Below, piece by piece: positions 1 through 64,000 of a stretch of 64,000 nt of DNA. The notes under the pieces are model-generated. The model searched no databases, had not been told where the DNA came from, and saw nothing but the letters and a program-made list of their open reading frames with translations. Made by a program: the position numbers and the translations under genes. The stretch is from the NCBI GenBank assembly GCA_963422395.1, contig OY729431.1, forward strand, positions 1,376,001 to 1,440,000, given 5' to 3'. Position 1 is the stretch's first letter; each line of letters begins with the position of its first letter. Origin of the DNA: Vicinamibacteria bacterium. GTDB lineage: Bacteria; Acidobacteriota; Vicinamibacteria; Marinacidobacterales; Marinacidobacteraceae.

Positions 1-2
1 AC

Positions 3-914
3 CGCTCCCTGCTCGCCGAGACCCTCGACGGCCTCTTCATCGCTTCGGGGCGGGAGCTCGCTTCGTTCCCCGGCGCGTCGGCGGCTTCGGTGGTCCGCGA
101 GTTCATCGCCTCCAGGCCGGAACCGGTGCAGCTCCAAGCCGCCGCCCTCCTCCACACCGAAGCGGCGGTGCTGGCGAGCCAGGACGCCGACCGGCACCTG
201 GAATACGCTCGCGCGCTGCTGGCGGCGCTTCCCGACGCCGCCCGGCGGGAAGTCTGGCTCCGCCGCTGGTGGCTCGCCGTGGGCTACTCCTATCAGGTGG
301 CGCTGAATTCGGTGGCCGGGGTGGCCGCCTACGAAGCGGCGCTCGACGATCTGCCGGGGGATCGGGAGATTCGGGAGGCCCTCGCCGCCATGCTCCAAAT
401 GGTCGGTCGGCAGCGGGAAGAACAGCCGTACCTGCTCCGGGCCGAGGAACTGCTGCGCGAGCTTCTCGGGGAGATGCCGAAGGACGCCGAACTGCGCGTC
501 CGGCTCGCCGGAGTGCTCCTCGACCTGGGACGGGTCCAGGAAGCGGAGCGCGAACTCGATGCTGTCGAGGGGGCGCGGCTCCCGCCGTTGCCCCGCCTCG
601 CGGCGTTGTTGATCCGGGGAGAAGCCGCGCTCGGGGCCGAACATTTCCGAGACGCCGAAACCGCTTTCGCCGAGGCCGCCCGCCGCGCCCGCCGTTCGCC
701 GGCGGCGGTTTCCGGCTTGGTAGCCGCCCGGCTCGCCCTCGGCGACCGTACCGGAGCCGCCGAAGCGGCGAGCACCCTCCTGTCGCGGCCCGCCGCCGGT
801 TGGGAGCCGGAATGGCGTTACTGGCTCGGGCCGGCGCTCGACTTCCAGGAGCTGTTCCAGGCGATGAAGGACGAGGTCCGCGATGCAGCGGGTCGTCAGG
901 AGACGCCGCGGTGA
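3..914 (+). CDS. Tetratricopeptide-repeat-like helical protein (5' partial)
   Basis: Frame is open from the window start. Ala/Leu-rich TPR-like helices. Stop overlaps the GTG of the VWA gene. Confidence 0.65.
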   Translation, partial: RSLLAETLDGLFIASGRELASFPGASAASVVREFIASRPEPVQLQAAALLHTEAAVLASQDADRHLEYARALLAALPDAARREVWLRRWWLAVGYSYQVALNSVAGVAAYEAALDDLPGDREIREALAAMLQMVGRQREEQPYLLRAEELLRELLGEMPKDAELRVRLAGVLLDLGRVQEAERELDAVEGARLPPLPRLAALLIRGEAALGAEHFRDAETAFAEAARRARRSPAAVSGLVAARLALGDRTGAAEAASTLLSRPAAGWEPEWRYWLGPALDFQELFQAMKDEVRDAAGRQETPR

Positions 915-1927
915 AGGCCGAAGATATCGAGAAGCGTCTTGCGAACGCGTTCATCGCTGCGGTTCTCATGCTGGCGGGGACGGTCGCTGTCCTGGCGGGG
1001 CCGGTCGCTGCGGCTTCGGCTCAGGAGCCGTCTCCCGCTCCGGAGGAAGTGCGGGTCGAGGTGGTCGTCCACCGAGACGGCGAGCCGATTCCGACCCCGG
1101 ATGCCGCCGGTTTGCGACTCTTCGTGGATGACCGGCAGACGGCGTTCGACTGGATCCCGGAGGAGCCGATCGCGCTCGCGGTCATCATGGACTTGAGTTC
1201 GAGCATGACCGGAGAAAAGCTCCGGGCTGCCGTCCGGGGGATCTCCGGGCTCTTCTCGTCGCTCGGCGAAGACGACCGCTGCGCGCTTCTCTCCTTCACC
1301 CGGCGGATCGAGCTCCATTCGGGGTGGGAGGGGACCTGCGCCGATGCTGCGGAAGCGGCCGGTGCGCTGCGGAGCGGCGGCCCCGCGGCGCTCAACAACG
1401 CCCTGACCCTAGCTCTGGGGCTCCTCGCCGCCGCGCCGGGACGGCCGGTTCTGGCGCTCTTCACCGACGGCGTGGACGGGGCGAGTTGGACCCGCGACAC
1501 CTGGCCACTGGTGGCTGCCGCCGGGCAGGCGCCGCTCGTGTTCGCGGTCACCGCGCCGGCGGCGCAGGGCGCCGGTCGTGTCGGCGGACTCTACGGAAGC
1601 GTCAGCGCAGACGACCTCGCCAACCAGATCACCTTCGAGGGCCGGCACCTGCAGGACTCCGGGCGAGACCTCCGGGGTCTTCGCAATACGGATCCGTTCT
1701 GGGCGCTCGCCGAACTGGCGCAGCTCTCCGGGGGAGCGCTCGTTCGAACCGAAGGCAGCCCCGAGGAGATCGAGGCTGAACTCGCCAGCCTCGGAGCCGC
1801 GGTGCGTGCGCGCACCTCGCTCCGTTTTCGCCCGCCCGCCGGCCTCGCACCGGGCTGGTATTCGCTTCGGGTCGAGAGCTCGGCGGGCGAGGTGCAGCAC
1901 CGGATCGGTTTCGCCTGGCCGGAGTGA
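911..1927 (+). CDS. VWA (von Willebrand A) domain protein, secreted
   Basis: GTGA overlap start at 911, signal peptide, MIDAS motif DLSSS, FTDG motif. Confidence 0.8.
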   Translation: MKAEDIEKRLANAFIAAVLMLAGTVAVLAGPVAAASAQEPSPAPEEVRVEVVVHRDGEPIPTPDAAGLRLFVDDRQTAFDWIPEEPIALAVIMDLSSSMTGEKLRAAVRGISGLFSSLGEDDRCALLSFTRRIELHSGWEGTCADAAEAAGALRSGGPAALNNALTLALGLLAAAPGRPVLALFTDGVDGASWTRDTWPLVAAAGQAPLVFAVTAPAAQGAGRVGGLYGSVSADDLANQITFEGRHLQDSGRDLRGLRNTDPFWALAELAQLSGGALVRTEGSPEEIEAELASLGAAVRARTSLRFRPPAGLAPGWYSLRVESSAGEVQHRIGFAWPE

Positions 1928-3006
1928 ACGGCCGGACTCCGGCCCGGGGCCGGGGTGCGGGCTCTAACCCGACGGGGCGGTTCGAGCCGGTGCGCGAGGA
2001 GGCGTTCGACGATGGCTGGGGTTCGACCGAGCCGCCGCCCCACCAGGTCCCCACCACGCTCCTTCTCGACCGGACGAAGACGATCATCGCCCGGAACGAT
2101 TCTCCGGATGTTCCGTTCGACCGCTCCATCAATCCCTACCGGGGATGCGAGCACGGCTGCATCTACTGCTTCGCCCGCCCGAGCCATGCCTGGCTGGGTC
2201 TCTCTCCGGGCCTCGACTTCGAGACCCGGATCGTGGCGAAGCCGGAAGCAGCCGACCTGTTGCGCGGCGAACTCCGAAAGCGCGGCTACGCGCCCGGCCC
2301 GCTCGCGCTCGGCTCGAACACCGATCCGTACCAGCCGTTCGAACGCGAGCTGAAGATCACCCGTCAGATTCTCGAGGTGCTTTCCGAGGCCCGTCATCCC
2401 GCCGGCATCGTCACGAAGTCGGCGCTCGTCCTCCGCGATCTCGACCTCATCGCCCCGATGGCCCGGGACGGGCTGATGCAAGTGATGGTGTCGGTGACGA
2501 CCCTCGATCGCCGGCTCGCCCGGATCATGGAGCCGCGTGCTGCGACTCCCGAGAGAAGGCTGTCCACCGTCCGCGCCCTTCGCGAAGCCGGAGTACCGGT
2601 GGGAGTGCTGGCCTCTCCCATGATTCCGGCGCTCAACGACGCCGAACTCGAGGCGATCCTCGAGGCGGCAGCAGCAGCGGGCGCCGTCTTCGGCGGGTTC
2701 ATCCTCGTCCGACTGCCCCACGAGCTGAAGGGCCTGTTCGGCAACTGGCTCGAAACGCACTTCCCGACCCGAGCCGCCCACATCCAGAACCTGATCCGAG
2801 AGGCCCGCGGCGGCAAGCTGTACGAGGCGAAGTTCGGGGAGCGGATGCGAGGCCGGGGCCCCTACGCGGAACTTCTGGCGCAGCGCTTCCGGGTGGCTTC
2901 CCGCCGACTCGGGCTCGACCGCCCCCATCCGGGCTTCCGCACGGACCTCTTCCGTCCGCCGCGGGCAGCGGGTGCTTCTCGTTCCCTGTTCGCTGCGCGC
3001 CCCTGA
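1924..3006 (+). CDS. Radical SAM protein, PA0069 family (SplB-like DNA repair)
   Basis: SINPYRGCEHGCIYCFARP (CxxxCxxC) and NTDPYQP motifs. Confidence 0.9.
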   Translation: MNGRTPARGRGAGSNPTGRFEPVREEAFDDGWGSTEPPPHQVPTTLLLDRTKTIIARNDSPDVPFDRSINPYRGCEHGCIYCFARPSHAWLGLSPGLDFETRIVAKPEAADLLRGELRKRGYAPGPLALGSNTDPYQPFERELKITRQILEVLSEARHPAGIVTKSALVLRDLDLIAPMARDGLMQVMVSVTTLDRRLARIMEPRAATPERRLSTVRALREAGVPVGVLASPMIPALNDAELEAILEAAAAAGAVFGGFILVRLPHELKGLFGNWLETHFPTRAAHIQNLIREARGGKLYEAKFGERMRGRGPYAELLAQRFRVASRRLGLDRPHPGFRTDLFRPPRAAGASRSLFAARP

Positions 3007-3043
3007 CGGGTGCCCTCGACCGGCCTCGGCCCCTTCCGAACCT

Positions 3044-4174
3044 TCAGTTCAGGTTCTTGCGATTGGGGACGAGGGGCGATCCGGCGGCCCGCTTCGCCGC
3101 GATCTCTTCGTGGGTTGCGTCGAGCCGGACGAATCGCTCCGGAGTCGAGGGGTGTGTCGAGCGGTGGCTGTTTTCGATGCTGTCTCGGTTCTCCGCCGCC
3201 AGCCGCCTCCAGAACACGCCGGTATCTTCGGTCTCCACTCCGGCGCGGGCGAGCAGGTACATCCCCAGATAGTCGGCCTCGCGCTCGAAATCCTGACTGA
3301 ATGCCCTGCTTCCGCTTGCCATTCCTGCGAGAGTCGGGATGCTGCCGGTGTTCACTCCCGTCGTCGCCCGGATCAACGCCCCCGCCGCCAGACCGATGAG
3401 GCCTCCGAACAGCGTGTTCGTTTTCTTGGCGGTGATGTGCCCTGCCAGGTTGTGAGCGAGTTCGTGAGCGATGACGACCTGCAGCTCCTCGTCGTCCTCG
3501 GCGAACCGCATCATCCCGGTGGTGATATAGACCGCCTCCCCGTCGGCGAAAGCGTTGATGGTCTGGTCTTCCCAGAGCATGACCGGGTAGTCGCAGAGGA
3601 GTTCCGGGACCAGCTCCTGGATGTAGGGCTCGCCCTCCCGCTCGAGCCGTACCGGAACTGCCGGGAACGGCGCGCTTCCTGGTGAGAACTCACGGAGCCG
3701 TCGGTATCCATGCTCTACTCCGCGCTTCCCCTCCGGCAGCCGGTAACGCCCGACATGGGTGAGGACATCCCCCGGCTGGATAGCGGCGTAGTCGGCGGGC
3801 CCTCCCTTGGGGACGATCGTCACCGTGGGCGCCCGACGGAGGCCGAGCGCTCGGATGGCCGCGTCTCGCTCCTCGTCGTCGTACTCGTCGGACGACTCGA
3901 ACGAGAATCCGAACGCGGCAACCGTGTTGCTCGCGCACAGTTCGGCGCCATCGCGCTGCAGTGGCCACGCCAGGTCGGCGAGGCGCTGCTGCCGCTTCTG
4001 GCCGACGGAGAAGGCGATCTCTTGCTGCAGCAGGCGTTCTCTCGCAACGGCGCCGGCGTCTGCAGCGGGAAGCGCACTCTTGGGAGCCACGCACCCGACG
4101 GACGACGCGATGCCGATTCCGACTGCCGCGAGGGCGACGGACGCAATGGGGCGGAGGTTGCGAAGGCTGTCCAT
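3044..4174 (-). CDS. M48 family zinc metallopeptidase with PDZ domain, probable lipoprotein
   Basis: HELAH, INAFA, EREADYLG and STHP motifs, PDZ-like segment. Start chosen at MDSLRN, ahead of a lipobox (SVGC). Confidence 0.85.
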   Translation of the reverse strand: MDSLRNLRPIASVALAAVGIGIASSVGCVAPKSALPAADAGAVARERLLQQEIAFSVGQKRQQRLADLAWPLQRDGAELCASNTVAAFGFSFESSDEYDDEERDAAIRALGLRRAPTVTIVPKGGPADYAAIQPGDVLTHVGRYRLPEGKRGVEHGYRRLREFSPGSAPFPAVPVRLEREGEPYIQELVPELLCDYPVMLWEDQTINAFADGEAVYITTGMMRFAEDDEELQVVIAHELAHNLAGHITAKKTNTLFGGLIGLAAGALIRATTGVNTGSIPTLAGMASGSRAFSQDFEREADYLGMYLLARAGVETEDTGVFWRRLAAENRDSIENSHRSTHPSTPERFVRLDATHEEIAAKRAAGSPLVPNRKNLN

Positions 4175-4248
4175 GGATCCATTCTCTCGCACTCCACGAG
4201 AAAGGCCAGCCTCAGCCTCGTACTCTTTCCCGTGAGAGGTTCCGCGTC

Positions 4249-5493
4249 GTGAAAGTTCGTTTCCCGTTTTCAACCCCCCTTCTGCTTGCTGGTGTTGTTG
4301 GTGTTGCCGATATTGCCGCGGCCGCATTTCCGCAGGAGACACCCCGAGCCCGGGATCTCGGAGTGCCCTTCGAGGGCGAGCCCGGTCCGCTGAACGCGAT
4401 CACCGATGTCGCCGGCCTGGAAGTGGGCCACCACACGATCATCCGGGGAGAGGGAGCGCTTCGGGTCGGCGAGGGTCCGGTGCGGACCGGGGTCACCGCG
4501 GTGCTCCCCCGCGGCCGCAGAAGCCGGGGCCGGGTTTTCGCCGCTTGGTTCACGCTCAACGGCAACGGCGAGATGACCGGGACGACCTGGCTCCGCGACC
4601 GCGGCATTCTCGAAGGTGCAGTGATGATCACGAACACCCACAGCGTGGGCGCGGTGCATGAGGCCACGATCGCCTGGGCCCAGCAGAATCTCGAAGCCCC
4701 GGATTGGAGCCTACCGCTGGTAGCCGAGACCTGGGACGGATTCCTGAACGACATCAACGGTTTCCATGTGCGCCGGGAGCATGTTTTCGCCGCTCTGGAC
4801 TCCGCCCGCGGCGGGCCGGTCACCGAGGGTTCGGTCGGCGGCGGCACGGGGATGCGCACCTTCGGGTTCAAGGCCGGAATCGGCACTTCTTCGCGTCGGG
4901 TCGAAGCCGGCGGAGGCGGCTATGTGGTGGGCGTGCTGGTGCAATCCAACTTCGGCAGCCGCCGGTTGATGACGATCTCCGGCGTGCCGGTGGGCCGCGA
5001 GATTCCGGAGCTGGTCCCCGAGCGCGGCGCCTTCGATCTCCCGCGCGAGGGGTCAGGCGGCGGAAACGGTGCTCTCTCCGACGGCGGTGCTGCGGGGCTC
5101 GGGCGCGACGGCTCGATCATCATCGTGGCGGCCACCGACGCCCCGCTTCTCCCGCACCAGCTCGACCGTTTCATCCGCCGCGCCTCGCTCGCGCTGGGCC
5201 GGGTGGGCAGCATCGCCTCGAACGGCTCCGGCGACATCTTCGTGGCCTTTTCGACCGCGAACCAGGCCGCCGCCCACAACGAAAGCGGAGTGGCTCCGCT
5301 CGAAATCCTCGCCAATCCGGATCTGAACCCATTTTTCGAGGCGGTGGTGCAGGCGACCGAGGAGGCGATCGTGAACGCGTTGGTCGCCGGCCGCGACATG
5401 ACGGGAGTCAACGGCCGCAAGGTCTATGGCCTTCCGCACGACCGCCTGCGGGAGATCCTCCGCCGCTACGGCCGCCTCGCCGAGCCGGGCTGA
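4249..5493 (+). CDS. DmpA/P1 family (S58) aminopeptidase
   Basis: NAITDVAGLEVGH, NGNGEMTG, EGSVGGGTGM and the G-S autocleavage site (DGSIII). Signal peptide present. Confidence 0.9.
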   Translation: MKVRFPFSTPLLLAGVVGVADIAAAAFPQETPRARDLGVPFEGEPGPLNAITDVAGLEVGHHTIIRGEGALRVGEGPVRTGVTAVLPRGRRSRGRVFAAWFTLNGNGEMTGTTWLRDRGILEGAVMITNTHSVGAVHEATIAWAQQNLEAPDWSLPLVAETWDGFLNDINGFHVRREHVFAALDSARGGPVTEGSVGGGTGMRTFGFKAGIGTSSRRVEAGGGGYVVGVLVQSNFGSRRLMTISGVPVGREIPELVPERGAFDLPREGSGGGNGALSDGGAAGLGRDGSIIIVAATDAPLLPHQLDRFIRRASLALGRVGSIASNGSGDIFVAFSTANQAAAHNESGVAPLEILANPDLNPFFEAVVQATEEAIVNALVAGRDMTGVNGRKVYGLPHDRLREILRRYGRLAEPG

Positions 5494-5589
5494 CACACGG
5501 CCGCAGGGCGGACCGGTACGCGCTCGGCCGATCTCGGAGGCTGGCATCCTGAACCGCGCGAGGGGCACGAGGCCGCAAACGAACCCCGG

Positions 5590-5618
5590 TTGGCGTGGCG
5601 CATCGATCTTGCTAGACT
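5590..5618 (+). promoter_or_regulatory. sigma70-type promoter of the NYN gene
   Basis: TTGGCG-17 nt-TAGACT with extended -10 TG. Confidence 0.5.
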
Positions 5619-5637
5619 AAGGACACGCGAGAAAAAC

Positions 5638-5699
5638 GGCGCCTGGCTGGAGTCATCCATCCCAAGAAGGGCCTCTTGGCCTTCACCTGGTCAGGCGCC
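5638..5699 (+). ncRNA. Structured leader / candidate ncRNA upstream of the NYN gene
   Basis: Outer stem GGCGCCTGG...TCAGGCGCC, inner hairpin CCAAGA-AGGGCC-TCTTGG. CCATCCC can alternatively pair with GGGATGG at the start codon. Confidence 0.45.
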
Positions 5700-5724
5700 A
5701 ACCCGTGAGTGAGCTCTTGAAGGG

Positions 5725-6395
5725 ATGGGTCGTGTAGCGCTCATCATGGATGGCGGGTATGTCATCAAGCGTTTCGAGGGGGAGAACCGCCCTTTCCCGA
5801 GTGTGGCCAACATCCAGCAGTTGGCGGGATTCCTGATGGAAGGAATCCGGGATGGAACCCTGTATCGGGTCCTTTTCTACAACGCGGACCCATACCGCGG
5901 TTCGGAGCCCCGGCCCCTCGGAGGCGCGAAGATCCAATTTGCGGACACGAAGACGGCTCGTAACAACGAGCGACTCATGCATGGATTGGAGGAATCGGAC
6001 GACTTTGCTGTCCGGCGCGGGGAACTGGTTTTTCGAGGTTGGCGTCTTTCATCGAATGCCTTGGAAGCCCTGCGAAATCAGCCGGGGAAAACCGTGTCGG
6101 GCACGGACTTCATTTACGGCAAAAGGGTGTGGACATGCGGATGGGGCTGGACATCGCCGCGCTGGCGCTGAAGCGCCTCGTGGAAACGGTGATCCTGGTC
6201 ACCGGAGACGCCGACATGGTTCCGGCGATGCGTTTCGCTCGGCGCGAGGGGTTGCGGGTCGGCCTGTGCACCTTGGACCATCCGAGGATTCGCCGCGAAC
6301 TCCGGGCCCAGGCCGACTTCATCCTGAAGTGGAGTCCGCCTGCTCTGGCCGATCCCGCTGCGCCCGTTGCCGCTTCTTCAGCATCAGGTCGCTGA
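5725..6395 (+). pseudogene. NYN domain (LabA/DUF88, PIN-like) RNase, frameshifted near 6112-6114
   Basis: N-half (MDGGY, LYRVLFYNA) is in ORF 5725..6171. C-half (QKGVDMRMGLDIA, VTGDADMVPAMRFARREG) is in the -1 frame. Confidence 0.85.
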
Positions 6396-7323
6396 GCTTT
6401 TCCCCCCGGCCGGGTTCCGACCAGGGGCAGACTTCGATGCAGATGCCGCAGCCGTAGGTCTTGGTGAAGTAGGGGGCGCACTTGTCGAAATCCACATACC
6501 AGCGCTTCTCGCCGCGCACCCACTGCTTTTCCTCGTGGATGGCGTCGGGCGGGCAGTCGAGGACGCAGCGGCGGCAGTGGACGCAGACATCGTCCACCCC
6601 GATGTCGCGCGGCCCGTCCTCGGCCAGCGGCATGTCGGTGAGGACGGCGGCGAGCCGGAAGTTGGATCCGTGCTCGCGGCTGATCATGGAGCCGTGCTTG
6701 CCGAGCTGGCCGAGCCCGGCCCGGATGGCGAGCGGAATGTGCAGGATGTGGGTGGCGTTCGGATCCCCGTATGCCTTGGCCGGAAATCCGCGGCGGCGGA
6801 CGGCTCGGGCGACCCGCATCGAAATCACCGCGATCTCGCGGTAGGCGCGCATCACTTCGGCGGCGGCGCGGGGCTCGGGCGCGTGGAGCATCTCGCGGCG
6901 CCGCATGGGGAGACCGAGGCATACCGCCTGGCGATACGGGGCACGTTTTCCCTCGAACACATCGCTGTCCTGGACGCTGGTGATCCCCACCAGGCTCGCC
7001 CCGGCTGCCTTCGCGACCTCCTTCATCCAGGCCGCGTTTTCTTCCGCACTCCGGGCAAGCTGCCGCCGAGCCACCGGCCCCCGCTCGGCTCGCAGCTGGA
7101 ACTTGTTGATGAGCCGATGCCGCACCACCTGCCAGGGGTTGAGGCACATGAAGAAGTCGTCGAGGCCCTGCCAGGCGATTTTTCGGTCAGGATCGGCGTT
7201 GTGGAAAACTTGGGAAGCGCGCCGCGGCTTCTCTTCTCCGAGGCCGTTGATCGCGTTTCCCGATGGCGGCGGTTTCCGGTAGCCGAAGGCGTACACCGGC
7301 GGCGGGGTGGTTCCGAGTTTCAT
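6319..7323 (-). CDS. Reductive dehalogenase/QueG-like cobalamin and 2x[4Fe-4S] protein
   Basis: AGLGQLGKHGSMISREHGSNFRLAAVLTDMPL, plus CxxCxxCxxxCP and CxxCxxxCP clusters. Confidence 0.75.
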   Translation of the reverse strand: MKLGTTPPPVYAFGYRKPPPSGNAINGLGEEKPRRASQVFHNADPDRKIAWQGLDDFFMCLNPWQVVRHRLINKFQLRAERGPVARRQLARSAEENAAWMKEVAKAAGASLVGITSVQDSDVFEGKRAPYRQAVCLGLPMRRREMLHAPEPRAAAEVMRAYREIAVISMRVARAVRRRGFPAKAYGDPNATHILHIPLAIRAGLGQLGKHGSMISREHGSNFRLAAVLTDMPLAEDGPRDIGVDDVCVHCRRCVLDCPPDAIHEEKQWVRGEKRWYVDFDKCAPYFTKTYGCGICIEVCPWSEPGRGEKLSDLMLKKRQRAQRDRPEQADSTSG

Positions 7324-7517
7324 CGGGGCGGCTCCTCGAATGGCCCGTCGTCGAGCCAGATCGTTCCCCCGCGGCGCTCGGCTTCCCGATACCGGCGCCG
7401 GACCCGCCGCGCCTTCGTGAAGTAGAGCCTCAGAAAACGGATCGCGATCGCCAGGTGGGTGAAGTCCCGGATCCTGCGGGCGAGAAAGCCCGTCAGGCCG
7501 CGCGAGGTCTCATCCAT
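7320..7517 (-). CDS. Small hypothetical protein (65 aa), coupled to the Fe-S gene
   Basis: ATGA overlap with the downstream gene. Confidence 0.5.
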   Translation of the reverse strand: MDETSRGLTGFLARRIRDFTHLAIAIRFLRLYFTKARRVRRRYREAERRGGTIWLDDGPFEEPPR

Positions 7518-7621
7518 GCTGCGATTCTAGGCGGGAGCACTTGCGGTGAAGAATCCGGGCCGCTCTAGCGTAAGAGAAAGTACGAAAGGGCGGCTGCCGC
7601 CCGCTGGCCGCACAAACCGTT

Positions 7622-8197
7622 TTGACCATCGATTCCCGCCCCCGCCGCGACGAGGAGGAACAGGGGTGGATCCGGCGCTGCCGGAACGGAAGCCGCCGCG
7701 CTTACGAGCCTCTCGTCCGCCGTTACGGGGAGTGGGCCGAGGCCCACGCCCGACGCCGGGTCGGAGACCGTGAGGAGGCCAGGGATCTGGCCCAGGAGGC
7801 GTTCGTTCGCGCTTTCCACGCGCTGCCGCGCTTCCAGACCGGGCGCCCCTTCCTGCCCTGGTTCCTCGTCATCCTCGACCGCCTCTGCCTCGACTATCTC
7901 CGGCGGCGGCGGCCCACGGTGTGGATCGGCGACATCGCCGAACGCGCCAGCGACGGCGGGATGGGATCGCTCGACGACCGACTGGCCCTGGAGCAGGGCC
8001 TCCTGGAGCTTCCGGAGGGGCAGCGGTGGGTAGTGGTGCTCAAGGACATCGAAGGGTTCGCTCACCATGAGGTGGCCGAGCGGCTCGGAATTCCTGCGGG
8101 CACCGTGATGTCTCGGCTCCACTTGGCCCGCAGGCGGCTGCGGCGAGCCCTCACCGGATTGCGAAGTCGTCGAAAACGGAGGTTGACCGCGCCATGA
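7622..8197 (+). CDS. ECF RNA polymerase sigma-70 factor
   Basis: Region 2 (DLAQEAFVRAF...FLPW) and region 4 (EVAERLGIPAGTVMSRLHLAR). Confidence 0.9.
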   Translation: MTIDSRPRRDEEEQGWIRRCRNGSRRAYEPLVRRYGEWAEAHARRRVGDREEARDLAQEAFVRAFHALPRFQTGRPFLPWFLVILDRLCLDYLRRRRPTVWIGDIAERASDGGMGSLDDRLALEQGLLELPEGQRWVVVLKDIEGFAHHEVAERLGIPAGTVMSRLHLARRRLRRALTGLRSRRKRRLTAP

Positions 8198-8565
8198 GCG
8201 AATCCCGAAACCACTTTCCCGCCGGCGCCTCGGGCCGGATCCCGGTGGATGCGCCCCAGGTGCGGAGCTCCGAGGCCCGTGCCGGCGACTGGGACGATGC
8301 GGCGCTCGACCGCTTCTGGCTCGGGGTGTATTCCCGCCTGGAACGCGGGCTCGCCTGGACCCTCGTCTCGGTCTCCGCTGCGGTTCTGTGCGGGTATTGG
8401 GCGTATGCGTTCGCCACCGAGTTCATGGTGGACTCCGGCGTGCATCTTCTGGTGCGCCTCGGGACCGCCGGGCTGCTTCTCGGCACCCTGCTTCTTCTGC
8501 TCGGCGTGGTCCGCAGGCGGATTCGCGCTCATGCCAACGATCCCTTCAGGAGGATTCGCCGATGA
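8194..8565 (+). CDS. Two-TM membrane protein, putative anti-sigma factor
   Basis: Coupled to the ECF gene, two TM helices, C-terminal DPFRRIRR. Confidence 0.7.
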   Translation: MSESRNHFPAGASGRIPVDAPQVRSSEARAGDWDDAALDRFWLGVYSRLERGLAWTLVSVSAAVLCGYWAYAFATEFMVDSGVHLLVRLGTAGLLLGTLLLLLGVVRRRIRAHANDPFRRIRR

Positions 8566-8879
8566 TTCTGAGCACCACCAACGAAGCTCCCGGGAGCCAG
8601 ATCGTCGAGATCCTCGGCATCGCCCGCGGCAACACGATCCGCGCTCGGCATCTCGGGCGCGACATCCTCGCCGGCCTCAAGGGAGTGGTCGGCGGCGAGA
8701 TCGAGTCCTACACCAAACTGATGGCGGAGAGCCGCGAACAGGCCATCGCCCGAATGATCGAACACGCTGAATCGCTGGGGGCCGATGCGATCGTCGGAAT
8801 GAGGATCACGACTTCCATGGTCATGACCACCGCCGCCGAAATCCTCGCCTACGGCACCGCCGTCCGGCTGCGCCGCTAG
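8562..8879 (+). CDS. YbjQ/UPF0145 family protein
   Basis: GIARGNTIRARHLGRD...GGEIESYT...GADAIVG...AYGTAV. Confidence 0.9.
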   Translation: MILSTTNEAPGSQIVEILGIARGNTIRARHLGRDILAGLKGVVGGEIESYTKLMAESREQAIARMIEHAESLGADAIVGMRITTSMVMTTAAEILAYGTAVRLRR

Positions 8880-9076
8880 CAGTCTGTGGACAAAGTCACA
8901 CGGCCAAAGGCCGGCGATGCCCGGTTCTCCCGGTGGGGGCCCCGGCTGAACCGCCCCGTTTCACGGCGCTCATCGTTGCGTTTCACTCGAAATACACCCG
9001 GTATTCCTCCCTCACGCGCCTTGCCAGCCGGGCGCCGCCCCGGTCTCGGTGCTCGCGCCACTTCATCCACGGGCTG
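8880..9076 (+). mobile_element. MITE-like element, full copy 1
   Basis: TIRs CAGTCTGTGGACAAAGT...ACTTCATCCACGGGCTG, flanked by CTAG/CTAA. Interior is homologous to the copies at 39388, 41825, 43810 and 46028. Confidence 0.8.
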
Positions 9077-9082
9077 CTAAGC

Positions 9083-9571
9083 GTGGCGGAAGACGCCGAG
9101 CCCGAGCGCGACTCCGGTCGGTTCTACGAGGACTTTCGGGTTGGCCAGCGGATCATCCACCCGCTGGGCCGCACGGTGTCCACCGCGGACAACGCCTGGT
9201 TCTCGCTCCTCACCCAGAATCAGAACCCTATCCACATAGACGCCCATTTCAGCGAACGGACTCTCTTCGGCAAGCCGCTCGTCAACTCCTGCCTGACCCT
9301 GGCGCTCGCTACCGGACAGTCGGTGCACGATCTCACCCGGAACGCAGTGGCCAACCTCGGATGGGAGGAAGTGCGGCTGCCAGCCCCGCTCTTCGAGGAG
9401 GACACCCTGTATTCGGAGAGTGAAGTGCTCGTAGCCCGCGAATCCCGCTCCCGTCCCGAAGCCGGGATCGTCACGGTCCGCACCACGGGTCGAAACCAGG
9501 AGGGCACCGTGGTGATCGAGTTTCGCCGCACCTTCCTCGTCTGGAAGCGCACCTGCGCTCCCAGGCCGTAG
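9083..9571 (+). CDS. MaoC family dehydratase
   Basis: GRFYEDFRVG, NQNPIHID, ANLGWEEVRLPAPLFEEDTLYSES. Confidence 0.9.
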   Translation: MAEDAEPERDSGRFYEDFRVGQRIIHPLGRTVSTADNAWFSLLTQNQNPIHIDAHFSERTLFGKPLVNSCLTLALATGQSVHDLTRNAVANLGWEEVRLPAPLFEEDTLYSESEVLVARESRSRPEAGIVTVRTTGRNQEGTVVIEFRRTFLVWKRTCAPRP

Positions 9572-9647
9572 CGGGCGCCTCCGCCTTCGGCGGGTTCTCC
9601 CTCGGCTTGGCGGGCGCCTGAACCATCGAAATCTTGAGCACGCGACC

Positions 9648-10868
9648 GTGCCTTTTCCTGCTGACGACAGCGCGCGGGTGACGCTCGACGGCTTCCTCGA
9701 CGAAATCGCCCGCTGGCGGCGATACGGCAAACCGACTCGAGTCGAAGAGCAAGCCGGCATTCCCGAGTTCGCGAACGAGTTCTGGACTTCGAGGCAACGC
9801 GCCGCGCACTCCCTGCACGAGATCTCCTACCGGGCCTGTTTCAAGCCGCAGCTGCCCCGTTTCTTCATCAGCAGGCTCACGGACCCGGGAGAAGTGGTCT
9901 TCGACCCTTTCATGGGTCGGGGGACGACGGTGCTCGAGGCGGCACTTCTCGGGAGGGGGGTGCTCGGGAACGACATCAATCCCTTGTCCAGAATGCTTCT
10001 CGAACCGAGGCTGCATCCTCCGTCGCTGCCCGAAGTGGAAGCGAGGCTCGATGCGCTTCCGCTCGATGGGCCGGCGGCGTCCCCGGACGGCTTCGAGGTG
10101 TTCTTCGAAGAACGGACTCTTCGCCAGATCTGCCGGCTGCGCGATTACCTGCTCGACCGGGAAGCCGCCGGAGCGTCCGATATCGTGGATCGCTGGATTC
10201 GGATGACGGCGGTCAACCGCCTGACCGGGCATTCCCCGGGGTTCTTTTCCGTCTATACGCTCCCGCCGAACCAGGCAGTCTCCATCGAGAGCCAGCGCAG
10301 AAACAACGAGCGCCGGCAGCAGCAACCGGAATACCGCGATGTGAAGCGGCTGATCCTGAGAAAGACGTATTCCCTGCTGAAGGACCTCGGGGATCGCGCT
10401 CCCGCCGCGGCGTATCGATGTTTCTTCCAGCAGTCGGTCGAAGAGCCATTCGCCTACGACGGGCCGCCGGTCGCGCTCGCGGTCACCTCGCCGCCGTTTC
10501 TCGACACGGTGGATTACCAAGCGGACAACTGGATGCGCTGCTGGTTCGCGGGCATCGACCCCGAGGGCCTCGGAATCACGCAGACCGGCCGCCTCGCAAG
10601 TTGGACGGAACTCGTGCGCGCCGCGCTCGAGCACGGGGCCGCGATCTCCCGGCCCGGGGGGGCGTTCGCATTCGAAGTCGGCGAGATCCGCAAGGGGTCG
10701 CTGCTCCTGGATCGGGTCGTCGCCGAGGTGGCGGGGCAGACGCCGTGGGAGCCGGTCGCGGTGATCGTGAACGAGCAGACTTTCACGAAGACTTCGAATA
10801 CTTGGGGTATCTCCAACAATCGGAAAGGCACGAACTCGAATCGGATCGTCCTGATGCGCCGCCGCTGA
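9648..10868 (+). CDS. Orphan amino-DNA methyltransferase (N4-C/N6-A)
   Basis: Motif I DPFMGRGTT and motif IV TSPPF. Confidence 0.85.
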   Translation: MPFPADDSARVTLDGFLDEIARWRRYGKPTRVEEQAGIPEFANEFWTSRQRAAHSLHEISYRACFKPQLPRFFISRLTDPGEVVFDPFMGRGTTVLEAALLGRGVLGNDINPLSRMLLEPRLHPPSLPEVEARLDALPLDGPAASPDGFEVFFEERTLRQICRLRDYLLDREAAGASDIVDRWIRMTAVNRLTGHSPGFFSVYTLPPNQAVSIESQRRNNERRQQQPEYRDVKRLILRKTYSLLKDLGDRAPAAAYRCFFQQSVEEPFAYDGPPVALAVTSPPFLDTVDYQADNWMRCWFAGIDPEGLGITQTGRLASWTELVRAALEHGAAISRPGGAFAFEVGEIRKGSLLLDRVVAEVAGQTPWEPVAVIVNEQTFTKTSNTWGISNNRKGTNSNRIVLMRRR

Positions 10869-10892
10869 CGGCGGGGCCGGCCGCGGCGATGG

Positions 10893-12590
10893 TCAGCGGT
10901 AGGAGCTGCGCGGCGCGAGCCCGCGGAGCGACTCCACGATGCGCCGGCTCTCCGCTGGAGGAGGGCCGGTAAGGCGGCTGACCAGCCAAGTGGTAGCGAA
11001 GTTGAGCACCATCCCCAGCGTGCCGATTCCTTCGGGACTGATCCCGAACCACCAGGATTCCGGGCCGCTCCACTCGAACACCTTGAACCAGCCGATATAG
11101 AGAGCGGTGCAAGTGGTTCCGGCGATCATTCCCGCCACCGCGCCTTGCGGAGTGACCCAGGTCGAAAAGACCCCCAGCACCAGCACCGGGAAGAAGCTGG
11201 CGGCCGCGAGGCCGAAGGCGAAGGCGACGACGGCGGCCACATAGTCGGGTGGATAGATCCCCACCACGATCGCCACCACCACCGCGAAGGCGGCGGAGAG
11301 CCGGGCCGCTCGGAGTTCCGCCCGTTCGGACATCCCTGGCCTCCAGAAGCCCTTCAGCAGGTCATGGGAGATGGACGCCGAGATCACCAGCAACAGCCCC
11401 GCTGCGGTGGAGAGCGCCGCCGCGAGGCCCCCGGCAGCGACGAGCCCGACCACCCACGCCGGCAACTCCGCGATCTCCGGGTTGGCGAGCACCATGATGT
11501 CGCGATCGATCATCAGTTCGGCCCCTGCGCCTTCGCCGTACTGGATGAGGCCATCGCCGTTTCGGTCGGTGAACCGGATGAGCCCGGTCGCCTCCCAGTT
11601 GCGGAACCAGTCCGGGGCCTCCGCTGCCGGGATGCCATGCAGCGTCTGGATCATGTTGACCCGTGCGAACGCGGCCACCGCCGGCGCCGTCGTGTAGAGG
11701 ATGGCGATGAAGAAGAGCGCCCACAGCACGCTCCAGCGGGCGAGCCGGGCGCTCTTCACCGTGTAGAAGCGGATCAGAACATGGGGAAGTCCGGCGGTTC
11801 CCGCCATCAGGGCGAGCGTGATGGCGAACACATCGGGCAGCGTCTTCTTCCCGGCGAGGAAGGCGCCGGTGTATTCCGGCAGGCCCAGATCGGTGTGGAT
11901 CTGGTCGATGGCGCGCAGCAGCGCCACCCCGGCGCGTTCTCCCTCGATCAGTGGGGAGCCGAAGCCGATCTGCGGGATCGGAGTTCCGGTCATCATCCAG
12001 GAGATCGCCCCGGCGGGAATCAGGAAGGCGGCGATCAGGACACAGTATTGGGCGACCTGGGTATAGGTGATCCCCCGCATCCCGCCGAGGGTCGCGTAGA
12101 GCAGGACGATTCCTCCCCCGATCACCACCCCGTATTCGACCGGAATCGTGAGAAAGCGTGAAAAGACGACCCCCACGCCGCGCATCTGTCCGGCGATATA
12201 GGTGAACGAGAGGAACACCGCGCAGACCACCGCGGTGAGCCGGGCGGCCTGCGAGGCGTAGCGGTCTCCGACGAATTCGGGGATCGTGTAGCGCCCGTAA
12301 CGACGGAGATAGGGCGCCACCAGCAGTGCGAGCAGGACATAGCCGCCGGTCCAACCCATGAGGTAGATCGCACCGTCGTACCCCATGAAAGAGATGAGCC
12401 CCGCCATCGAGATGAAGGAGGCGGCGCTCATCCAATCCGCTCCGGTCGCCATCCCGTTGGCCACCGCCGAGACGCCCCGCCCCGCTACATAGAAGCCCGC
12501 GGTCGTCCCGACCCGGCTCGCCACCGCGATGCCGCTGTAGAGCGCGAAGCTGCCGAGGACGAAAACGAGGGTCCAGCCGGCGATGTCCAC
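10893..12590 (-). CDS. Sodium:solute symporter, cation/acetate (ActP-like)
   Basis: NGMATGADWMSAASF, GTAGLPHVLIRFYTV, many TM helices. Confidence 0.9.
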   Translation of the reverse strand: MDIAGWTLVFVLGSFALYSGIAVASRVGTTAGFYVAGRGVSAVANGMATGADWMSAASFISMAGLISFMGYDGAIYLMGWTGGYVLLALLVAPYLRRYGRYTIPEFVGDRYASQAARLTAVVCAVFLSFTYIAGQMRGVGVVFSRFLTIPVEYGVVIGGGIVLLYATLGGMRGITYTQVAQYCVLIAAFLIPAGAISWMMTGTPIPQIGFGSPLIEGERAGVALLRAIDQIHTDLGLPEYTGAFLAGKKTLPDVFAITLALMAGTAGLPHVLIRFYTVKSARLARWSVLWALFFIAILYTTAPAVAAFARVNMIQTLHGIPAAEAPDWFRNWEATGLIRFTDRNGDGLIQYGEGAGAELMIDRDIMVLANPEIAELPAWVVGLVAAGGLAAALSTAAGLLLVISASISHDLLKGFWRPGMSERAELRAARLSAAFAVVVAIVVGIYPPDYVAAVVAFAFGLAAASFFPVLVLGVFSTWVTPQGAVAGMIAGTTCTALYIGWFKVFEWSGPESWWFGISPEGIGTLGMVLNFATTWLVSRLTGPPPAESRRIVESLRGLAPRSSYR

Positions 12591-12685
12591 GGTGACTCGG
12601 CGACGGCTTCGCTATCGGTGACCTTCGACAGGTCGTTCCTGCGAGCCCGATGCCCGCAGCTCATGCGTATCCACGATTCCCCAGC

Positions 12686-12737
12686 CTAGCAGTCTGTGGG
12701 CAAGGTGCCGGAGAACTTGGTGGGTTTGCACAGCTAG
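12686..12737 (+). repeat. MITE remnant (left TIR plus degenerate right end)
   Basis: CTAG-CAGTCTGTGGGCAAGGTGCCG matches the family end. Confidence 0.55.
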
Positions 12738-13846
12738 ATCATGAGGCGCAGCCCGTCGTGGGCGCGCTCGAAGGCGAGATCACCGGCCTGCAGCACCTCT
12801 TCCCCGGTGTGGACCAGCAGCACTCGCCGGGCGGTGATCTCCCCGGCGGCGCCCGCCAGCTCGGCGTACGAGGTGTGGCCCGGACGGGAAGCTTCGAGCG
12901 AGGAGCACTCGTGGATCAACAGGTCCGCGGCGGCGGATGCGGCGACCACGCGGGCGGTGAACCCGGTGTCTCCGGAATACACGATGGTCCTGCCGCCCAT
13001 CCGCAGGGTCCAGCCGAATGCCCACGCTGCCGGTTGGTGGTCGGCCGGGAAGGGGACGGCGGCACCGGCTCCTGTGGTCCCGGGCAGCAGGACCTGTTCT
13101 CCCGGAAGGACTTCGCGAATCTCTTCGGGGAAGCGGACCGGGAGCTCGCGGTAGAGGCAATTCCGGAGTTCCCGAATTCGCTCCGGCGCTCCCGGTGGTG
13201 CGAACACCGCGAGCGGTTCCCGGCGTCCGCTGCGCAGTGCGTCGAGTTCGAGAAACGGGAATCCGCCGAAGTGGTCGCCGTGGAAATGGGAAAGCACCAC
13301 TGCGGCGAGATCGTCGCTCGCAAGGCCCTCCTGCCGGAGGGCCGCATGGCAGCCCGGGCCGGCGTCGAGCAGCACCCCCCGGGGCCGCCCGCAGGCGCGG
13401 AGGAAGATCGCCGCTTGGCGTTTTCCTCCGGAGCCGAACGCATCGCCGGTCCCCAGAAAGAGGACTTCGACCCCGCTGGCACCGTGCGTTTCCGCGGGAT
13501 CCGGCGCTTTGCCGCCCTCCGCCGAAGCTCCGCCCGTGGCGGCTGCCTTTCGCTGGCATCGCCGACAGACGAAGGGCCGTCGGGAGTCGCCTTCGGCTTC
13601 GGGATCCCCGATCCGTTCGCACCGCCGGCAACTCGTCAGCTGCGCTCGCGGCAGCGAACCGCGATACCGCTCCAGTAGGCCCGCGACGAAGAAGGCGATC
13701 TCCGCGCGGTCGCCGGCGGCGAAGAACCGCGAGTCCTCGATCGGGTCTTCCTCGGCGCGGGGCCGGACGGTCAGTCGAACCTCGACCGTGCGTTCTTCTC
13801 CATCGGCCTCGTCGGCGTCGGCGACGATCCGGATTTCGAGGGACAA
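12734..13846 (-). CDS. MBL-fold metallo-hydrolase (RNase Z/BN-like) with N-terminal CxxC..CxxC extension
   Basis: FLGTGDAFG, HFHGDH, YSGDT, LLIHE motifs. N-terminal CRRC...CRRC. Confidence 0.8.
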   Translation of the reverse strand: MSLEIRIVADADEADGEERTVEVRLTVRPRAEEDPIEDSRFFAAGDRAEIAFFVAGLLERYRGSLPRAQLTSCRRCERIGDPEAEGDSRRPFVCRRCQRKAAATGGASAEGGKAPDPAETHGASGVEVLFLGTGDAFGSGGKRQAAIFLRACGRPRGVLLDAGPGCHAALRQEGLASDDLAAVVLSHFHGDHFGGFPFLELDALRSGRREPLAVFAPPGAPERIRELRNCLYRELPVRFPEEIREVLPGEQVLLPGTTGAGAAVPFPADHQPAAWAFGWTLRMGGRTIVYSGDTGFTARVVAASAAADLLIHECSSLEASRPGHTSYAELAGAAGEITARRVLLVHTGEEVLQAGDLAFERAHDGLRLMI

Positions 13847-13869
13847 AGTTCCGGGGTGGTCTGCTCGGG

Positions 13870-14736
13870 TCAGCCGGCGCCCGGCAGCCAGACGAGGTCT
13901 CGTTCCGGGTCGAAGGGCCGGGCGAGCCCCGCCGGACGGTATCCCCGAAGGTCCACTGCCACCCGACGGTAGCCCACCGCCTCGAGGCCCCTGGCGAGCC
14001 GGGTGCCGACCGGCGGGTCGAGCGCGCGGGAGATCTCTTCCGGGGCGAGCTCGATACGGGCCATCGCGCCGTGGTGGCGGACCCGAAAACCCGAGAACCC
14101 GAGCCCCCGCAGGATTTCTTCCCCGGCCTCTACCTGACGCAGGACGCTGGTGCTGATCCGGACCGGCGCAGGCACCCGCGAGGCGAGGCAGGCGGAAGCG
14201 GGCTCCTCGGCAACCGGAAGATCGAGGCTGCGGGCCAGCCCCCGGATTTCCTGTTTGCCGAGCCCGGCTTCGAGCAGCGGCGAGCGGACTCCGAAGAGCG
14301 CCGCCGCCCGTCGTCCGGGGCGGACATCACCGGTATCTTCGGCGTTCGTGCCGTCGAGAACCGCGGCGTAGCCGCGTTCGTCGGCCAGCCGGCGGAGTCG
14401 GGCGTAGAGCTCCTGCTTGCAGAAGAAGCAGCGGTCCGGGCCGTTCTGCTGGTAGCCGTCCTCGGCCATCTCGTCGGTGGAGACCCATTCGTGGGGCATC
14501 GGGTGACGGGCGAGCACCCGGCGGACGAGCGTCTGCTGGTGTTCCGAGAGGCTCGGGCTGACTCCGGTCACCGCAAGGCTCCGCTGCCCGAGCAGCCGGT
14601 GGGACAGGACCGAAAGAGTGGCGCTGTCCACTCCTCCGCTGAGCGACACGACCGCCGAACCGCATCTGGAAAGCACCTGTTCGAGCACTGCGCGCTTTTC
14701 GGCGAGCGACGGGCTCGTTGCCCGGTCAGGCGGCAT
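13870..14736 (-). CDS. larE: LarE-like ATP-dependent sacrificial sulfur transferase
   Basis: PP-loop SGGVDS, RCFFCK, DGTNAED, RPG, ACLASR. Confidence 0.85.
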   Translation of the reverse strand: MPPDRATSPSLAEKRAVLEQVLSRCGSAVVSLSGGVDSATLSVLSHRLLGQRSLAVTGVSPSLSEHQQTLVRRVLARHPMPHEWVSTDEMAEDGYQQNGPDRCFFCKQELYARLRRLADERGYAAVLDGTNAEDTGDVRPGRRAAALFGVRSPLLEAGLGKQEIRGLARSLDLPVAEEPASACLASRVPAPVRISTSVLRQVEAGEEILRGLGFSGFRVRHHGAMARIELAPEEISRALDPPVGTRLARGLEAVGYRRVAVDLRGYRPAGLARPFDPERDLVWLPGAG

Positions 14737-15256
14737 CGTCTGCCTTCCAGGTCCCGCTCACGCCGCCGCGTTTTTCGAGGAGCCGGATCGAGGTGACCAC
14801 CATCGTGCGGTCGAGAGCTTTCAGCATGTCGTACACGGTGAGGGCGGCGATCGAGGCCGCGGTGAGCGCTTCCATCTCGGCGCCGGTCGAAGCCCGGCAC
14901 CGTATCCGGGCAACGATCCGTACGCCGCGCTCCTCGAATTCGGCCCGCACTCCGATGTGATCGAGCGGCAGCGGATGGCAGAGCGGGATGAGCGACGGGC
15001 ACGCTTTCGCGGCCTGGATTCCGGCGATGCGGGCGGTCTCGATCACGCTTCCCTTGGGGGCGTTCCCGCGCCGGGCGATCTCGAGCGCCGCCTCGGAAAC
15101 GGAAACGAAGGCTTCGGCGGCCGCCTCCCGGACGGTGACCGGCTTCGCACTCACATCCACCATCCGGGCCGCTCCGCCCGGGTCCAGGTGGCTCAGGGTC
15201 TTCGGTTTCCGGAGTTCGTGGCGCCGGGCTTCGCCGCTTGGCGGAGGATCGATCAT
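14726..15256 (-). CDS. moaC: Cyclic pyranopterin monophosphate synthase
   Basis: MVDVSAK, LIPLCHPL, TGAEMEAL, YDMLKALD, EKRGG. Confidence 0.95.
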   Translation of the reverse strand: MIDPPPSGEARRHELRKPKTLSHLDPGGAARMVDVSAKPVTVREAAAEAFVSVSEAALEIARRGNAPKGSVIETARIAGIQAAKACPSLIPLCHPLPLDHIGVRAEFEERGVRIVARIRCRASTGAEMEALTAASIAALTVYDMLKALDRTMVVTSIRLLEKRGGVSGTWKADDAA

Positions 15257-16521
15257 CGACGAGGATCATGCCACCCGGTTACCGGGTCCGGGCAGCCGGC
15301 GAGCGGCTGCGCCAGCACGGTTTTCCCAGCGGCGACAGCGCCGATGTCCTCGGGAATCACGATCAGCCCGTTCGCGAGGGCGAGCGCAGCGATGTCTCCC
15401 GAGCCCTGCGAGCGTACGGGATGGGCGAGGAGCTCTCCGGCTGCCGAGGTGGTGATCCGGGCGGGAAGGAAACCGCGGCGGGGTCCGCGCTTCGACACCG
15501 GAGCGAGCAGCCGCACCCGCAAGTGGGGGCGCGACGGATCGGCCAGTCCTTCGAGCCGTTCGAGGGCCGGGCGAGCGAAGACCTCGAAGGTCGTGAGCGC
15601 CGAAACCGGATTTCCGGGCAGTCCGAACACGAGGGTCCCCCCCGTTTCTCCGGCGACTCCGAAAACGAGGGGTTTCCCCGGCCGGATGGCGACCGAGGTC
15701 ACCAGCAGGCGGATTCCGCTAGTCTCGAGAACCTGCTCAACGAAGTCGAAGCGGCCCATGGACACGCCGCCGGAGAGGAAGAGCGCGTCGCCGGCAAGCC
15801 CGCGCGCCACCGCCTCGGCGAGCTGCGGCGGGTCGTCGGGAACGAACCCGAGGCGGCGAACCGGCAGCCCCATGGCGCGGCAGCGTGACGCGATCATATG
15901 GCTGTTCGCGTCCCGGATGCGGGCGGGACCGGGACGGCGAGTTCGGGGATGGATGAGTTCGTCGCCAGTAGAAAGCACGGTCACTCGCGGGCGGCGGCCG
16001 ACCCGGACCCGCACCTTTCCCACGGTAGCGAGCAGGCCGATGGCTGCGGCGGAGATCCGCTCCCCCGCCTCGAGCAGGACGGCGCCGGAGCGGACCTCGG
16101 CGCCTCGGCGGGTGACCCGCTGTCCCGGGGTGACCGGTGCGGGTGTGCTTCCGGGCGCCGGCCACTCCACGAAACCGTCGCTCTCGACGGTTTCCTCCAC
16201 CATGAGGGCTGCGTCAGCGCCATCCGGCATCGGAGCCCCGGTCATGATGCCCGCGGCCTCGCCGGCCCCTATCGCGGCCCGCGGGGTTTGACCGGCGGCG
16301 ATCCGGTCCACGATCCGGAGTCGGCCCCGGCCTCCAGCCAGCGAAGCGGCCGATACTGCGTAGCCGTCCACCTGGGCACGATCGAAGGGAGGCAGGTCGC
16401 GGTCCGCCGTGATCGGTTCCCGGAGCACCCGCTCCGAGGCAGCGGCGAATCCGACCGACTCGGCCCCGAGCGGCCGGGCGTGGGCCAGCACGGTGCGGAG
16501 AGCGTCTTCGACCGGGATCAC
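15253..16521 (-). CDS. moeA: Molybdopterin molybdotransferase
   Basis: PPFDRAQVDGYA, IMTGAPMP, STGDEL, SGGVSMG, LPGNPVS. Confidence 0.95.
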   Translation of the reverse strand: MIPVEDALRTVLAHARPLGAESVGFAAASERVLREPITADRDLPPFDRAQVDGYAVSAASLAGGRGRLRIVDRIAAGQTPRAAIGAGEAAGIMTGAPMPDGADAALMVEETVESDGFVEWPAPGSTPAPVTPGQRVTRRGAEVRSGAVLLEAGERISAAAIGLLATVGKVRVRVGRRPRVTVLSTGDELIHPRTRRPGPARIRDANSHMIASRCRAMGLPVRRLGFVPDDPPQLAEAVARGLAGDALFLSGGVSMGRFDFVEQVLETSGIRLLVTSVAIRPGKPLVFGVAGETGGTLVFGLPGNPVSALTTFEVFARPALERLEGLADPSRPHLRVRLLAPVSKRGPRRGFLPARITTSAAGELLAHPVRSQGSGDIAALALANGLIVIPEDIGAVAAGKTVLAQPLAGCPDPVTGWHDPRR

Positions 16522-16667
16522 CGAATCCCTCGCATCCTGCGTCCGCCGAGCCGGCGCTGCGGGAAACGACGCCTCAGCTTCTATTCGATCCGCAGCAAGT
16601 CTGCATCTGCGGGCTTTGGGTACGTGCTGGTTTCAGACTTCGGCAAGCCGATGCGTCCGACATCGAG

Positions 16668-16687
16668 GATCTGTCCACAAGCTGTTA
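16668..16687 (-). repeat. MITE TIR remnant abutting the STAS gene stop codon
   Basis: Minus strand reads TAA-CAGCTTGTGGACAGAT, similar to the family TIR. Confidence 0.45.
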
Positions 16688-17077
16688 TCCCCGGCCGTTG
16701 GGACCTCTCGCCTCGGAAACCGGCCGTGCCCGCTCGTCGAGACCGAAACTGGACACTGCCTGCGCCTCGGTCTCGAACACTTCGAAAAGCGGCAGCACCT
16801 TGGTGATGTCGAGGACCCGCGCCACGCGTTCTCTCGGGTGCAGTGCCTTGAGCGCGCCGCCCGCTTCGGCCACCCGCCGGGAGCAAGCGACCAGTTCTCC
16901 CAGGCCGCCGCTATCGATCGCGTTCACTTCGGTGAGATCCAGAACGATCCGGACTCGGCCAGACTGGACGAGCAGATCCACTGCATCCCGCAGTTCCCGG
17001 TCGCCGTGCCCGTCCACGAGCCGACCGCTGAGCACGAGGACACAAACTCCGTCGCGCTCCCGGAGATCGAGATGCAC
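16685..17077 (-). CDS. STAS-domain anti-sigma factor antagonist
   Basis: LDLTEVNAIDSGGLGELV phosphoacceptor motif. Confidence 0.9.
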   Translation of the reverse strand: MHLDLRERDGVCVLVLSGRLVDGHGDRELRDAVDLLVQSGRVRIVLDLTEVNAIDSGGLGELVACSRRVAEAGGALKALHPRERVARVLDITKVLPLFEVFETEAQAVSSFGLDERARPVSEARGPNGRG

Positions 17078-17154
17078 GGGGAACTATCTTCGCAGAGTTG
17101 GCGAAGGCGGCAAGAGCGAGGGGCTGTCCAGTGGAGAGCGGACGGGGCAGAGCG

Positions 17155-17245
17155 CCCGGAGAGTGGGCGTCCTTTCGGCAGTTCCCGGTCGGGAGTCCTC
17201 GACGGAGAGCCCCTCGCTACTCGGCACTTCGACCACGGACTGCTA
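17155..17245 (-). repeat. MITE fragment (TIR plus hairpin module)
   Basis: Reverse complement reads TAGCAGTCCGTGGTCGAAGTGCCGAGTAGCGAGGGG, matching the left end of the 46028 copy. Confidence 0.7.
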
Positions 17246-17254
17246 TGAATCGGG

Positions 17255-19174
17255 TCAGCCGATGAGGGCGCCGATCGCCTCCCGGTCGATGCGAATACGG
17301 TAGCGCTCCACGGCGGCGCCGACGAAGGCCGCCCAGATGCGCTGTTTCTTCTCTTCGGCCAGCTGCGCCCGAAACGACTCTTGCTGATCGGCGAACGCAT
17401 CGGGGTCGTAACCGTCTCGTCCGTTCACCCGCAAGACCGCGAACCCGCGGTCCGATTCGAGGGGGCCGACGACCGCGCCGACCTCGGCTTCGAAGATCGC
17501 CTCCTCCTCTGCCGCGAGGACTCCGGCGGCTCCCAGCGCGCTGCCGCGGAACCAGTTCTCCAGTGGAATCGGGTCCGTATCCGAAGATTCTTCTGCTGCG
17601 ATCCGTTCTGCGAGGGATAGCGCCGCCTCGTTCGCCAAAGCCCGCGCCCGCTCGCTCCGGAGCTCGGCGAGCACATCTTCCCGAATCTCTTCGAAATCCG
17701 GGATGTGCGGCGGCCGCTCCTCGATGACTTCGATGAAGGCGAACCCCGTCGAGAGGCGTACCGGTCCCCCTACGGCCCCGATCTCGAGTTCGAAGGCGAG
17801 GCGCGCCGCTTCCGCCGAACCGATTTCGGCGATTTCTTCCCCTTCGCCGAAAAAACCGGACTCCTGCGGGATCAGAAGCGGATAGCCGTCGGTGATCTCG
17901 ATGGTCTCGGTGATTTCCTCGAGGGCATCTGCGCTCTCCACTCGGGAGCCCAGCGCGAGCACCCGTTCGTCGAGCAGCTCGGCCGCTTTCTCCCGCCGCA
18001 GCCGGGTCTCGATTTCGCCTTCCACCTCGGAGATCTCCCGGGTTTCGGCCGGCCGGCGGCTTTCGAGACGCACCACATGGAAGCCGTAGTCGGTGCGAAT
18101 CGGGTCGCTCGTCTCCCCGGGCATCATGGAGAAGACGACTTCGGAGAACTCCGGAAGCATCTCTTCCGGTCCGAAGACTCCCAGGCTGCCGCCCGCCTCG
18201 GCGGTCGCCTCGTCCACCGAATAGGTCCGCGCGAGCTCGGCGAAGTCCTCCCCGGCCCGAGCGCGGTCGGCGAGCCGGGACGCGAGGGTGCGCGTCGCCG
18301 CTTCTTCGGCGTCCGATTCCGGCTGGAGCAGGATGTGGCTGGCCGCTGCCTGCTCCCCGAGCTGGTACTGGAACAGGTTGCGGTCGTAGTAACGCTGGAT
18401 CTCGCGCTGCCGCACCGAGATCTCTTCGGCGATGGTCTGCTCGGACAGGGTGAGATACCGGACGCGGCGCGCAGTAGGCGTTTCGAAGGCCCGAGCATCC
18501 TCGAGATAGCGCTCCCGCGCCTCCGCCTCGCTCACTTCGACATCGCCGCGCCAGCTGTCTTCGCTGAGGAACCAGAGATCGAGGGAAGCCCGTTCGTTGC
18601 GCCTGCGGTACTCCTCCAGCAGCTCGAGATCGGAGATGTGCGGCGACTGGGTGATCAGCAGCTGCAGCTTCTCGGCGAGCAGGTCGGAGCGCAGCGAAGC
18701 CTCGAAGTCGCGGGGATTCAGGCGCGCTGCCCGCAGCATGTCGAGGTAGGCATCCCGGCCCACGAAAACGCCGTTCTGCTGGAAGGCCGGAGCGTTCGTG
18801 ATGCTGTTCCCGATTTCGGCGTCAGTGACCAGGATGCCGTGCTTTTGCGCCTCGAGAACGAGGATTCGATGGCGTACGAGTTCCCCAACCACCTGGTCGG
18901 GGATGCCGAGCTGGCGGGCGAGGGCGGTGCTGAATTCCCCCCCGCTCTGCACCTGGTAACGCCGCACCGCTTCACGGTAATCCTCGAGGAAGGCAGAGGC
19001 CGAGATCGGCTCGCCGTCCACCCAAGCAACCCCGCGGCGCATGGCTGCGGTCGCGGGGTCTCCCATGAAATCCGGGAAATAGAGGGCGACGAACGCCACG
19101 ATCACGAGTGCGAGCAGAACGGCGCCCACGAACCACCCGACGGACTTGCGGTTGCGGAAATATTCGAAGATCAC
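17255..19174 (-). CDS. PpiD/SurA-like periplasmic peptidyl-prolyl isomerase
   Basis: N-terminal TM, SurA-N domain, parvulin motifs (ASHIL, FAELARTYS, GGSLG, YGFHVV). Confidence 0.9.
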   Translation of the reverse strand: MIFEYFRNRKSVGWFVGAVLLALVIVAFVALYFPDFMGDPATAAMRRGVAWVDGEPISASAFLEDYREAVRRYQVQSGGEFSTALARQLGIPDQVVGELVRHRILVLEAQKHGILVTDAEIGNSITNAPAFQQNGVFVGRDAYLDMLRAARLNPRDFEASLRSDLLAEKLQLLITQSPHISDLELLEEYRRRNERASLDLWFLSEDSWRGDVEVSEAEARERYLEDARAFETPTARRVRYLTLSEQTIAEEISVRQREIQRYYDRNLFQYQLGEQAAASHILLQPESDAEEAATRTLASRLADRARAGEDFAELARTYSVDEATAEAGGSLGVFGPEEMLPEFSEVVFSMMPGETSDPIRTDYGFHVVRLESRRPAETREISEVEGEIETRLRREKAAELLDERVLALGSRVESADALEEITETIEITDGYPLLIPQESGFFGEGEEIAEIGSAEAARLAFELEIGAVGGPVRLSTGFAFIEVIEERPPHIPDFEEIREDVLAELRSERARALANEAALSLAERIAAEESSDTDPIPLENWFRGSALGAAGVLAAEEEAIFEAEVGAVVGPLESDRGFAVLRVNGRDGYDPDAFADQQESFRAQLAEEKKQRIWAAFVGAAVERYRIRIDREAIGALIG

Positions 19175-19340
19175 GACAACCCATCATGGTACCGCCAGAG
19201 TTCCGCGACAGGCAACCGCCAGCGATCGGAAAAGCCGATTTGCGGGAGATTTCCCGGCAGCGTGGCTGCTACGCTTCCGCTCCGCCCGCTCGCGCTCGCC
19301 GGTCCGTTTTCTGAGCGCTGCGCGCCCCGGCTTCTGGTAG

Positions 19341-20366
19341 ATGCTTCGATACCTCTTCAGCCTGTTCTCTCTGGACCTCGCGGTGGACCTCGGGACCGCG
19401 AACACCCTGATCTATACCCAGGATCGGGGAATCATCCTCCGCGAGCCGTCGGTCGTCGCTCTCAGCAGCTCATCGAAGAGCGTGGTGGCGGTCGGCGCCG
19501 AGGCGAACGAGATGGTCGGCAAGGCGCCGGGGCACCTCGAAGTCATCCGGCCGCTGCGGGACGGCGTGATCGCCGACTTCGAAGCGGCCGAGCGGATGAT
19601 CAGCTACTTCGTCCTCAAGGCGCTCGGCCGCCAGCGCTGGGCGGCTCCCCGTATGGTCGTGGGGGTACCGCTCGGAATCACCCCGGTGGAGCGGCGGGCG
19701 GTGCGCGACAGCATCCTGCGAGCCCGCGCGAGCGAGGTGTATCTCGTGAGCCAGCCCATCGCCGCGGCGATCGGCGCCGGCCTCGAGGTGACGAGTCCGG
19801 TCGGGTGCTGCGTCGTGGACATCGGCGGAGGGACGACCGATATCGCGGTGATCTCCCTGTCGGGCATCGCTGCCGGGATCTCGGTCCGCGCTGCCGGCGA
19901 CAGCTTCACTCGCGGGATCATGAGCGAGCTGCGCCGCAGCCGCGGCCTGTTGGTCGGCGAACGAACGGCGGAATGGATCAAGATGAAGATCGGCTGCGCG
20001 AAACCGATGGACGAGCCCCGGGATCTGGCCATTCGAGGGCGCGACCTCTCGCGGATGGTGCCGGCGACGATCACCGTGACCGACGAGGAAGTGCGCGCCG
20101 GCATGAATGTGCCCCTCCAGCAGCTGCTGCGTGCGGTGCGGGAAGTGCTGGAACAGACAGAGCCGGAGCTATCCGCCGACCTCATGGAGCACGGTATCAA
20201 ATTGACCGGAGGCGGCGCTCTCCTGCGCGGGCTTCCTGATCTGTTGGCGGAGGAGACCGGCCTGTCCATCGAGGTCGCCGAAGATCCACTGGACTGCGTG
20301 GTGAACGGGGCAGGGGTGATGCTCGAAGAAGTGGACCTGCTGCAGCAGGTCACGAAGACGACCTGA
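19341..20366 (+). CDS. mreB: Rod shape-determining protein MreB
   Basis: DLGTANT, DIGGGTT, LTGGGALL. Confidence 0.97.
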   Translation: MLRYLFSLFSLDLAVDLGTANTLIYTQDRGIILREPSVVALSSSSKSVVAVGAEANEMVGKAPGHLEVIRPLRDGVIADFEAAERMISYFVLKALGRQRWAAPRMVVGVPLGITPVERRAVRDSILRARASEVYLVSQPIAAAIGAGLEVTSPVGCCVVDIGGGTTDIAVISLSGIAAGISVRAAGDSFTRGIMSELRRSRGLLVGERTAEWIKMKIGCAKPMDEPRDLAIRGRDLSRMVPATITVTDEEVRAGMNVPLQQLLRAVREVLEQTEPELSADLMEHGIKLTGGGALLRGLPDLLAEETGLSIEVAEDPLDCVVNGAGVMLEEVDLLQQVTKTT

Positions 20367-20431
20367 CAAGAGGCCCCGGACAGGCGGCAAGGGGCCGAGC
20401 ACCCCCCCAGCAAGATATCTGAGCAAGACAG

Positions 20432-21412
20432 TTGACCCGGCGCAGGATCGAAAACGCATTGCTGGCGGCGCTGCTCACCGCGAACTTCCTCGGGCTGACT
20501 TTCCAGGTCCGCACCGGAATCGACCTGCCGGTGCGAGACGCACTCCTCACTGCGTTCTCCAGAGTCCAGAGTCTGAAGAACCGAACGACCCGTAGCGCTC
20601 GCACCTGGGCGGGAGTCGTCTGGGACGGGTGGCGGATGCGCGCGGAACGCGAGGCGCTAGCCGCGCGGGTGGCCCGGCTCGAATGGGAGCTCACGGTGCA
20701 GCGGGGCTTGCTGGTGCGGGCTCGCGGCTTCGGCGTGCTCGACGAGGCAGCATTCACCATCGGTGAACCGGTCCCGGCCGAGGTCGTCGGTGTCAGTGCG
20801 TCGCCTTTCGACAGTACTGTCACCGTGAACCGCGGCTCGTTTCACGGTATCCGCCGTGATTCTCCGGTCATGTCGCCAGCAGGGCTCGTCGGCCGGGTGG
20901 TCGCGGCAGGCGCTGCGGCCAGCCAGGTGCAACTGATCACCGGGCCTGCCGCCGCAGTGGCCTCGCTCACCGCAGAGGGGCGGGTGCGCGGCATCGTTCG
21001 CGGCGGGTCGATGGGGCTGCGTCTCGACTTCGTTTCCGCCGGCCAGCGGGTCGCGGTGGGCGAGTCGGTGATTTCGAGTGGCCTCGACGGCATATATCCG
21101 AAGGGCCTCGTCGTGGGCAAGGTGGTTCGGGTGCAGCGAGGAACAGGGATGCTGCTCGACATCGGAGTGGAATCGATGGTGGATTTCGGCTCCCTCGAGC
21201 GGGTGTTCCTCCTCCCTCCCTTCTCCGGGGTCGAGGTCCCCGAAGAATCCGAACTCGACCCGAGGCGTGAGCCGTCCGTGACCGAAACATCGAGCTGGCC
21301 CGGAGCAGCGGGGGAGCCGCTGGACTGCGGTGTCTTGCGCCCACCCCCACCCCACTCCGAAGGCCGAGCCGCACCGGCCTCGCGCCGCTCTCTCTACCGG
21401 TTGTCATGTTGA
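20432..21412 (+). CDS. mreC: Rod shape-determining protein MreC
   Basis: GLVGRV, SSGLDGIYPKGLVVG, position after mreB. Confidence 0.9.
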   Translation: MTRRRIENALLAALLTANFLGLTFQVRTGIDLPVRDALLTAFSRVQSLKNRTTRSARTWAGVVWDGWRMRAEREALAARVARLEWELTVQRGLLVRARGFGVLDEAAFTIGEPVPAEVVGVSASPFDSTVTVNRGSFHGIRRDSPVMSPAGLVGRVVAAGAAASQVQLITGPAAAVASLTAEGRVRGIVRGGSMGLRLDFVSAGQRVAVGESVISSGLDGIYPKGLVVGKVVRVQRGTGMLLDIGVESMVDFGSLERVFLLPPFSGVEVPEESELDPRREPSVTETSSWPGAAGEPLDCGVLRPPPPHSEGRAAPASRRSLYRLSC

Positions 21413-22020
21413 GCTCCGGACTGCGCCGGGACCACGCGCAGGTCCGGGCGAGACGGTACTCATCACTCCCGCGCCGGAGGACCTCCGGATGGCGTGCCGC
21501 CGGCACCGTCTTCATCCTCGTCGCCGCTTTCTTCGTCCAGACGATCCTGTTTCCGATGCTCGGAATCGAGGCGGTCGCCCCGGATTTCGTGATGGCGGCG
21601 GTGGCCGCTATCGCGCTCGTCCGCGGAATCGTTCCTGCGACCCTCCATGGCGCTGCCGGGGGCATCCTCCAGGATTCGTTTTCGGGTGGTTTGCTGGGGT
21701 TGAACGGTTTTTCCAAAACGCTCGTGGCCTTCGGCATCAGCCGGATTCGAGAAGATCCGCTGGTGGGGCCTTCCCTCGGAGTGACTGCCTCGTCCCTGCT
21801 CATCCTGGCCGGTGCGTTGGCCGACGCCGTGTTCCTGTGGGGGCTCCGCCTGCTCACCGGATCGCCGCCGGTCCCTGCCGGCCGTTGGGTCGCCTTCGGG
21901 CTCGGTTTGCCGTTCACCGTAGCTGCGGGGGTCGTGATTTTCCGGGCATCGACTCGCACCGAACGCTCCGGCCGGGGGAGTCCCGGAAGCGGCGCGCGGA
22001 ACACCCATGAGCAGCGCTGA
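21406..22020 (+). CDS. mreD: Rod shape-determining protein MreD
   Basis: Hydrophobic, PDF and GILQDSFSG...G motifs, synteny. Start uncertain. Confidence 0.85.
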   Translation: MLSSGLRRDHAQVRARRYSSLPRRRTSGWRAAGTVFILVAAFFVQTILFPMLGIEAVAPDFVMAAVAAIALVRGIVPATLHGAAGGILQDSFSGGLLGLNGFSKTLVAFGISRIREDPLVGPSLGVTASSLLILAGALADAVFLWGLRLLTGSPPVPAGRWVAFGLGLPFTVAAGVVIFRASTRTERSGRGSPGSGARNTHEQR

Positions 22021-23767
22021 TCAACGCTCTCGGATCCGCAGGCGGCTCCTGCTGTTCCGGTACCCCCTCGGAGCGGTGATTCTGCTGTTGGCGTTTCGTT
22101 TCTGGCACTTGCAGATCGTGCGCGGGGCGGAGTTCTCCGAGATCGCCCAGGATAACTATCTGCAGACCGAGCGCCGGCGGGCGCCCCGCGGCCTCGTGCT
22201 CGACCGGCAGGGGCGAATTCTCGCGGAGAGCGAGCCCTCCTTCGCCCTCCTCGCTGACAGCGACGGTCTCCGGCAACTGGAAGCGATCGGCCAACTGTCC
22301 GCCGACCCGGAGGAAATGTCCGAGCTCCGCACCCGTGCCGCCCGGGGACCGACCGTGGTTCGATCGAGGATCGGTTTCGCGGACGCCGCCTTCTTCGAAG
22401 CACGAGCACGAGAACTCTCCGGAGTGCAGGTGGATTTCGTTCCGATGCGGCGCTACCCGCTCGGGAAGGCCGCGGCCCACCTCGTCGGCTACACCGGGGA
22501 AGTCACCGGCGCCCAACTGCTGCTCGAGGAGTTCGCTGCCTACGCGCCCCGCGACATCGTCGGCCAGAGCGGCATCGAGCGCGCCTACAACGCGCAGCTC
22601 GTCGGTTCCGACGGTTACTTCGACCGCGTCGTGGACAGCCGACAGCGGATGCTGGAGGCGAGCGGGTGGCGCATCGAACCGATGCGAGGGCAGACGCTGC
22701 GGCTCGGGGTCAGCGCGGCGATCCAGGAGGCGGCGCTCGCTGCCTTCGGAGATCGGGCCGGCGCTTTCGTGGCGATCGAGGTCGGGACCGGAGAAATCGT
22801 GGGCCTCGCCAGTTACCCGGCCCATGCTCCCCGCGAGTTCCAGACCGACGAGAATGCCTTCCGCGCGCTGCGCCGCGACCCGCGAAGCCCGCTGCTCAAC
22901 CGGGCCGTCGGAGGGCGCTATCCGCCCGGTTCTGCTTTCAAACTGGTGACTGCCGCGGCAGCGCTCGCCGAGGGGGTCGCGGGCCCGGACACCCGATTTC
23001 TCTGCCGGGGGCAAGCCCGGGTGGCGGGGCGCACTTTCCGCTGTCATCGCGCATCGGGGCACGGGCTCTTGACGCTCCGGGAGGCGATCTCCGCATCTTG
23101 CAATGTGTTTTTCTACCGGCTGTCCGAGTTGCTCGATGTGGATGTGATCGCCGCCTACGCGCGGGAGTTCGGCTTGGGTGAACCGACCGGGGTCGACCTG
23201 CCGCACGAGACTGCCGGACTCGTCCCCACCCGCGAGTGGAAGCGCCGGGCTACCGGGGAACGCTGGTATGCCAGCGAAACGGCATCGGTAGCGGTGGGAC
23301 AGGGCGCGCTTCAGGTCACCCCGATCCAGATGGCGCGTCTGACCGCTGCGTTCGCTTCTTCGGGTGACCTTCCCGCGCCGCGGCTGGTGTCGCCGGCCCG
23401 ATCCGGACGGATCGAACGGGTGTCCGCCCAGCACTTCGAGATGATCCGCGCCGGAATGCGGGATGCCGTTCTGACCGGGACCGCCTGGCGGGCCCGGGTT
23501 CCCGGGCTCACGATCGCCGGGAAGACCGGGACGGCGCAGGTCGCGAGCTTGGATCGGGTCGCTGCCAGGGATGAGGACCGGGCCCCGATGTTCCGGAACC
23601 ACGCCTGGTTCGTGGGGTTCGCTCCGTTCGAAGCGCCGGAGGTCGTAGTCGCGGTCGTGGTCGAACACGGCGGCTCCGGCGGGGCGGCGGCCGCCCCAAT
23701 CGGGCGTGCGATCCTGGCCGCCTGGTCCACGGCCCTTCCGGTCGGGGACGGGGAGCTCACCCCGTGA
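22007..23767 (+). CDS. mrdA: Penicillin-binding protein 2
   Basis: YPPGSAFK (SxxK), SCN, KTGTAQ. Confidence 0.93.
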   Translation: MSSADQRSRIRRRLLLFRYPLGAVILLLAFRFWHLQIVRGAEFSEIAQDNYLQTERRRAPRGLVLDRQGRILAESEPSFALLADSDGLRQLEAIGQLSADPEEMSELRTRAARGPTVVRSRIGFADAAFFEARARELSGVQVDFVPMRRYPLGKAAAHLVGYTGEVTGAQLLLEEFAAYAPRDIVGQSGIERAYNAQLVGSDGYFDRVVDSRQRMLEASGWRIEPMRGQTLRLGVSAAIQEAALAAFGDRAGAFVAIEVGTGEIVGLASYPAHAPREFQTDENAFRALRRDPRSPLLNRAVGGRYPPGSAFKLVTAAAALAEGVAGPDTRFLCRGQARVAGRTFRCHRASGHGLLTLREAISASCNVFFYRLSELLDVDVIAAYAREFGLGEPTGVDLPHETAGLVPTREWKRRATGERWYASETASVAVGQGALQVTPIQMARLTAAFASSGDLPAPRLVSPARSGRIERVSAQHFEMIRAGMRDAVLTGTAWRARVPGLTIAGKTGTAQVASLDRVAARDEDRAPMFRNHAWFVGFAPFEAPEVVVAVVVEHGGSGGAAAAPIGRAILAAWSTALPVGDGELTP

Positions 23768-24882
23768 GGCGGTCCTCTCCGCCGACGCCGTGGCGTCTGG
23801 GCATCGATCGGCCGCTGCTGGTTTCGGCTGCGGCCCTGGTGCTGATCGCCGTTGCGGCACAGGTGAGTGCGCTTCGCGCGATCGAATCCTCGGTCGGCGT
23901 TTGGGATCACTTGGCGCGGTTGGGCACGGCGGTGGTGGTGGGCCTCGTCGCCTACCGCACCGACCACCGGCGGCTGGCCCGATTTTCACCGGTGTTCTTC
24001 CTCGCGGCGCTCGCCCTCAGTGTCTATGCGAACCTCGCTGCGGCCCTGCGCGCGGGAACGCGCCGCTGGCTCGACTTCGGGGTGGCGAGTCTCCAACCCG
24101 GTGAGATGGCCAAGATATGCCTCGTACTGCTGTTCGCCTACCTGATCGTCCGGATGAGCCGCGAATCGCTGAGCCGGCGTACGGCTGTCAGCTGGCTGGT
24201 CGCGGCGGCCGCACTGGTTCTGGCAGTGGCGGCTCAGCCGGATCTCGGAAGCGCGGCGATTCTCGTCGGCATCGGCGCCGGGATGGTCTTCCTCGCTGGC
24301 CTGCCGCTGTCCTGGAACCGGATCTGGCCTGCAGCCGTCGTCACCGTGACGGGGATGCCCCTCCTCTGGTTCTTCGGACTCCGCGACTACCAGCGGCTTC
24401 GCGTCCTCGCGTTCCTGAATCCCGAAAGCGACCCGCTCGGCTCCGGCTATCAGATGCTCCAGGCTTCCATCGCGGTGGGTTCGGGGGGATTTTGGGGCAC
24501 GGGATGGCTTCAGGGGTCGCAGACCGCGTATCGCTTCCTGCCCGCGCCGCATACCGACTTCGTGTTCGCGGTGATCGCGGAGGAGTTCGGCTTCGTCGGG
24601 GTCAGCGTGGTGCTGGCGCTGTTTTGGTTCTTCGGACTCCGGCTGCTACGGATCGCGGTGCAATCTGCCGACAACAAGGATCCGCTCGGCGCGCTGATCG
24701 TCGGCGGACTCTTCTGCATGCTCTTCCTGCAAGCGCTCTACAACATCGCCATGGTCGCAGGGCTCGTCCCGATCAAGGGATTCCCGCTCCCCTTCATGAG
24801 CTATGGAGGCAACTCGCTGCTCATCACCGCGGCCGCGGTCGGGCTTGCGGCCTCGGTGCGGCGGCGCGCCTTCCTGACCTGA
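23764..24882 (+). CDS. rodA: SEDS peptidoglycan polymerase RodA
   Basis: LQPGE, QPDLG, HTDFVF, LPFMSYGG. Confidence 0.93.
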   Translation: MRRSSPPTPWRLGIDRPLLVSAAALVLIAVAAQVSALRAIESSVGVWDHLARLGTAVVVGLVAYRTDHRRLARFSPVFFLAALALSVYANLAAALRAGTRRWLDFGVASLQPGEMAKICLVLLFAYLIVRMSRESLSRRTAVSWLVAAAALVLAVAAQPDLGSAAILVGIGAGMVFLAGLPLSWNRIWPAAVVTVTGMPLLWFFGLRDYQRLRVLAFLNPESDPLGSGYQMLQASIAVGSGGFWGTGWLQGSQTAYRFLPAPHTDFVFAVIAEEFGFVGVSVVLALFWFFGLRLLRIAVQSADNKDPLGALIVGGLFCMLFLQALYNIAMVAGLVPIKGFPLPFMSYGGNSLLITAAAVGLAASVRRRAFLT

Positions 24883-24967
24883 TCCTCTCCGGGCTCATGC
24901 CTCCGGCTGGCGTGTTACGGTTTCCGGGCAATCGCGGGCGTGGGTCCCCGCAAGGCTTGCGCGCTTC

Positions 24968-26593
24968 GTGAATCGGGAACTCATCGTCAGTACTCTGCCC
25001 GGACAGACCCGGATGGCGCTCGTCGAAGACGGCGAGATCGTGGAACTCGGGGTGGAGCAACGCGCCGAACAGAGCGTTCTGCACGGCATCTACCGCGCCC
25101 GGGTGCAGCGCCTGGTCCCGGGCACCCAGGCCGCCTTCCTGGATCTCGGCATGCCTCGGAACGCGTTCTTGCAGATCGATCAGATCCCTGCGGGCGCCCT
25201 CGAGCTGGCTTCCGGACTCGCTGGTGACGGTGATCCGCGGAAGCCCCAGGGTCCGGAAGCGGCCGGAACAGCGGAGGGTCGAGAGAAAACGAGCCTGCGC
25301 GGACATCGGATCGAAGACTTGCTGCGCCCCGGACAGACGGTCCTGGTGCAGGTCATTCGGGAACCACTGGGCCTGAAAGGGTGGAAGGTCAGTTGTGATC
25401 TGAAACTCCAGGGGCGCTTTTTCGACTTTCGTCCTCTGATACCGACCGAGATCATCGTTTCGCGGGCGACCTCGGGGCTCCGCGAGCAGCTGCGTCTCGC
25501 CGCGCTCGTCGAGCGAAAAACCACGCTCAAGGGGGAATGGTCGGCTCGACCGACCGCGGAGCAGCGAGACGAGGAAACGCTCACCGCCGACATCACCCGT
25601 CTGGAAGCCGACTGGACGGAGGTCGCCCGGGAGGGGAACTCCGGCCCCCCGACCTGCCTGCGTGCCGAGATCCCCATGGTTTTCCGCGTTGTCCGCGATG
25701 TGCTGTCCTCGGGCTTCAGCGCGATCCGGGTGGATTCCGAGGAGCTCTACGGGCGGCTCGTGAATTTCATCCGTCAGTTCCTTCCCGGGATGGAGCACCG
25801 GATCCGGCACTACTCGAAGAACTATCCGATCTTCGACGAGTACGGAGCCGGGGCGGCGTTCGATCAGGCCACCCGCCGCCGCGTCAAACTCCCTTCGGGG
25901 GGAAGCATCGTCATCGACCAGACCGAAGCGTTGGTCGCCGTGGATGTGAATAGCGGCAGCTTCGGTGGAGATGGCGGCGAGCGCGACGAAAACAGCACTC
26001 TCACGAACCTCGAAGCGGCCGCGGAAGTCGTTCGCCAGCTGCGGCTGCGCGGTCTCGGCGGAATCATCGTGGTCGATTTCATCGACATGAAGGAAGGGCG
26101 GAACCGCGACCGGGTTTTCCGCGCGCTTCGGGAGCAGCTGCGGAAGGATCCCGCCTTCACCCGGGTATCCCCGCCGGAACCGCGCGCCGGACTCGTCGTG
26201 ATCACGAGGCAGCGGGAGCGCCCGGCGCTCGACACCGGACTTCTCGCCTCGTGCCCCGCCTGCCGCGGATTCGGCAAGGTTCCTTCGCTCGGCGCGGTCT
26301 GTCAGGAAATCCTGACCCGGGCACAGAAGAAGGCCGGAGAATTTTCTTCGGGACTCCTGGTCCGCGCGGCGCCGGAAGTGGCAGCTGCCCTTCGTCGCTC
26401 GGCGGTGCTCCCCGAGGTGCGGCAGGTCATCGGCGGAGAGGTTCGGATCGAGGACGCTCCGACACTCCCAGAGCCGCAGTTCCGCTTGTTGCCCGGCGAT
26501 ACGGAAGCAGCGGCCCCGGGTCTCCACCCGACGCCAGATCCGTCCGTCGGGCTCTCGCCCCAGCCTTCGCCAGCCGTCCCGCCTTCCGCCTGA
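24968..26593 (+). CDS. Rne/Rng family ribonuclease
   Basis: S1 domain, IDQTEALVAVDVNSG, GGIIVVDFIDM, CPAC zinc link. Confidence 0.92.
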   Translation: MNRELIVSTLPGQTRMALVEDGEIVELGVEQRAEQSVLHGIYRARVQRLVPGTQAAFLDLGMPRNAFLQIDQIPAGALELASGLAGDGDPRKPQGPEAAGTAEGREKTSLRGHRIEDLLRPGQTVLVQVIREPLGLKGWKVSCDLKLQGRFFDFRPLIPTEIIVSRATSGLREQLRLAALVERKTTLKGEWSARPTAEQRDEETLTADITRLEADWTEVAREGNSGPPTCLRAEIPMVFRVVRDVLSSGFSAIRVDSEELYGRLVNFIRQFLPGMEHRIRHYSKNYPIFDEYGAGAAFDQATRRRVKLPSGGSIVIDQTEALVAVDVNSGSFGGDGGERDENSTLTNLEAAAEVVRQLRLRGLGGIIVVDFIDMKEGRNRDRVFRALREQLRKDPAFTRVSPPEPRAGLVVITRQRERPALDTGLLASCPACRGFGKVPSLGAVCQEILTRAQKKAGEFSSGLLVRAAPEVAAALRRSAVLPEVRQVIGGEVRIEDAPTLPEPQFRLLPGDTEAAAPGLHPTPDPSVGLSPQPSPAVPPSA

Positions 26594-26612
26594 GACCGCT
26601 GCGGGATTCCCC

Positions 26613-27047
26613 TTGACCGTCCGCCTCGATGTCGAAACGCGGATCGAGTGGGTCGAGGTCCTGCTCGGCGTGTTCGAGCGCCGCTGCCTGCAGTGCGGCC
26701 ACGACCCCGACGCCGTCCACTGGATGGGGGCCGCGGTGCGCGAGGCGGTGACCAACGGAATGCGGCACGGCAACCGGATGGACCCGGCCCGACGGCTCCG
26801 CGTCGCGATCGAAACCCGGCATCCCGGGAACGGCGAACCCGCGGTGGAAGTAGCGGTCGAAGACGAAGGCGAGGGCTTCGACGATGCTTCGGTGCCCGAC
26901 CCGCTGCTCGAGGACAACCTCCTGAAAGACAGCGGCCGCGGCATCTTCTTCATGCGTCGATTCATGGACCGGGTCACCTGGACCCGGGCGCCCGGAGGCG
27001 GAACCCGAGTGCTGCTCGAACAGCGGCGAGTATCGCCGGCTTCGTGA
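26613..27047 (+). CDS. RsbW-like anti-sigma factor Ser/Thr kinase (HATPase)
   Basis: EAVTNGMRHGN, DEGEGF, GRGIFFM. Confidence 0.9.
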   Translation: MTVRLDVETRIEWVEVLLGVFERRCLQCGHDPDAVHWMGAAVREAVTNGMRHGNRMDPARRLRVAIETRHPGNGEPAVEVAVEDEGEGFDDASVPDPLLEDNLLKDSGRGIFFMRRFMDRVTWTRAPGGGTRVLLEQRRVSPAS

Positions 27048-27868
27048 AGACTCCCGCCGGTCGGGCGTGCGTCGGGGCCGCCGAGGCGGGGGCGGAGGTC
27101 GTTCGCGAGGCCCACACCGCCCGGCAGTCGAGGACTTTCGCGGTGGATCTCAAGGGGCCCATCGACCTGGTGACCGAGGTGGACCGTGCCGCCGAGGATG
27201 CCGTCGTGGAGCAGTTGCGGAAATTCTTTCCCGAAGTGCCCATCCTGGCCGAAGAGCGCGGCCTCCTGGGCGGTTCTCGCACCGACTGCCGCTTCCTCGT
27301 GGACCCCCTCGACGGCACGACGAATTTCGCCCACGGGTTCCCGGTCTTCGCCGTGTCGGTGGCTTACGAAGAAGAGGGAGAAGTCATCGCCGGCGCAGTG
27401 CTCGATCCGGTGCGGAACGAACTCTTCGCTGCCGAGCGCGGGGAGGGCGCGATGCTCGACGGTGCTCCGATCCGGGTTTCCCCGACTGCCGATTTCCAAA
27501 GCGCGCTCCTCGCTACCGGGTTTCCGTACTCGAGGGAAGCGATGGACCGCGCACTCGCGCTGTTCTGCCGGATCATGCGCAACGCGCGGTCGGTCCGACG
27601 CGCTGGATCGGCGGCGCTCGATCTCTGCGCGGTGGCGGCCGGCCGGCTCGACGGATTCTGGGAAGAAACGCTCCGGGCGTGGGATACCGCCGCCGGCGAA
27701 CTCATCGTGCGCGAAGCGGGAGGCCGGGTGACCGACTTCGTCGGCGACCCTTTCGTGAACGGCGGGCCGAACATCGCGGTGTCGAACGGCCGCCTCCACA
27801 GCGCGCTTCTCGACATGCTGTCTAGTGCGCGCGTCCCTTCTCCGATTTCTCAGCAGCCTGTGGGATGA
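27044..27868 (+). CDS. suhB: Inositol monophosphatase (SuhB family)
   Basis: DLVTEVD, DPLDGTTNF, GSAALDL, WDTAAG. GTGA overlap start. Confidence 0.9.
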   Translation: MKTPAGRACVGAAEAGAEVVREAHTARQSRTFAVDLKGPIDLVTEVDRAAEDAVVEQLRKFFPEVPILAEERGLLGGSRTDCRFLVDPLDGTTNFAHGFPVFAVSVAYEEEGEVIAGAVLDPVRNELFAAERGEGAMLDGAPIRVSPTADFQSALLATGFPYSREAMDRALALFCRIMRNARSVRRAGSAALDLCAVAAGRLDGFWEETLRAWDTAAGELIVREAGGRVTDFVGDPFVNGGPNIAVSNGRLHSALLDMLSSARVPSPISQQPVG

Positions 27869-27981
27869 AGCGGCGCGCGCCGCCGCCGGGCGAGGATCTC
27901 TCTTCTCCCTCCACGAGACGACAACGAGCCTGAAGAAAGCTCGGGGGATTGCGAAGGGATTCGGTCTTCGGCCCGGGGCTG
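27854..27981 (+). repeat. Degenerate MITE copy overlapping the suhB 3' end
   Basis: CAGCCTGTGGGATGAAGCGGCGCG left end, weak right end CTTCGGCCCGGGGCTG. Confidence 0.5.
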
Positions 27982-28011
27982 CTGCCTGTGAAGTCTGTGT
28001 CTTCCCGAGGC

Positions 28012-28785
28012 TCAGAAGCGGAAGCGAACGCCGAAGAGGGCGCCCGACCGCCCCAGGGTCAGGTCGCCGAATCCCTTGAAGCCGTCCTGATGTTCTCCGG
28101 CTGACCGGGCATAGCGGAACTCGCCGAAGAGTTCCAGCCTTTGCCCGTCGGGCCGGCGAACGATCGCGAAATCGGCGCCCCCTCCGGCGAAGAACCCGGG
28201 CAGGAACGATCTTTCCTGGAACTCGTCGTAGAAGATGTCGCTGGTTTCGAAATCCACGAACTCGCCGACTTCCGAATACTCATAGAGCGCTCCCGAAAAC
28301 CCCGCCAGCAGATACGGGCGAAAGAGCGCCGAAGCCGGCGCGAGCCCGATCCGGACGCCGAGAGTCAGATCTTGGAGCGTGAGGCTCGCGTCGTGTTCGA
28401 TTTCGGAACCGTCCTCGTACGTGAGGTCGAGGTACGAAGCGGTCGTGTCTGCGTTCCCCGACTCGTAACCGAGCAGGATGTCCACTTGGGGAACGACTGC
28501 GTAGTGGAATTCGATTCCGTAGCGGGCAGCGAGGAAATCGCGGGCGGTGGTCCCGAAATCGTATTCGTTGTCATCGAACAGCGGGCTCTGGATGTGGAGT
28601 GCCCGATAGCCGGTGTGGAACGAGATGCCCCATCGGGGAGTGGAGGCGCGGCTCGATGAGCGGTCGGGATATCCGCCGCGGCGGGGGGGCTGTCCCGCGG
28701 CCTCGGAGGCCTGGACTGCGGCTGCCGGCAGGAGCGCCAGCAGGACGAGGAAGAGGCGGAGAGTGCGCGGCAGGTCGAAGAGCAT
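28012..28785 (-). CDS. Outer membrane beta-barrel protein
   Basis: Signal peptide, alternating beta strands, C-terminal GVRFRF. Confidence 0.75.
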   Translation of the reverse strand: MLFDLPRTLRLFLVLLALLPAAAVQASEAAGQPPRRGGYPDRSSSRASTPRWGISFHTGYRALHIQSPLFDDNEYDFGTTARDFLAARYGIEFHYAVVPQVDILLGYESGNADTTASYLDLTYEDGSEIEHDASLTLQDLTLGVRIGLAPASALFRPYLLAGFSGALYEYSEVGEFVDFETSDIFYDEFQERSFLPGFFAGGGADFAIVRRPDGQRLELFGEFRYARSAGEHQDGFKGFGDLTLGRSGALFGVRFRF

Positions 28786-28988
28786 GAGTCGTTGTCCTTT
28801 GGAGTCGGTTTGCGTTGGGATCGGAGTTGCTTCTTGAGAGCGCGTTTCGCGATGCCTGTCGTGATTCCGGTGTGATGCCGCAATGAGCGTGCCACGCAAT
28901 GCGCCGAGGGAGGGAACGATACCGCTGGGACCCGCGTTATATTCGTGTCGTTCCCACCGGGCGGTGTCTTGTCCAGGAGGCGTTTTCC

Positions 28989-30542
28989 ATGTTTCGATTC
29001 GTGCTCGCCGGGGCTTTTCTTCTGGCGATGATTCCGGTCTCGAGCTGTCTTTTCGAGGATGGGGATGGAAGGTACTCGCTGGCCGCCCTGGCGGCGGCGG
29101 CAGACGGTCAGGAAGAAGCGCCGGAAAGTGCCGAAGGGGCAGGGGAACGGGGCTCGCGTTTCCAGCACCTCGGCGACATCCGGAGTTCTCGGCAGACCCC
29201 TGCGGCCGATCGCACCGCGCCCGCCTGGACGCTTTCCGACGCCTTCGCCGAAGTGGCCCGGGTGGCGACTCCGGCGGTGGTCAGCTTGCTGGTGGACCAT
29301 GAGGGCAGCGGTCAGGACGGAAGCCCCTTCGATCCGTTTTTCGGTGTGCCGCAGCCGGGGCCGCGGCAGGGGCGCGGTTCCGGGGCCATCGTGGACCCGA
29401 GCGGTCTCGTCATCACCAACTACCATGTGGTCGAGAACGCCTCCAGAATTCAGGTGCGGCTGGCGGACGACCGAGAATTCGAAGCATCGGCGATCGGAAC
29501 CGACCCTCCCACCGATCTCGCAGTGCTTCGTCTGGATGCCGCTGGGGAGGCGTTTCCGCACCTCGGCGTTGGAGATTCCAACGAGGTGCGGGTTGGGGAT
29601 TGGGTTCTCGCGATCGGAAATCCGCTCGGGAACAGCCACAGCGTGACCGCGGGCATCGTGAGCGCCAAGGGCCGCGTGCTCGGGGGCGATTACCAGGACT
29701 ACATCCAGACGGACGCCGCCATCAATCCCGGGAATTCGGGCGGGCCACTCCTGAGCCTCGACGGACATCTGGTCGGCGTGAACACCGTGATCCAGGTCGC
29801 CGGAACGCCGGGAAACATCGGCCTCGGCTTCGCGATCCCCTCGAATCTGGTCCGGCGGGTCTACGACCAGTTGGCCTCCGAGGGGGAAGTGACCCGAGGG
29901 TGGCTGGGGGTAGCCGTCCAGGCGGTGGATCCGGAGGTCGCCGCGGCGTTCGATCTGAGTGAGGATCAGCGGGGCGCGATGATCACCGATTATTCGGGAG
30001 CCGACTCGCCGGCGCGGCAGGCGGGTCTCCGGTCCGGCGATGTGATCGTCCGTTTCAACGGCCGCGTCATCGAAGACAGCACCGATCTACAGTTCGCAGT
30101 CGCCGACGCCCGGCCCGGTGAACGATCCGAGATCGAATTCCTGCGCGACGGGGAACGGAGGACCGCAGAAGTGGTCCTCGCTCAGCGTGATTTCGAAGAA
30201 GCGGCGCCGCTCGCCGAGGCGAACCCACCGGAATCGGGGGCACCGGGCCGCTTGGGCATCGTGGGCGAAACGCTGACTCCGGAACTTGCCGAACGCCTGG
30301 GCTCCGACTTCGAGGGCGTATTGATCCGGGGCGTGACCACTGGCGGCGCGGCGCATCGGGCCGGACTCCAGCGCGGCCAGATCATCCTCGAAGTGGACGG
30401 TCGTCCGGTCCGGAGCACCGCAGACCTCGGTCGCGCCCTCTCCGAGGTCGAGGCCGGCGAGCCCTTTCCGATCTGGGTGGCGCAGCCGTCCGCACCCGGC
30501 GCTTGGCAACGGACCTTCGTCATCGTCGAAGCGCCCGAATAG
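28989..30542 (+). CDS. DegQ/HtrA serine endoprotease with two PDZ domains
   Basis: TNYHV, TDLAV, DAAINPGNSGGPL. SD AGGAGG. Confidence 0.95.
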   Translation: MFRFVLAGAFLLAMIPVSSCLFEDGDGRYSLAALAAAADGQEEAPESAEGAGERGSRFQHLGDIRSSRQTPAADRTAPAWTLSDAFAEVARVATPAVVSLLVDHEGSGQDGSPFDPFFGVPQPGPRQGRGSGAIVDPSGLVITNYHVVENASRIQVRLADDREFEASAIGTDPPTDLAVLRLDAAGEAFPHLGVGDSNEVRVGDWVLAIGNPLGNSHSVTAGIVSAKGRVLGGDYQDYIQTDAAINPGNSGGPLLSLDGHLVGVNTVIQVAGTPGNIGLGFAIPSNLVRRVYDQLASEGEVTRGWLGVAVQAVDPEVAAAFDLSEDQRGAMITDYSGADSPARQAGLRSGDVIVRFNGRVIEDSTDLQFAVADARPGERSEIEFLRDGERRTAEVVLAQRDFEEAAPLAEANPPESGAPGRLGIVGETLTPELAERLGSDFEGVLIRGVTTGGAAHRAGLQRGQIILEVDGRPVRSTADLGRALSEVEAGEPFPIWVAQPSAPGAWQRTFVIVEAPE

Positions 30543-30754
30543 CGGACGGAGCCTCCGGAGCAGCGGCGATCGGCACCGGGCGGCGATTGGGGGTGCCGCC
30601 GGTGTTCCGGGTGCGATCGCCGTACTTCCAGTAGTCTCCCTGTAGCCCTGCGCCCGACGCGAGCTTCCAGGGTGTCTGATCACTCGTCCCATTCGAAACG
30701 GAAGCCTGGGTTGCCGTTTCCAGCGTCGCAGCGGACGCTTTCCTCGAATCTCTG

Positions 30755-31924
30755 ATGATCGGGCCGGGCGTTCGCAGCCGCAGACGATCCTTCCGCGACG
30801 CTCCGCGCATCTTTACGCTGTTCGCCCTCTTCATCCTCTTTCTCGGAGCGATCGACGGGCTCAGCGAGGGGTTCCAGGGGCTCGGGTCCGGCCTTCTCCA
30901 CCGGTTCTTCGATGCCTCGAAAAATCCCCTCGTGGGGTTGCTGATCGGGATGCTCGCCACCACTCTGGTCCAGAGCTCTTCGGTCACCAGCGCCCTGATC
31001 GTGGGGCTCGTCGCCGCCCCGGAATCGCCGCTCCCCTTCGCGAGCGCGATCCCGATGGTGATGGGAGCGAATGTGGGCACCACGGTGACGAACACGCTCG
31101 CCGCCCTCGGCCACCTCCGAGACCGCGAGGAGCTGCGGCGCGCCTTCTCGGTTGCGACCTGCCACGACATGTTCAACCTGTTGGTGGTCGTGATTCTCCT
31201 GCCGGTCGAGATGCTCACCGGGGCGTTGGCGCGCGTCTCGACCCTCGTCGCCGGGCTCTTCGGAGGGTTGGCTGGTTTCGGATTCGACTACGACAGTCCG
31301 CTGAAGGCCATCATCCAGATCGTCCCGACCCCGATCGAATGGGTCGCGGGAAAGATCACTGGGTCCGACGAAGCCGCCGCCGCCATCCTCGCAGCGGCCT
31401 CGGCCGCACTCCTCGTGACCGCTCTCGGGCTGCTGGTGCGCACTCTCCGGAATCTCGCCAGCGGACGCGCCGAGGCAGCTGTCCACCGGGTGCTCGGGCG
31501 CAGCGCCGTCGTCGCGATGGGAGTGGGCGCCGTCGCCACCATTCTCGTCCAATCCAGTTCGGTCACCACTTCGATGCTCGTCCCGCTCGCCGGCGCCGGA
31601 TTGCTGCTTCTCGACGATGCTTTCCCGGTGACTCTCGGAGCCAATGTCGGGACCACGGTGACCGCCTTCCTCGCTGCCCTCGCCGTGTCGGGCCCGAACG
31701 CCCATTGGGGCTTTCAGCTGGCGGTGGTCCACCTCCTCTTCAACCTCATCGGGATCGGCCTCATCTACCCGGTGCGGTGGATCCGGGAGATTCCGCTCGC
31801 GGCAGCGCGGCGTCTCTCCGGGGTCGCCGTTCGGAGCCGGGCGGCGGCTCTCGGATATGTCCTGGGGGGCTTTTACGGGGTACCGGCGCTCCTCCTGTTG
31901 ATCGGCCGCGCGCTCGGCTACTGA
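30755..31924 (+). CDS. Na+/phosphate symporter (NptA/SLC34-like)
   Basis: Duplicated QSSSVT and GANVGTT motifs. Confidence 0.92.
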   Translation: MIGPGVRSRRRSFRDAPRIFTLFALFILFLGAIDGLSEGFQGLGSGLLHRFFDASKNPLVGLLIGMLATTLVQSSSVTSALIVGLVAAPESPLPFASAIPMVMGANVGTTVTNTLAALGHLRDREELRRAFSVATCHDMFNLLVVVILLPVEMLTGALARVSTLVAGLFGGLAGFGFDYDSPLKAIIQIVPTPIEWVAGKITGSDEAAAAILAAASAALLVTALGLLVRTLRNLASGRAEAAVHRVLGRSAVVAMGVGAVATILVQSSSVTTSMLVPLAGAGLLLLDDAFPVTLGANVGTTVTAFLAALAVSGPNAHWGFQLAVVHLLFNLIGIGLIYPVRWIREIPLAAARRLSGVAVRSRAAALGYVLGGFYGVPALLLLIGRALGY

Positions 31925-33732
31925 GCCCGGCAGCGAGGTGAGGTCAGCCGGTGCAGGAGCCGCGGACGGCACCTCGCCCCCCTCGCCGGGGTCGAGGCCG
32001 GCGCCGGTGACTCGCACGACTTCGGTGAGGGTGGTCTCGCCTTCCACGAGCACCCGGACTGCCGACTGGCGGAGGCTGCGGTAGCCGTTACGGCGCGCGT
32101 ACCGGGCCAGCTCCCGGCACCAGCGCCCCGCAGGATTTCAGCCGCCGCGGCCGGCCCCACCGGAAAGACCTCGAACACCCCTCGCCGTCCTCGATACCCC
32201 GTCTCCAGGCAGCGGGCGCAGCCCCGGCCCGTTCGAACCCGCTTGCCGGCGAGTTCTGGCATGCCGACGGTTGCGGCCGCAGACGCCGAGACCGTGTCCC
32301 ACACCGCACACCGCGAACAGACGGTGCGGAGCAGACGTTGCGCCAGCACTCCGACGAGCGTCGCTCCGATCAGGAAGCGCGGCACTCCGAGATCCTCCAG
32401 CCTGGAGACCGCACCGGCGGCGTCATTCGTGTGGAGCGTGGACAGCACGAGGTGTCCGGTCAATGCTGCCTGCACCGCCATCTCCGCGGTTTCGCCATCC
32501 CGGATCTCGCCCACCATCACGATGTCGGGGTCCTGCCGCAGCACGCTGCGGATCGCCGCCGAGAAATCGAGGTCGATGCGGGGGTTCACCTGAACCTGAC
32601 TGAGTAGAGGATGGATCAGTTCGACCGGATCTTCGATGGTGATCACATTGACTTCGGGAGTCGCTACCTGCCGGAGGACCGAGTACAGGGTGGTCGTCTT
32701 GCCGCTGCCCGTCGGCCCGGTGAGCAGGACCAACCCCTCCCGACGGCTGAGGATGGCGCGAAGACGCGCCTCTTCGTCTTCGGCGAGCCGGAGCTGTTCC
32801 AGCGACGAGACGAGTGCTGAAGGATCGAAGATCCGGAGCACTGCTTTCTCTCCGAAGACGGTGGGCAGGGTGGATACCCGCAGCTCGATCTCGTGGTCGG
32901 GTTCGATCCGCTTGAAACGGCCGTCCTGGGGTCGTCGTTTTTCGGCGATATCCAGCCCGCTCAGCATCTTGAGGCGGCTGACGACTGCCTGATAGACGAT
33001 GCGGGGGAAGGTGTGCATCGTGCGGAGCACGCCGTCCACCCGAAAACGCACGACGGCCAGATCTCGCTTCGGCTCCATGTGGATGTCCGAGGCCCGCTGC
33101 TCGAATGCCTGGTGCAGGATGCTGTCGAGGGCTGCGACGACCGGCCGGGTAGTCGGTTCGAGATCGACCGCGGCTTCGGATTCGGAGACGAACTCCTGGG
33201 TTCCGGGTGCGGGACCGGTCCCGTGCCGGTCGGTGAGTTCGGTTTCGGCGGCTTGAAGGGAAGTGCGGAGGTTGTAGAGACTTCCGTTGACCCCCTCGAT
33301 GTCGGAGCGAGTGGCGACCACGACTTCGACCCGAACTCCGAGATAGCGTTCGAGGTCGGCGATGGCGGCCCGTTCGTATGGATTCGCTACTGCGACGGTG
33401 AGCAGGTCTCCCTTCTTCGCGAGAGCGCAGATCGTGTGGCGGCGGGCGAACGGGGCCGGCAGCACCCCGGTGACCACATCGGCGTTCAACTCGGCTGGGT
33501 TTATGGAGCGGAAAGCGATCCGGGCGTCTCGCGCCACCGCTTGCGCGATGTCCTCCTCGGTCACCACTCCTGCAGCGAGAAGCGCAGCTTCGTGGCGATG
33601 CGCGGGAAGCTGCGCGATGCGGGCTACGGTATCGGTCGCGGGGAGGTTTCCCTGACGCCTCAGAACGGCCAAGAGGTCGGGAATCGGGTTCTCCACCAGC
33701 GGTCCGGCGGCGGGTACGGCTTCGTCAGGCAA
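31918..33732 (-). CDS. GspE/PilB family secretion ATPase with C-terminal frameshift near 32113
   Basis: ASDIH, GPTGSGKTTT, LRQDPD, LSTLHTN, tetra-Cys motif. The canonical tail (GETTLTEVVRVT) is in another frame. Confidence 0.9.
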   Translation of the reverse strand: MPDEAVPAAGPLVENPIPDLLAVLRRQGNLPATDTVARIAQLPAHRHEAALLAAGVVTEEDIAQAVARDARIAFRSINPAELNADVVTGVLPAPFARRHTICALAKKGDLLTVAVANPYERAAIADLERYLGVRVEVVVATRSDIEGVNGSLYNLRTSLQAAETELTDRHGTGPAPGTQEFVSESEAAVDLEPTTRPVVAALDSILHQAFEQRASDIHMEPKRDLAVVRFRVDGVLRTMHTFPRIVYQAVVSRLKMLSGLDIAEKRRPQDGRFKRIEPDHEIELRVSTLPTVFGEKAVLRIFDPSALVSSLEQLRLAEDEEARLRAILSRREGLVLLTGPTGSGKTTTLYSVLRQVATPEVNVITIEDPVELIHPLLSQVQVNPRIDLDFSAAIRSVLRQDPDIVMVGEIRDGETAEMAVQAALTGHLVLSTLHTNDAAGAVSRLEDLGVPRFLIGATLVGVLAQRLLRTVCSRCAVWDTVSASAAATVGMPELAGKRVRTGRGCARCLETGYRGRRGVFEVFPVGPAAAAEILRGAGAGSWPGTRAVTATAASASRQSGCSWKARPPSPKSCESPAPASTPARGARCRPRLLHRLTSPRCRAQ

Positions 33733-33844
33733 TGAAAAGGTCCTCCTCTATTCCTAGACGGAATTTCGGAGGTTTTCTGCTCACTGGCGAAGACCTTTTG
33801 GAGAAATTCGCGCAAAAGAAGACAGAAGCAGGGAGAGCGGGGAA

Positions 33845-33893
33845 CGGCCCCGCGAACATGCCGGAGAGCGGCACTTCATCCACGGGCTGCCAG
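33845..33893 (-). repeat. Internally deleted MITE fragment
   Basis: GGCCCCGCGAACATGCCGGAGAG-CGGCACTTCATCCACGGGCTG matches the flanks of the hairpin module plus a TIR. Confidence 0.65.
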
Positions 33894-33917
33894 GAGTCTG
33901 CGCTGCAGAAAAAACGA

Positions 33918-33965
33918 CCACTATATGTAGTAGGTCGATTCGTCGATGACCACTACATATAGTGG
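33918..33965. promoter_or_regulatory. Tandem NrdR-box-like palindromes
   Basis: ccaCTATATGTAGtag and ccaCTACATATAGtgg, cores 32 bp apart. Confidence 0.65.
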
Positions 33966-34025
33966 TTGATCGCGTCTGGAATCGTTCTGCGGCGCAGCCT
34001 GCTAGGATGCGCCCCTCCTCGAGGC

Positions 34026-34100
34026 AGGCGCGTAGCTCAGGGGGAGAGCGCTACCTTGACGCGGTAGAAGTCGGCGGTTCAAATCCGCCCGCGCCTACCA
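34026..34100 (+). tRNA. tRNA-Val(GAC)
   Basis: Acceptor stem AGGCGCG/CGCGCCT-ACCA, anticodon arm CTACC-TTGACGC-GGTAG, T-loop GGTTCAAATCC. Confidence 0.97.
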
Positions 34101-34225
34101 CTCCCCCAATCGAAAACGCCCCAACCCGAAAGACCCGACTGGAAACCGGAGCCGACGATCTCCCCTGCGAATTCCCTCGCTGTCGCGCTTCCGGCGCGCC
34201 GGCTCCGCGGTCTCGGTGAGGAACG

Positions 34226-36139
34226 ATGGATCTCGTGACTCCGTTCCCCATCCGACTCGCTCTCGCCGAAGGGGGCGAGCTGACTCTTCCTGCCGGGTCC
34301 CGGCTCTCGGAAGTCGCACCGGCGTCGGCAGTGGCCGCGGTTCTCGACGGTCGGGAGGTGGACCTGGCCCACTGTCCTCAGAGTGACGCCGAAGTCCGTT
34401 TCCTGACGGTCGAGGATCCCGCCGGTCTGCATGTCTTCCGGCACAGTTCTGCCCACCTGCTCGCGGCGGCGGTCAAGGATCTGTTCCCCGAGGCCCGCTA
34501 CGGGGTGGGGCCGCCCATCGAGGACGGCTTCTACTACGACTTCCGAGTCGATGAACCCTTTTCGCCCGAGGACCTGGAACGGATCGAGCAGCGGATGCGG
34601 CAATTGGTGAAGGCACGCCTTCCCTTCGGTCGCGAAATCCTGTCTCGGGAGGATGCGGTCCGGGTGTTCGAGGAGCAGGGCGAGCCCTTCAAGGTCGAAC
34701 TGGTCCGTGAGAAGGGCGGGGAACAGGTCTCCTGCTATCGGGTGGGGAACTTCTTCGACTTCTGCGAGGGCCCCCATGTTCCGCACACCGGGGTGATCCG
34801 GGCGCTCAAGGTGCTGTCGAGTTCGGGCGCCTATTGGAAGGGCGACGCGAACGGCATCCCGATGCAGCGGATCTACGCCACGAGTTTTCCGGACCGAAAG
34901 CAGTTGGCCGGCTATCTGTCCCGCCGTGAGGAAGCGAAACGGCGCGATCACCGCCGTATCGGCCGCGACCAGCGGCTCTTCCTCATCCTCGAAGAGGCGC
35001 CCGGACAGGTTTTCTGGCTGCCTGACGGCATGGGAATCGTGAACCGGCTGCTCGACTCCATGCGGGGGAAGCTGGACCGGCGCGGTTACCAGGAGATCCG
35101 GACGCCTCTGATCCTGAACGAGGCGGTCTGGGCCCGGAGCGGCCACCTGGACCACTACCGCGACAACATGTTCTTCATCGTGTCGGACGAGAACCGTTTC
35201 GGCATCAAGCCGATGAACTGCCCCGGCGCGGCGCTGGTGTACCGCTCGGAGATCCGATCGTGGCGCGATCTGCCGCTCCGCCTTTCGGAGTTCGGGCACT
35301 GCCATCGCTTCGAGCCTTCGGGGGTGTTGTCCGGCCTCACCAGGGTGCGGGCCTTCACTCAGGACGACGCCCACCTCTACTGCCGGCTCGACCAGGTCCG
35401 AGACGAGGTTCTCGGATTGATGGACCTGGTGAAGGATGTCTATGGGGAGTTCGGGTTCGGGGACATCCGGGTGGAGCTTTCGACCCGTCCGCAAAAGTCC
35501 GTCGGCAGTGCGGAAATCTGGGATACCGCCGAGGCGGCCCTCGGAGAAGCTCTCGCCGAGTCCGGGGACCGCTGGTTCGTGAACCCCGGAGACGGTGCTT
35601 TCTATGGCCCCAAGATCGATTTCCATGTCCGGGACGCGCTGGGCCGGAGCCACCAGTGCGCCACGATCCAGCTCGACTTCTCGCAGGCGCCCGCCTTCGA
35701 TCTGTCCTACGCTGCCGAAGACGGTTCGCGCGAGCGGCCGGTGGTCATCCACCGCGCGATCCTTGGCTCGGTCGAGCGGTTCTTCGCACTGCTCGTGGAA
35801 CACACCGGCGGCGCATTTCCGGTCTGGATCGCACCCACTCAGGTTCAGCTGATCCCCATCGCCGACCGACACCGGGAGGCCGCCGCCGGCATCGCTGCGC
35901 GCTTCGGGACTCGCGGTTTCCGCGTCCGGCTCGACGACCGCCGCGAAAAGATGGGGTACAAGATCCGCCAGGCGGAACTGCGGCGCGTCCCCTTCATGGT
36001 GGTTCTGGGGGACCGCGAAGTCGAGGAGGGGACCCTCTCGGTTCGCACTCGGGGCCGGCCAGGCCAGGAGACCCTCACCGAAGCGGAACTCGCGGCGCGG
36101 ATCGAGGCGCTCATCGCCGAACGGTCCCTGTCGGTATGA
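34226..36139 (+). CDS. thrS: Threonine--tRNA ligase
   Basis: RHSSAHL, GAYWKG, RDHR, KPMNCP, GAFYGPKID, HRAILGSVERF. Confidence 0.97.
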   Translation: MDLVTPFPIRLALAEGGELTLPAGSRLSEVAPASAVAAVLDGREVDLAHCPQSDAEVRFLTVEDPAGLHVFRHSSAHLLAAAVKDLFPEARYGVGPPIEDGFYYDFRVDEPFSPEDLERIEQRMRQLVKARLPFGREILSREDAVRVFEEQGEPFKVELVREKGGEQVSCYRVGNFFDFCEGPHVPHTGVIRALKVLSSSGAYWKGDANGIPMQRIYATSFPDRKQLAGYLSRREEAKRRDHRRIGRDQRLFLILEEAPGQVFWLPDGMGIVNRLLDSMRGKLDRRGYQEIRTPLILNEAVWARSGHLDHYRDNMFFIVSDENRFGIKPMNCPGAALVYRSEIRSWRDLPLRLSEFGHCHRFEPSGVLSGLTRVRAFTQDDAHLYCRLDQVRDEVLGLMDLVKDVYGEFGFGDIRVELSTRPQKSVGSAEIWDTAEAALGEALAESGDRWFVNPGDGAFYGPKIDFHVRDALGRSHQCATIQLDFSQAPAFDLSYAAEDGSRERPVVIHRAILGSVERFFALLVEHTGGAFPVWIAPTQVQLIPIADRHREAAAGIAARFGTRGFRVRLDDRREKMGYKIRQAELRRVPFMVVLGDREVEEGTLSVRTRGRPGQETLTEAELAARIEALIAERSLSV

Positions 36140-36241
36140 GCTGTCTTCGGGGACCGTGGCCGTTCGCGGGTCCGGGTCGTTTGGCGAATGGCCGACGAAG
36201 AGGCGATAATCCTCTGTCCCGCCGCACAGCGGAGGTGATCC

Positions 36242-36928
36242 ATCGATAGTTCGCTCAGGGTAAACGACCGGATTCGGGCACCCGTCGTTCTCGTGATCGG
36301 CGAGGACGGCGAGAAACTCGGCGATTTAGCCCTCGGGGATGCCCGGCGTCTTGCTGAAGGTCGCGGCCTCGATCTCGTCGAGATCGTGCCGAACCGCATG
36401 CCTCCGGTCTGCAAGATGATGAACTATGGGCGGTTCGTGTACCAACAGAGCAAGAAATCCCAAGAATCGCGCCGGCACCAGAAACAGAACCAGGTCAAGG
36501 AAGTCAAGTTCCGCATCATCATCGGCGAGCACGATCGGAGCACCAAGATGAAACAGATCGGTCGCTTCTTGCACGATGGGCACAAGGTCAAGGCCACGAT
36601 CTGGTTCAAGCGGGCCCGGGAGCGCAGCCGCCGCGAGCTGGGAGACCGCATCCTGGACGAGGTGACCACGGCGCTTGCAGAGATCGCGACCGTAGAGTCG
36701 AGGTCCAATGTGATCGGGAACCAGATGAGCATGATCCTCGCTCCGAATCGGCGGCTGCTCGAGGCGCTGCGCGAAGGGCGCTCCGGCAGGGCCGGCGACG
36801 AACCTCCGGCCCCCAGAATTCGGAGATCGCAGCGCGAGAAGGAATCTCCTTCCGGAGAGGAAACCCCGGTCCCTGGCGCTGTGCTGCCGGATGGGACCGC
36901 CGCCGCCAGCGCGGGAGGGAACCGATGA
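36242..36928 (+). CDS. infC: Translation initiation factor IF-3 (non-canonical ATC start)
   Basis: SD GGAGGT, in-frame TGA at 36236, then [25 protein letters not shown] and KEVKF motifs. Confidence 0.92.
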
Positions 36929-37119
36929 AACTCAAGATGAAGACCCATCGCGGGGCCGCCAAGCGGTTCCGCAAGACCGCCAGCGGGCGGATTCGCCGTC
37001 GGCGGGCCTACCACAGTCACATTCTCACCAAGAAGTCCGCGAAGCGGCGCCGCCGGCTGCGCAGCGGCGCTTGGGTCTTCGAAGGCGAAGCGAAGAGGAT
37101 CGCCCGCATCATCGGCTGA
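36925..37119 (+). CDS. rpmI: 50S ribosomal protein L35
   Basis: [12 protein letters not shown]...HILTKK. Confidence 0.96.
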
Positions 37120-37185
37120 GCCCATCGCCCGATACCAGAACCCGAACCGAACGATGTCGGAGGCAGCGACCATGGAGAAGACCTC

Positions 37186-37560
37186 ATGTCCCGCGTGAAG
37201 CGAGGGACGCACCGTCGGGACCGGCGGCGGCGGGTACTGAAACTGACCCGCGGCTACCGCGGCATGCGGGGCCGGCTGTACCGCCATGCGATGCAGGCGG
37301 TGGACCGCGCCCTCTCGTACGCCTACCGGGACCGCCGGAACCGAAAGCGGGATTTCCGCCGGCTCTGGATCACCCGGATCAGCGCGGCTTCCCGTGAACG
37401 GGGGCTTCCGTACGCGCAGTTCGCTCACGGCCTGTCGCTGGCTCAGGTGGGCGTGGATCGAAAGCAGCTCGCCGAACTGGCGGTCCATGACCCTGCGGCA
37501 TTCGACTTTTTGGTGGACCGGGCGCGGTCTGCGCTGGACGACCGTCCGTCGCCCGCCTGA
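37186..37560 (+). CDS. rplT: 50S ribosomal protein L20
   Basis: MSRVKRG, AYRDRRNRKRDFRRLWITRI. Confidence 0.97.
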   Translation: MSRVKRGTHRRDRRRRVLKLTRGYRGMRGRLYRHAMQAVDRALSYAYRDRRNRKRDFRRLWITRISAASRERGLPYAQFAHGLSLAQVGVDRKQLAELAVHDPAAFDFLVDRARSALDDRPSPA

Positions 37561-37604
37561 AATCCGGAGACTCCGGCTGCTTGTCATTCGGAGGAGAGGC
37601 CCTC

Positions 37605-37880
37605 ATGGCGGAGGCCGCTGCCGCCGTTCGCAGCTTGCTCCCCGACATCGAGCGGGTTTCGGCTGCCGCCGATTCCGCGCTGAGCCAACTGCGGACGGCT
37701 TCCGAGCGAGCTGCCATGGACTGTCGTTCCCTGGAGCAGGAGGGCGAGGCGGCCCGGGTCCGCCGCGAGCGGGTCGAAGAGGCGTTGCGCCTCCTCCAGG
37801 AGGAGCGAAAGGCAACGCGGAGTCTTCTGGTCCGAATCGTCGGAAGCAGTGAGTCAGGACAGAAAGTGGAAGCCGGATGA
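37605..37880 (+). CDS. Small coiled-coil protein (ZapB-like position)
   Basis: SD GGAGGAG, coiled-coil character, directly upstream of zapA. Confidence 0.55.
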   Translation: MAEAAAAVRSLLPDIERVSAAADSALSQLRTASERAAMDCRSLEQEGEAARVRRERVEEALRLLQEERKATRSLLVRIVGSSESGQKVEAG

Positions 37881-38226
37881 GGTTACGGAGAAGGGACCTT
37901 TGAGCGGCATCGTCGAAGTCGAGGTCGCTGGCCGCTCCTACCGGCTGTGCTCCGACGAGGACGGCACCGATCTACAGCAGGTGGCCGCTCTCGTGAACGA
38001 GCGAGTCGGAGAGATCCTGTCGGCGGCGCCCGGTCTGGCGCCAGAACGGGCGGCGATTCTGGCAGCGCTGAACATGGGCGATGAACTGCTCCGGGAACGC
38101 CGCGCCGCCGCCGCGCAGGCGGAGGCGGTGGAAGCCGCCGTCGAAGAGGCACGGGAGCGACTCGTCGGCCTGGCGGAGCGCCTCGACGAGGCGGGCGCGC
38201 TGCGGGAAAACGCCGCTGGCGGCTGA
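37849..38226 (+). CDS. zapA: Cell division protein ZapA
   Basis: VEVAGRSYRL...AILAALNMGDEL. Start uncertain. Confidence 0.85.
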   Translation: MSQDRKWKPDEVTEKGPLSGIVEVEVAGRSYRLCSDEDGTDLQQVAALVNERVGEILSAAPGLAPERAAILAALNMGDELLRERRAAAAQAEAVEAAVEEARERLVGLAERLDEAGALRENAAGG

Positions 38227-38271
38227 GGGGCGCGCCCTCGATCCGGCCTTCCGGGCGGCTTCGGAGGAGCA

Positions 38272-39345
38272 GTGCCGAAGACCCGGGAAGACCGCTTCCT
38301 TGCACGGCTCCTCGATTCGCTCCCGGCTCTCGGAAAAACGCCTGACCGTGGAACCGACGGTGGGCCGCCCCGAGCCGGGGAGGTGCCGGAGATCGTGCTC
38401 GGGCCGGGTGACGATGCCGCGGTGGTGCGCTGGTCCGGCGGCCGGCTGCTGTTGCTCAGCACCGATGCTGCCGAGGAGGGAGTCCATTTCGATCTCCGCA
38501 CTCATCCGCTGCGTGCCGTCGGACGGCGCGCCGTCGCTGCTGCGCTCAGCGACCTGGCGGCCATGGGGGGCCAGGCTGTCGGGACACTCGTTTCGTTGGT
38601 GGCCGCTCCCGCCAGACAGGAAGCCGCCGCCGAGGCAGCGGCGGCGGCTTTCGAGCGCGCCCAGGAGCTCGGTGCGCCGATCCTGGGCGGCAACATCACC
38701 GCAGGGGCACGGCTCGCCCTGCATGTCACGGTGGTCGGGGCGATGGCACCCGGAGTCGCGCCGCTGCCGAGGTCGGGGGCACGGCCGGGGGACGGCCTGT
38801 TCGTGACCGGCGCTCTGGGGGGGGCGGCGCTCGGACTCGCGGTCCTGCGGCGGTGTGCAGCTGCTTCCACCCACCCGACCCCCGAAGAGAAGCCGTTCGT
38901 ACGGCGCCAGCTGGAACCGACTCCGTGTCTTGCTGCCGGTGCGCTCTTCGCTTCCTGCGGGGCGGTCCGCGCTGCGATGGACATCTCGGACGGCCTCGCT
39001 CTCGACCTCCACCGGCTAGCCGCCGCGAGCGGTGTCGGTGCGATCCTCACCGCGGCGCGAATTCCGCTGGCGCAGCCCGGCAGCGCCGGTCTGACGGCGG
39101 CGCTTTGCGGCGGCGAGGACTACGAACTGCTGCTGGCCGGGCCCGAGGCGAAACTGGAACGGGCGGCCGAAGCCGGTTCCGTCCCGTTGACCCGCATCGG
39201 ACGAATCACCGAACGGGCGGACGGGATGCGCCTTCGTCATCCGGACGGGCGCCTCGAGCCGCTGCCTTCCGGCGGCTGGGACGGGCTCGAGGAGGGAGCG
39301 CCCGCGAAAAGTTCGGGAGCGGGGCGGGGCGTCCCCCGGCGCTGA
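38272..39345 (+). CDS. thiL: Thiamine-monophosphate kinase
   Basis: GPGDDAA, SDLAAMG, RSGARPGD, DISDGL, GGEDYEL. Confidence 0.93.
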   Translation: MPKTREDRFLARLLDSLPALGKTPDRGTDGGPPRAGEVPEIVLGPGDDAAVVRWSGGRLLLLSTDAAEEGVHFDLRTHPLRAVGRRAVAAALSDLAAMGGQAVGTLVSLVAAPARQEAAAEAAAAAFERAQELGAPILGGNITAGARLALHVTVVGAMAPGVAPLPRSGARPGDGLFVTGALGGAALGLAVLRRCAAASTHPTPEEKPFVRRQLEPTPCLAAGALFASCGAVRAAMDISDGLALDLHRLAAASGVGAILTAARIPLAQPGSAGLTAALCGGEDYELLLAGPEAKLERAAEAGSVPLTRIGRITERADGMRLRHPDGRLEPLPSGGWDGLEEGAPAKSSGAGRGVPRR

Positions 39346-39387
39346 GGTCCTGCCCCCGGTTTCGCCTCCCTAGCAGCAGACTGCTAG

Positions 39388-39576
39388 CAGTCCGTGGATG
39401 AAGTGGCGCGAGCACCGAGGCCGGGGAGGCGCCTGGCGGACAAGGCGCGAATCGGGACGGCATACCGGGCGTATTCCGACGGATTCGCAACGAAGAGCGA
39501 AGCGGTTCAGCCGGGGCCCCCACCGGGAGAACTGGGCATCGCCGGTCGACTGCCGTGTGACTTTGTCCAGGGGCTG
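39388..39576 (-). mobile_element. MITE-like element, full copy 2 (inverted relative to copy 1)
   Basis: CAGTCCGTGGATGAAGT...ACTTTGTCCAGGGGCTG, flanked by CTAG/CTAA. Confidence 0.8.
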
Positions 39577-39608
39577 CTAAGGGAGAGTCGAGGCGGCGGA
39601 CGGCTGGA

Positions 39609-41042
39609 TCAGGCCGCTTCCACGAATGCGGCCGCCGCCGAAAAGAGCGCTTCTTCCCCCCAGGGGGGGGCCATGAGTTCCACTCCGAACGGGAGGCCGC
39701 GGCTCTCCCCAGCTGGCAGCGAGATCGCTGGCAGTGCGGCGAGCGACGCCAGAATCGTGAAGCGGTCGGAGCGGTATTCCTGGGCTCGGGGCGGTGGCTC
39801 GTCGAGCAGCCGGGGTGGGCCGCAGGTGATCGGCAGGAGCAGGAGCTCCCTTTCGCCGAACAGGCCGAGGAGTTCCCTGGCGATGCGCTTTCGGATCTCG
39901 GTGGATGCCCGATAGATGGAATCCCGGTAACCGCGCGACAGGACCGTGGCCCCGGCCAGGATGCGCCGCCGCACCTCCCGGCCCAACCCTCGGGTCCGGG
40001 TTTCCCGGAAAGCGGCCTCGAGTCGCAGGCCTCCTGCCTCGGGTTGGCCATAGCGCATGCCGTCGAAGCGAGCGAGGTTCGAACTCGCCTCGGCGCAGGC
40101 GAGCAGGTAGTAGGCCGCGACCGCGGTCTCGGTATCGGGAAGCTCCACGCGTCGGACGATGACTCCCCGCTGTTCGAAACGCCGGATGACAGCGGCGAAA
40201 GCCTCTTGCGACGCCGGATCGAGCACCGCCAGATCGTTCTCGCCGCACGCTGCGATAGTGCGCGGCAGAGCGGGGCGCCCGGCAGCGGCGGCAAAGTCGG
40301 GAACATCTCTCGCAGCAGAGGTCGCGTCGCGCGGATCGAGCCCGGCGACCGCGCCGAGGACCCGCCCCAGGTCGGTCAGATCCGATGCCAGGCAGCCGAC
40401 CTGGTCGAAGGAAGAGGCGTACGCGGTGACACCGTAGCGGGACACCCGGCCGTAGGTCGGCCGAATTCCGAACACCCCGCAGTGGGCTGCCGGTTGCCGG
40501 ACCGAGCCCCCGGTGTCGGTCCCGAGCGCGGCGTGGGCGGTCCCCGCGGCGACCGCCGCCGCCGAACCGCCCGAAGACCCTCCGGCCACCCGCTGCGGGT
40601 CCGCCGGATTGCGGCTGGGGCCGTGGAATCCGCGCGTCGTGGCCGACCCCATTCCGAACTCGTCGAGGTTGGTGGTGCCGAGCAGGACCGCACCCGCACC
40701 GCGCAGCCGTTCCACCACGGTGGCGTCGTAAGGAGCGCGATAGCCGCGCAGCAGAGCCGACCCCGAAGTCGAGAGCCAGCTGCGGACCGCGATGTTGTCC
40801 TTGACTGCGACCGGCAGTCCGAACAGAGGTCCCCTTCGATGGCGTGGTTGCCGGTCCAGACTCCGGGCGCGGGCGCGGGCGCCCTCGCGGTCGATATGCA
40901 AGAAGGCACGGACCGAGTCGTCTACCGCATCGATCCGGCCGAGCGCGAGCTCGGTCGCCTCCCCGGCAGAGGCTTCTCCGGAGCGCAGCCGGACGGCCCG
41001 CCGCCGGCGTTCCGGCTCCGGGAGCAGCAATCCCTGCCTCAC
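39609..41042 (-). CDS. gatA: Asp/Glu-tRNA amidotransferase subunit A
   Basis: KDNI, NLDEFGMG, GGSSGGS, GTDTGGSVRQPA, EASSNLARFDG. Start uncertain. Confidence 0.9.
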   Translation of the reverse strand: MRQGLLLPEPERRRRAVRLRSGEASAGEATELALGRIDAVDDSVRAFLHIDREGARARARSLDRQPRHRRGPLFGLPVAVKDNIAVRSWLSTSGSALLRGYRAPYDATVVERLRGAGAVLLGTTNLDEFGMGSATTRGFHGPSRNPADPQRVAGGSSGGSAAAVAAGTAHAALGTDTGGSVRQPAAHCGVFGIRPTYGRVSRYGVTAYASSFDQVGCLASDLTDLGRVLGAVAGLDPRDATSAARDVPDFAAAAGRPALPRTIAACGENDLAVLDPASQEAFAAVIRRFEQRGVIVRRVELPDTETAVAAYYLLACAEASSNLARFDGMRYGQPEAGGLRLEAAFRETRTRGLGREVRRRILAGATVLSRGYRDSIYRASTEIRKRIARELLGLFGERELLLLPITCGPPRLLDEPPPRAQEYRSDRFTILASLAALPAISLPAGESRGLPFGVELMAPPWGEEALFSAAAAFVEAA

Positions 41043-41103
41043 CAGCGTGTTTCCGAAGCCTCCCCCGGCGTTCGCGGATCGATGCTGGCCCCGCATGGAG
41101 CGA

Positions 41104-41135
41104 GGGGCTCGCACCGCTTCATCCACAGATCGCTA
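41104..41135 (+). repeat. MITE right-end remnant between gatC and gatA
   Basis: GGGGCTCGCACCGCTTCATCCACAGATCGCTA resembles the copy 5 right end. Confidence 0.6.
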
Positions 41136-41429
41136 CAGCACGCGCGGGACGAGCACCAAGCGGTCTCCGTGTTCGGGAGCGAGGGCGAAGACCGCGTCGT
41201 CCGCAAGCCCGTCCTGAGGATCGTCGGCGCGGAGCCGGCACGGAACCGGCGCGTCCGCAGCCTCTCCGCCGACGGCCTCTCCACTGGCCGGCGCGTCATC
41301 TCCATGAACCCTGGACGCGAAGACGCGGAGCATGAGGCGCGCCTGCAGCATGGCGTCTCTCTCCCGCGGGTCTTCGGGAAACCGCAGGGCCACCAGCCCG
41401 GCGATCTCGAGGAATTCGGCCTTGTTCAC
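41133..41429 (-). CDS. gatC: Asp/Glu-tRNA amidotransferase subunit C (divergent)
   Basis: IAGLVALRF...LRADDP...LAP...VPRVL, directly upstream of gatA. Confidence 0.75.
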   Translation of the reverse strand: MNKAEFLEIAGLVALRFPEDPRERDAMLQARLMLRVFASRVHGDDAPASGEAVGGEAADAPVPCRLRADDPQDGLADDAVFALAPEHGDRLVLVPRVL

Positions 41430-41499
41430 GACGCTTCGAAGCGCCTCCCGGACTGCTCTGAGTATAGTCGGCAAGGTGTGAATTGCGGGGGCGGCCCCG

Positions 41500-41830
41500 A
41501 TGCTGGCTTCCCTGATTTCCGCTGTCCGGTTCCGGAGCAGCGGGCGCGGCCGTCCCCTCCCGCGCTGCGTCTTCGGGCGGCGAGGCCGCTGGTACAGGCT
41601 CTGCCAGCGAGTCGTTCGTTTTCCCCGCCGAGTTCGAACCACACCGGGCGCTCTGGATGGCGTGGACCACATACGAGAACCAGCGCGGCCTGCCGACCGA
41701 GCCGCTGCTCCTCGAAATCATCCGTGCTGCCGAGGGTCGGGTGGCCATCGAACTCCTGGCCCAGAACGAAGGCGGAGGCGCCCTCAGTCTGCTTCCAGCC
41801 TCGCGGTGCTGGGGCTCGCGGTCGCTATCC
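41500..41830 (+). pseudogene. Agmatine deiminase (AguA/PPAD family) N-terminal fragment
   Basis: FPAEFEPHRALWMAW matches the family N-terminal motif. Signal-like start is in another frame, the gene is truncated at a MITE, and it lies upstream of aguB. Confidence 0.7.
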
Positions 41831-42104
41831 GACGGCCAAGTCACACGGCATTGCCGAGTAGTGAAGGGCTCCCGGTCGAGGATCCCCGACCGAGCCCCTC
41901 ACTCTCCGGCGTGCTCGCGGGGCCATAATTCGGCCCCGCTCGGAGCGACGGCGATGCCCAGTCCTCCCGGTGGGGGCCCCGGCTGAACCGCTTCGCTCTT
42001 CGTTGCAAATCCGTCGGAATACGCCCGGTATGCCTCCCGATTCGCACCTTGTCAGCCAGGCGCCTCCCCGGTCTCGGTGCTCGCGCCACTTCATCCACGG
42101 ACTC
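41825..42104 (+). mobile_element. MITE-like element, long copy 3 (with hairpin module, degenerate left TIR)
   Basis: AAGTCACACGGC...ACTTCATCCACGGACTC. The right ~150 bp is nearly identical to the reverse complement of copy 2. Confidence 0.78.
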
Positions 42105-42159
42105 CTGGGCCGGATCCTCGCGTAGATCGGTTCCCCGCTTTCGGGTCAGAATTGCCGGA

Positions 42160-43053
42160 GTGAGTTCCGAATCCGATCCGACCGCGCCGCGCCGCGTGCG
42201 CCTTGCGCTCATACAGCGCGCCGTCGAAACCGATCGAAGCGCCGCCCACGAAGCGGCGCTCGGCGCGGTGCGCCAGGCCGCCGGCGGCGGGGCGCAGATC
42301 GTCTGTCTGCCCGAGCTCTACGACCTCCCGTACTTCCCGCGGCAGGTTCGGGCGGACTTCTGGCGGCTGGCCGAAGCGCAGCCATCGCCCCGGGTCCGGG
42401 AGTTCGGCCAGCTGGCCGGCGATCTCGGAGTGGTCCTGGGGGTACCGGTCTTCGAGGAGGCAGCTCCCGGGGTGCTCTTCAACAGCGCCCTCGTCTTCGA
42501 CGCCAACGGAACCCTGCTGGGCTGCTATCGCAAGAACCACATTCCCCACGGTCCCGGGTGTTCCGAGAAGTACTACTTCACTCCCGGCGACCGAGGCTAC
42601 CCGGTCTGGAAAACCGCCTTCGGTCGGATCGGGGTGGGCATCTGCTGGGATTCCTGGTTTCCGGAGACGGCACGCGCGCTCGCGCTCGGAGGCGCCGAGC
42701 TGCTGCTCTTTCCGACCGCGATCGGCTCGGAGCCCGACCGCCCCGGTTGTTCCTCGGAGGATGCCTGGCGCACGGTGATGCGCGGGCACGCCATCGCGAA
42801 CGGCGTGTTCGTCGGCGTGCCGAACCGGGTGGGCGTCGAAGGAGCGACGACCTTCTACGGCGGCAGCTTCGCCTGCGACCCGTTCGGTGAGGTCATCGCG
42901 CAGGCGGGGAGCGAGCCGAAGACCGTGCTCGCTGATCTCGATTTCGGCCGGATCCGCGAACTCCGCGAACTACTGCAGTTCTTCCGGGACCGGCGCGTGT
43001 CCACCTACGGACCGCTGCTGCGGGTCGCTCCTGCGCTCGGCTCGTCGGACTGA
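42160..43053 (+). CDS. aguB: N-carbamoylputrescine amidase (nitrilase family)
   Basis: E-K-C triad: LPEL, YRKNHIPHGPG..EKYYF, GICWDSWFPE. PTAIGSEP motif. Confidence 0.85.
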   Translation: MSSESDPTAPRRVRLALIQRAVETDRSAAHEAALGAVRQAAGGGAQIVCLPELYDLPYFPRQVRADFWRLAEAQPSPRVREFGQLAGDLGVVLGVPVFEEAAPGVLFNSALVFDANGTLLGCYRKNHIPHGPGCSEKYYFTPGDRGYPVWKTAFGRIGVGICWDSWFPETARALALGGAELLLFPTAIGSEPDRPGCSSEDAWRTVMRGHAIANGVFVGVPNRVGVEGATTFYGGSFACDPFGEVIAQAGSEPKTVLADLDFGRIRELRELLQFFRDRRVSTYGPLLRVAPALGSSD

Positions 43054-43056
43054 CCG

Positions 43057-43800
43057 ATGCCGGAGAACCCGCACACCCGCGAGCAGGCATTCCTGAGCCT
43101 CGCCGCGGTGTTTCTCGCGGCGCTGATCGCCGCCAATCTCATCTTCCGCAAATTCTTCGTCTGGGAGATTCCGGCGCTCGGCCTGTTGGGGCTCGATCCG
43201 CGGATGGAGCTCTCGGTGGGGATCCTCGCCTACCCGGTCACCTTCCTCTGCACCGATGTGCTCTCGGAGTTCTACGGCCGGCGGCGGGTGAGCCAGCTGG
43301 TGACCGCCGGTTTCTTTGCGAGCGTCTTCGTCGTGGGGTTGGTGGCGGTCTCGACGGTCGTTCCGGCGGCTGACTGGAGCGTGGTGGACGACGCCATGTT
43401 CGAGCGAGTCTTCGGGATCCAGACGATCGCCGTCGCCGCCTCGATGGGTGCATACCTCGGTGCCCAGTATCTCGACATCCGGCTATTCCACTATTGGAAG
43501 CGCCGAACTGCGGGCCGCCATCTCTGGCTGCGGAACAACGCTTCGACGTTCACTTCGCAGCTCGTGGACACCGTCCTGGTGAACGCGCTGCTCGCCGCTT
43601 TCGGCGCCGAGGAGATCACTCTGGAACGGCTGCCGGTCCTGGTGCTGAACGGCGTCGTCTTCAAGTGGATCGTCGCGCTGGTCGACACCCCGCTGGTCTA
43701 TGGAGCGGTGTGGTTTCTCCGCCGCCGCCTCGGCATCCGGGACGCCGCGGAGACCGCTGCCGATCTCGATGCTCATGCCGCTTCAGCCACAGACTGTTGA
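43057..43800 (+). CDS. Queuosine precursor transporter (YhhQ/VUT family)
   Basis: YPVTFLCTDVLSEFYG, LWLRNNASTFTSQLVDT, LVDTP. Confidence 0.9.
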   Translation: MPENPHTREQAFLSLAAVFLAALIAANLIFRKFFVWEIPALGLLGLDPRMELSVGILAYPVTFLCTDVLSEFYGRRRVSQLVTAGFFASVFVVGLVAVSTVVPAADWSVVDDAMFERVFGIQTIAVAASMGAYLGAQYLDIRLFHYWKRRTAGRHLWLRNNASTFTSQLVDTVLVNALLAAFGAEEITLERLPVLVLNGVVFKWIVALVDTPLVYGAVWFLRRRLGIRDAAETAADLDAHAASATDC

Positions 43801-43809
43801 GGGGGTGAG

Positions 43810-43938
43810 CAGCCTGTGGATACAGTGGCGCGAGCTCCAAGATCGGGGAGGCGCCCGGCGGACAAGGCGCGATTCGGGAGGCATACCGGGTGTATTCCGA
43901 CGGAATCGCAACGCCGAGCGAAGCGTTCAGGCGGGGAC
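43810..43938 (-). mobile_element. MITE-like element, truncated copy 4
   Basis: CAGCCTGTGGATACAGTGGCGCGAGC...GGACAAGGCGCGATTCGGGAGGCATACCGGGTGTATTCCGACGG, collinear with copy 2. Confidence 0.75.
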
Positions 43939-44976
43939 CGGAGCGGGCCGCCGCCCTTCGGGGGGTGGCCCCGCCCGCATCGACCGTTCAAGGCCGCCGC
44001 GGCGCCGGAAGATCCAGTCGCAGGTGAGCGAGAGGCCCTCTCCGAGCGGGGTTTTCGGCACCCAGCCGAGACGGCGGATGCGGGAGCTGTCCACGGCGTA
44101 GCGGCGGTCGTGCCCGGGCCGATCCGCGACCGGTTCGATCCGGGCACGCTTTCCCGTCTTCCGTTCGGCGAGATCGAGGATGCTCTCCGCCATTTCCAGA
44201 TTCGTCTTTCGGTCGCCGCTGCCGATGTTGTAGATCTCACCCGGCGCGCCGGATCGGAGCAGGAGTTCGAGAGCGCGGCAGTGGTCCCCGACGAAGAGCC
44301 AGTCGCGGACCTGACAACCATCTCCATAGAGGGGTAACGGCTCTCCGGCGAACGCACGCCCGAGGAAGGTCGGGGTCATCTTCTCCTGGTGTTGGCGGGG
44401 GCCGTAGGTGTTGGTCCCTCGGCTGATGAGCGCGGGAATCCCGTGGGTCGCGCGGTAGGCGAGCACCAGCAGATCGGCCCCCGCTTTACTGGCCGCATAC
44501 GGATTCCTCGGGGCCAGCCGCGCTTCTTCGTCGAACTGTCCTTCGGGTGCCTCGCCGTACACCTCGTCGGTGGATACCTGCAAGAACACGCGGCCCCGCC
44601 CGGCGCGCCGGAAGGCTTCGAGGAGCACTGCGGTTCCCAGGGTGTCGGTCCGGGCGAAGGCCTCGCCGTCCAGAATCGCTCGGTCCACATGGGTCTCGGC
44701 GGCGAAATTGACGAGGCAGTCAGCTCGGGCCGCGAGCGGGCCGACGACCTCGGGATCGCAGATGTCGCCGCGAAAGAATTCGTGACGGGGATCGTCGAGA
44801 GCCCGACTCAGATTGTCGAGCGATCCGGCGTAGGTCAGTTTGTCCAGCGTGAGCACCCGAGAATCCGGGTACCGGCGGAGCAGCTGATCCACGAAGTGGC
44901 TTCCGATGAACCCCGCGCCGCCCGTTATGAGGAAGGTCGGTGCCGGAGGAATCCGCAGCGGCGCAGATGTCGGCAT
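43927..44976 (-). CDS. rfbB: dTDP-glucose 4,6-dehydratase
   Basis: ITGGAGFIG, DKLTYAG, AAETHVD, STDEVYG, YAASK, RPGHDRRY. Confidence 0.93.
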   Translation of the reverse strand: MPTSAPLRIPPAPTFLITGGAGFIGSHFVDQLLRRYPDSRVLTLDKLTYAGSLDNLSRALDDPRHEFFRGDICDPEVVGPLAARADCLVNFAAETHVDRAILDGEAFARTDTLGTAVLLEAFRRAGRGRVFLQVSTDEVYGEAPEGQFDEEARLAPRNPYAASKAGADLLVLAYRATHGIPALISRGTNTYGPRQHQEKMTPTFLGRAFAGEPLPLYGDGCQVRDWLFVGDHCRALELLLRSGAPGEIYNIGSGDRKTNLEMAESILDLAERKTGKRARIEPVADRPGHDRRYAVDSSRIRRLGWVPKTPLGEGLSLTCDWIFRRRGGLERSMRAGPPPEGRRPAPVPA

Positions 44977-44981
44977 CGCTC

Positions 44982-45992
44982 TCAGGGAATACGGAGCACG
45001 ATCTTGCCGAAGTGCTCGCCGCGCGCCATCCGGTCGAGCGCTGCTGGCAGTTCCGCGAGCGGATACGACCGATCGAGTACCGGTCGGATGTCCTTCTCTT
45101 CGAGAAACCGGATCAGGTCGCGGAGCGCCCGGCGGCAATCGGTCATCACCCCGGCGATCCGGATCCGCCGCATCACCGCGGGAGCGAGCTGCACCGGGGC
45201 TTCGAGCCCGGTGAGCGCGCCGAGCAGCGCCACCGTCCCCCCGGCGGAGGCGGCCCGGAGCGATCGACTCAGGGTGCCCGCACCGCCGTTTTCGACCACC
45301 AGGTCGGCTCCTTCGCCGCCGGTCGCCTTGCGGACGGCCCGGTCCCATTCGGGCTCTTCGATACGGTGGATTCCGAAATCGGCGCCCAGCGCCCGGGCGC
45401 GGTCGAGTTTCTCGTGGGAGGACGAGGTGATGAGGACCCGAGCGCCGAGCGCCTTCGCGATCTGCAGCGCGAAGAGAGAGACCCCGCCCGTCCCCAGGGT
45501 GAGTACGGTCTGACCGGGAACGATCGGCCCTTCGGTGATCAGTGCACTCCAGGCGGTGAGCGCGGCGATCGGGAGCGCGGCAGCCTCTTCGTAGCGGAAC
45601 CCCGAAGGCGCCCGGCAGAGCGCCGCTTCGGGCAGCGCGACTCGTTCCTGGCCCATCCCCGGTCCCGGGCCGCCGAGCGTGGCGCGCGCGTATTCCCGGC
45701 GGAAGCGACCGTCCTCCCAGCCCACCACCGGGTGGGTGACGACCCGGTCTCCCGGAGCGAAGGTGCTCACCCCCTCCCCGACCGAAAGCACTTCCCCCGC
45801 GCCATCGCTCACCGGCGTCTGGGGCAGGGGAAGCCGCGGGTTGTAGGCGCCTTCCAGGATCATTAGGTCCCGGTAGTTCAGCGAGCCGGCGTGCAGTCCG
45901 ACGAGAACCTCTCCCGGACCGGCCTCCGGTGGATCGGTTTGCTCGAAGCGGAGGTTCTCCTTGCCGAAGCGGTCGAAGGTCCAGCGCTTCAC
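44982..45992 (-). CDS. NAD(P)-dependent alcohol dehydrogenase (MDR/quinone reductase-like)
   Basis: SLNYRDL, SDGAGEV, LGTGGVS, HFGKIV. Confidence 0.9.
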   Translation of the reverse strand: MKRWTFDRFGKENLRFEQTDPPEAGPGEVLVGLHAGSLNYRDLMILEGAYNPRLPLPQTPVSDGAGEVLSVGEGVSTFAPGDRVVTHPVVGWEDGRFRREYARATLGGPGPGMGQERVALPEAALCRAPSGFRYEEAAALPIAALTAWSALITEGPIVPGQTVLTLGTGGVSLFALQIAKALGARVLITSSSHEKLDRARALGADFGIHRIEEPEWDRAVRKATGGEGADLVVENGGAGTLSRSLRAASAGGTVALLGALTGLEAPVQLAPAVMRRIRIAGVMTDCRRALRDLIRFLEEKDIRPVLDRSYPLAELPAALDRMARGEHFGKIVLRIP

Positions 45993-46027
45993 GCCGGCCA
46001 GTGTACGGTAGGAACTTCTCCTGTTAG

Positions 46028-46300
46028 CCGCCTGTGGACGAAGTGCCGAGTAGCGAGGGTTCCCGGTCGAGGACACCGGACCGGGAACCCTTCGCTCTCC
46101 GGCGGGTTCGCAGGGCCATGCTGGCCTCGTATGGAGCGACCGGCGATGCATCCCGGCTGAACCGCGCCGTTTCACGGCGCTCATCGTTGCGTTTCGGTCG
46201 AAATACACCCGGTATGCCTCCCGAATCGCGCCTCGTCCGCCGGCCCCCACCGGGAGAACGGGACCCTTCTTGGGGCTCGCGTCACTTCATCCACAGGCTG
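46028..46300 (+). mobile_element. MITE-like element, long copy 5 (with hairpin module)
   Basis: CCGCCTGTGGACGAAGT...ACTTCATCCACAGGCTG, flanked by TTAG/CTAG. Confidence 0.8.
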
Positions 46301-46314
46301 CTAGTGTTCGCTTC

Positions 46315-46764
46315 ATGTCCGAGGCCACCCTCTTCGACCGCGTTCTGCGAGGAGAGATTCCCAGCCATCGGGTGTACGAAGACGATCGGGTCGTCGCGTT
46401 CCTGGACATCGCTCCGCAGAGCCCGGGACACCTCTTGGTGGTTCCGCGGGAGAGTTGTGCCACCGTGGGCGAGCTTTCGGAGGAATCGGCGGCTGCCATC
46501 GGACGAGTGCTGCCGCGGCTCGCCCGTGCTCTCGAGCGTGCCGTCGGCGTCCCCCACCTGAACATCCTCCAGAACAACGGCGCCCCGGCGGGGCAGGCCG
46601 TGCCCCATGTCCACTTCCACCTCATTCCCCGCGTTCGCCGCAGCAAGGCTCCCGGTTCGGGGCTCGAAACGGTTTGGAAACCCGGCCGGCTCGGAAAAGA
46701 GGACGGCGAGCGGATGTCCGCGCGGATTCGGGACGCTCTGCGGGCTGCTGGAGAGAATGAGTAA
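46315..46764 (+). CDS. HIT family hydrolase
   Basis: FLDIAP, GHLLVVP, HVHFH triad. Confidence 0.93.
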   Translation: MSEATLFDRVLRGEIPSHRVYEDDRVVAFLDIAPQSPGHLLVVPRESCATVGELSEESAAAIGRVLPRLARALERAVGVPHLNILQNNGAPAGQAVPHVHFHLIPRVRRSKAPGSGLETVWKPGRLGKEDGERMSARIRDALRAAGENE

Positions 46765-46823
46765 CCCGCCGGGAGGCGGCCTCACGGGACGAAGGCGAAG
46801 GGCTGCCGTTTTCGGGGGCGTCG

Positions 46824-47984
46824 ATGAATAGAAGAGCGCTGCTGAGGGCGGGCAGCTCGGGCCTTTTGGGCTGGGGACTCGCCGGCTGTGCGGCGCGTTC
46901 CGACCTCGCGCGCCCCCGCCTCCCGTTTCGCCTCGCGCCGGTGCGGGCCGAGCGGAACCGGGTGATCCGCACGACGGTGGGGTTGCGGCCGTACCGCCCT
47001 TCGGGCTTCCTGCTGCGCGCGGAACGATTCGACCAGACAACGGTGGTCCACGACTATGGGCATGGCGGTGCCGGGATCTCGCTCTCGTGGGGCACGGGGA
47101 AGATGGCGGCCGCAATCGCCCTCGAACACCCTGACCGGCGGGCCGCGGTCGTCGGCTGCGGTGCGGTGGGCCTCGCCGCCGCGCGCCAGCTGCAGCGGCG
47201 CGGTTTCGAGGTCACCATCTACGCTGCGGCGGTGCCCCCGAACACGACCTCCAACATGGCCTACGCCGGGTTCACGCCTGGGGCGTGGGCAGTCGAGGAC
47301 ACCCTTCGGACTCCCGCCTGGGATGCCCAGTTCCGTGAGGCAGCCGAAACTTCCTTCCTGGAATTCCAGTGGCTTGTGGGGAAGGGCTACGGTGTTTCCT
47401 GGATCGACCGCTACACGCTGACCGACACTGCGCCCCGTGAGCCGACCGGTGGGGGCGTCCGGCGAATCGAGCCGTTGGTGCCGACCCGCCTCGAAAGCGG
47501 ACGCTTCGTGCTGGGTCCCGGCGAGCATCCCTTTCCCAGTGCCTACGCGATCCGGCGGAACACGATCCGGATCGAGCCCAGCATCTACCTGGATGCGGTG
47601 CTGCGGGATTTTCTCGAGTTCGGCGGGCGCCTCGAGATCCATAGATTCTCCGAAGTCAGGCAACTCGTGGAACTCGAGGAAAACATCGTGATCCACTGCA
47701 CCGGACTCGGAGCTCTCGACCTCGGCGGCGACCCCGAACTCATGCCGCTCAAAGGACAGCTCACCGTGCTCGTCCCTCAGCCCGAAGTCGGGTACTCCGT
47801 TTCCGCGAGCACTTCCGGTGCCCCGGAAGGAGTGCGGGGGCTCGGGATGCTGCCGCGCCGCGACGGGATCGTCCTCGGGAGCACCGCCGAGCGGGGAGAG
47901 TGGTCGCTCGATCCGAATACCGCGGCGCGAAAGCACATCGTCGCCGCCCACCGGGCGATCTACGCAGCGATGGGCGGCGGGTGA
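46824..47984 (+). CDS. FAD-dependent D-amino acid oxidase family protein, Tat lipoprotein
   Basis: RR signal plus LAGC, GLRP, HDYGHGGAGISLSWG, GCGAVG. Confidence 0.85.
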   Translation: MNRRALLRAGSSGLLGWGLAGCAARSDLARPRLPFRLAPVRAERNRVIRTTVGLRPYRPSGFLLRAERFDQTTVVHDYGHGGAGISLSWGTGKMAAAIALEHPDRRAAVVGCGAVGLAAARQLQRRGFEVTIYAAAVPPNTTSNMAYAGFTPGAWAVEDTLRTPAWDAQFREAAETSFLEFQWLVGKGYGVSWIDRYTLTDTAPREPTGGGVRRIEPLVPTRLESGRFVLGPGEHPFPSAYAIRRNTIRIEPSIYLDAVLRDFLEFGGRLEIHRFSEVRQLVELEENIVIHCTGLGALDLGGDPELMPLKGQLTVLVPQPEVGYSVSASTSGAPEGVRGLGMLPRRDGIVLGSTAERGEWSLDPNTAARKHIVAAHRAIYAAMGGG

Positions 47985-49744
47985 GCAGGGATACCGTGCC
48001 GCAGCCCAAGCGAACCGGCGCCCAGATCCTCTGGGAGACCCTGCTCCGCGAAGGGGTGCACACGGTTTTCGGCTACCCCGGCGGCGCGATCCTGCCAGCC
48101 TACGACGCCATGCTGGATTACCCGATCCGGCACATCCTCGTCCGCCATGAGCAGGGCGCGACCCACATGGCCGACGGGTATGCGCGGGCGAGCGGGAAAG
48201 TGGGAGTGGCGGTCGCCACCTCGGGACCTGGGGCGACGAACATGGTCACCGGGATCGCGACCGCGATGCTGGATTCGTCACCGATCCTCTGCGTGACCGG
48301 ACAGGTCGGGAGCCGACTCATCGGGACCGATGCCTTCCAGGAGACCGATGTGACGGGCGTCACGCTGCCGATCACGAAACACAACTACCTGATCACCGAG
48401 GTCGACGACATCGCGCCCGCGATCCACGAAGCCATGCATGTCGCCCGTTCGGGCCGCCCCGGACCGGTGCTGGTGGACATCACCAAGGATGCGCAGCAGG
48501 CCGAAACCGACGGCGAGTGGGACCCGGCCGACATCGCTCTGCCGGGCTACCGGCCCGACCCCCGGCCCCCGGAGTCGGAGTTTCGCCGCGCCGCGGCGAT
48601 GCTGAATGCCGCGAGCCGCCCGGTCATTCTGGCGGGCCACGGCATCCTGATCTCGGAAGCCATGGCCCCGGTGCGCGAACTCGCCGAGCGGGCCCGAATT
48701 CCGATCGCGATGACCCTCTTGGGCATCGGCTCGGTGCCGGCGGTGCACCCGCTGAACATGGGGATGATGGGGATGCACGGCGAATCCTGGGTCAACCGCG
48801 CGATCCAGAAGGCGGATCTGCTCCTGGCGCTGGGGATGCGTTTCGACGACCGTGTGACCGGCAAACTGCAGAAGTACGCGCCCAACGCCCGCAAGATCCA
48901 CATAGACATCGACCCCGCCGAGTTCAACAAGAATGTCCGGGTGGATGTGGCGCTCGCCGGGGATCTTTCAGCGGTGCTCGCCGACCTCTTGCCGGTGATC
49001 GAGGCCCGCGATCGCTCCGAGTGGCTCGAAACCATCGCCGCTCTGAAAGGGAACACCGCGGTCCGGGATATCCAGAACCTGCCCGACGATGGCCGCTTCT
49101 ACGCCGCGCATGTCATCCACGACATCTGGCGGAGGACCGGCGGCAAGGCGGTGGTGGCGACCGATGTCGGGCAGCACCAGATGTGGGAGGCCCAGTACTA
49201 CCGCCACGACGAGCCTCGATCTCTCATCACTTCCGGAGGCCTCGGGACGATGGGCTTCGCGCTTCCGGCCGCCATCGGCGCGAAGGTCGCCCGCCCCGAC
49301 GAAGAGGTGTGGGTGATCGCCGGGGACGGCGGCTTCCAGATGACCCTGTGCGAACTGGCGACGATCGCCCAAGAGCGGTTGAAGCTGCACATCGCGATCA
49401 TCAACAACGGGTATCTGGGCATGGTGCGGCAGTGGCAGGAGTTCTTCTATGACCGGCGCTATGCCGGCACTCCTCTCCAGAGCCCCGATTTCGCAGCCCT
49501 CGCCCGGAGTTTCGGCCTCGGCGGCGAGACGATCACTTCCAGAAAGGAAGTCGTGGGTGCGGTGGAACGCGCCCGCTCCAGCGAAGGGACGGTGGTCCTC
49601 GATTTCCGAGTGGAGAAGGAGGACACCGTCTATCCGATGGTGCCCACCGGAGCGGAACTCCAGGACATGATCCGGCGCCCCGAGCGAGCGGCGGCCGAAG
49701 AATCCGATGCGGCTCCGGCTGCCGCCGGCGAAATCGAGTGGTGA
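47981..49744 (+). CDS. ilvB: Acetolactate synthase large subunit
   Basis: FGYPGGAI, RHEQGA, TSGPGATN, GDGGFQM...NN. GTGA overlap start. Confidence 0.96.
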   Translation: MSRDTVPQPKRTGAQILWETLLREGVHTVFGYPGGAILPAYDAMLDYPIRHILVRHEQGATHMADGYARASGKVGVAVATSGPGATNMVTGIATAMLDSSPILCVTGQVGSRLIGTDAFQETDVTGVTLPITKHNYLITEVDDIAPAIHEAMHVARSGRPGPVLVDITKDAQQAETDGEWDPADIALPGYRPDPRPPESEFRRAAAMLNAASRPVILAGHGILISEAMAPVRELAERARIPIAMTLLGIGSVPAVHPLNMGMMGMHGESWVNRAIQKADLLLALGMRFDDRVTGKLQKYAPNARKIHIDIDPAEFNKNVRVDVALAGDLSAVLADLLPVIEARDRSEWLETIAALKGNTAVRDIQNLPDDGRFYAAHVIHDIWRRTGGKAVVATDVGQHQMWEAQYYRHDEPRSLITSGGLGTMGFALPAAIGAKVARPDEEVWVIAGDGGFQMTLCELATIAQERLKLHIAIINNGYLGMVRQWQEFFYDRRYAGTPLQSPDFAALARSFGLGGETITSRKEVVGAVERARSSEGTVVLDFRVEKEDTVYPMVPTGAELQDMIRRPERAAAEESDAAPAAAGEIEW

Positions 49745-49751
49745 TCGCGGG

Positions 49752-50342
49752 ATGGCTTCGGGAAGTGCCGAGTCGGTGGGGCCCCGCATCTTCGCGGTCT
49801 GGGTGGAAGATCTCCCCGGAGTGCTGAACCGCGTGACTTCGCTCTTCCGGAGGCGCGGCTTCAACATCGAGTCGCTCTCGGTGGGCCGCGCGAAGGCCCT
49901 CGGCGTTTCGCGGATGACCATCGTGGTGCGGACCGATCCGACGGGGGCGCGCCGGCTCGGGGTCCAGCTTTCGCGCCTCGTGAATGTCCTTCGCATCGAC
50001 GAGATCACCGGCCAACCCTCGGTCCGCCACGAACTGGCCATGTTCAAGATCGAGGCGGGGCCCGAAGCGCGCAGCCAGGTCATCCAGCTCGCCACCGCCA
50101 CCGGCGCCCGGGTAGTGGATGTCGCTCCGGGGTCGGTGGTCATCGAGGCCACGGCCTCGCCGCAGAAAATCGACGGGCTCGCCGAAGTGCTCCGTCCCTA
50201 CGGCGTTCTCGAACAGGTCCGGACCGGCCTGGTCGGCATGGCTCGGGGCGTTTCCAGTGCGATGAGCGACCCCGTGCCCCGCAATCCGCCGAAACCGGCG
50301 CGGCCGCTTCCGGGCGGCGACGACGGAGCCGGTTCCGTCTGA
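49752..50342 (+). CDS. ilvN: Acetolactate synthase small subunit
   Basis: [27 protein letters not shown]. Confidence 0.95.
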
Positions 50343-50395
50343 ACTCTGCTTTTCCTGGTGAAACGCCGAGCGATCCCCCGAGGAGGAATGGCCCG

Positions 50396-51418
50396 ATGGC
50401 CACCATCTACTACGACGACTCAGCCGATCCCGAGCTGATCCGCAACCGCAAGGTCGCCATCTTCGGGTACGGCTCCCAGGGCCATGCCCACGCGCTGAAC
50501 CTCCACGACAGCGGAGTCGAGGTGCGTGTCGCTCTCCGCCCCGAAAGCCGCTCCCGCGTGCGCGCCGAGGCGGACGGCCTCGCAGTGCTCGACGGGGCCG
50601 AAGCGGCTGCTTGGGCCGATGTCGTGGCCATCCTGACCCCCGACACCGGGCAGGCGCGCCTCTACGAGGAGCAGATCGCGCCGCACCTCAGCACGGGGAA
50701 GACTCTGCTGTTCGCCCACGGCTTCAACATCCGGTTCGGGACGATCCGTCCGCCCGCTGCGGTGGATGTCTCGCTCGTCGCGCCGAAGGCTCCCGGCCAC
50801 CGGGTCCGCGAGCTGTTCCTCGAGGGCGGCGGAACGCCGGCTCTGGTGGCAGTGGAACAGGACGCTTCGGGGAGTGCGCTGGCGCTTGCCCTCTCCTATG
50901 CCCGCGGGGTGGGGCTGACCCGAGCCGGAGTCATCCAGACCACCTTCGCCGAGGAGACCGAGACTGATCTCTTCGGTGAACAGAGCGTGCTCTGCGGTGG
51001 AGTGAGCGAGCTGGTCAAGGCGGGCTTCGACACCTTGGTGGAGGCGGGCTACCAGCCGGAAATCGCCTACTTCGAATGCCTCCACGAGCTGAAACTCATC
51101 GTGGACCTGATGTATCGGGGCGGGCTCAATTACATGCGCTACTCGGTGAGCGACACTGCCGAGCACGGCGACTACCACGGCGGCCGCCGCGTCGTCACCG
51201 AGGAAACCCGGGAGGCGATGCAGCGGATCCTCGCCGATGTCCGGAGCGGCGCCTACGCGAAGCGCTGGATCGAGGAAGACCGCGCTGGCCGGCCTGCTTT
51301 CATGGCGCGCCGCCGTGAAGAGCAGGCGCACCCGATCGAGACCGTCGGAGCCGATCTGCGGCGGATGATGCCGTTCCTCGACGCGGTCACGCTGAAGGAG
51401 TCGGTCGGATCGGCCTGA
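50396..51418 (+). CDS. ilvC: Ketol-acid reductoisomerase
   Basis: [27 protein letters not shown]. Confidence 0.97.
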
Positions 51419-51513
51419 TTCCGTCTGGCGGACGCCGCTCCCGGGAAAGTGGGCCGGAGGCGCGCTGCCCGTAGAATTCGGCCCCTTCCACCGCCCTTCC
51501 AGGAGATCAGCCC

Positions 51514-54159
51514 ATGCTACGAGTCGGTGTCTTTTCGCTGCTCGCTTTCGGTTCCGCACTCATCGGGGCTCCGTCCGACGCCGCGCCCCAGCCGCCCGCC
51601 GCGGTCCCATCGCCCGCGGAGTTCCTCGGGTTCGAGCCCGGCGACGACTATCAGCTCGCGCTCTGGGATCAACTGACGGGGTACTACGAACAGCTCGCCG
51701 CCGCAAGCGACCGGGTCGAGCTTCGCCGGATCGGCGAATCCGTTCTCGGCCGGCCGCTGATCGTGCTGTTCATCTCCTCGGCGGAGAACCTGGCCGATCG
51801 GAACACGCATCGGGAAACCGCTGCAGCGCTGGCTCGTGCCGAGATTCCGGAGGAAGAGGCGCGGCGTCTCGCGCGCCGAGGAAAGGCGGTCGTCTGGATA
51901 GACGGCGGGCTCCACGCTACCGAAGTGGCCCCGGCCCAGATGATGCCGCTCCTCGCCCATCGGGTGGCGACGGAGGAGTCCGAGGAAATGCGGAAGATCC
52001 GCGACGAAGTGGTGCTGATCCTCATGCCCTGCATGAATCCGGACGGGCTCGACATCGTCGCCTCCTGGTACCAGCGGAACCTGAAGACTCCCTTCGAGAC
52101 CACCCGCCCCCCCGAGCTCTACCACCACTATGTCGGACACGACAACAACCGCGACTGGTTCATGAACAACATGCCGGAGACCGCGGCAGTCAACCGACTG
52201 CTCTATCGGGAGTGGTTCCCGCAGATCGTTTACAACCACCATCAGACCGGCCCCGCCTGGGCGCGGATCTTCCTGCCCCCCTTCGCCGATCCGGTGAATC
52301 CGAGGATCCATCCCGGAGTCACGACCTCCGTCAATCTGGTCGGCGCGGCGATGGCGCATCGCTTCGCCATGGAGGAGATGCCGGGTGCGGTCTCCGACAT
52401 GATCTATTCGATGTGGTGGAACGGCGGAATGCGCACCGTTCCGTACTTCCACAACATGATCGGACTCCTGACCGAAACCTCACACGCTTCGGCGAGCCCG
52501 CGGATCTACGACCCCGAAGAGCGCCCGGAGTTCGTCGGCAACCCGCGCCGGGGGCATGCGGCCCCCACGAATGGCACCGATGTCTTCTATCCATACCCCT
52601 GGGCAGGCGGGGAATCGCGCTTCTCGGATCCGGTCCGATATACGCTGACCGCCTCGATCGCCGTTCTCGACATCGCTGCCGAACTGCGCGAGAAATGGCT
52701 GTTCGATATCTGGCGGATGGGGCGGGATGCCATCGAAGGGAGCGACTCCAGCTGGATCGTCCCCGCCGATCAATGGGATCCGGGGGAAGCGGCCGCACTG
52801 GTGAATGTGCTCCTCGAGGGCGGCCTCCGGATCGAACGCGCCGAGACCGCCTTCGAGGTCGAAGGAGTGGGCTACGGTCCGGGTTCCTGGATCCTCCCCG
52901 GAGCCCAAGCGTTTCGACCCTACCTCGCCGATCTGCTCGAACCGCAGGAATACCCCGACCGCCGGCGCACTCCGGACGGCCCGCCCGATCCACCCTACGA
53001 TCTGGCCGGCTGGACTCTGCCGATGCAGATGGGCGTCCGCGTGGACCGGGTCCCCGAAGTCTCCGGAGTGGATTCGGTCCCGGTCATGGGCCCGGTGAGC
53101 GCGCCGCCAGGAGAGATCTCGGGGCGGGCGAGCTTCGGTTATGCGATCTCGCACCGCCCGAATGCGGCGGTCGTCGCCCAGAACCGACTGCTGGCTGCGG
53201 GAGCCGAAGTCGCATGGGCGGGGGAATCTTTTGCTGGCGACGGCATGGAATTCCCCGCGGGGACCCTGGTGGTGCGTAAATCGGACCCCGCCGACGCCAT
53301 CATCGAGAGCATCGCGTCCGAGCTGGGACTGCCGGTCCAGGGCCTTTCCTCGGCGCCCGGAGTGGAACTCCTCGCCCTCGAACCCGTCCGGATCGGGCTC
53401 TACAAGTCCTTCGCTGCCAGCATGGACGAAGGATGGACGCGCTGGCTGCTCGAGGATTACGAATACGAGCTGACGAGCCTCTCCGATGCCGATGTCCGCA
53501 GCGGCGATCTCTCCCGGCTCGACGCCATCGTGCTGCCGCACCAGGCGGCGGATCAGATCCTGCAAGGGCACGCCTCGGGGACCATGCCAGAGGAATTCAC
53601 CGGCGGACTCGGCCTCGAGGGTTCCCTGGCGCTCCACCGCTTCGTGGAGGGAGGCGGAACGCTCGTGGCTCTCGACGGGGCGAGCGACTTCGTGATCTCC
53701 CAGTTCGGGCTGCCGCTCCGCAACCCGACCGATTCGCTTCCGGCGCGCAGCTTCTTCATTCCCGGCTCCCTGATGCGCGCCACGGTAGATACCTCGCACC
53801 CGCTGGCCTTCGGAATGCGGGATGAGGTCGCCACTCAGTTCGTCAGGAGCCGCGCTTTCGAGGTGGTTCGCCTACCGCGAAGACGGGAGGGCGGAGAGGA
53901 GACCACGATGGAACCGCCGCCGCCGAATGTGGAGGTGGTAGCCCGGTACGCAGAAGAGGACATCCTGATGAGCGGTTGGGCGCTCGGCGAGAAGGACGCG
54001 ATCGGCGGCAAGATCGCTATGGCGCGGGTGCCGGTGGGCAGCGGGGAAGTGGTGCTGTTCGGATTCCGGCCTCAGTTTCGCGGACAATCCCGGGGAACCT
54101 ACAAGCTGCTGCTGAACGCTCTCAACGGAGCGGTGATCGAGGATCTGGGGCCCCGCTGA
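51514..54159 (+). CDS. M14 family zinc carboxypeptidase, secreted
   Basis: GLHATE, NPDG, DNNRD, HHQ, signal peptide, C-terminal GATase-like region. Confidence 0.88.
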   Translation: MLRVGVFSLLAFGSALIGAPSDAAPQPPAAVPSPAEFLGFEPGDDYQLALWDQLTGYYEQLAAASDRVELRRIGESVLGRPLIVLFISSAENLADRNTHRETAAALARAEIPEEEARRLARRGKAVVWIDGGLHATEVAPAQMMPLLAHRVATEESEEMRKIRDEVVLILMPCMNPDGLDIVASWYQRNLKTPFETTRPPELYHHYVGHDNNRDWFMNNMPETAAVNRLLYREWFPQIVYNHHQTGPAWARIFLPPFADPVNPRIHPGVTTSVNLVGAAMAHRFAMEEMPGAVSDMIYSMWWNGGMRTVPYFHNMIGLLTETSHASASPRIYDPEERPEFVGNPRRGHAAPTNGTDVFYPYPWAGGESRFSDPVRYTLTASIAVLDIAAELREKWLFDIWRMGRDAIEGSDSSWIVPADQWDPGEAAALVNVLLEGGLRIERAETAFEVEGVGYGPGSWILPGAQAFRPYLADLLEPQEYPDRRRTPDGPPDPPYDLAGWTLPMQMGVRVDRVPEVSGVDSVPVMGPVSAPPGEISGRASFGYAISHRPNAAVVAQNRLLAAGAEVAWAGESFAGDGMEFPAGTLVVRKSDPADAIIESIASELGLPVQGLSSAPGVELLALEPVRIGLYKSFAASMDEGWTRWLLEDYEYELTSLSDADVRSGDLSRLDAIVLPHQAADQILQGHASGTMPEEFTGGLGLEGSLALHRFVEGGGTLVALDGASDFVISQFGLPLRNPTDSLPARSFFIPGSLMRATVDTSHPLAFGMRDEVATQFVRSRAFEVVRLPRRREGGEETTMEPPPPNVEVVARYAEEDILMSGWALGEKDAIGGKIAMARVPVGSGEVVLFGFRPQFRGQSRGTYKLLLNALNGAVIEDLGPR

Positions 54160-54191
54160 GCCTCTCCACTCGGTTAGAATTCAGCCGTCTC

Positions 54192-54458
54192 ATGTCCAGA
54201 ATCTGCAAACTGACCGGGAAGGGGCCGCTCTCCGGCAACTCGATCAGCCACGCGCACAACAAGAACCGGCGGCGGCAGCTGCCGAATCTGCAGTGGAAGA
54301 CGATCTGGGTGCCTGAATTGGAACGGACGGTGCGCCTCCGCCTCAGCATGCGCGCGCTCCGCACGATCGACAAGAAGGGCCTGATGGATTACCTCAGGGG
54401 CGAAGGCCTGCGGCTGCGGGATGTCCTGCCGCCGCGCGCCCACGCCAGAAGCCTGTAA
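54192..54458 (+). CDS. rpmB: 50S ribosomal protein L28
   Basis: MSRICKLTGK..GNSISHAHNKNRRRQLPNLQ. Confidence 0.95.
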   Translation: MSRICKLTGKGPLSGNSISHAHNKNRRRQLPNLQWKTIWVPELERTVRLRLSMRALRTIDKKGLMDYLRGEGLRLRDVLPPRAHARSL

Positions 54459-54859
54459 AGGGTGCGCGCGAGAGCAAGGCGCCTTCCATTCCTCGGCCCC
54501 ACCGAGGATGTCCCCTCCTGAGATATCCCCTCCGTAGGATCGACTCTTCGAGAGGATCCGCCCTCGTCCCCCCTTCCGTGTCGGTGGGCGGCGAAGAGGT
54601 TGCCGAAGTGCCGTTTGCCGCAGAGCGCCGTTCTGCCGACGGCTCGCCGGATGAGAGGTCCGCTCGATTGCGCCTACGCACAGGTATTCACGAATACGGT
54701 CCGGATGATCGTGGGGGGAGCTGAAAAAGCCCACGTGCACGTCCAGTTCGACGAAGCGCGCGTCCCTACGAGGAGTTTCTCGCCGAGTTCGAGAGCTGGG
54801 CCGGGAATAGGGGCTCCGGGCATGGCAAGCGGCCGGCTGCGCCTGATACCCTCCGTCCC

Positions 54860-55201
54860 GTGAGTCTGGTCGGCCGCGCCTTCGGGACCCGGAAGCCGTT
54901 CATCCCGGCCGATGAAATCGATGCCCTGATCGAGGGGGGGAGCGTGCTCCTGCTCGATGTGCGGACCGCGAAGGAAGTCGAGGAAGCGGGCACGATTCCT
55001 GGAGCGGTGCACATCCACCTGGGAGAGCTGGCGAGACGGCTCGACGAGGTACCGCGCGACCGGCCGGTGCTCCCTACCTGAATGGTGGGGCCCCGCGCTG
55101 CGCGTGCCGCGGCCATTCTGGAGAACGCAGGGTTCGAGGTCGTCGGGTTTTCGGGTCTCCGGCACTACCTCGGCACCCGCGAGTTCCGGCCGATGGCATG
55201 A
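54860..55201 (+). CDS. Rhodanese-domain selenoprotein A (predicted Sec at TGA 55079-55081)
   Basis: LLDVRT..E...GTIPGAVHI...VLPT-[TGA]-MVGPRAARAAAILENAGFE. The rhodanese fold continues in frame past the TGA. Confidence 0.85.
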
Positions 55202-55248
55202 TTCCGAAACTGTCTTATCCCGGGGGAGGATCCATGGAAGAGTTTCCC

Positions 55249-55638
55249 ATGAAGAAAATGCGTCTGTTTTCCGCGACGGTATTGACGGCGGCGGCACTCT
55301 TCGCAGGTTGTGGAGGGGGTGGAACCGCCGCACCCCGCGTGGAAGCATCCGACATAGACGAGATGCTGGAGAGCGGAGTGTTGCTTCTCGATGTGCGCAC
55401 CGACGAAGAGCTCGCCGAGCACGGCACCATCGAGGGTTTCCGGCACATTCCGATCGACGAACTGGAGGCGAGGATCGGAGAACTTCCGAAGGGAGTTCCC
55501 ATCCTCACTGCTTGACAGGGTGGCGGAAGAGCCGCGCGTGCCGCGGAGCTGCTCGAGTCGAACGGATATGAAGTCGCGGGGTTCTGCGGCCTGATGGGCT
55601 ACGAAGGCGACCGGGTCTTTCCCGAATCGGGGAGTTGA
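55249..55638 (+). CDS. Rhodanese-domain selenoprotein B, lipoprotein (predicted Sec at TGA 55513-55515)
   Basis: Lipobox LFAGC. LLDVRT...ILTA-[TGA]-QGGGRAARAAELLESNGYE. Alternative start at 55234. Confidence 0.85.
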
Positions 55639-55639
55639 G

Positions 55640-55692
55640 CTGCAGCGGCACGCCGTCGGGAGAGCTTCGGCAAGCGTGACGGTTTGCTGCAG
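55640..55692. terminator. Hairpin between convergent rhodanese B and lexA
   Basis: CTGCAGC...GCTGCAG outer stem and CCGTC/GACGG inner stem. No clear U-tract. Confidence 0.3.
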
Positions 55693-55712
55693 GAAGATCT
55701 CGAAAAGGGTGG

Positions 55713-56342
55713 TCAACGGATGCGGCGACGCAGCTCCATGACTATCCCGAGAATCCGGCAGGAATCGGGAGGCGGGCGCAGCGTCTCGAAGTCGTGGTTT
55801 TGCGGACGCAGCTCCATTCCGGAAGGCCCCAGATAGAGGGTCTTCACGGTGGCTTCGTCTCCGACGAGCGCTACCACGATCTGTCCGGAAACGGCTCGGA
55901 TGCCGCTTTCCACGATCACCAGGTCACCGGGCAGGATTCCGGCTCCGGTCATGCTTTCGTCGCGAACCCGGAACGCGAAGAAGTCCGAAGGGTCCCGGGT
56001 TTCCGGAATCTCCATCGGGACGCTCCCCTCGGGGTTCTGGATGGCTTCCTCGCCCCCCCCGGCGGGGACCTCTCCCAGGATCGGAATCGATTGGAAACGG
56101 AGCAGAGCCGATCCCGGAAAGGACTGCACTAGAGGCAGCCGGTAGCCGCGAGACCGCCCCGGTTCCTTGATCAGCCGGCCCTCTGCAACCAGTGCAGCAA
56201 GGTGGGCCCGGACGGTTTCGACCGCCCGGAAACCGAAGTGGTCCCCTATTTCCCGGAGGGAGGGGGAGTCCCCCCGAAGCAGGCGGCCGCGGACGAAGAG
56301 GAAGATCCGGTTTCGGGTCTGCCCCGGCGGATTTTTCGGCAC
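55713..56342 (-). CDS. lexA: SOS repressor LexA
   Basis: wHTH PSLREIGDHFG, Ala-Gly cleavage site (VPAG), catalytic Ser (DESM) and Lys (ATVK). GTG start chosen, ATG at 56363 possible. Confidence 0.92.
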   Translation of the reverse strand: MPKNPPGQTRNRIFLFVRGRLLRGDSPSLREIGDHFGFRAVETVRAHLAALVAEGRLIKEPGRSRGYRLPLVQSFPGSALLRFQSIPILGEVPAGGGEEAIQNPEGSVPMEIPETRDPSDFFAFRVRDESMTGAGILPGDLVIVESGIRAVSGQIVVALVGDEATVKTLYLGPSGMELRPQNHDFETLRPPPDSCRILGIVMELRRRIR

Positions 56343-56352
56343 GAATCGAAAT

Positions 56353-56374
56353 ATAGCAGACATTTGTCTGCTAT
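56353..56374. promoter_or_regulatory. Perfect palindrome over the lexA promoter, candidate LexA operator
   Basis: ATAGCAGACA-TT-TGTCTGCTAT overlaps the minus-strand extended -10 TGcTATATT, which ends 7 nt before the GTG. Confidence 0.65.
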
Positions 56375-56488
56375 GCCAGAGAAGTTCGAATACGAATTAC
56401 GGGCCGTGGGAAACAAGGGACCGGGTCCGGAGCAGGTTCGCTGCCGAATCCGGCGGTGCGCCCGGCGGAACCCCGGGCGCCGAAAGCC

Positions 56489-57307
56489 TCAGAAGGGGAC
56501 CGGATCTTCTCCACCGCCCCCGGTGTCCATCCCCGAAGATTCGGTTTCGGAACCAGCACCGGAGGCGCCCCAGGGATCTTTAGGTTTCTCTTTCTCCCGC
56601 CGATCGGAGCCGCCTGCCCGGCTCGCCGCATCGTCATACCCGCGCTGCTGACGCGAGTCTCCGCTCGAGAAAACGATGTGGGCGCGAGTCTCCGTCGCCC
56701 GACGCTCCCGCCCGGTCTTGTCGGTGTACTTCCGACTTTGGAGGTAGCCCTCGGCGAACGCTCGCTGCCCCTTTTCGAGCTGGCCGTCGAGACGCCGAGC
56801 CGAGTCTCCGAAAACAGCAACCTGGTGCCATTCGGTTTCTTCTCCCGTCTCTCCGTCCCGCCGGGTCCATGTCTCATTGGTCGCGATCCGGAGATTCATC
56901 ACCACGAAAGACGGGTACTCCCGCAGCTCGGGTGCGCGGCCGAGGTTTCCCAGGATGAGCGAACGATTGAGGTGCGGTTCCGGATTTTCCGGACGTTTCA
57001 CGATGTCGGCGCTGATCTCGGTCGCGTACATATCCTCACCGTCCTTTTGATACTTCCGGGTCCGCAGCCTCCCTTCGACATACACCGGAGTGTCCGCCGC
57101 CATCCCTTCGGCGACCTCCACATTCCGCTGTCCGCGAACCGACACCCGGTGCCAGGCAGGGCGCTCCCGCAGGGCGCCGGTGTCGTCGTTCTCCATGGTG
57201 ACGGTCTTGACATTCAGGTTCACGACTTTCCGACCGTCGTCGAAAGTCCTCGTGCGCGGCGGCTCGGTCAGCATCCCGCGCAACAGCACCTTGCTCACAT
57301 CTCTCAT
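56489..57307 (-). CDS. ssb: Single-stranded DNA-binding protein with two tandem OB folds
   Basis: Two repeats of WHxV...VEGxLxxRKY...TE, acidic tail EDPVPF. Confidence 0.9.
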   Translation of the reverse strand: MRDVSKVLLRGMLTEPPRTRTFDDGRKVVNLNVKTVTMENDDTGALRERPAWHRVSVRGQRNVEVAEGMAADTPVYVEGRLRTRKYQKDGEDMYATEISADIVKRPENPEPHLNRSLILGNLGRAPELREYPSFVVMNLRIATNETWTRRDGETGEETEWHQVAVFGDSARRLDGQLEKGQRAFAEGYLQSRKYTDKTGRERRATETRAHIVFSSGDSRQQRGYDDAASRAGGSDRREKEKPKDPWGASGAGSETESSGMDTGGGGEDPVPF

Positions 57308-57342
57308 GACCCCTACTCCCTTTGGCCGCCTCAGCGGCCGGT

Positions 57343-58275
57343 TCACGCGCCGGGGTTTTCCGGGGGCATGGCGTCGAGCTGTCTTTTCGCCGCGCGCGCC
57401 GCCGGGGTTCCGGCATAGACCTCCAAGATGTCCTCGAAAATTTCTCGGGCGTCGGATTCGTGACCCAACCGTCCGAGGATGATGCCCTTCTGGAACCAGG
57501 CCTCTCCGATCTTGTTGCTGTCCGGAAAATCCCGGATCAGCATTTCGAACTGCTCGAGTGCGGCTTCCAGCCGTTCTTGTGCCAGCAGCGAGTCTCCGAT
57601 TCCGTAACGGGCGTTGTCCGCCAGCTCTCCGCCGAACTCGATCACCCGCTCGAAACCCGAGATCGCCAGTTCATAGCGGCCCTGCAGCCGATCGGCGTCC
57701 GCTTCGAGGTAGGTCTCGGCGATGCCCGGTTCGTCCAGTAGCGTCGCTTCGTCTTCTCCTCCGGCGGGCGTTTCGGAGCCCGCGCCGTCGGCTTCGGCAG
57801 GTGGTGCTTCGCCCGGGTCCGCTTCATCGCTTCCGGCTGCCGGAACGCCGGCGAGCGCTGCTCGGCGCTGTGCCTCCCGGACCGACTCCACTTCGACCAT
57901 GAGTTCCGAGAGTCGGTCGTTCGTCTCCCGGAATGCCTCGCTCAGGGTCGAGACATTCCGCTCCATCCGGTCGAGAGCGTTCCGGGTCTCGGCCCGGCTG
58001 CGGCGGTCTGCGGCGATCTGCTCGGAGCGCTCCTCGAGCAGTGCTTCGACTGCGCGGGAGAGGCCCTCCTGCGTTTCGGCCAGCACCGCGAGCTGCGACT
58101 GGATCTGTCGGATCTCCGAGAGGATGCGGTCCTGGCCGCGCTGCCCGGCCGGCCGCGCCAGAGCCTCGGGAATTCCGGAGGGATCAGCGGTTGCCGCCGA
58201 GACGACGAAGAGCATCGAGGGCAGCAGCCACGCAGTTCGTGGTGCCCATCGCGGCGCCCGCAGGAGCCCGTTCAT
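57343..58275 (-). CDS. cpoB: Tol-Pal TPR protein CpoB/YbgF
   Basis: Coiled coil plus TPRs (ADNARYGIG, FPDSNK), downstream of pal. Confidence 0.85.
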   Translation of the reverse strand: MNGLLRAPRWAPRTAWLLPSMLFVVSAATADPSGIPEALARPAGQRGQDRILSEIRQIQSQLAVLAETQEGLSRAVEALLEERSEQIAADRRSRAETRNALDRMERNVSTLSEAFRETNDRLSELMVEVESVREAQRRAALAGVPAAGSDEADPGEAPPAEADGAGSETPAGGEDEATLLDEPGIAETYLEADADRLQGRYELAISGFERVIEFGGELADNARYGIGDSLLAQERLEAALEQFEMLIRDFPDSNKIGEAWFQKGIILGRLGHESDAREIFEDILEVYAGTPAARAAKRQLDAMPPENPGA

Positions 58276-58973
58276 TTGGCGATGATCTCCAGATGAGCGC
58301 GGCGATTCTTCCGCCAGGCGTTCTCGTCGTGCGCGGGGTCCAGCGGGAATTCCTTTCCGTAGCTGATGATCCGCATCCTCTCCCCGGCGATTCCCAACTG
58401 ACCCAGATAGTCGCGCACCACCCGCGCCCTCTCTTCGCCGAGGGCCAGGTTGTATTCCACCGTTCCGCGTTCGTCGCAATGCCCCTCGATCAGGATACGC
58501 ACTTCCGGATGGGAAGACAGCCATTCGGCGTTCTCCTGGAGCGTTGCCCGGGCATCGCTTGCGAGCTCGGCGCTGTCGTAGTCGAATCCGATATCGCGGA
58601 GAGGGGCGAGCGCTTTCAGTTCTTCGAGGCTCAAGGCGCTGATGTCGAGGATGTCGCTCCCGCTGTCCACCTCCGGCGGCAGCGCCCGGATTTCTTCTTC
58701 GGTGAGCCCCTGGGAATCCGAAGGGGTCGCCGGCGACGGGGTTTCCCGCACGATTTCCGGCTCCGCGGCGGGTTCCGGTTCGGAAGAGGCCGGAGGGGTT
58801 TCCCCGGTCGCCGGGACCCGGGAGACCGAGGAACAGCTCACGACTACCAGGCAGCCGGCGGCGAGTAGTCCCGTGGCGAACATCGCGAACGGCCGCCGCC
58901 GGCCGACTCCGGGAGCAGGGTTCCTCGGCGGATCGGAGGCGCCCGGGGCAGGGGCGGCGCTCAGGATTTGCAT
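58272..58973 (-). CDS. pal: Peptidoglycan-associated lipoprotein
   Basis: FDYDS, IEGHCDERGTVEYNLALGEERA, SYGKE, NRRA. Confidence 0.95.
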   Translation of the reverse strand: MQILSAAPAPGASDPPRNPAPGVGRRRPFAMFATGLLAAGCLVVVSCSSVSRVPATGETPPASSEPEPAAEPEIVRETPSPATPSDSQGLTEEEIRALPPEVDSGSDILDISALSLEELKALAPLRDIGFDYDSAELASDARATLQENAEWLSSHPEVRILIEGHCDERGTVEYNLALGEERARVVRDYLGQLGIAGERMRIISYGKEFPLDPAHDENAWRKNRRAHLEIIAK

Positions 58974-58987
58974 CGCACGCACCTCAC

Positions 58988-60466
58988 TCAACGCGGAACG
59001 CCCGGTGGGTTCCCCCACCGCGGCGTGGTGTTCCGGCCCTCACGGGTCAGTTGTTTCAGGTTCGAGCCATCCCGGTGCATGGTGAAGATCTGGTCTTCTC
59101 CGGTCCGGTTGGAGGTGAACACCAGGTGGAGCCCGTTCGGAGCCCACGAAGGGCTCTCGTTACTGCCTCGTCCGGTAGTGAGCTGGCGGGTCTGGCGGGT
59201 CTCGAAATCGTGCACCACGATGTCGAAGGGGCCGCGTTCGATCCGGGAGGCGTAGGCGATCTCGCTCTGCTGCCGCGAGGGCGACCACGCGGGGGAATCG
59301 TTGTAGGAGCCTTCGAACGAGATCCGCCGCAGGTTCAACCCGTTGCGGTCCATGGCATAGATCTGCGGCGAACCGGTCCGGTCGCTGGTGAAGGCGATCG
59401 TCCGGCCGTTCGGTGACCAGTTGGGGGCGACATCGATCGCCCGATTGTCGGTGAGGCGGCGCAGTTCGCTGCCATCCACCGCCGCCAGGTAGATCTCGGA
59501 CTGGCCGTCGCGGTTGGAGGCGAACGCGATCCAGCGTCCGTCGGGCGACCAGGCCGGAGTGAAGGACTGGAAGTCGCCCACCAGCTTCTCCCCCCGCCCC
59601 TGGTAGAGGAAGGCTAGGTACAGCGCCGGCGCGCCTTCGCGGTAAGAGATATAGCTGATGGCGCGCCCGTCCGGAGACCAACTGGGGGTGATGTTGAGGG
59701 AGCCGTTCGCGGTCACCGGGCGCTGGCGGTGACCGTCGTAATCCATCAGGTAGATCTCCTTGCTGCGCGGCTGACGCCGGCTCGTCGCAAAGGCGATGCG
59801 CGTACGTGCTACCCCTCGGTAACTGCCCGCCTGCAGCAGGATGTCGTCGGCGATCCGGTGGGCGAGACTACGCGGCGACTCGAGGGCCGCGGTGTAGCGC
59901 CGGGCGAACACGTTCTCCTGGGCGCGAACTGCGTGCATTCGCACTTCGGCGATCAGCGAATCCCCTTCGACCTGCACCGTTCCCCGAACGAGGATGTCGG
60001 CCCCCACCGACTCCCACTGGTAGTAGTCGAGGCCCCCGCCAGACCCCGCCTCGGCGATTCGATAGAAGCGCTTCGGCAGCATCCGGTACACCCCGGCGTA
60101 GCGGATGTCGTCCCAGACGACCTCGCTGATCGTTCTCGCGCTGCTCGCCGGGACCCCTGCTTCTTCGGCTGCTGCTTCGGCGGGGGGGGAACCCGCATCC
60201 TCCGACGCCGGCGTCGGATCCCGCCGTTCCAGAAGTGCTTCGAAATCGGGAATGGCCATACGCACCGGAGCCCCAGGTCGGGTGATGTCGAGGTACCAGT
60301 CGCCGGCTTGGGGGGCACTTCCCGACGCTTCGGCCGGAAGTTCTGCCGACGCGGGAGCGAAGGCCCCGACCATCCCCGCCGCAAGAGCTGCCGTCCCGAG
60401 TGCGAGCAGCAGGCGTACCGCAGGAGGCCGCAGGGTACGGACGCCCGTCCGGAGGGAGCGGATCAT
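58988..60466 (-). CDS. tolB: Tol-Pal beta-propeller protein TolB
   Basis: AHRIADDI, repeated PxWSPDG (PD40) motifs. Confidence 0.93.
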   Translation of the reverse strand: MIRSLRTGVRTLRPPAVRLLLALGTAALAAGMVGAFAPASAELPAEASGSAPQAGDWYLDITRPGAPVRMAIPDFEALLERRDPTPASEDAGSPPAEAAAEEAGVPASSARTISEVVWDDIRYAGVYRMLPKRFYRIAEAGSGGGLDYYQWESVGADILVRGTVQVEGDSLIAEVRMHAVRAQENVFARRYTAALESPRSLAHRIADDILLQAGSYRGVARTRIAFATSRRQPRSKEIYLMDYDGHRQRPVTANGSLNITPSWSPDGRAISYISYREGAPALYLAFLYQGRGEKLVGDFQSFTPAWSPDGRWIAFASNRDGQSEIYLAAVDGSELRRLTDNRAIDVAPNWSPNGRTIAFTSDRTGSPQIYAMDRNGLNLRRISFEGSYNDSPAWSPSRQQSEIAYASRIERGPFDIVVHDFETRQTRQLTTGRGSNESPSWAPNGLHLVFTSNRTGEDQIFTMHRDGSNLKQLTREGRNTTPRWGNPPGVPR

Positions 60467-61440
60467 GAGGAGTTTCCGGTCGGAAGTGGAAACGGTGTCG
60501 GGGCGCTGTCGGCGGATTGGCGGTAGGTGAAGAGGAGGTGCACTCCGACACGGTCGCGTGGATAACTGTCCGGGAGCGGGGGAAGCGGTTCGGCGAGGAC
60601 TACCGCCCGGAGCGCGGCGCGGTCGAGCAGGTCCTGGCCGCTCGAAGTCTCGACTTCGGCCCCGGAGATCCCGCCGGCCCGGTCTATGGTGAAGCGAATC
60701 AATACCTTCGCCTCACCGCGCACCGGAATCTGCTGCCAGTTTCGGTGGATCCGGGCGACCATCTGACGCTGGTAGTAGGAGTATTCGAAATCCTGATCGA
60801 AGCGGGCGCTTCCGGGTACTCCACCGAGCCCGGCGTCGGCGGCGCCAGCGCGCTGGTTCGTGGGCGGCGTCCTGCGGGTGGGGCGGGAACTGCGATCGAT
60901 CGGCCGGCGGGTTTCGAGCCGGGCCGAATCAGCCCAGGCCGCGTCGCGGCCCCGCAATCCGGACTCCGGCCGCTCGGGCCTCAGAGCGCGACGGCGCGCC
61001 CGAGCGTCGGGAACTGGCATTCGCTCGCGGTTCTCGACGGTGGGGCGGACCACCTCGGGCCGGTCTGGGGGTGGTTCAGGCTCTTCGGGTTCGATCTCTG
61101 CGGGTTCCGGATCCGGGGGAGCCTCGGGAGGCTCTTCTTCCGGAGGGAGTTCTTCGAGGGGCGGCGGAGGTGGATCGGCGGGAGCGCTGGCGCCGCCGAG
61201 GTTCGGGGTCGGATGGGGCCCCGACATGCCGAGTTCGATGAACGCGGCGGAAGCGGGCAGCAGGCCGGGGCTCCGGTCGAGATCGAGTCCGAGCAAGGCG
61301 ACGCCCAGCAACGCCCCATGGATCCCGGCGGACCAAGCCAGGTTGCGGCGGAAGGAATCACCGGCGAGAGAGTTGCCGCCAGTGGGAGGCTCGACCGCAG
61401 GCAGGCTGACGGTAGGGGAGGACCGGGCCTTCGTCGCCAC
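60463..61440 (-). CDS. TolA/TonB family energy transducer
   Basis: TM with SxxxH, Pro/Glu-rich linker, C-terminal SSG..LLDRAALRAV..PLPPLP. Confidence 0.85.
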   Translation of the reverse strand: MATKARSSPTVSLPAVEPPTGGNSLAGDSFRRNLAWSAGIHGALLGVALLGLDLDRSPGLLPASAAFIELGMSGPHPTPNLGGASAPADPPPPPLEELPPEEEPPEAPPDPEPAEIEPEEPEPPPDRPEVVRPTVENRERMPVPDARARRRALRPERPESGLRGRDAAWADSARLETRRPIDRSSRPTRRTPPTNQRAGAADAGLGGVPGSARFDQDFEYSYYQRQMVARIHRNWQQIPVRGEAKVLIRFTIDRAGGISGAEVETSSGQDLLDRAALRAVVLAEPLPPLPDSYPRDRVGVHLLFTYRQSADSAPTPFPLPTGNSS

Positions 61441-61446
61441 GGCCGA

Positions 61447-61932
61447 CTACCGGCCCCGCTGTTCGCCAGGATAGGCGTACACCAGACCCACGCGGTCGAA
61501 ACCCGCCCGCTTCATCGTGTCGATAACCTCGATGACCTGTCCGTATTCTAGCGAGGCATCCCCTTGCAGATAGCCCTCCCGGGCGCCTTCGAATTCCACG
61601 ATTTCACGCAGCCGATCCTCGAGCAGAACGGGGTTGACGGCCCGCTCGCCGACGAAGGTCCGGCCCTCCGCGTCCACCGTCACGATCACCCGTTCGGTGG
61701 CTTCGGCGGAGCGCATTCGGGCAGTCGGCAGGTCCACCTGGAGCGAACGCACGAGGAGCGGTGCGGTCACCATGAAGATGATGAGGAGGACTAGAACCAC
61801 ATCCACGAAGGGGGTCACATTGATCTCGGAGAGCGTTCCCGGTCCGCCCGCCGTGCGCCGTGCCGAAAGCCGGGCGAGCGCAGAACCCCCGCCAGCACCG
61901 CCGGACGGAGACTCCCCGATCGGGCCGACCAT
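61447..61932 (-). CDS. tolR: TolR/ExbD
   Basis: EINVTPFVDVVLVLLIIFMVTAP. Confidence 0.9.
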   Translation of the reverse strand: MVGPIGESPSGGAGGGSALARLSARRTAGGPGTLSEINVTPFVDVVLVLLIIFMVTAPLLVRSLQVDLPTARMRSAEATERVIVTVDAEGRTFVGERAVNPVLLEDRLREIVEFEGAREGYLQGDASLEYGQVIEVIDTMKRAGFDRVGLVYAYPGEQRGR

Positions 61933-62035
61933 TCGTCAACAGCCGGGCATCAGAAGCCGAGGATCAGGAGCTGGCCGCGAAGTCCGCAGCCGCGAATACC
62001 CGGTTCTGCCAGCGGAACGCTGTTTCCACCGGAGG

Positions 62036-62824
62036 TCAACGGGTCAAGTGGCGTTCGAGCATGGTCACATATTCCATGGAGAACTCGTCCATGCTGGTTC
62101 CGATGCGCCGGATACGGGCCAGAAAGCCGTTGTAGGCGATCACCGCGGGGATCGCGGCGGCGAGGCCGGCGGCGGTGGCGATCAGCGCTTCGGAGACCCC
62201 CGGCGCCACTACGCTGATGTTCGCCGCCTGGGTGACCGCGATGTCCTGAAAGGCGTTCATGATCCCCCAGACGGTGCCGAAAAGGCCGATGAACGGAGTG
62301 GCGCCTCCCGTGGTTGCGAGGAAGGTCATCCGCTGTTCGAGGTGCGCCGTCTCCGCCGAAGAAGCCCGAAGCAGAGAGCGTGCCACCGCCTCCATGTTGG
62401 ATATCCGGAGCCGCCCCCCCTCCTCGCTGTCGGCACGCGACTGGTAGCGCACCTCCTGATACCCCGCAGTGAACAGGCGGGCGAGCGGGCTGTCCGGATC
62501 TCGGCTCGCCGACTCCACGACATCGGAGAAACGCCTGACCGACCGAAACTGCCGGAGGAACGCGGCCGAAGCGAGCTCGGCTCTCCGCAGGCGGCGCGAT
62601 TTCGTCAGAATTATGGCCCAGGAAACGAGACTGAACACCAGTAGGGTCAGCAGGACCAACCACGAAACGGGGCCCGCTTCGACGACCATTGCGAGGAAGC
62701 TTTCAGAGCCGAACATCCCGCTTCCCGATCCGATATCCACTGCCGTGACCGCTTCGTTCACAGCCTCTGGCTCGACTTCTCGGCCCGGCGGGGTCTGCCC
62801 GCCGAATGTCGACAGGCTGAGCAT
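62036..62824 (-). CDS. tolQ: TolQ/ExbB proton channel
   Basis: TPFIGLFGTVWGIM, VAPGVSEALIATAAGL. Start uncertain (GTG 62890 possible). Confidence 0.92.
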   Translation of the reverse strand: MLSLSTFGGQTPPGREVEPEAVNEAVTAVDIGSGSGMFGSESFLAMVVEAGPVSWLVLLTLLVFSLVSWAIILTKSRRLRRAELASAAFLRQFRSVRRFSDVVESASRDPDSPLARLFTAGYQEVRYQSRADSEEGGRLRISNMEAVARSLLRASSAETAHLEQRMTFLATTGGATPFIGLFGTVWGIMNAFQDIAVTQAANISVVAPGVSEALIATAAGLAAAIPAVIAYNGFLARIRRIGTSMDEFSMEYVTMLERHLTR

Positions 62825-62904
62825 CAGGAGAGGGAGAGAAAGCGCGAAGGCACGGACCCAAGGGAGCAAAACCGGGCGCCGAGGGAACACGAGCGAATCG
62901 AAAG

Positions 62905-62952
62905 ACCCAACATATAGTAGTCCATGGGGGGCAGGACCACTACCGGTTGGGG
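62905..62952. promoter_or_regulatory. Tandem NrdR-box-like sites in the tolQ/recN divergent region
   Basis: accCAACATATAGtag and ccaCTACCGGTTGggg, cores 32 bp apart. Confidence 0.5.
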
Positions 62953-62985
62953 TTCGGCCTCGCGGCGAGGACGGAGAGACCGCCG

Positions 62986-64000
62986 ATGCTTGATTGGCTC
63001 CGGGCGCGGAACGTGGCACTGCTCCGGGATGTTTCGCTGGAATTCGGGGACGGCCTGAATGTGGTCACCGGCGAGACGGGAGTCGGGAAAAGCGTTCTGC
63101 TGGAAGCTCTCGGACTCGTCTTGGGGGGGCGGGGCCGGGGACAGCTCGTCGGACCGGCGGCAGCTCGCGCAGTTGTCGAGGCCGGCTTCTCGGCGGGGTC
63201 CGGAGAAGCCGTCGAGAACCGACTCCTGACCCGCGCGCTCGCCGCTGCCGAACTCGAAAGCGACGGCGTCGAGGCCGACGAGGTCATCGTGCGCCGGGAA
63301 CTCCGTCCCGGAACCGGTGGACGCTCGCTCGGAAATCGAACCTCGATCAACGGGGAGGCGGTCCCGGTGGCTGCCCTCCGGCGCATCGGGCTCCGGCTCG
63401 CAGAGATCCACAGCCAGGGAGAACACCTCGCTCTGTTCGAACCCGGCGCTGCGCGGGAAGCCGTGGATGCGGGCGGGGGGCATCGGCCGCTCCTCCAGAA
63501 GGTGAGCGCCGCCTGGCGAAGGTTCCGGGACGCGGGGCGTCTCCGCGACGCGCTCGATGCGGATTACCGCCGTACCGGAAGCGAGCGCTCGAGGATGGAA
63601 CGCGCTCTGGAGGAAATCGAGCGCGCCGCTCCGGAACCGGGAGAAGGCGCGGCACTCCTCGCCGAGCGCCGGACCCTGAGCGAGGCCGAACGACTGTCCG
63701 GACTGCTCGACGCTGCGTACCAGGCGCTCTACGGAGCGGAGTACGCGGCGGGAGCCCGATTGGGGGCGGCGCTGCGGGCGCTCGAGGAGGCGGCGCAGCT
63801 CGACCCGCGCACTGCGGGACTGTTGGAAGGTCGGCCCGACCTGATCGCGGAAGTCGAAGATCTGGCCGCGACGGTCCGGGACCGAAGGGAGGAAGTCCGG
63901 TCGGCTCCGGAACGGCTCGCCTGGATAGAGGAGCGTCTGGCCCTGCTTCGGGGTCTCGAACGCCGCCATGCCGGAGGCTCCGACGGAGCCGACCCTCTCC
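62986..64000 (+). CDS. recN: DNA repair protein RecN (3' partial)
   Basis: MLDWLRARNVALL...GLNVVTGETGVGKS. Open to the window end, absent from the ORF track. Confidence 0.92.
   Translation, partial: MLDWLRARNVALLRDVSLEFGDGLNVVTGETGVGKSVLLEALGLVLGGRGRGQLVGPAAARAVVEAGFSAGSGEAVENRLLTRALAAAELESDGVEADEVIVRRELRPGTGGRSLGNRTSINGEAVPVAALRRIGLRLAEIHSQGEHLALFEPGAAREAVDAGGGHRPLLQKVSAAWRRFRDAGRLRDALDADYRRTGSERSRMERALEEIERAAPEPGEGAALLAERRTLSEAERLSGLLDAAYQALYGAEYAAGARLGAALRALEEAAQLDPRTAGLLEGRPDLIAEVEDLAATVRDRREEVRSAPERLAWIEERLALLRGLERRHAGGSDGADPL

Follow-up and report, generated by a model that had tools for sequence, protein, structure and literature searches.

In the window, the 64,000-nt stretch of a Vicinamibacteria contig analysed here, two adjacent rhodanese genes, A and B, are each interrupted by an in-frame TGA and are predicted to encode small selenoproteins (Table 1). 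Gene A starts at the GTG at 54860, which aligns with ATG in relatives, and continues for 39 codons past its internal TGA (UMVGPRAARAAAILENAGFEVVGFSGL...) before a terminal TGA at 55199-55201. Gene B starts at the ATG at 55249, with possible earlier in-frame ATG codons at 55234 and 55198, and its 40 further codons past the internal TGA (UQGGGRAARAAELLESNGYEVAGFCGL...) lead to a terminal TGA at 55636-55638. When read through, both products match the Pfam Rhodanese domain PF00581 (46.1 bits for A and 43.6 bits for B, cut-off 22.2), with each match spanning the TGA. The two proteins are 52% identical over 97 residues and both TGAs fall in one aligned column, which is also where the catalytic Cys of solved rhodanese domains aligns with the TGA of gene B ('iltaCQgggR' vs 'iiifCQvGlR' of 3nta; also 3icr). 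This arrangement agrees with an earlier note on the same DNA, which had described adjacent paralogous rhodaneses with in-frame TGAs at one aligned position, had placed these TGAs at the catalytic Cys, and had pointed to about 40 conserved codons beyond them.

Table 1 Predicted genes and elements of the A-B locus. Positions are those of the window, and hairpin offsets (nt) are counted from the U of UGA.
Feature	Position	Strand	Details
Gene A, single-domain rhodanese selenoprotein (predicted), cytoplasmic type	54860..55201	+	113 aa with U74
In-frame TGA of gene A, predicted Sec codon, catalytic-Cys column	55079..55081	+	codon 74, LPT-U-MVGPR
SECIS-like hairpin of gene A	55097..55113	+	stem GCUGCG / CGCGGC, one U-G pair, loop CGUGC, nt +19..+35
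Gene B, lipoprotein-type exported rhodanese selenoprotein (predicted)	55249..55638	+	129 aa with U89
Lipobox L-F-A-G-C, end of gene B signal peptide, Cys21	55297..55311	+	sequence pattern
In-frame TGA of gene B, predicted Sec codon, catalytic-Cys column	55513..55515	+	codon 89 from 55249, LTA-U-QGGGR
SECIS-like hairpin of gene B	55532..55546	+	stem CCGCG / CGCGG, loop CGUGC, nt +20..+34
Second conserved Cys of gene B, G-F-C-G-L	55585..55587	+	Ser in gene A of same genome

Conservation of the in-frame TGA and of the sequence beyond it

The in-frame TGAs are neither a product of chance nor a sequencing error, since both are letter-identical in contigs of four public runs from three studies (one run being a possible source of this DNA) and since the TGA column is identical in all distinct copies from loci of related genomes (22/22 A-type and 43/43 B-type). 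A six-frame search of 60 relatives for A-type and B-type matches, a tally that includes one unpublished genome (G036) with weak matches only, without stops, recovered both copies in 26 of the family's 27 other genomes, always with a single TGA per copy. These family matches were 65-77% identical for A-type and 48-54% identical for B-type copies, and the one family genome without both copies (G020) is 89% complete. B-type copies with one TGA were likewise found in 15 of 27 genomes from two sister families (45-52% identity). Across the phylum, TGA-form homologues of B were detected in 15 of 150 other genomes (E <= 1e-12), or 14 of 149 without the unpublished genome G107, and matches without a stop were found in two.

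Sequence conservation extends past the TGA, with a consensus of UMVGPRAARAAAILE..GFEV.GF[SC]GL for A-type and U[QN]GGGRAARAA.LL..NG[YF]EV.GFCG[LM] for B-type copies. Ratios of dN/dS (Nei-Gojobori) before and after the TGA were 0.116 and 0.138 for A copies, 0.137 and 0.137 for family B copies, and 0.130 and 0.170 for other B copies, and values of 0.12-0.17 were also obtained beyond the hairpin described below. The post-TGA sequence is under purifying selection equal to that acting before the TGA.

The TGAs could alternatively be true stops, the genes then being pseudogenes or encoding purposely short products of 73 aa and 88 aa. Public gene calls do end at the TGA, and many database relatives are entries of 86-107 aa (many of them about 90-105 aa) without a Pfam domain, i.e. 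ended at the TGA, which is the truncation the earlier note had expected from standard annotation; relatives that carry PF00581, at about 107-165 aa, are full-length. However, the TGA and the downstream frame are kept in dozens of genomes, with a post-TGA dN/dS of 0.12-0.17, and truncation would cost the products the active-site loop together with a helix and a strand of the modelled fold. In addition, homologues carry Cys at the TGA position: the Cys/TGA pairing that the earlier note had suggested looking for was seen in all ten full-length homologues aligned (50-58% identical), which have Cys at the TGA column within the motif ILTAC[QNR].G.RA and keep GFCGL. With this evidence, we find true stops barely credible.

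In a quick maximum-likelihood tree (82 rows, 86 columns), in which many forks are poorly resolved, A copies (support 99), family B copies (support 97), and a group of other B-type copies with nine phylum-level copies (support 92) form a trichotomy nested in a 66-row clade made up entirely of Sec forms (support 99). None of the Cys homologues falls in this clade, and six distant Sec forms are grouped in a clade of their own.

Selenocysteine machinery and the hairpin after the TGA

As the earlier note had advised, we searched for Sec machinery, and the single-contig 2.9-Mb genome was found to encode tRNA-Sec (69.7 bits vs a 47-bit cut-off; classified by ARAGORN as SeC, anticodon tca) together with selA (478.6 bits), selB (292.8 bits), and selD (255.4 bits), each over its curated cut-off. 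That this machinery is in use is suggested by a third Sec candidate of the same genome, a peroxiredoxin in which a TGA occupies the peroxidatic position and the AhpC-TSA match (80.9 bits) runs across it. This peroxiredoxin was the sole good candidate from two coding-potential scans for further selenoproteins, which were insensitive, with gene B missed by both scans and gene A by the second.

The UGA might instead be read as Trp, Cys, or Gly, either via near-cognate or suppressor decoding or through a changed code, and read-through alone would be enough to account for the downstream conservation. Yet TGA is not reassigned genome-wide, since it is the main ORF terminator (379 of 496 long high-GC3 ORFs) and since the own terminal TGA of A and B is swapped for TAA or TAG in some orthologues. 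Decoding as another residue is further opposed by the identity of the column, which is that of the catalytic Cys, and by the presence of the full Sec machinery along with a hairpin that is conserved at a SECIS-like distance. Among the phylum-level genomes, selA was present in 15/15 with TGA-form copies vs 120 of 150 in the sample as a whole (a survey that includes the unpublished genomes G107 and G083), a co-occurrence that is weak though consistent because selA is common in this sample. We consider decoding as another residue very unlikely, and from sequence comparison the internal TGAs of A and B are almost certainly read as selenocysteine.

The earlier note had also proposed a search for a SECIS element, for which we aligned the 54 nt from each TGA across 50 distinct sequences. 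Unaided, RNAalifold returned one helix, pairing columns 20-24 with 30-34 and reaching 19-35 in most sequences, around a CGUGC loop (CGGGC in some A copies). The pair 21-33 is C-G in 44, U-G in 3, and U-A in 3 of the 50 sequences and is never broken, and the observed covariation score was reached in only 2 of 500 column shuffles; the covariation comes from this one pair, the other four core pairs (of six pairs) being invariant and uninformative either way. Folded alone, the 62 nt after each TGA showed no stability above shuffles (z = -0.06 and +0.61), so that support for the helix is comparative only.

Synonymous diversity in the family B sequences was 0.00 in the hairpin vs 0.29 elsewhere, the lowest of 79 seven-codon windows (codons +4..+11, 22 family sequences). 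The corresponding values were 0.17 vs 0.39 for other B copies, where the hairpin holds the three lowest of 62 windows, and 0.27 vs 0.42 for A copies, where it ranks only sixth of 68 windows. Third positions of Ala and Arg codons are among those paired in the hairpin, and the conserved peptide RAARAA accounts for part of the nucleotide conservation. The same core is unchanged in ten phylum-level copies (52-64% identity). In a subgroup further removed, the hairpins differ but lie about as far from the TGA, and two of its copies show CGUGC or CGGGC at the same offset within a re-paired stem. A bacterial SECIS is a stem-loop a short way past the UGA with G/U in its apical loop, and bSECISearch reportedly allows about 16-37 nt up to the loop G. 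Searching Rfam with positions 40000-64000 of the window returned no match at the gathering score. The hairpin fits a SECIS element, and it illustrates dual coding clearly, as a SECIS-like element would here freeze the synonymous sites of the R-A-A-R-A-A codons.

A genome scan for similar hairpins next to a TGA with open flanks yielded 31 matches, A and B among them. No other convincing gene with a similar hairpin was found among the 10 of the 29 further matches that were translated, which were three CRISPR-repeat matches and wrong-frame ORFs. The hairpin of the peroxiredoxin candidate differs from that of A and B, which leaves a shared SelB-binding consensus unsupported.

Localisation, fold, and predicted function

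A and B differ at their N-termini. No hydrophobic signal or lipobox pattern was found in any of the 22 distinct A-type N-termini. Among the 43 distinct B-type N-termini, 41 contain a hydrophobic stretch that closes with [GAS]-C, and a linker rich in Gly, Pro, Glu, and Ala usually comes next. Gene B itself begins with a basic n-region, a hydrophobic h-region, and a lipobox, MKKMRLFSATVLTAAALFAG-C, identified by pattern match. A stricter lipobox core, based on the general motif, was matched by 26/43 B-type N-termini. The most common variant was G-W-G-C (13-15 of the 43), with an atypical Trp at -2; the other non-strict N-termini were A-W-G-C at one locus (L025) and a sequence fitting the relaxed pattern only at another (L057). 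Two B-type copies depart from this: in G052, a second copy free of a signal adjoins the lipoprotein copy, and in G045 a copy next to a transposase-like ORF is truncated at its 5' end. A is thus probably cytoplasmic and B is probably a lipid-anchored exported protein, which is consistent with the earlier note, where A had been seen as free of a signal peptide and B as carrying a lipobox. That note had further remarked on an extra downstream Cys in B (GFCG vs GFSG in A), and this Cys of G-F-C-G-L is retained by 42 of the 43 B-type copies, the same site in the 22 A-type copies being Ser in 17 and Cys in 5. It may possibly act as a resolving or partner thiol.

An AlphaFold2 model of B (15-row alignment) had pLDDT above 90 for residues 31-120, including the post-TGA part. 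In this model U89 ends the strand 85-89 and is followed by a helix (93-104) and a further strand (109-114), so that the nucleophile U heads a six-residue loop between the central strand and the helix (UQGGGR in B, UMVGPR in A). The top PDB matches in Foldseek were the rhodanese domains 3icr, 3nta, 5ve3, and 8a56, with stand-alone rhodaneses next.

Taken together, we consider it highly probable that A and B are intact selenoproteins whose Sec codons are decoded by SelB under the direction of the hairpin, with A cytoplasmic, B tethered outside, and a Sec residue that carries sulfane sulfur or selenium. SelB and Sec-tRNA(Sec) would decode the internal UGA as selenocysteine, the directing signal being the short G+C-rich hairpin (loop CGUGC) that starts 15 nt after the UGA, within the R-A-A-R-A-A codons of the helix start. 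The products would be complete rhodanese domains of about 100 residues in which Sec heads the six-residue loop U-x-x-G-x-R. A would remain in the cytoplasm, and B would be exported via its lipoprotein signal peptide and tethered to a membrane through a lipidated Cys21, on the periplasmic side. The nearest solved rhodanese domains belong to a persulfide reductase, CoA-disulfide/persulfide reductases, and a persulfide dioxygenase fusion, and by analogy with these the Sec would most likely be a transient carrier of sulfane sulfur (Se-S-) or selenium (Se-Se-), handed on to a thiol or other acceptor.

A different chemistry is conceivable, in which the Sec proteins would work as thiol/selenol oxidoreductases and not as sulfane-sulfur carriers, the Sec passing through a selenenic acid or a selenenylsulfide, formed in B with the Cys of G-F-C-G-L. 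A comparable case is E. coli PspE, which can sustain disulfide chemistry in the periplasm. The second Cys is kept in 42/43 B-type copies and in all ten aligned Cys homologues, and B is predicted to be extracytoplasmic, where thiol redox maintenance matters; predicted bacterial selenoproteins are also mostly redox proteins in the account of a 2022 review (PMC9312934). However, 17 of 22 A copies keep the Sec without a second Cys, the active-site loop has the six-residue length of sulfurtransferases, and the nearest solved relatives are persulfide-handling domains. We therefore regard an oxidoreductase role as rather unlikely, if a serious competitor, and favour Sec as a chalcogen carrier.

The genomic context of the locus was examined for possible partners. 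In the window, the pair is preceded by rpmB (L28) and an M14 peptidase gene and followed, on the other strand, by lexA and ssb. Of 37 related loci, 2 share the rpmB/M14 flanks and none has lexA alongside; with the window's flanks so rarely recurring, A-B stands as a conserved unit and the sole linkage kept across the family. Scanned for promoters and terminators, the locus gave no significant signal, and no terminator separates A from B. In the sister families, the gene context showed no partner that recurs. In some genomes, the B-type gene forms a multi-copy unit of about 0.7 kb. One genus has the pair beside senA and senB in 15 of 20 loci (L022-L041), and in 16 of 18 named-record loci (L062-L079), drawn largely from the same genomes again, with NCBIfam scores in that genus of 481 and 474 bits for SenA (cut-off 420) and of 413 and 417 bits for SenB (cut-off 300). 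There, senA is convergent to the A-B pair, and the genes are thus not one operon. In the genome of the window itself neither SenA nor SenB reaches its cut-off, the best match to the SenA model (293.8 bits) probably being an EgtB-type enzyme, and no SenA/SenB was found in the loci examined from the other four family genera.

Beyond selenoproteins acting separately, A-B might form a dedicated two-compartment Se/S relay tied to selenium metabolism, with B capturing chalcogen species outside the cytoplasm and A delivering them to SelD or to selenoneine synthesis. The earlier note had suggested a cytoplasm/periplasm pair for Se/S transfer or redox relay, for which conserved adjacency is the evidence. 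Such cooperation would be in line with A-B as the sole conserved linkage, with the senA and senB neighbours in one genus, and with the tandem signal-less and lipoprotein pair that occurs in G052 too. Yet senA is convergent and not co-operonic, SenA/SenB are lacking above cut-off from the window's genome and from the loci examined in the other four genera, a membrane would separate the two proteins with no adjoining transporter gene, and duplication alone can leave tandem paralogues adjacent. A dedicated relay is in our view improbable. The same low probability applies to its most extended form, an inner-membrane-spanning chalcogen-trafficking module in which selenium or sulfane sulfur would be bound by B outside the cytoplasm as a Se-Se or Se-S adduct and passed by A to SelD and, in the genus with senA and senB alongside, to selenoneine synthesis; separately, the B-type gene would spread as a mobile unit of ~0.7 kb. 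The reading we retain is that of two intact chalcogen-carrying selenoproteins.

Comparison with known rhodaneses

Rhodanese selenoproteins have been catalogued before, and the novelty implied by the earlier note was overstated in this respect. A Sargasso Sea study listed a 'rhodanese-related sulfurtransferase' as a new selenoprotein family with 3 sequences (PMC1088965), eight rhodanese-related selenoprotein genes were reported from Olavius symbionts (PMC1976440), and the 2022 review separates forms of rhodanese selenoproteins (PMC9312934). A 2026 review distinguishes five such forms, of which forms 2 and 4 combine PF00581 with UxxG, form 4 being named 'rhodanese-related sulfurtransferase' in the review table (PMC13188914). 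With forms 2 and 4, A (UMVG) and B (UQGG) share the UxxG motif, PF00581, and Sec in place of the catalytic Cys, a likeness at the level of motif and domain. The catalogued proteins are predicted in these sources by the same logic as A and B, i.e. a TGA/Cys pair and a SECIS element. A and B are, by prediction, additional members of these already catalogued rhodanese selenoproteins.

The tables on known forms surveyed in these sources include no tandem signal-less and lipoprotein pair, no shared CGUGC hairpin, and no Acidobacteriota distribution, and a literature search within the searchable library returned no paper on Sec rhodaneses of sponge-associated Acidobacteria, nor on selenoproteins of Vicinamibacteria. 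Within the literature and tables searched, the signal-less/lipoprotein pairing, the shared dual-coding hairpin, the spread across Acidobacteriota, the ~0.7 kb multi-copy unit, and the adjacency to senA/senB appear to be undescribed. Two other candidate relatives were rejected. NCBIfam NF041203 (rhodanese_LYCAU, 'rhodanese-related (seleno)protein'; form 3, CxU) is, like A and B, a small rhodanese with Sec in the active-site region, but A and B score 22.1 and 17.1 bits vs a cut-off of 115 and have the motifs LPTU/LTAU, not C-x-U. The Geobacter ExtH rhodanese was dropped, since the selenoprotein of that cluster is given as ExtKL, not ExtH (PMC5877670).

The A-B pair opens no new category of selenoprotein, the UxxG rhodanese kind having been known since 2005. 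The finding instead calls for a correction of annotation, as this lineage and at least seven other Acidobacteriota families (150 genomes sampled) have these genes filed as hypothetical proteins of about 90-105 aa ended at the catalytic residue. It would also add an exported and probably lipid-anchored selenoprotein whose case is well documented, and its natural Sec/Cys pairs provide material for asking what selenium adds to rhodanese chemistry.

Stand-alone rhodaneses of about 100 aa are known from E. coli, where GlpE (cytoplasmic, 1gmx) and PspE (periplasmic) occupy compartments parallel to those predicted for A and B. These proteins use Cys, not Sec, PspE has an ordinary signal peptide and is not known to have a lipobox, and the matches are far under family cut-offs (24.7 bits to the GlpE model, 16.4 bits to that of PspE; E 0.0046 for 1gmx). 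The best matches are the rhodanese domains of persulfide-handling enzymes, namely Shewanella Npsr (3nta), Bacillus CoADR-RHD (3icr), Burkholderia PRF (5ve3), and Enterococcus CoAPR (8a56), both by sequence (E 2e-10) and by Foldseek (E 6e-8, 38-41% identity, rmsd 1.1-1.6 A). In these enzymes the catalytic Cys aligns with U at the head of a shared C/U-Q-x-G-x-R loop, but they are Cys enzymes fused to a flavoprotein or a dioxygenase, whereas A and B are stand-alone domains, with B predicted to be exported.

Neighbours, relatives and copies of the Sec-rhodanese genes

Within the family, one genus has the selenoneine biosynthesis genes senA and senB directly adjoining the tandem pair of predicted selenocysteine (Sec) rhodaneses; they occupy the same position in 15 of 20 loci (L022-L041) and 16 of 18 loci (L062-L079, largely from the same genomes). 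The senA of this genus, convergent to the rhodanese pair, scores 481 bits against its profile (cut-off 420), and senB 413 bits (cut-off 300); in the window's own genome, neither gene was found above cut-off with the same two profiles.

B-type copies, which mostly carry a lipoprotein-type signal, also occur without a signal outside the A clade, once in tandem with a lipoprotein copy (L048, genome G052) and once as a second copy in a genome (L091, G062). Cytoplasmic derivatives appear to have arisen on more than one occasion. The B-type gene is multi-copy as a unit of ~0.7-0.8 kb (L098-L101 in G045, G039 and G030; also L045, L047, L051-L056 and L058), with seven TGA-bearing matches in G045. Copies of the unit, whether from a single genome or from different genomes of two families, are 96-99.4% identical and sit among numerous dispersed repeats of 90-330 nt, found in either orientation; one copy, adjoining a transposase-like ORF, is truncated at its 5' end. 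This unit may be a small mobile cassette.

Selenoprotein candidates and hairpins in the own genome

A secreted-type AhpC/TSA peroxiredoxin is a candidate third selenoprotein besides rhodaneses A and B: its peroxidatic position (..DWTGG-U-TRQ..) holds an in-frame TGA, which the Pfam AhpC-TSA match (80.9 bits) spans. Its 7-bp hairpin, at +16..+32, is unlike the rhodanese hairpin. The repeat of the genome's CRISPR array also forms a hairpin with a CGTGC loop, and this hairpin was the source of CRISPR-repeat matches in our genome-wide TGA-plus-hairpin scan, which were rejected as false. The selD open frame far exceeds plain SelD in length, and its product may be a fusion protein; since the frame has no internal stop, this SelD is not itself a Sec form.

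Features of the window, its genome (G000:C1) and a related locus (L062)
Feature	Position	Strand	Details
senA	L062:3452-4771	-	profile NF041186
senB	L062:4765-5715	+	profile TIGR04348
Peroxiredoxin	G000:C1 about 1214403-1215077 (L081:1004-1678)	-	TGA at 1214774
CRISPR array	G000:C1 about 2535600-2537550		repeat GTTTCAATCCGCGCCCCCCGTGCGGGGGGCGAC
selD match	G000:C1:327523-328467 (L016)	+	within 879-aa open frame
Perfect palindrome	window 56353-56374		ATAGCAGACAAATGTCTGCTAT, 9-bp arms; overlaps lexA start (56363, minus strand)
SSB gene	window 56489-57346	-	285 aa

lexA and ssb in the window

The palindrome at the lexA start, itself overlapped by a promoter-like site, is likely a LexA autoregulatory (SOS) box. 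The SSB product contains two SSB-domain stretches (Pfam, 135.5 bits) and is therefore of the tandem-OB form rather than the usual single-domain form.
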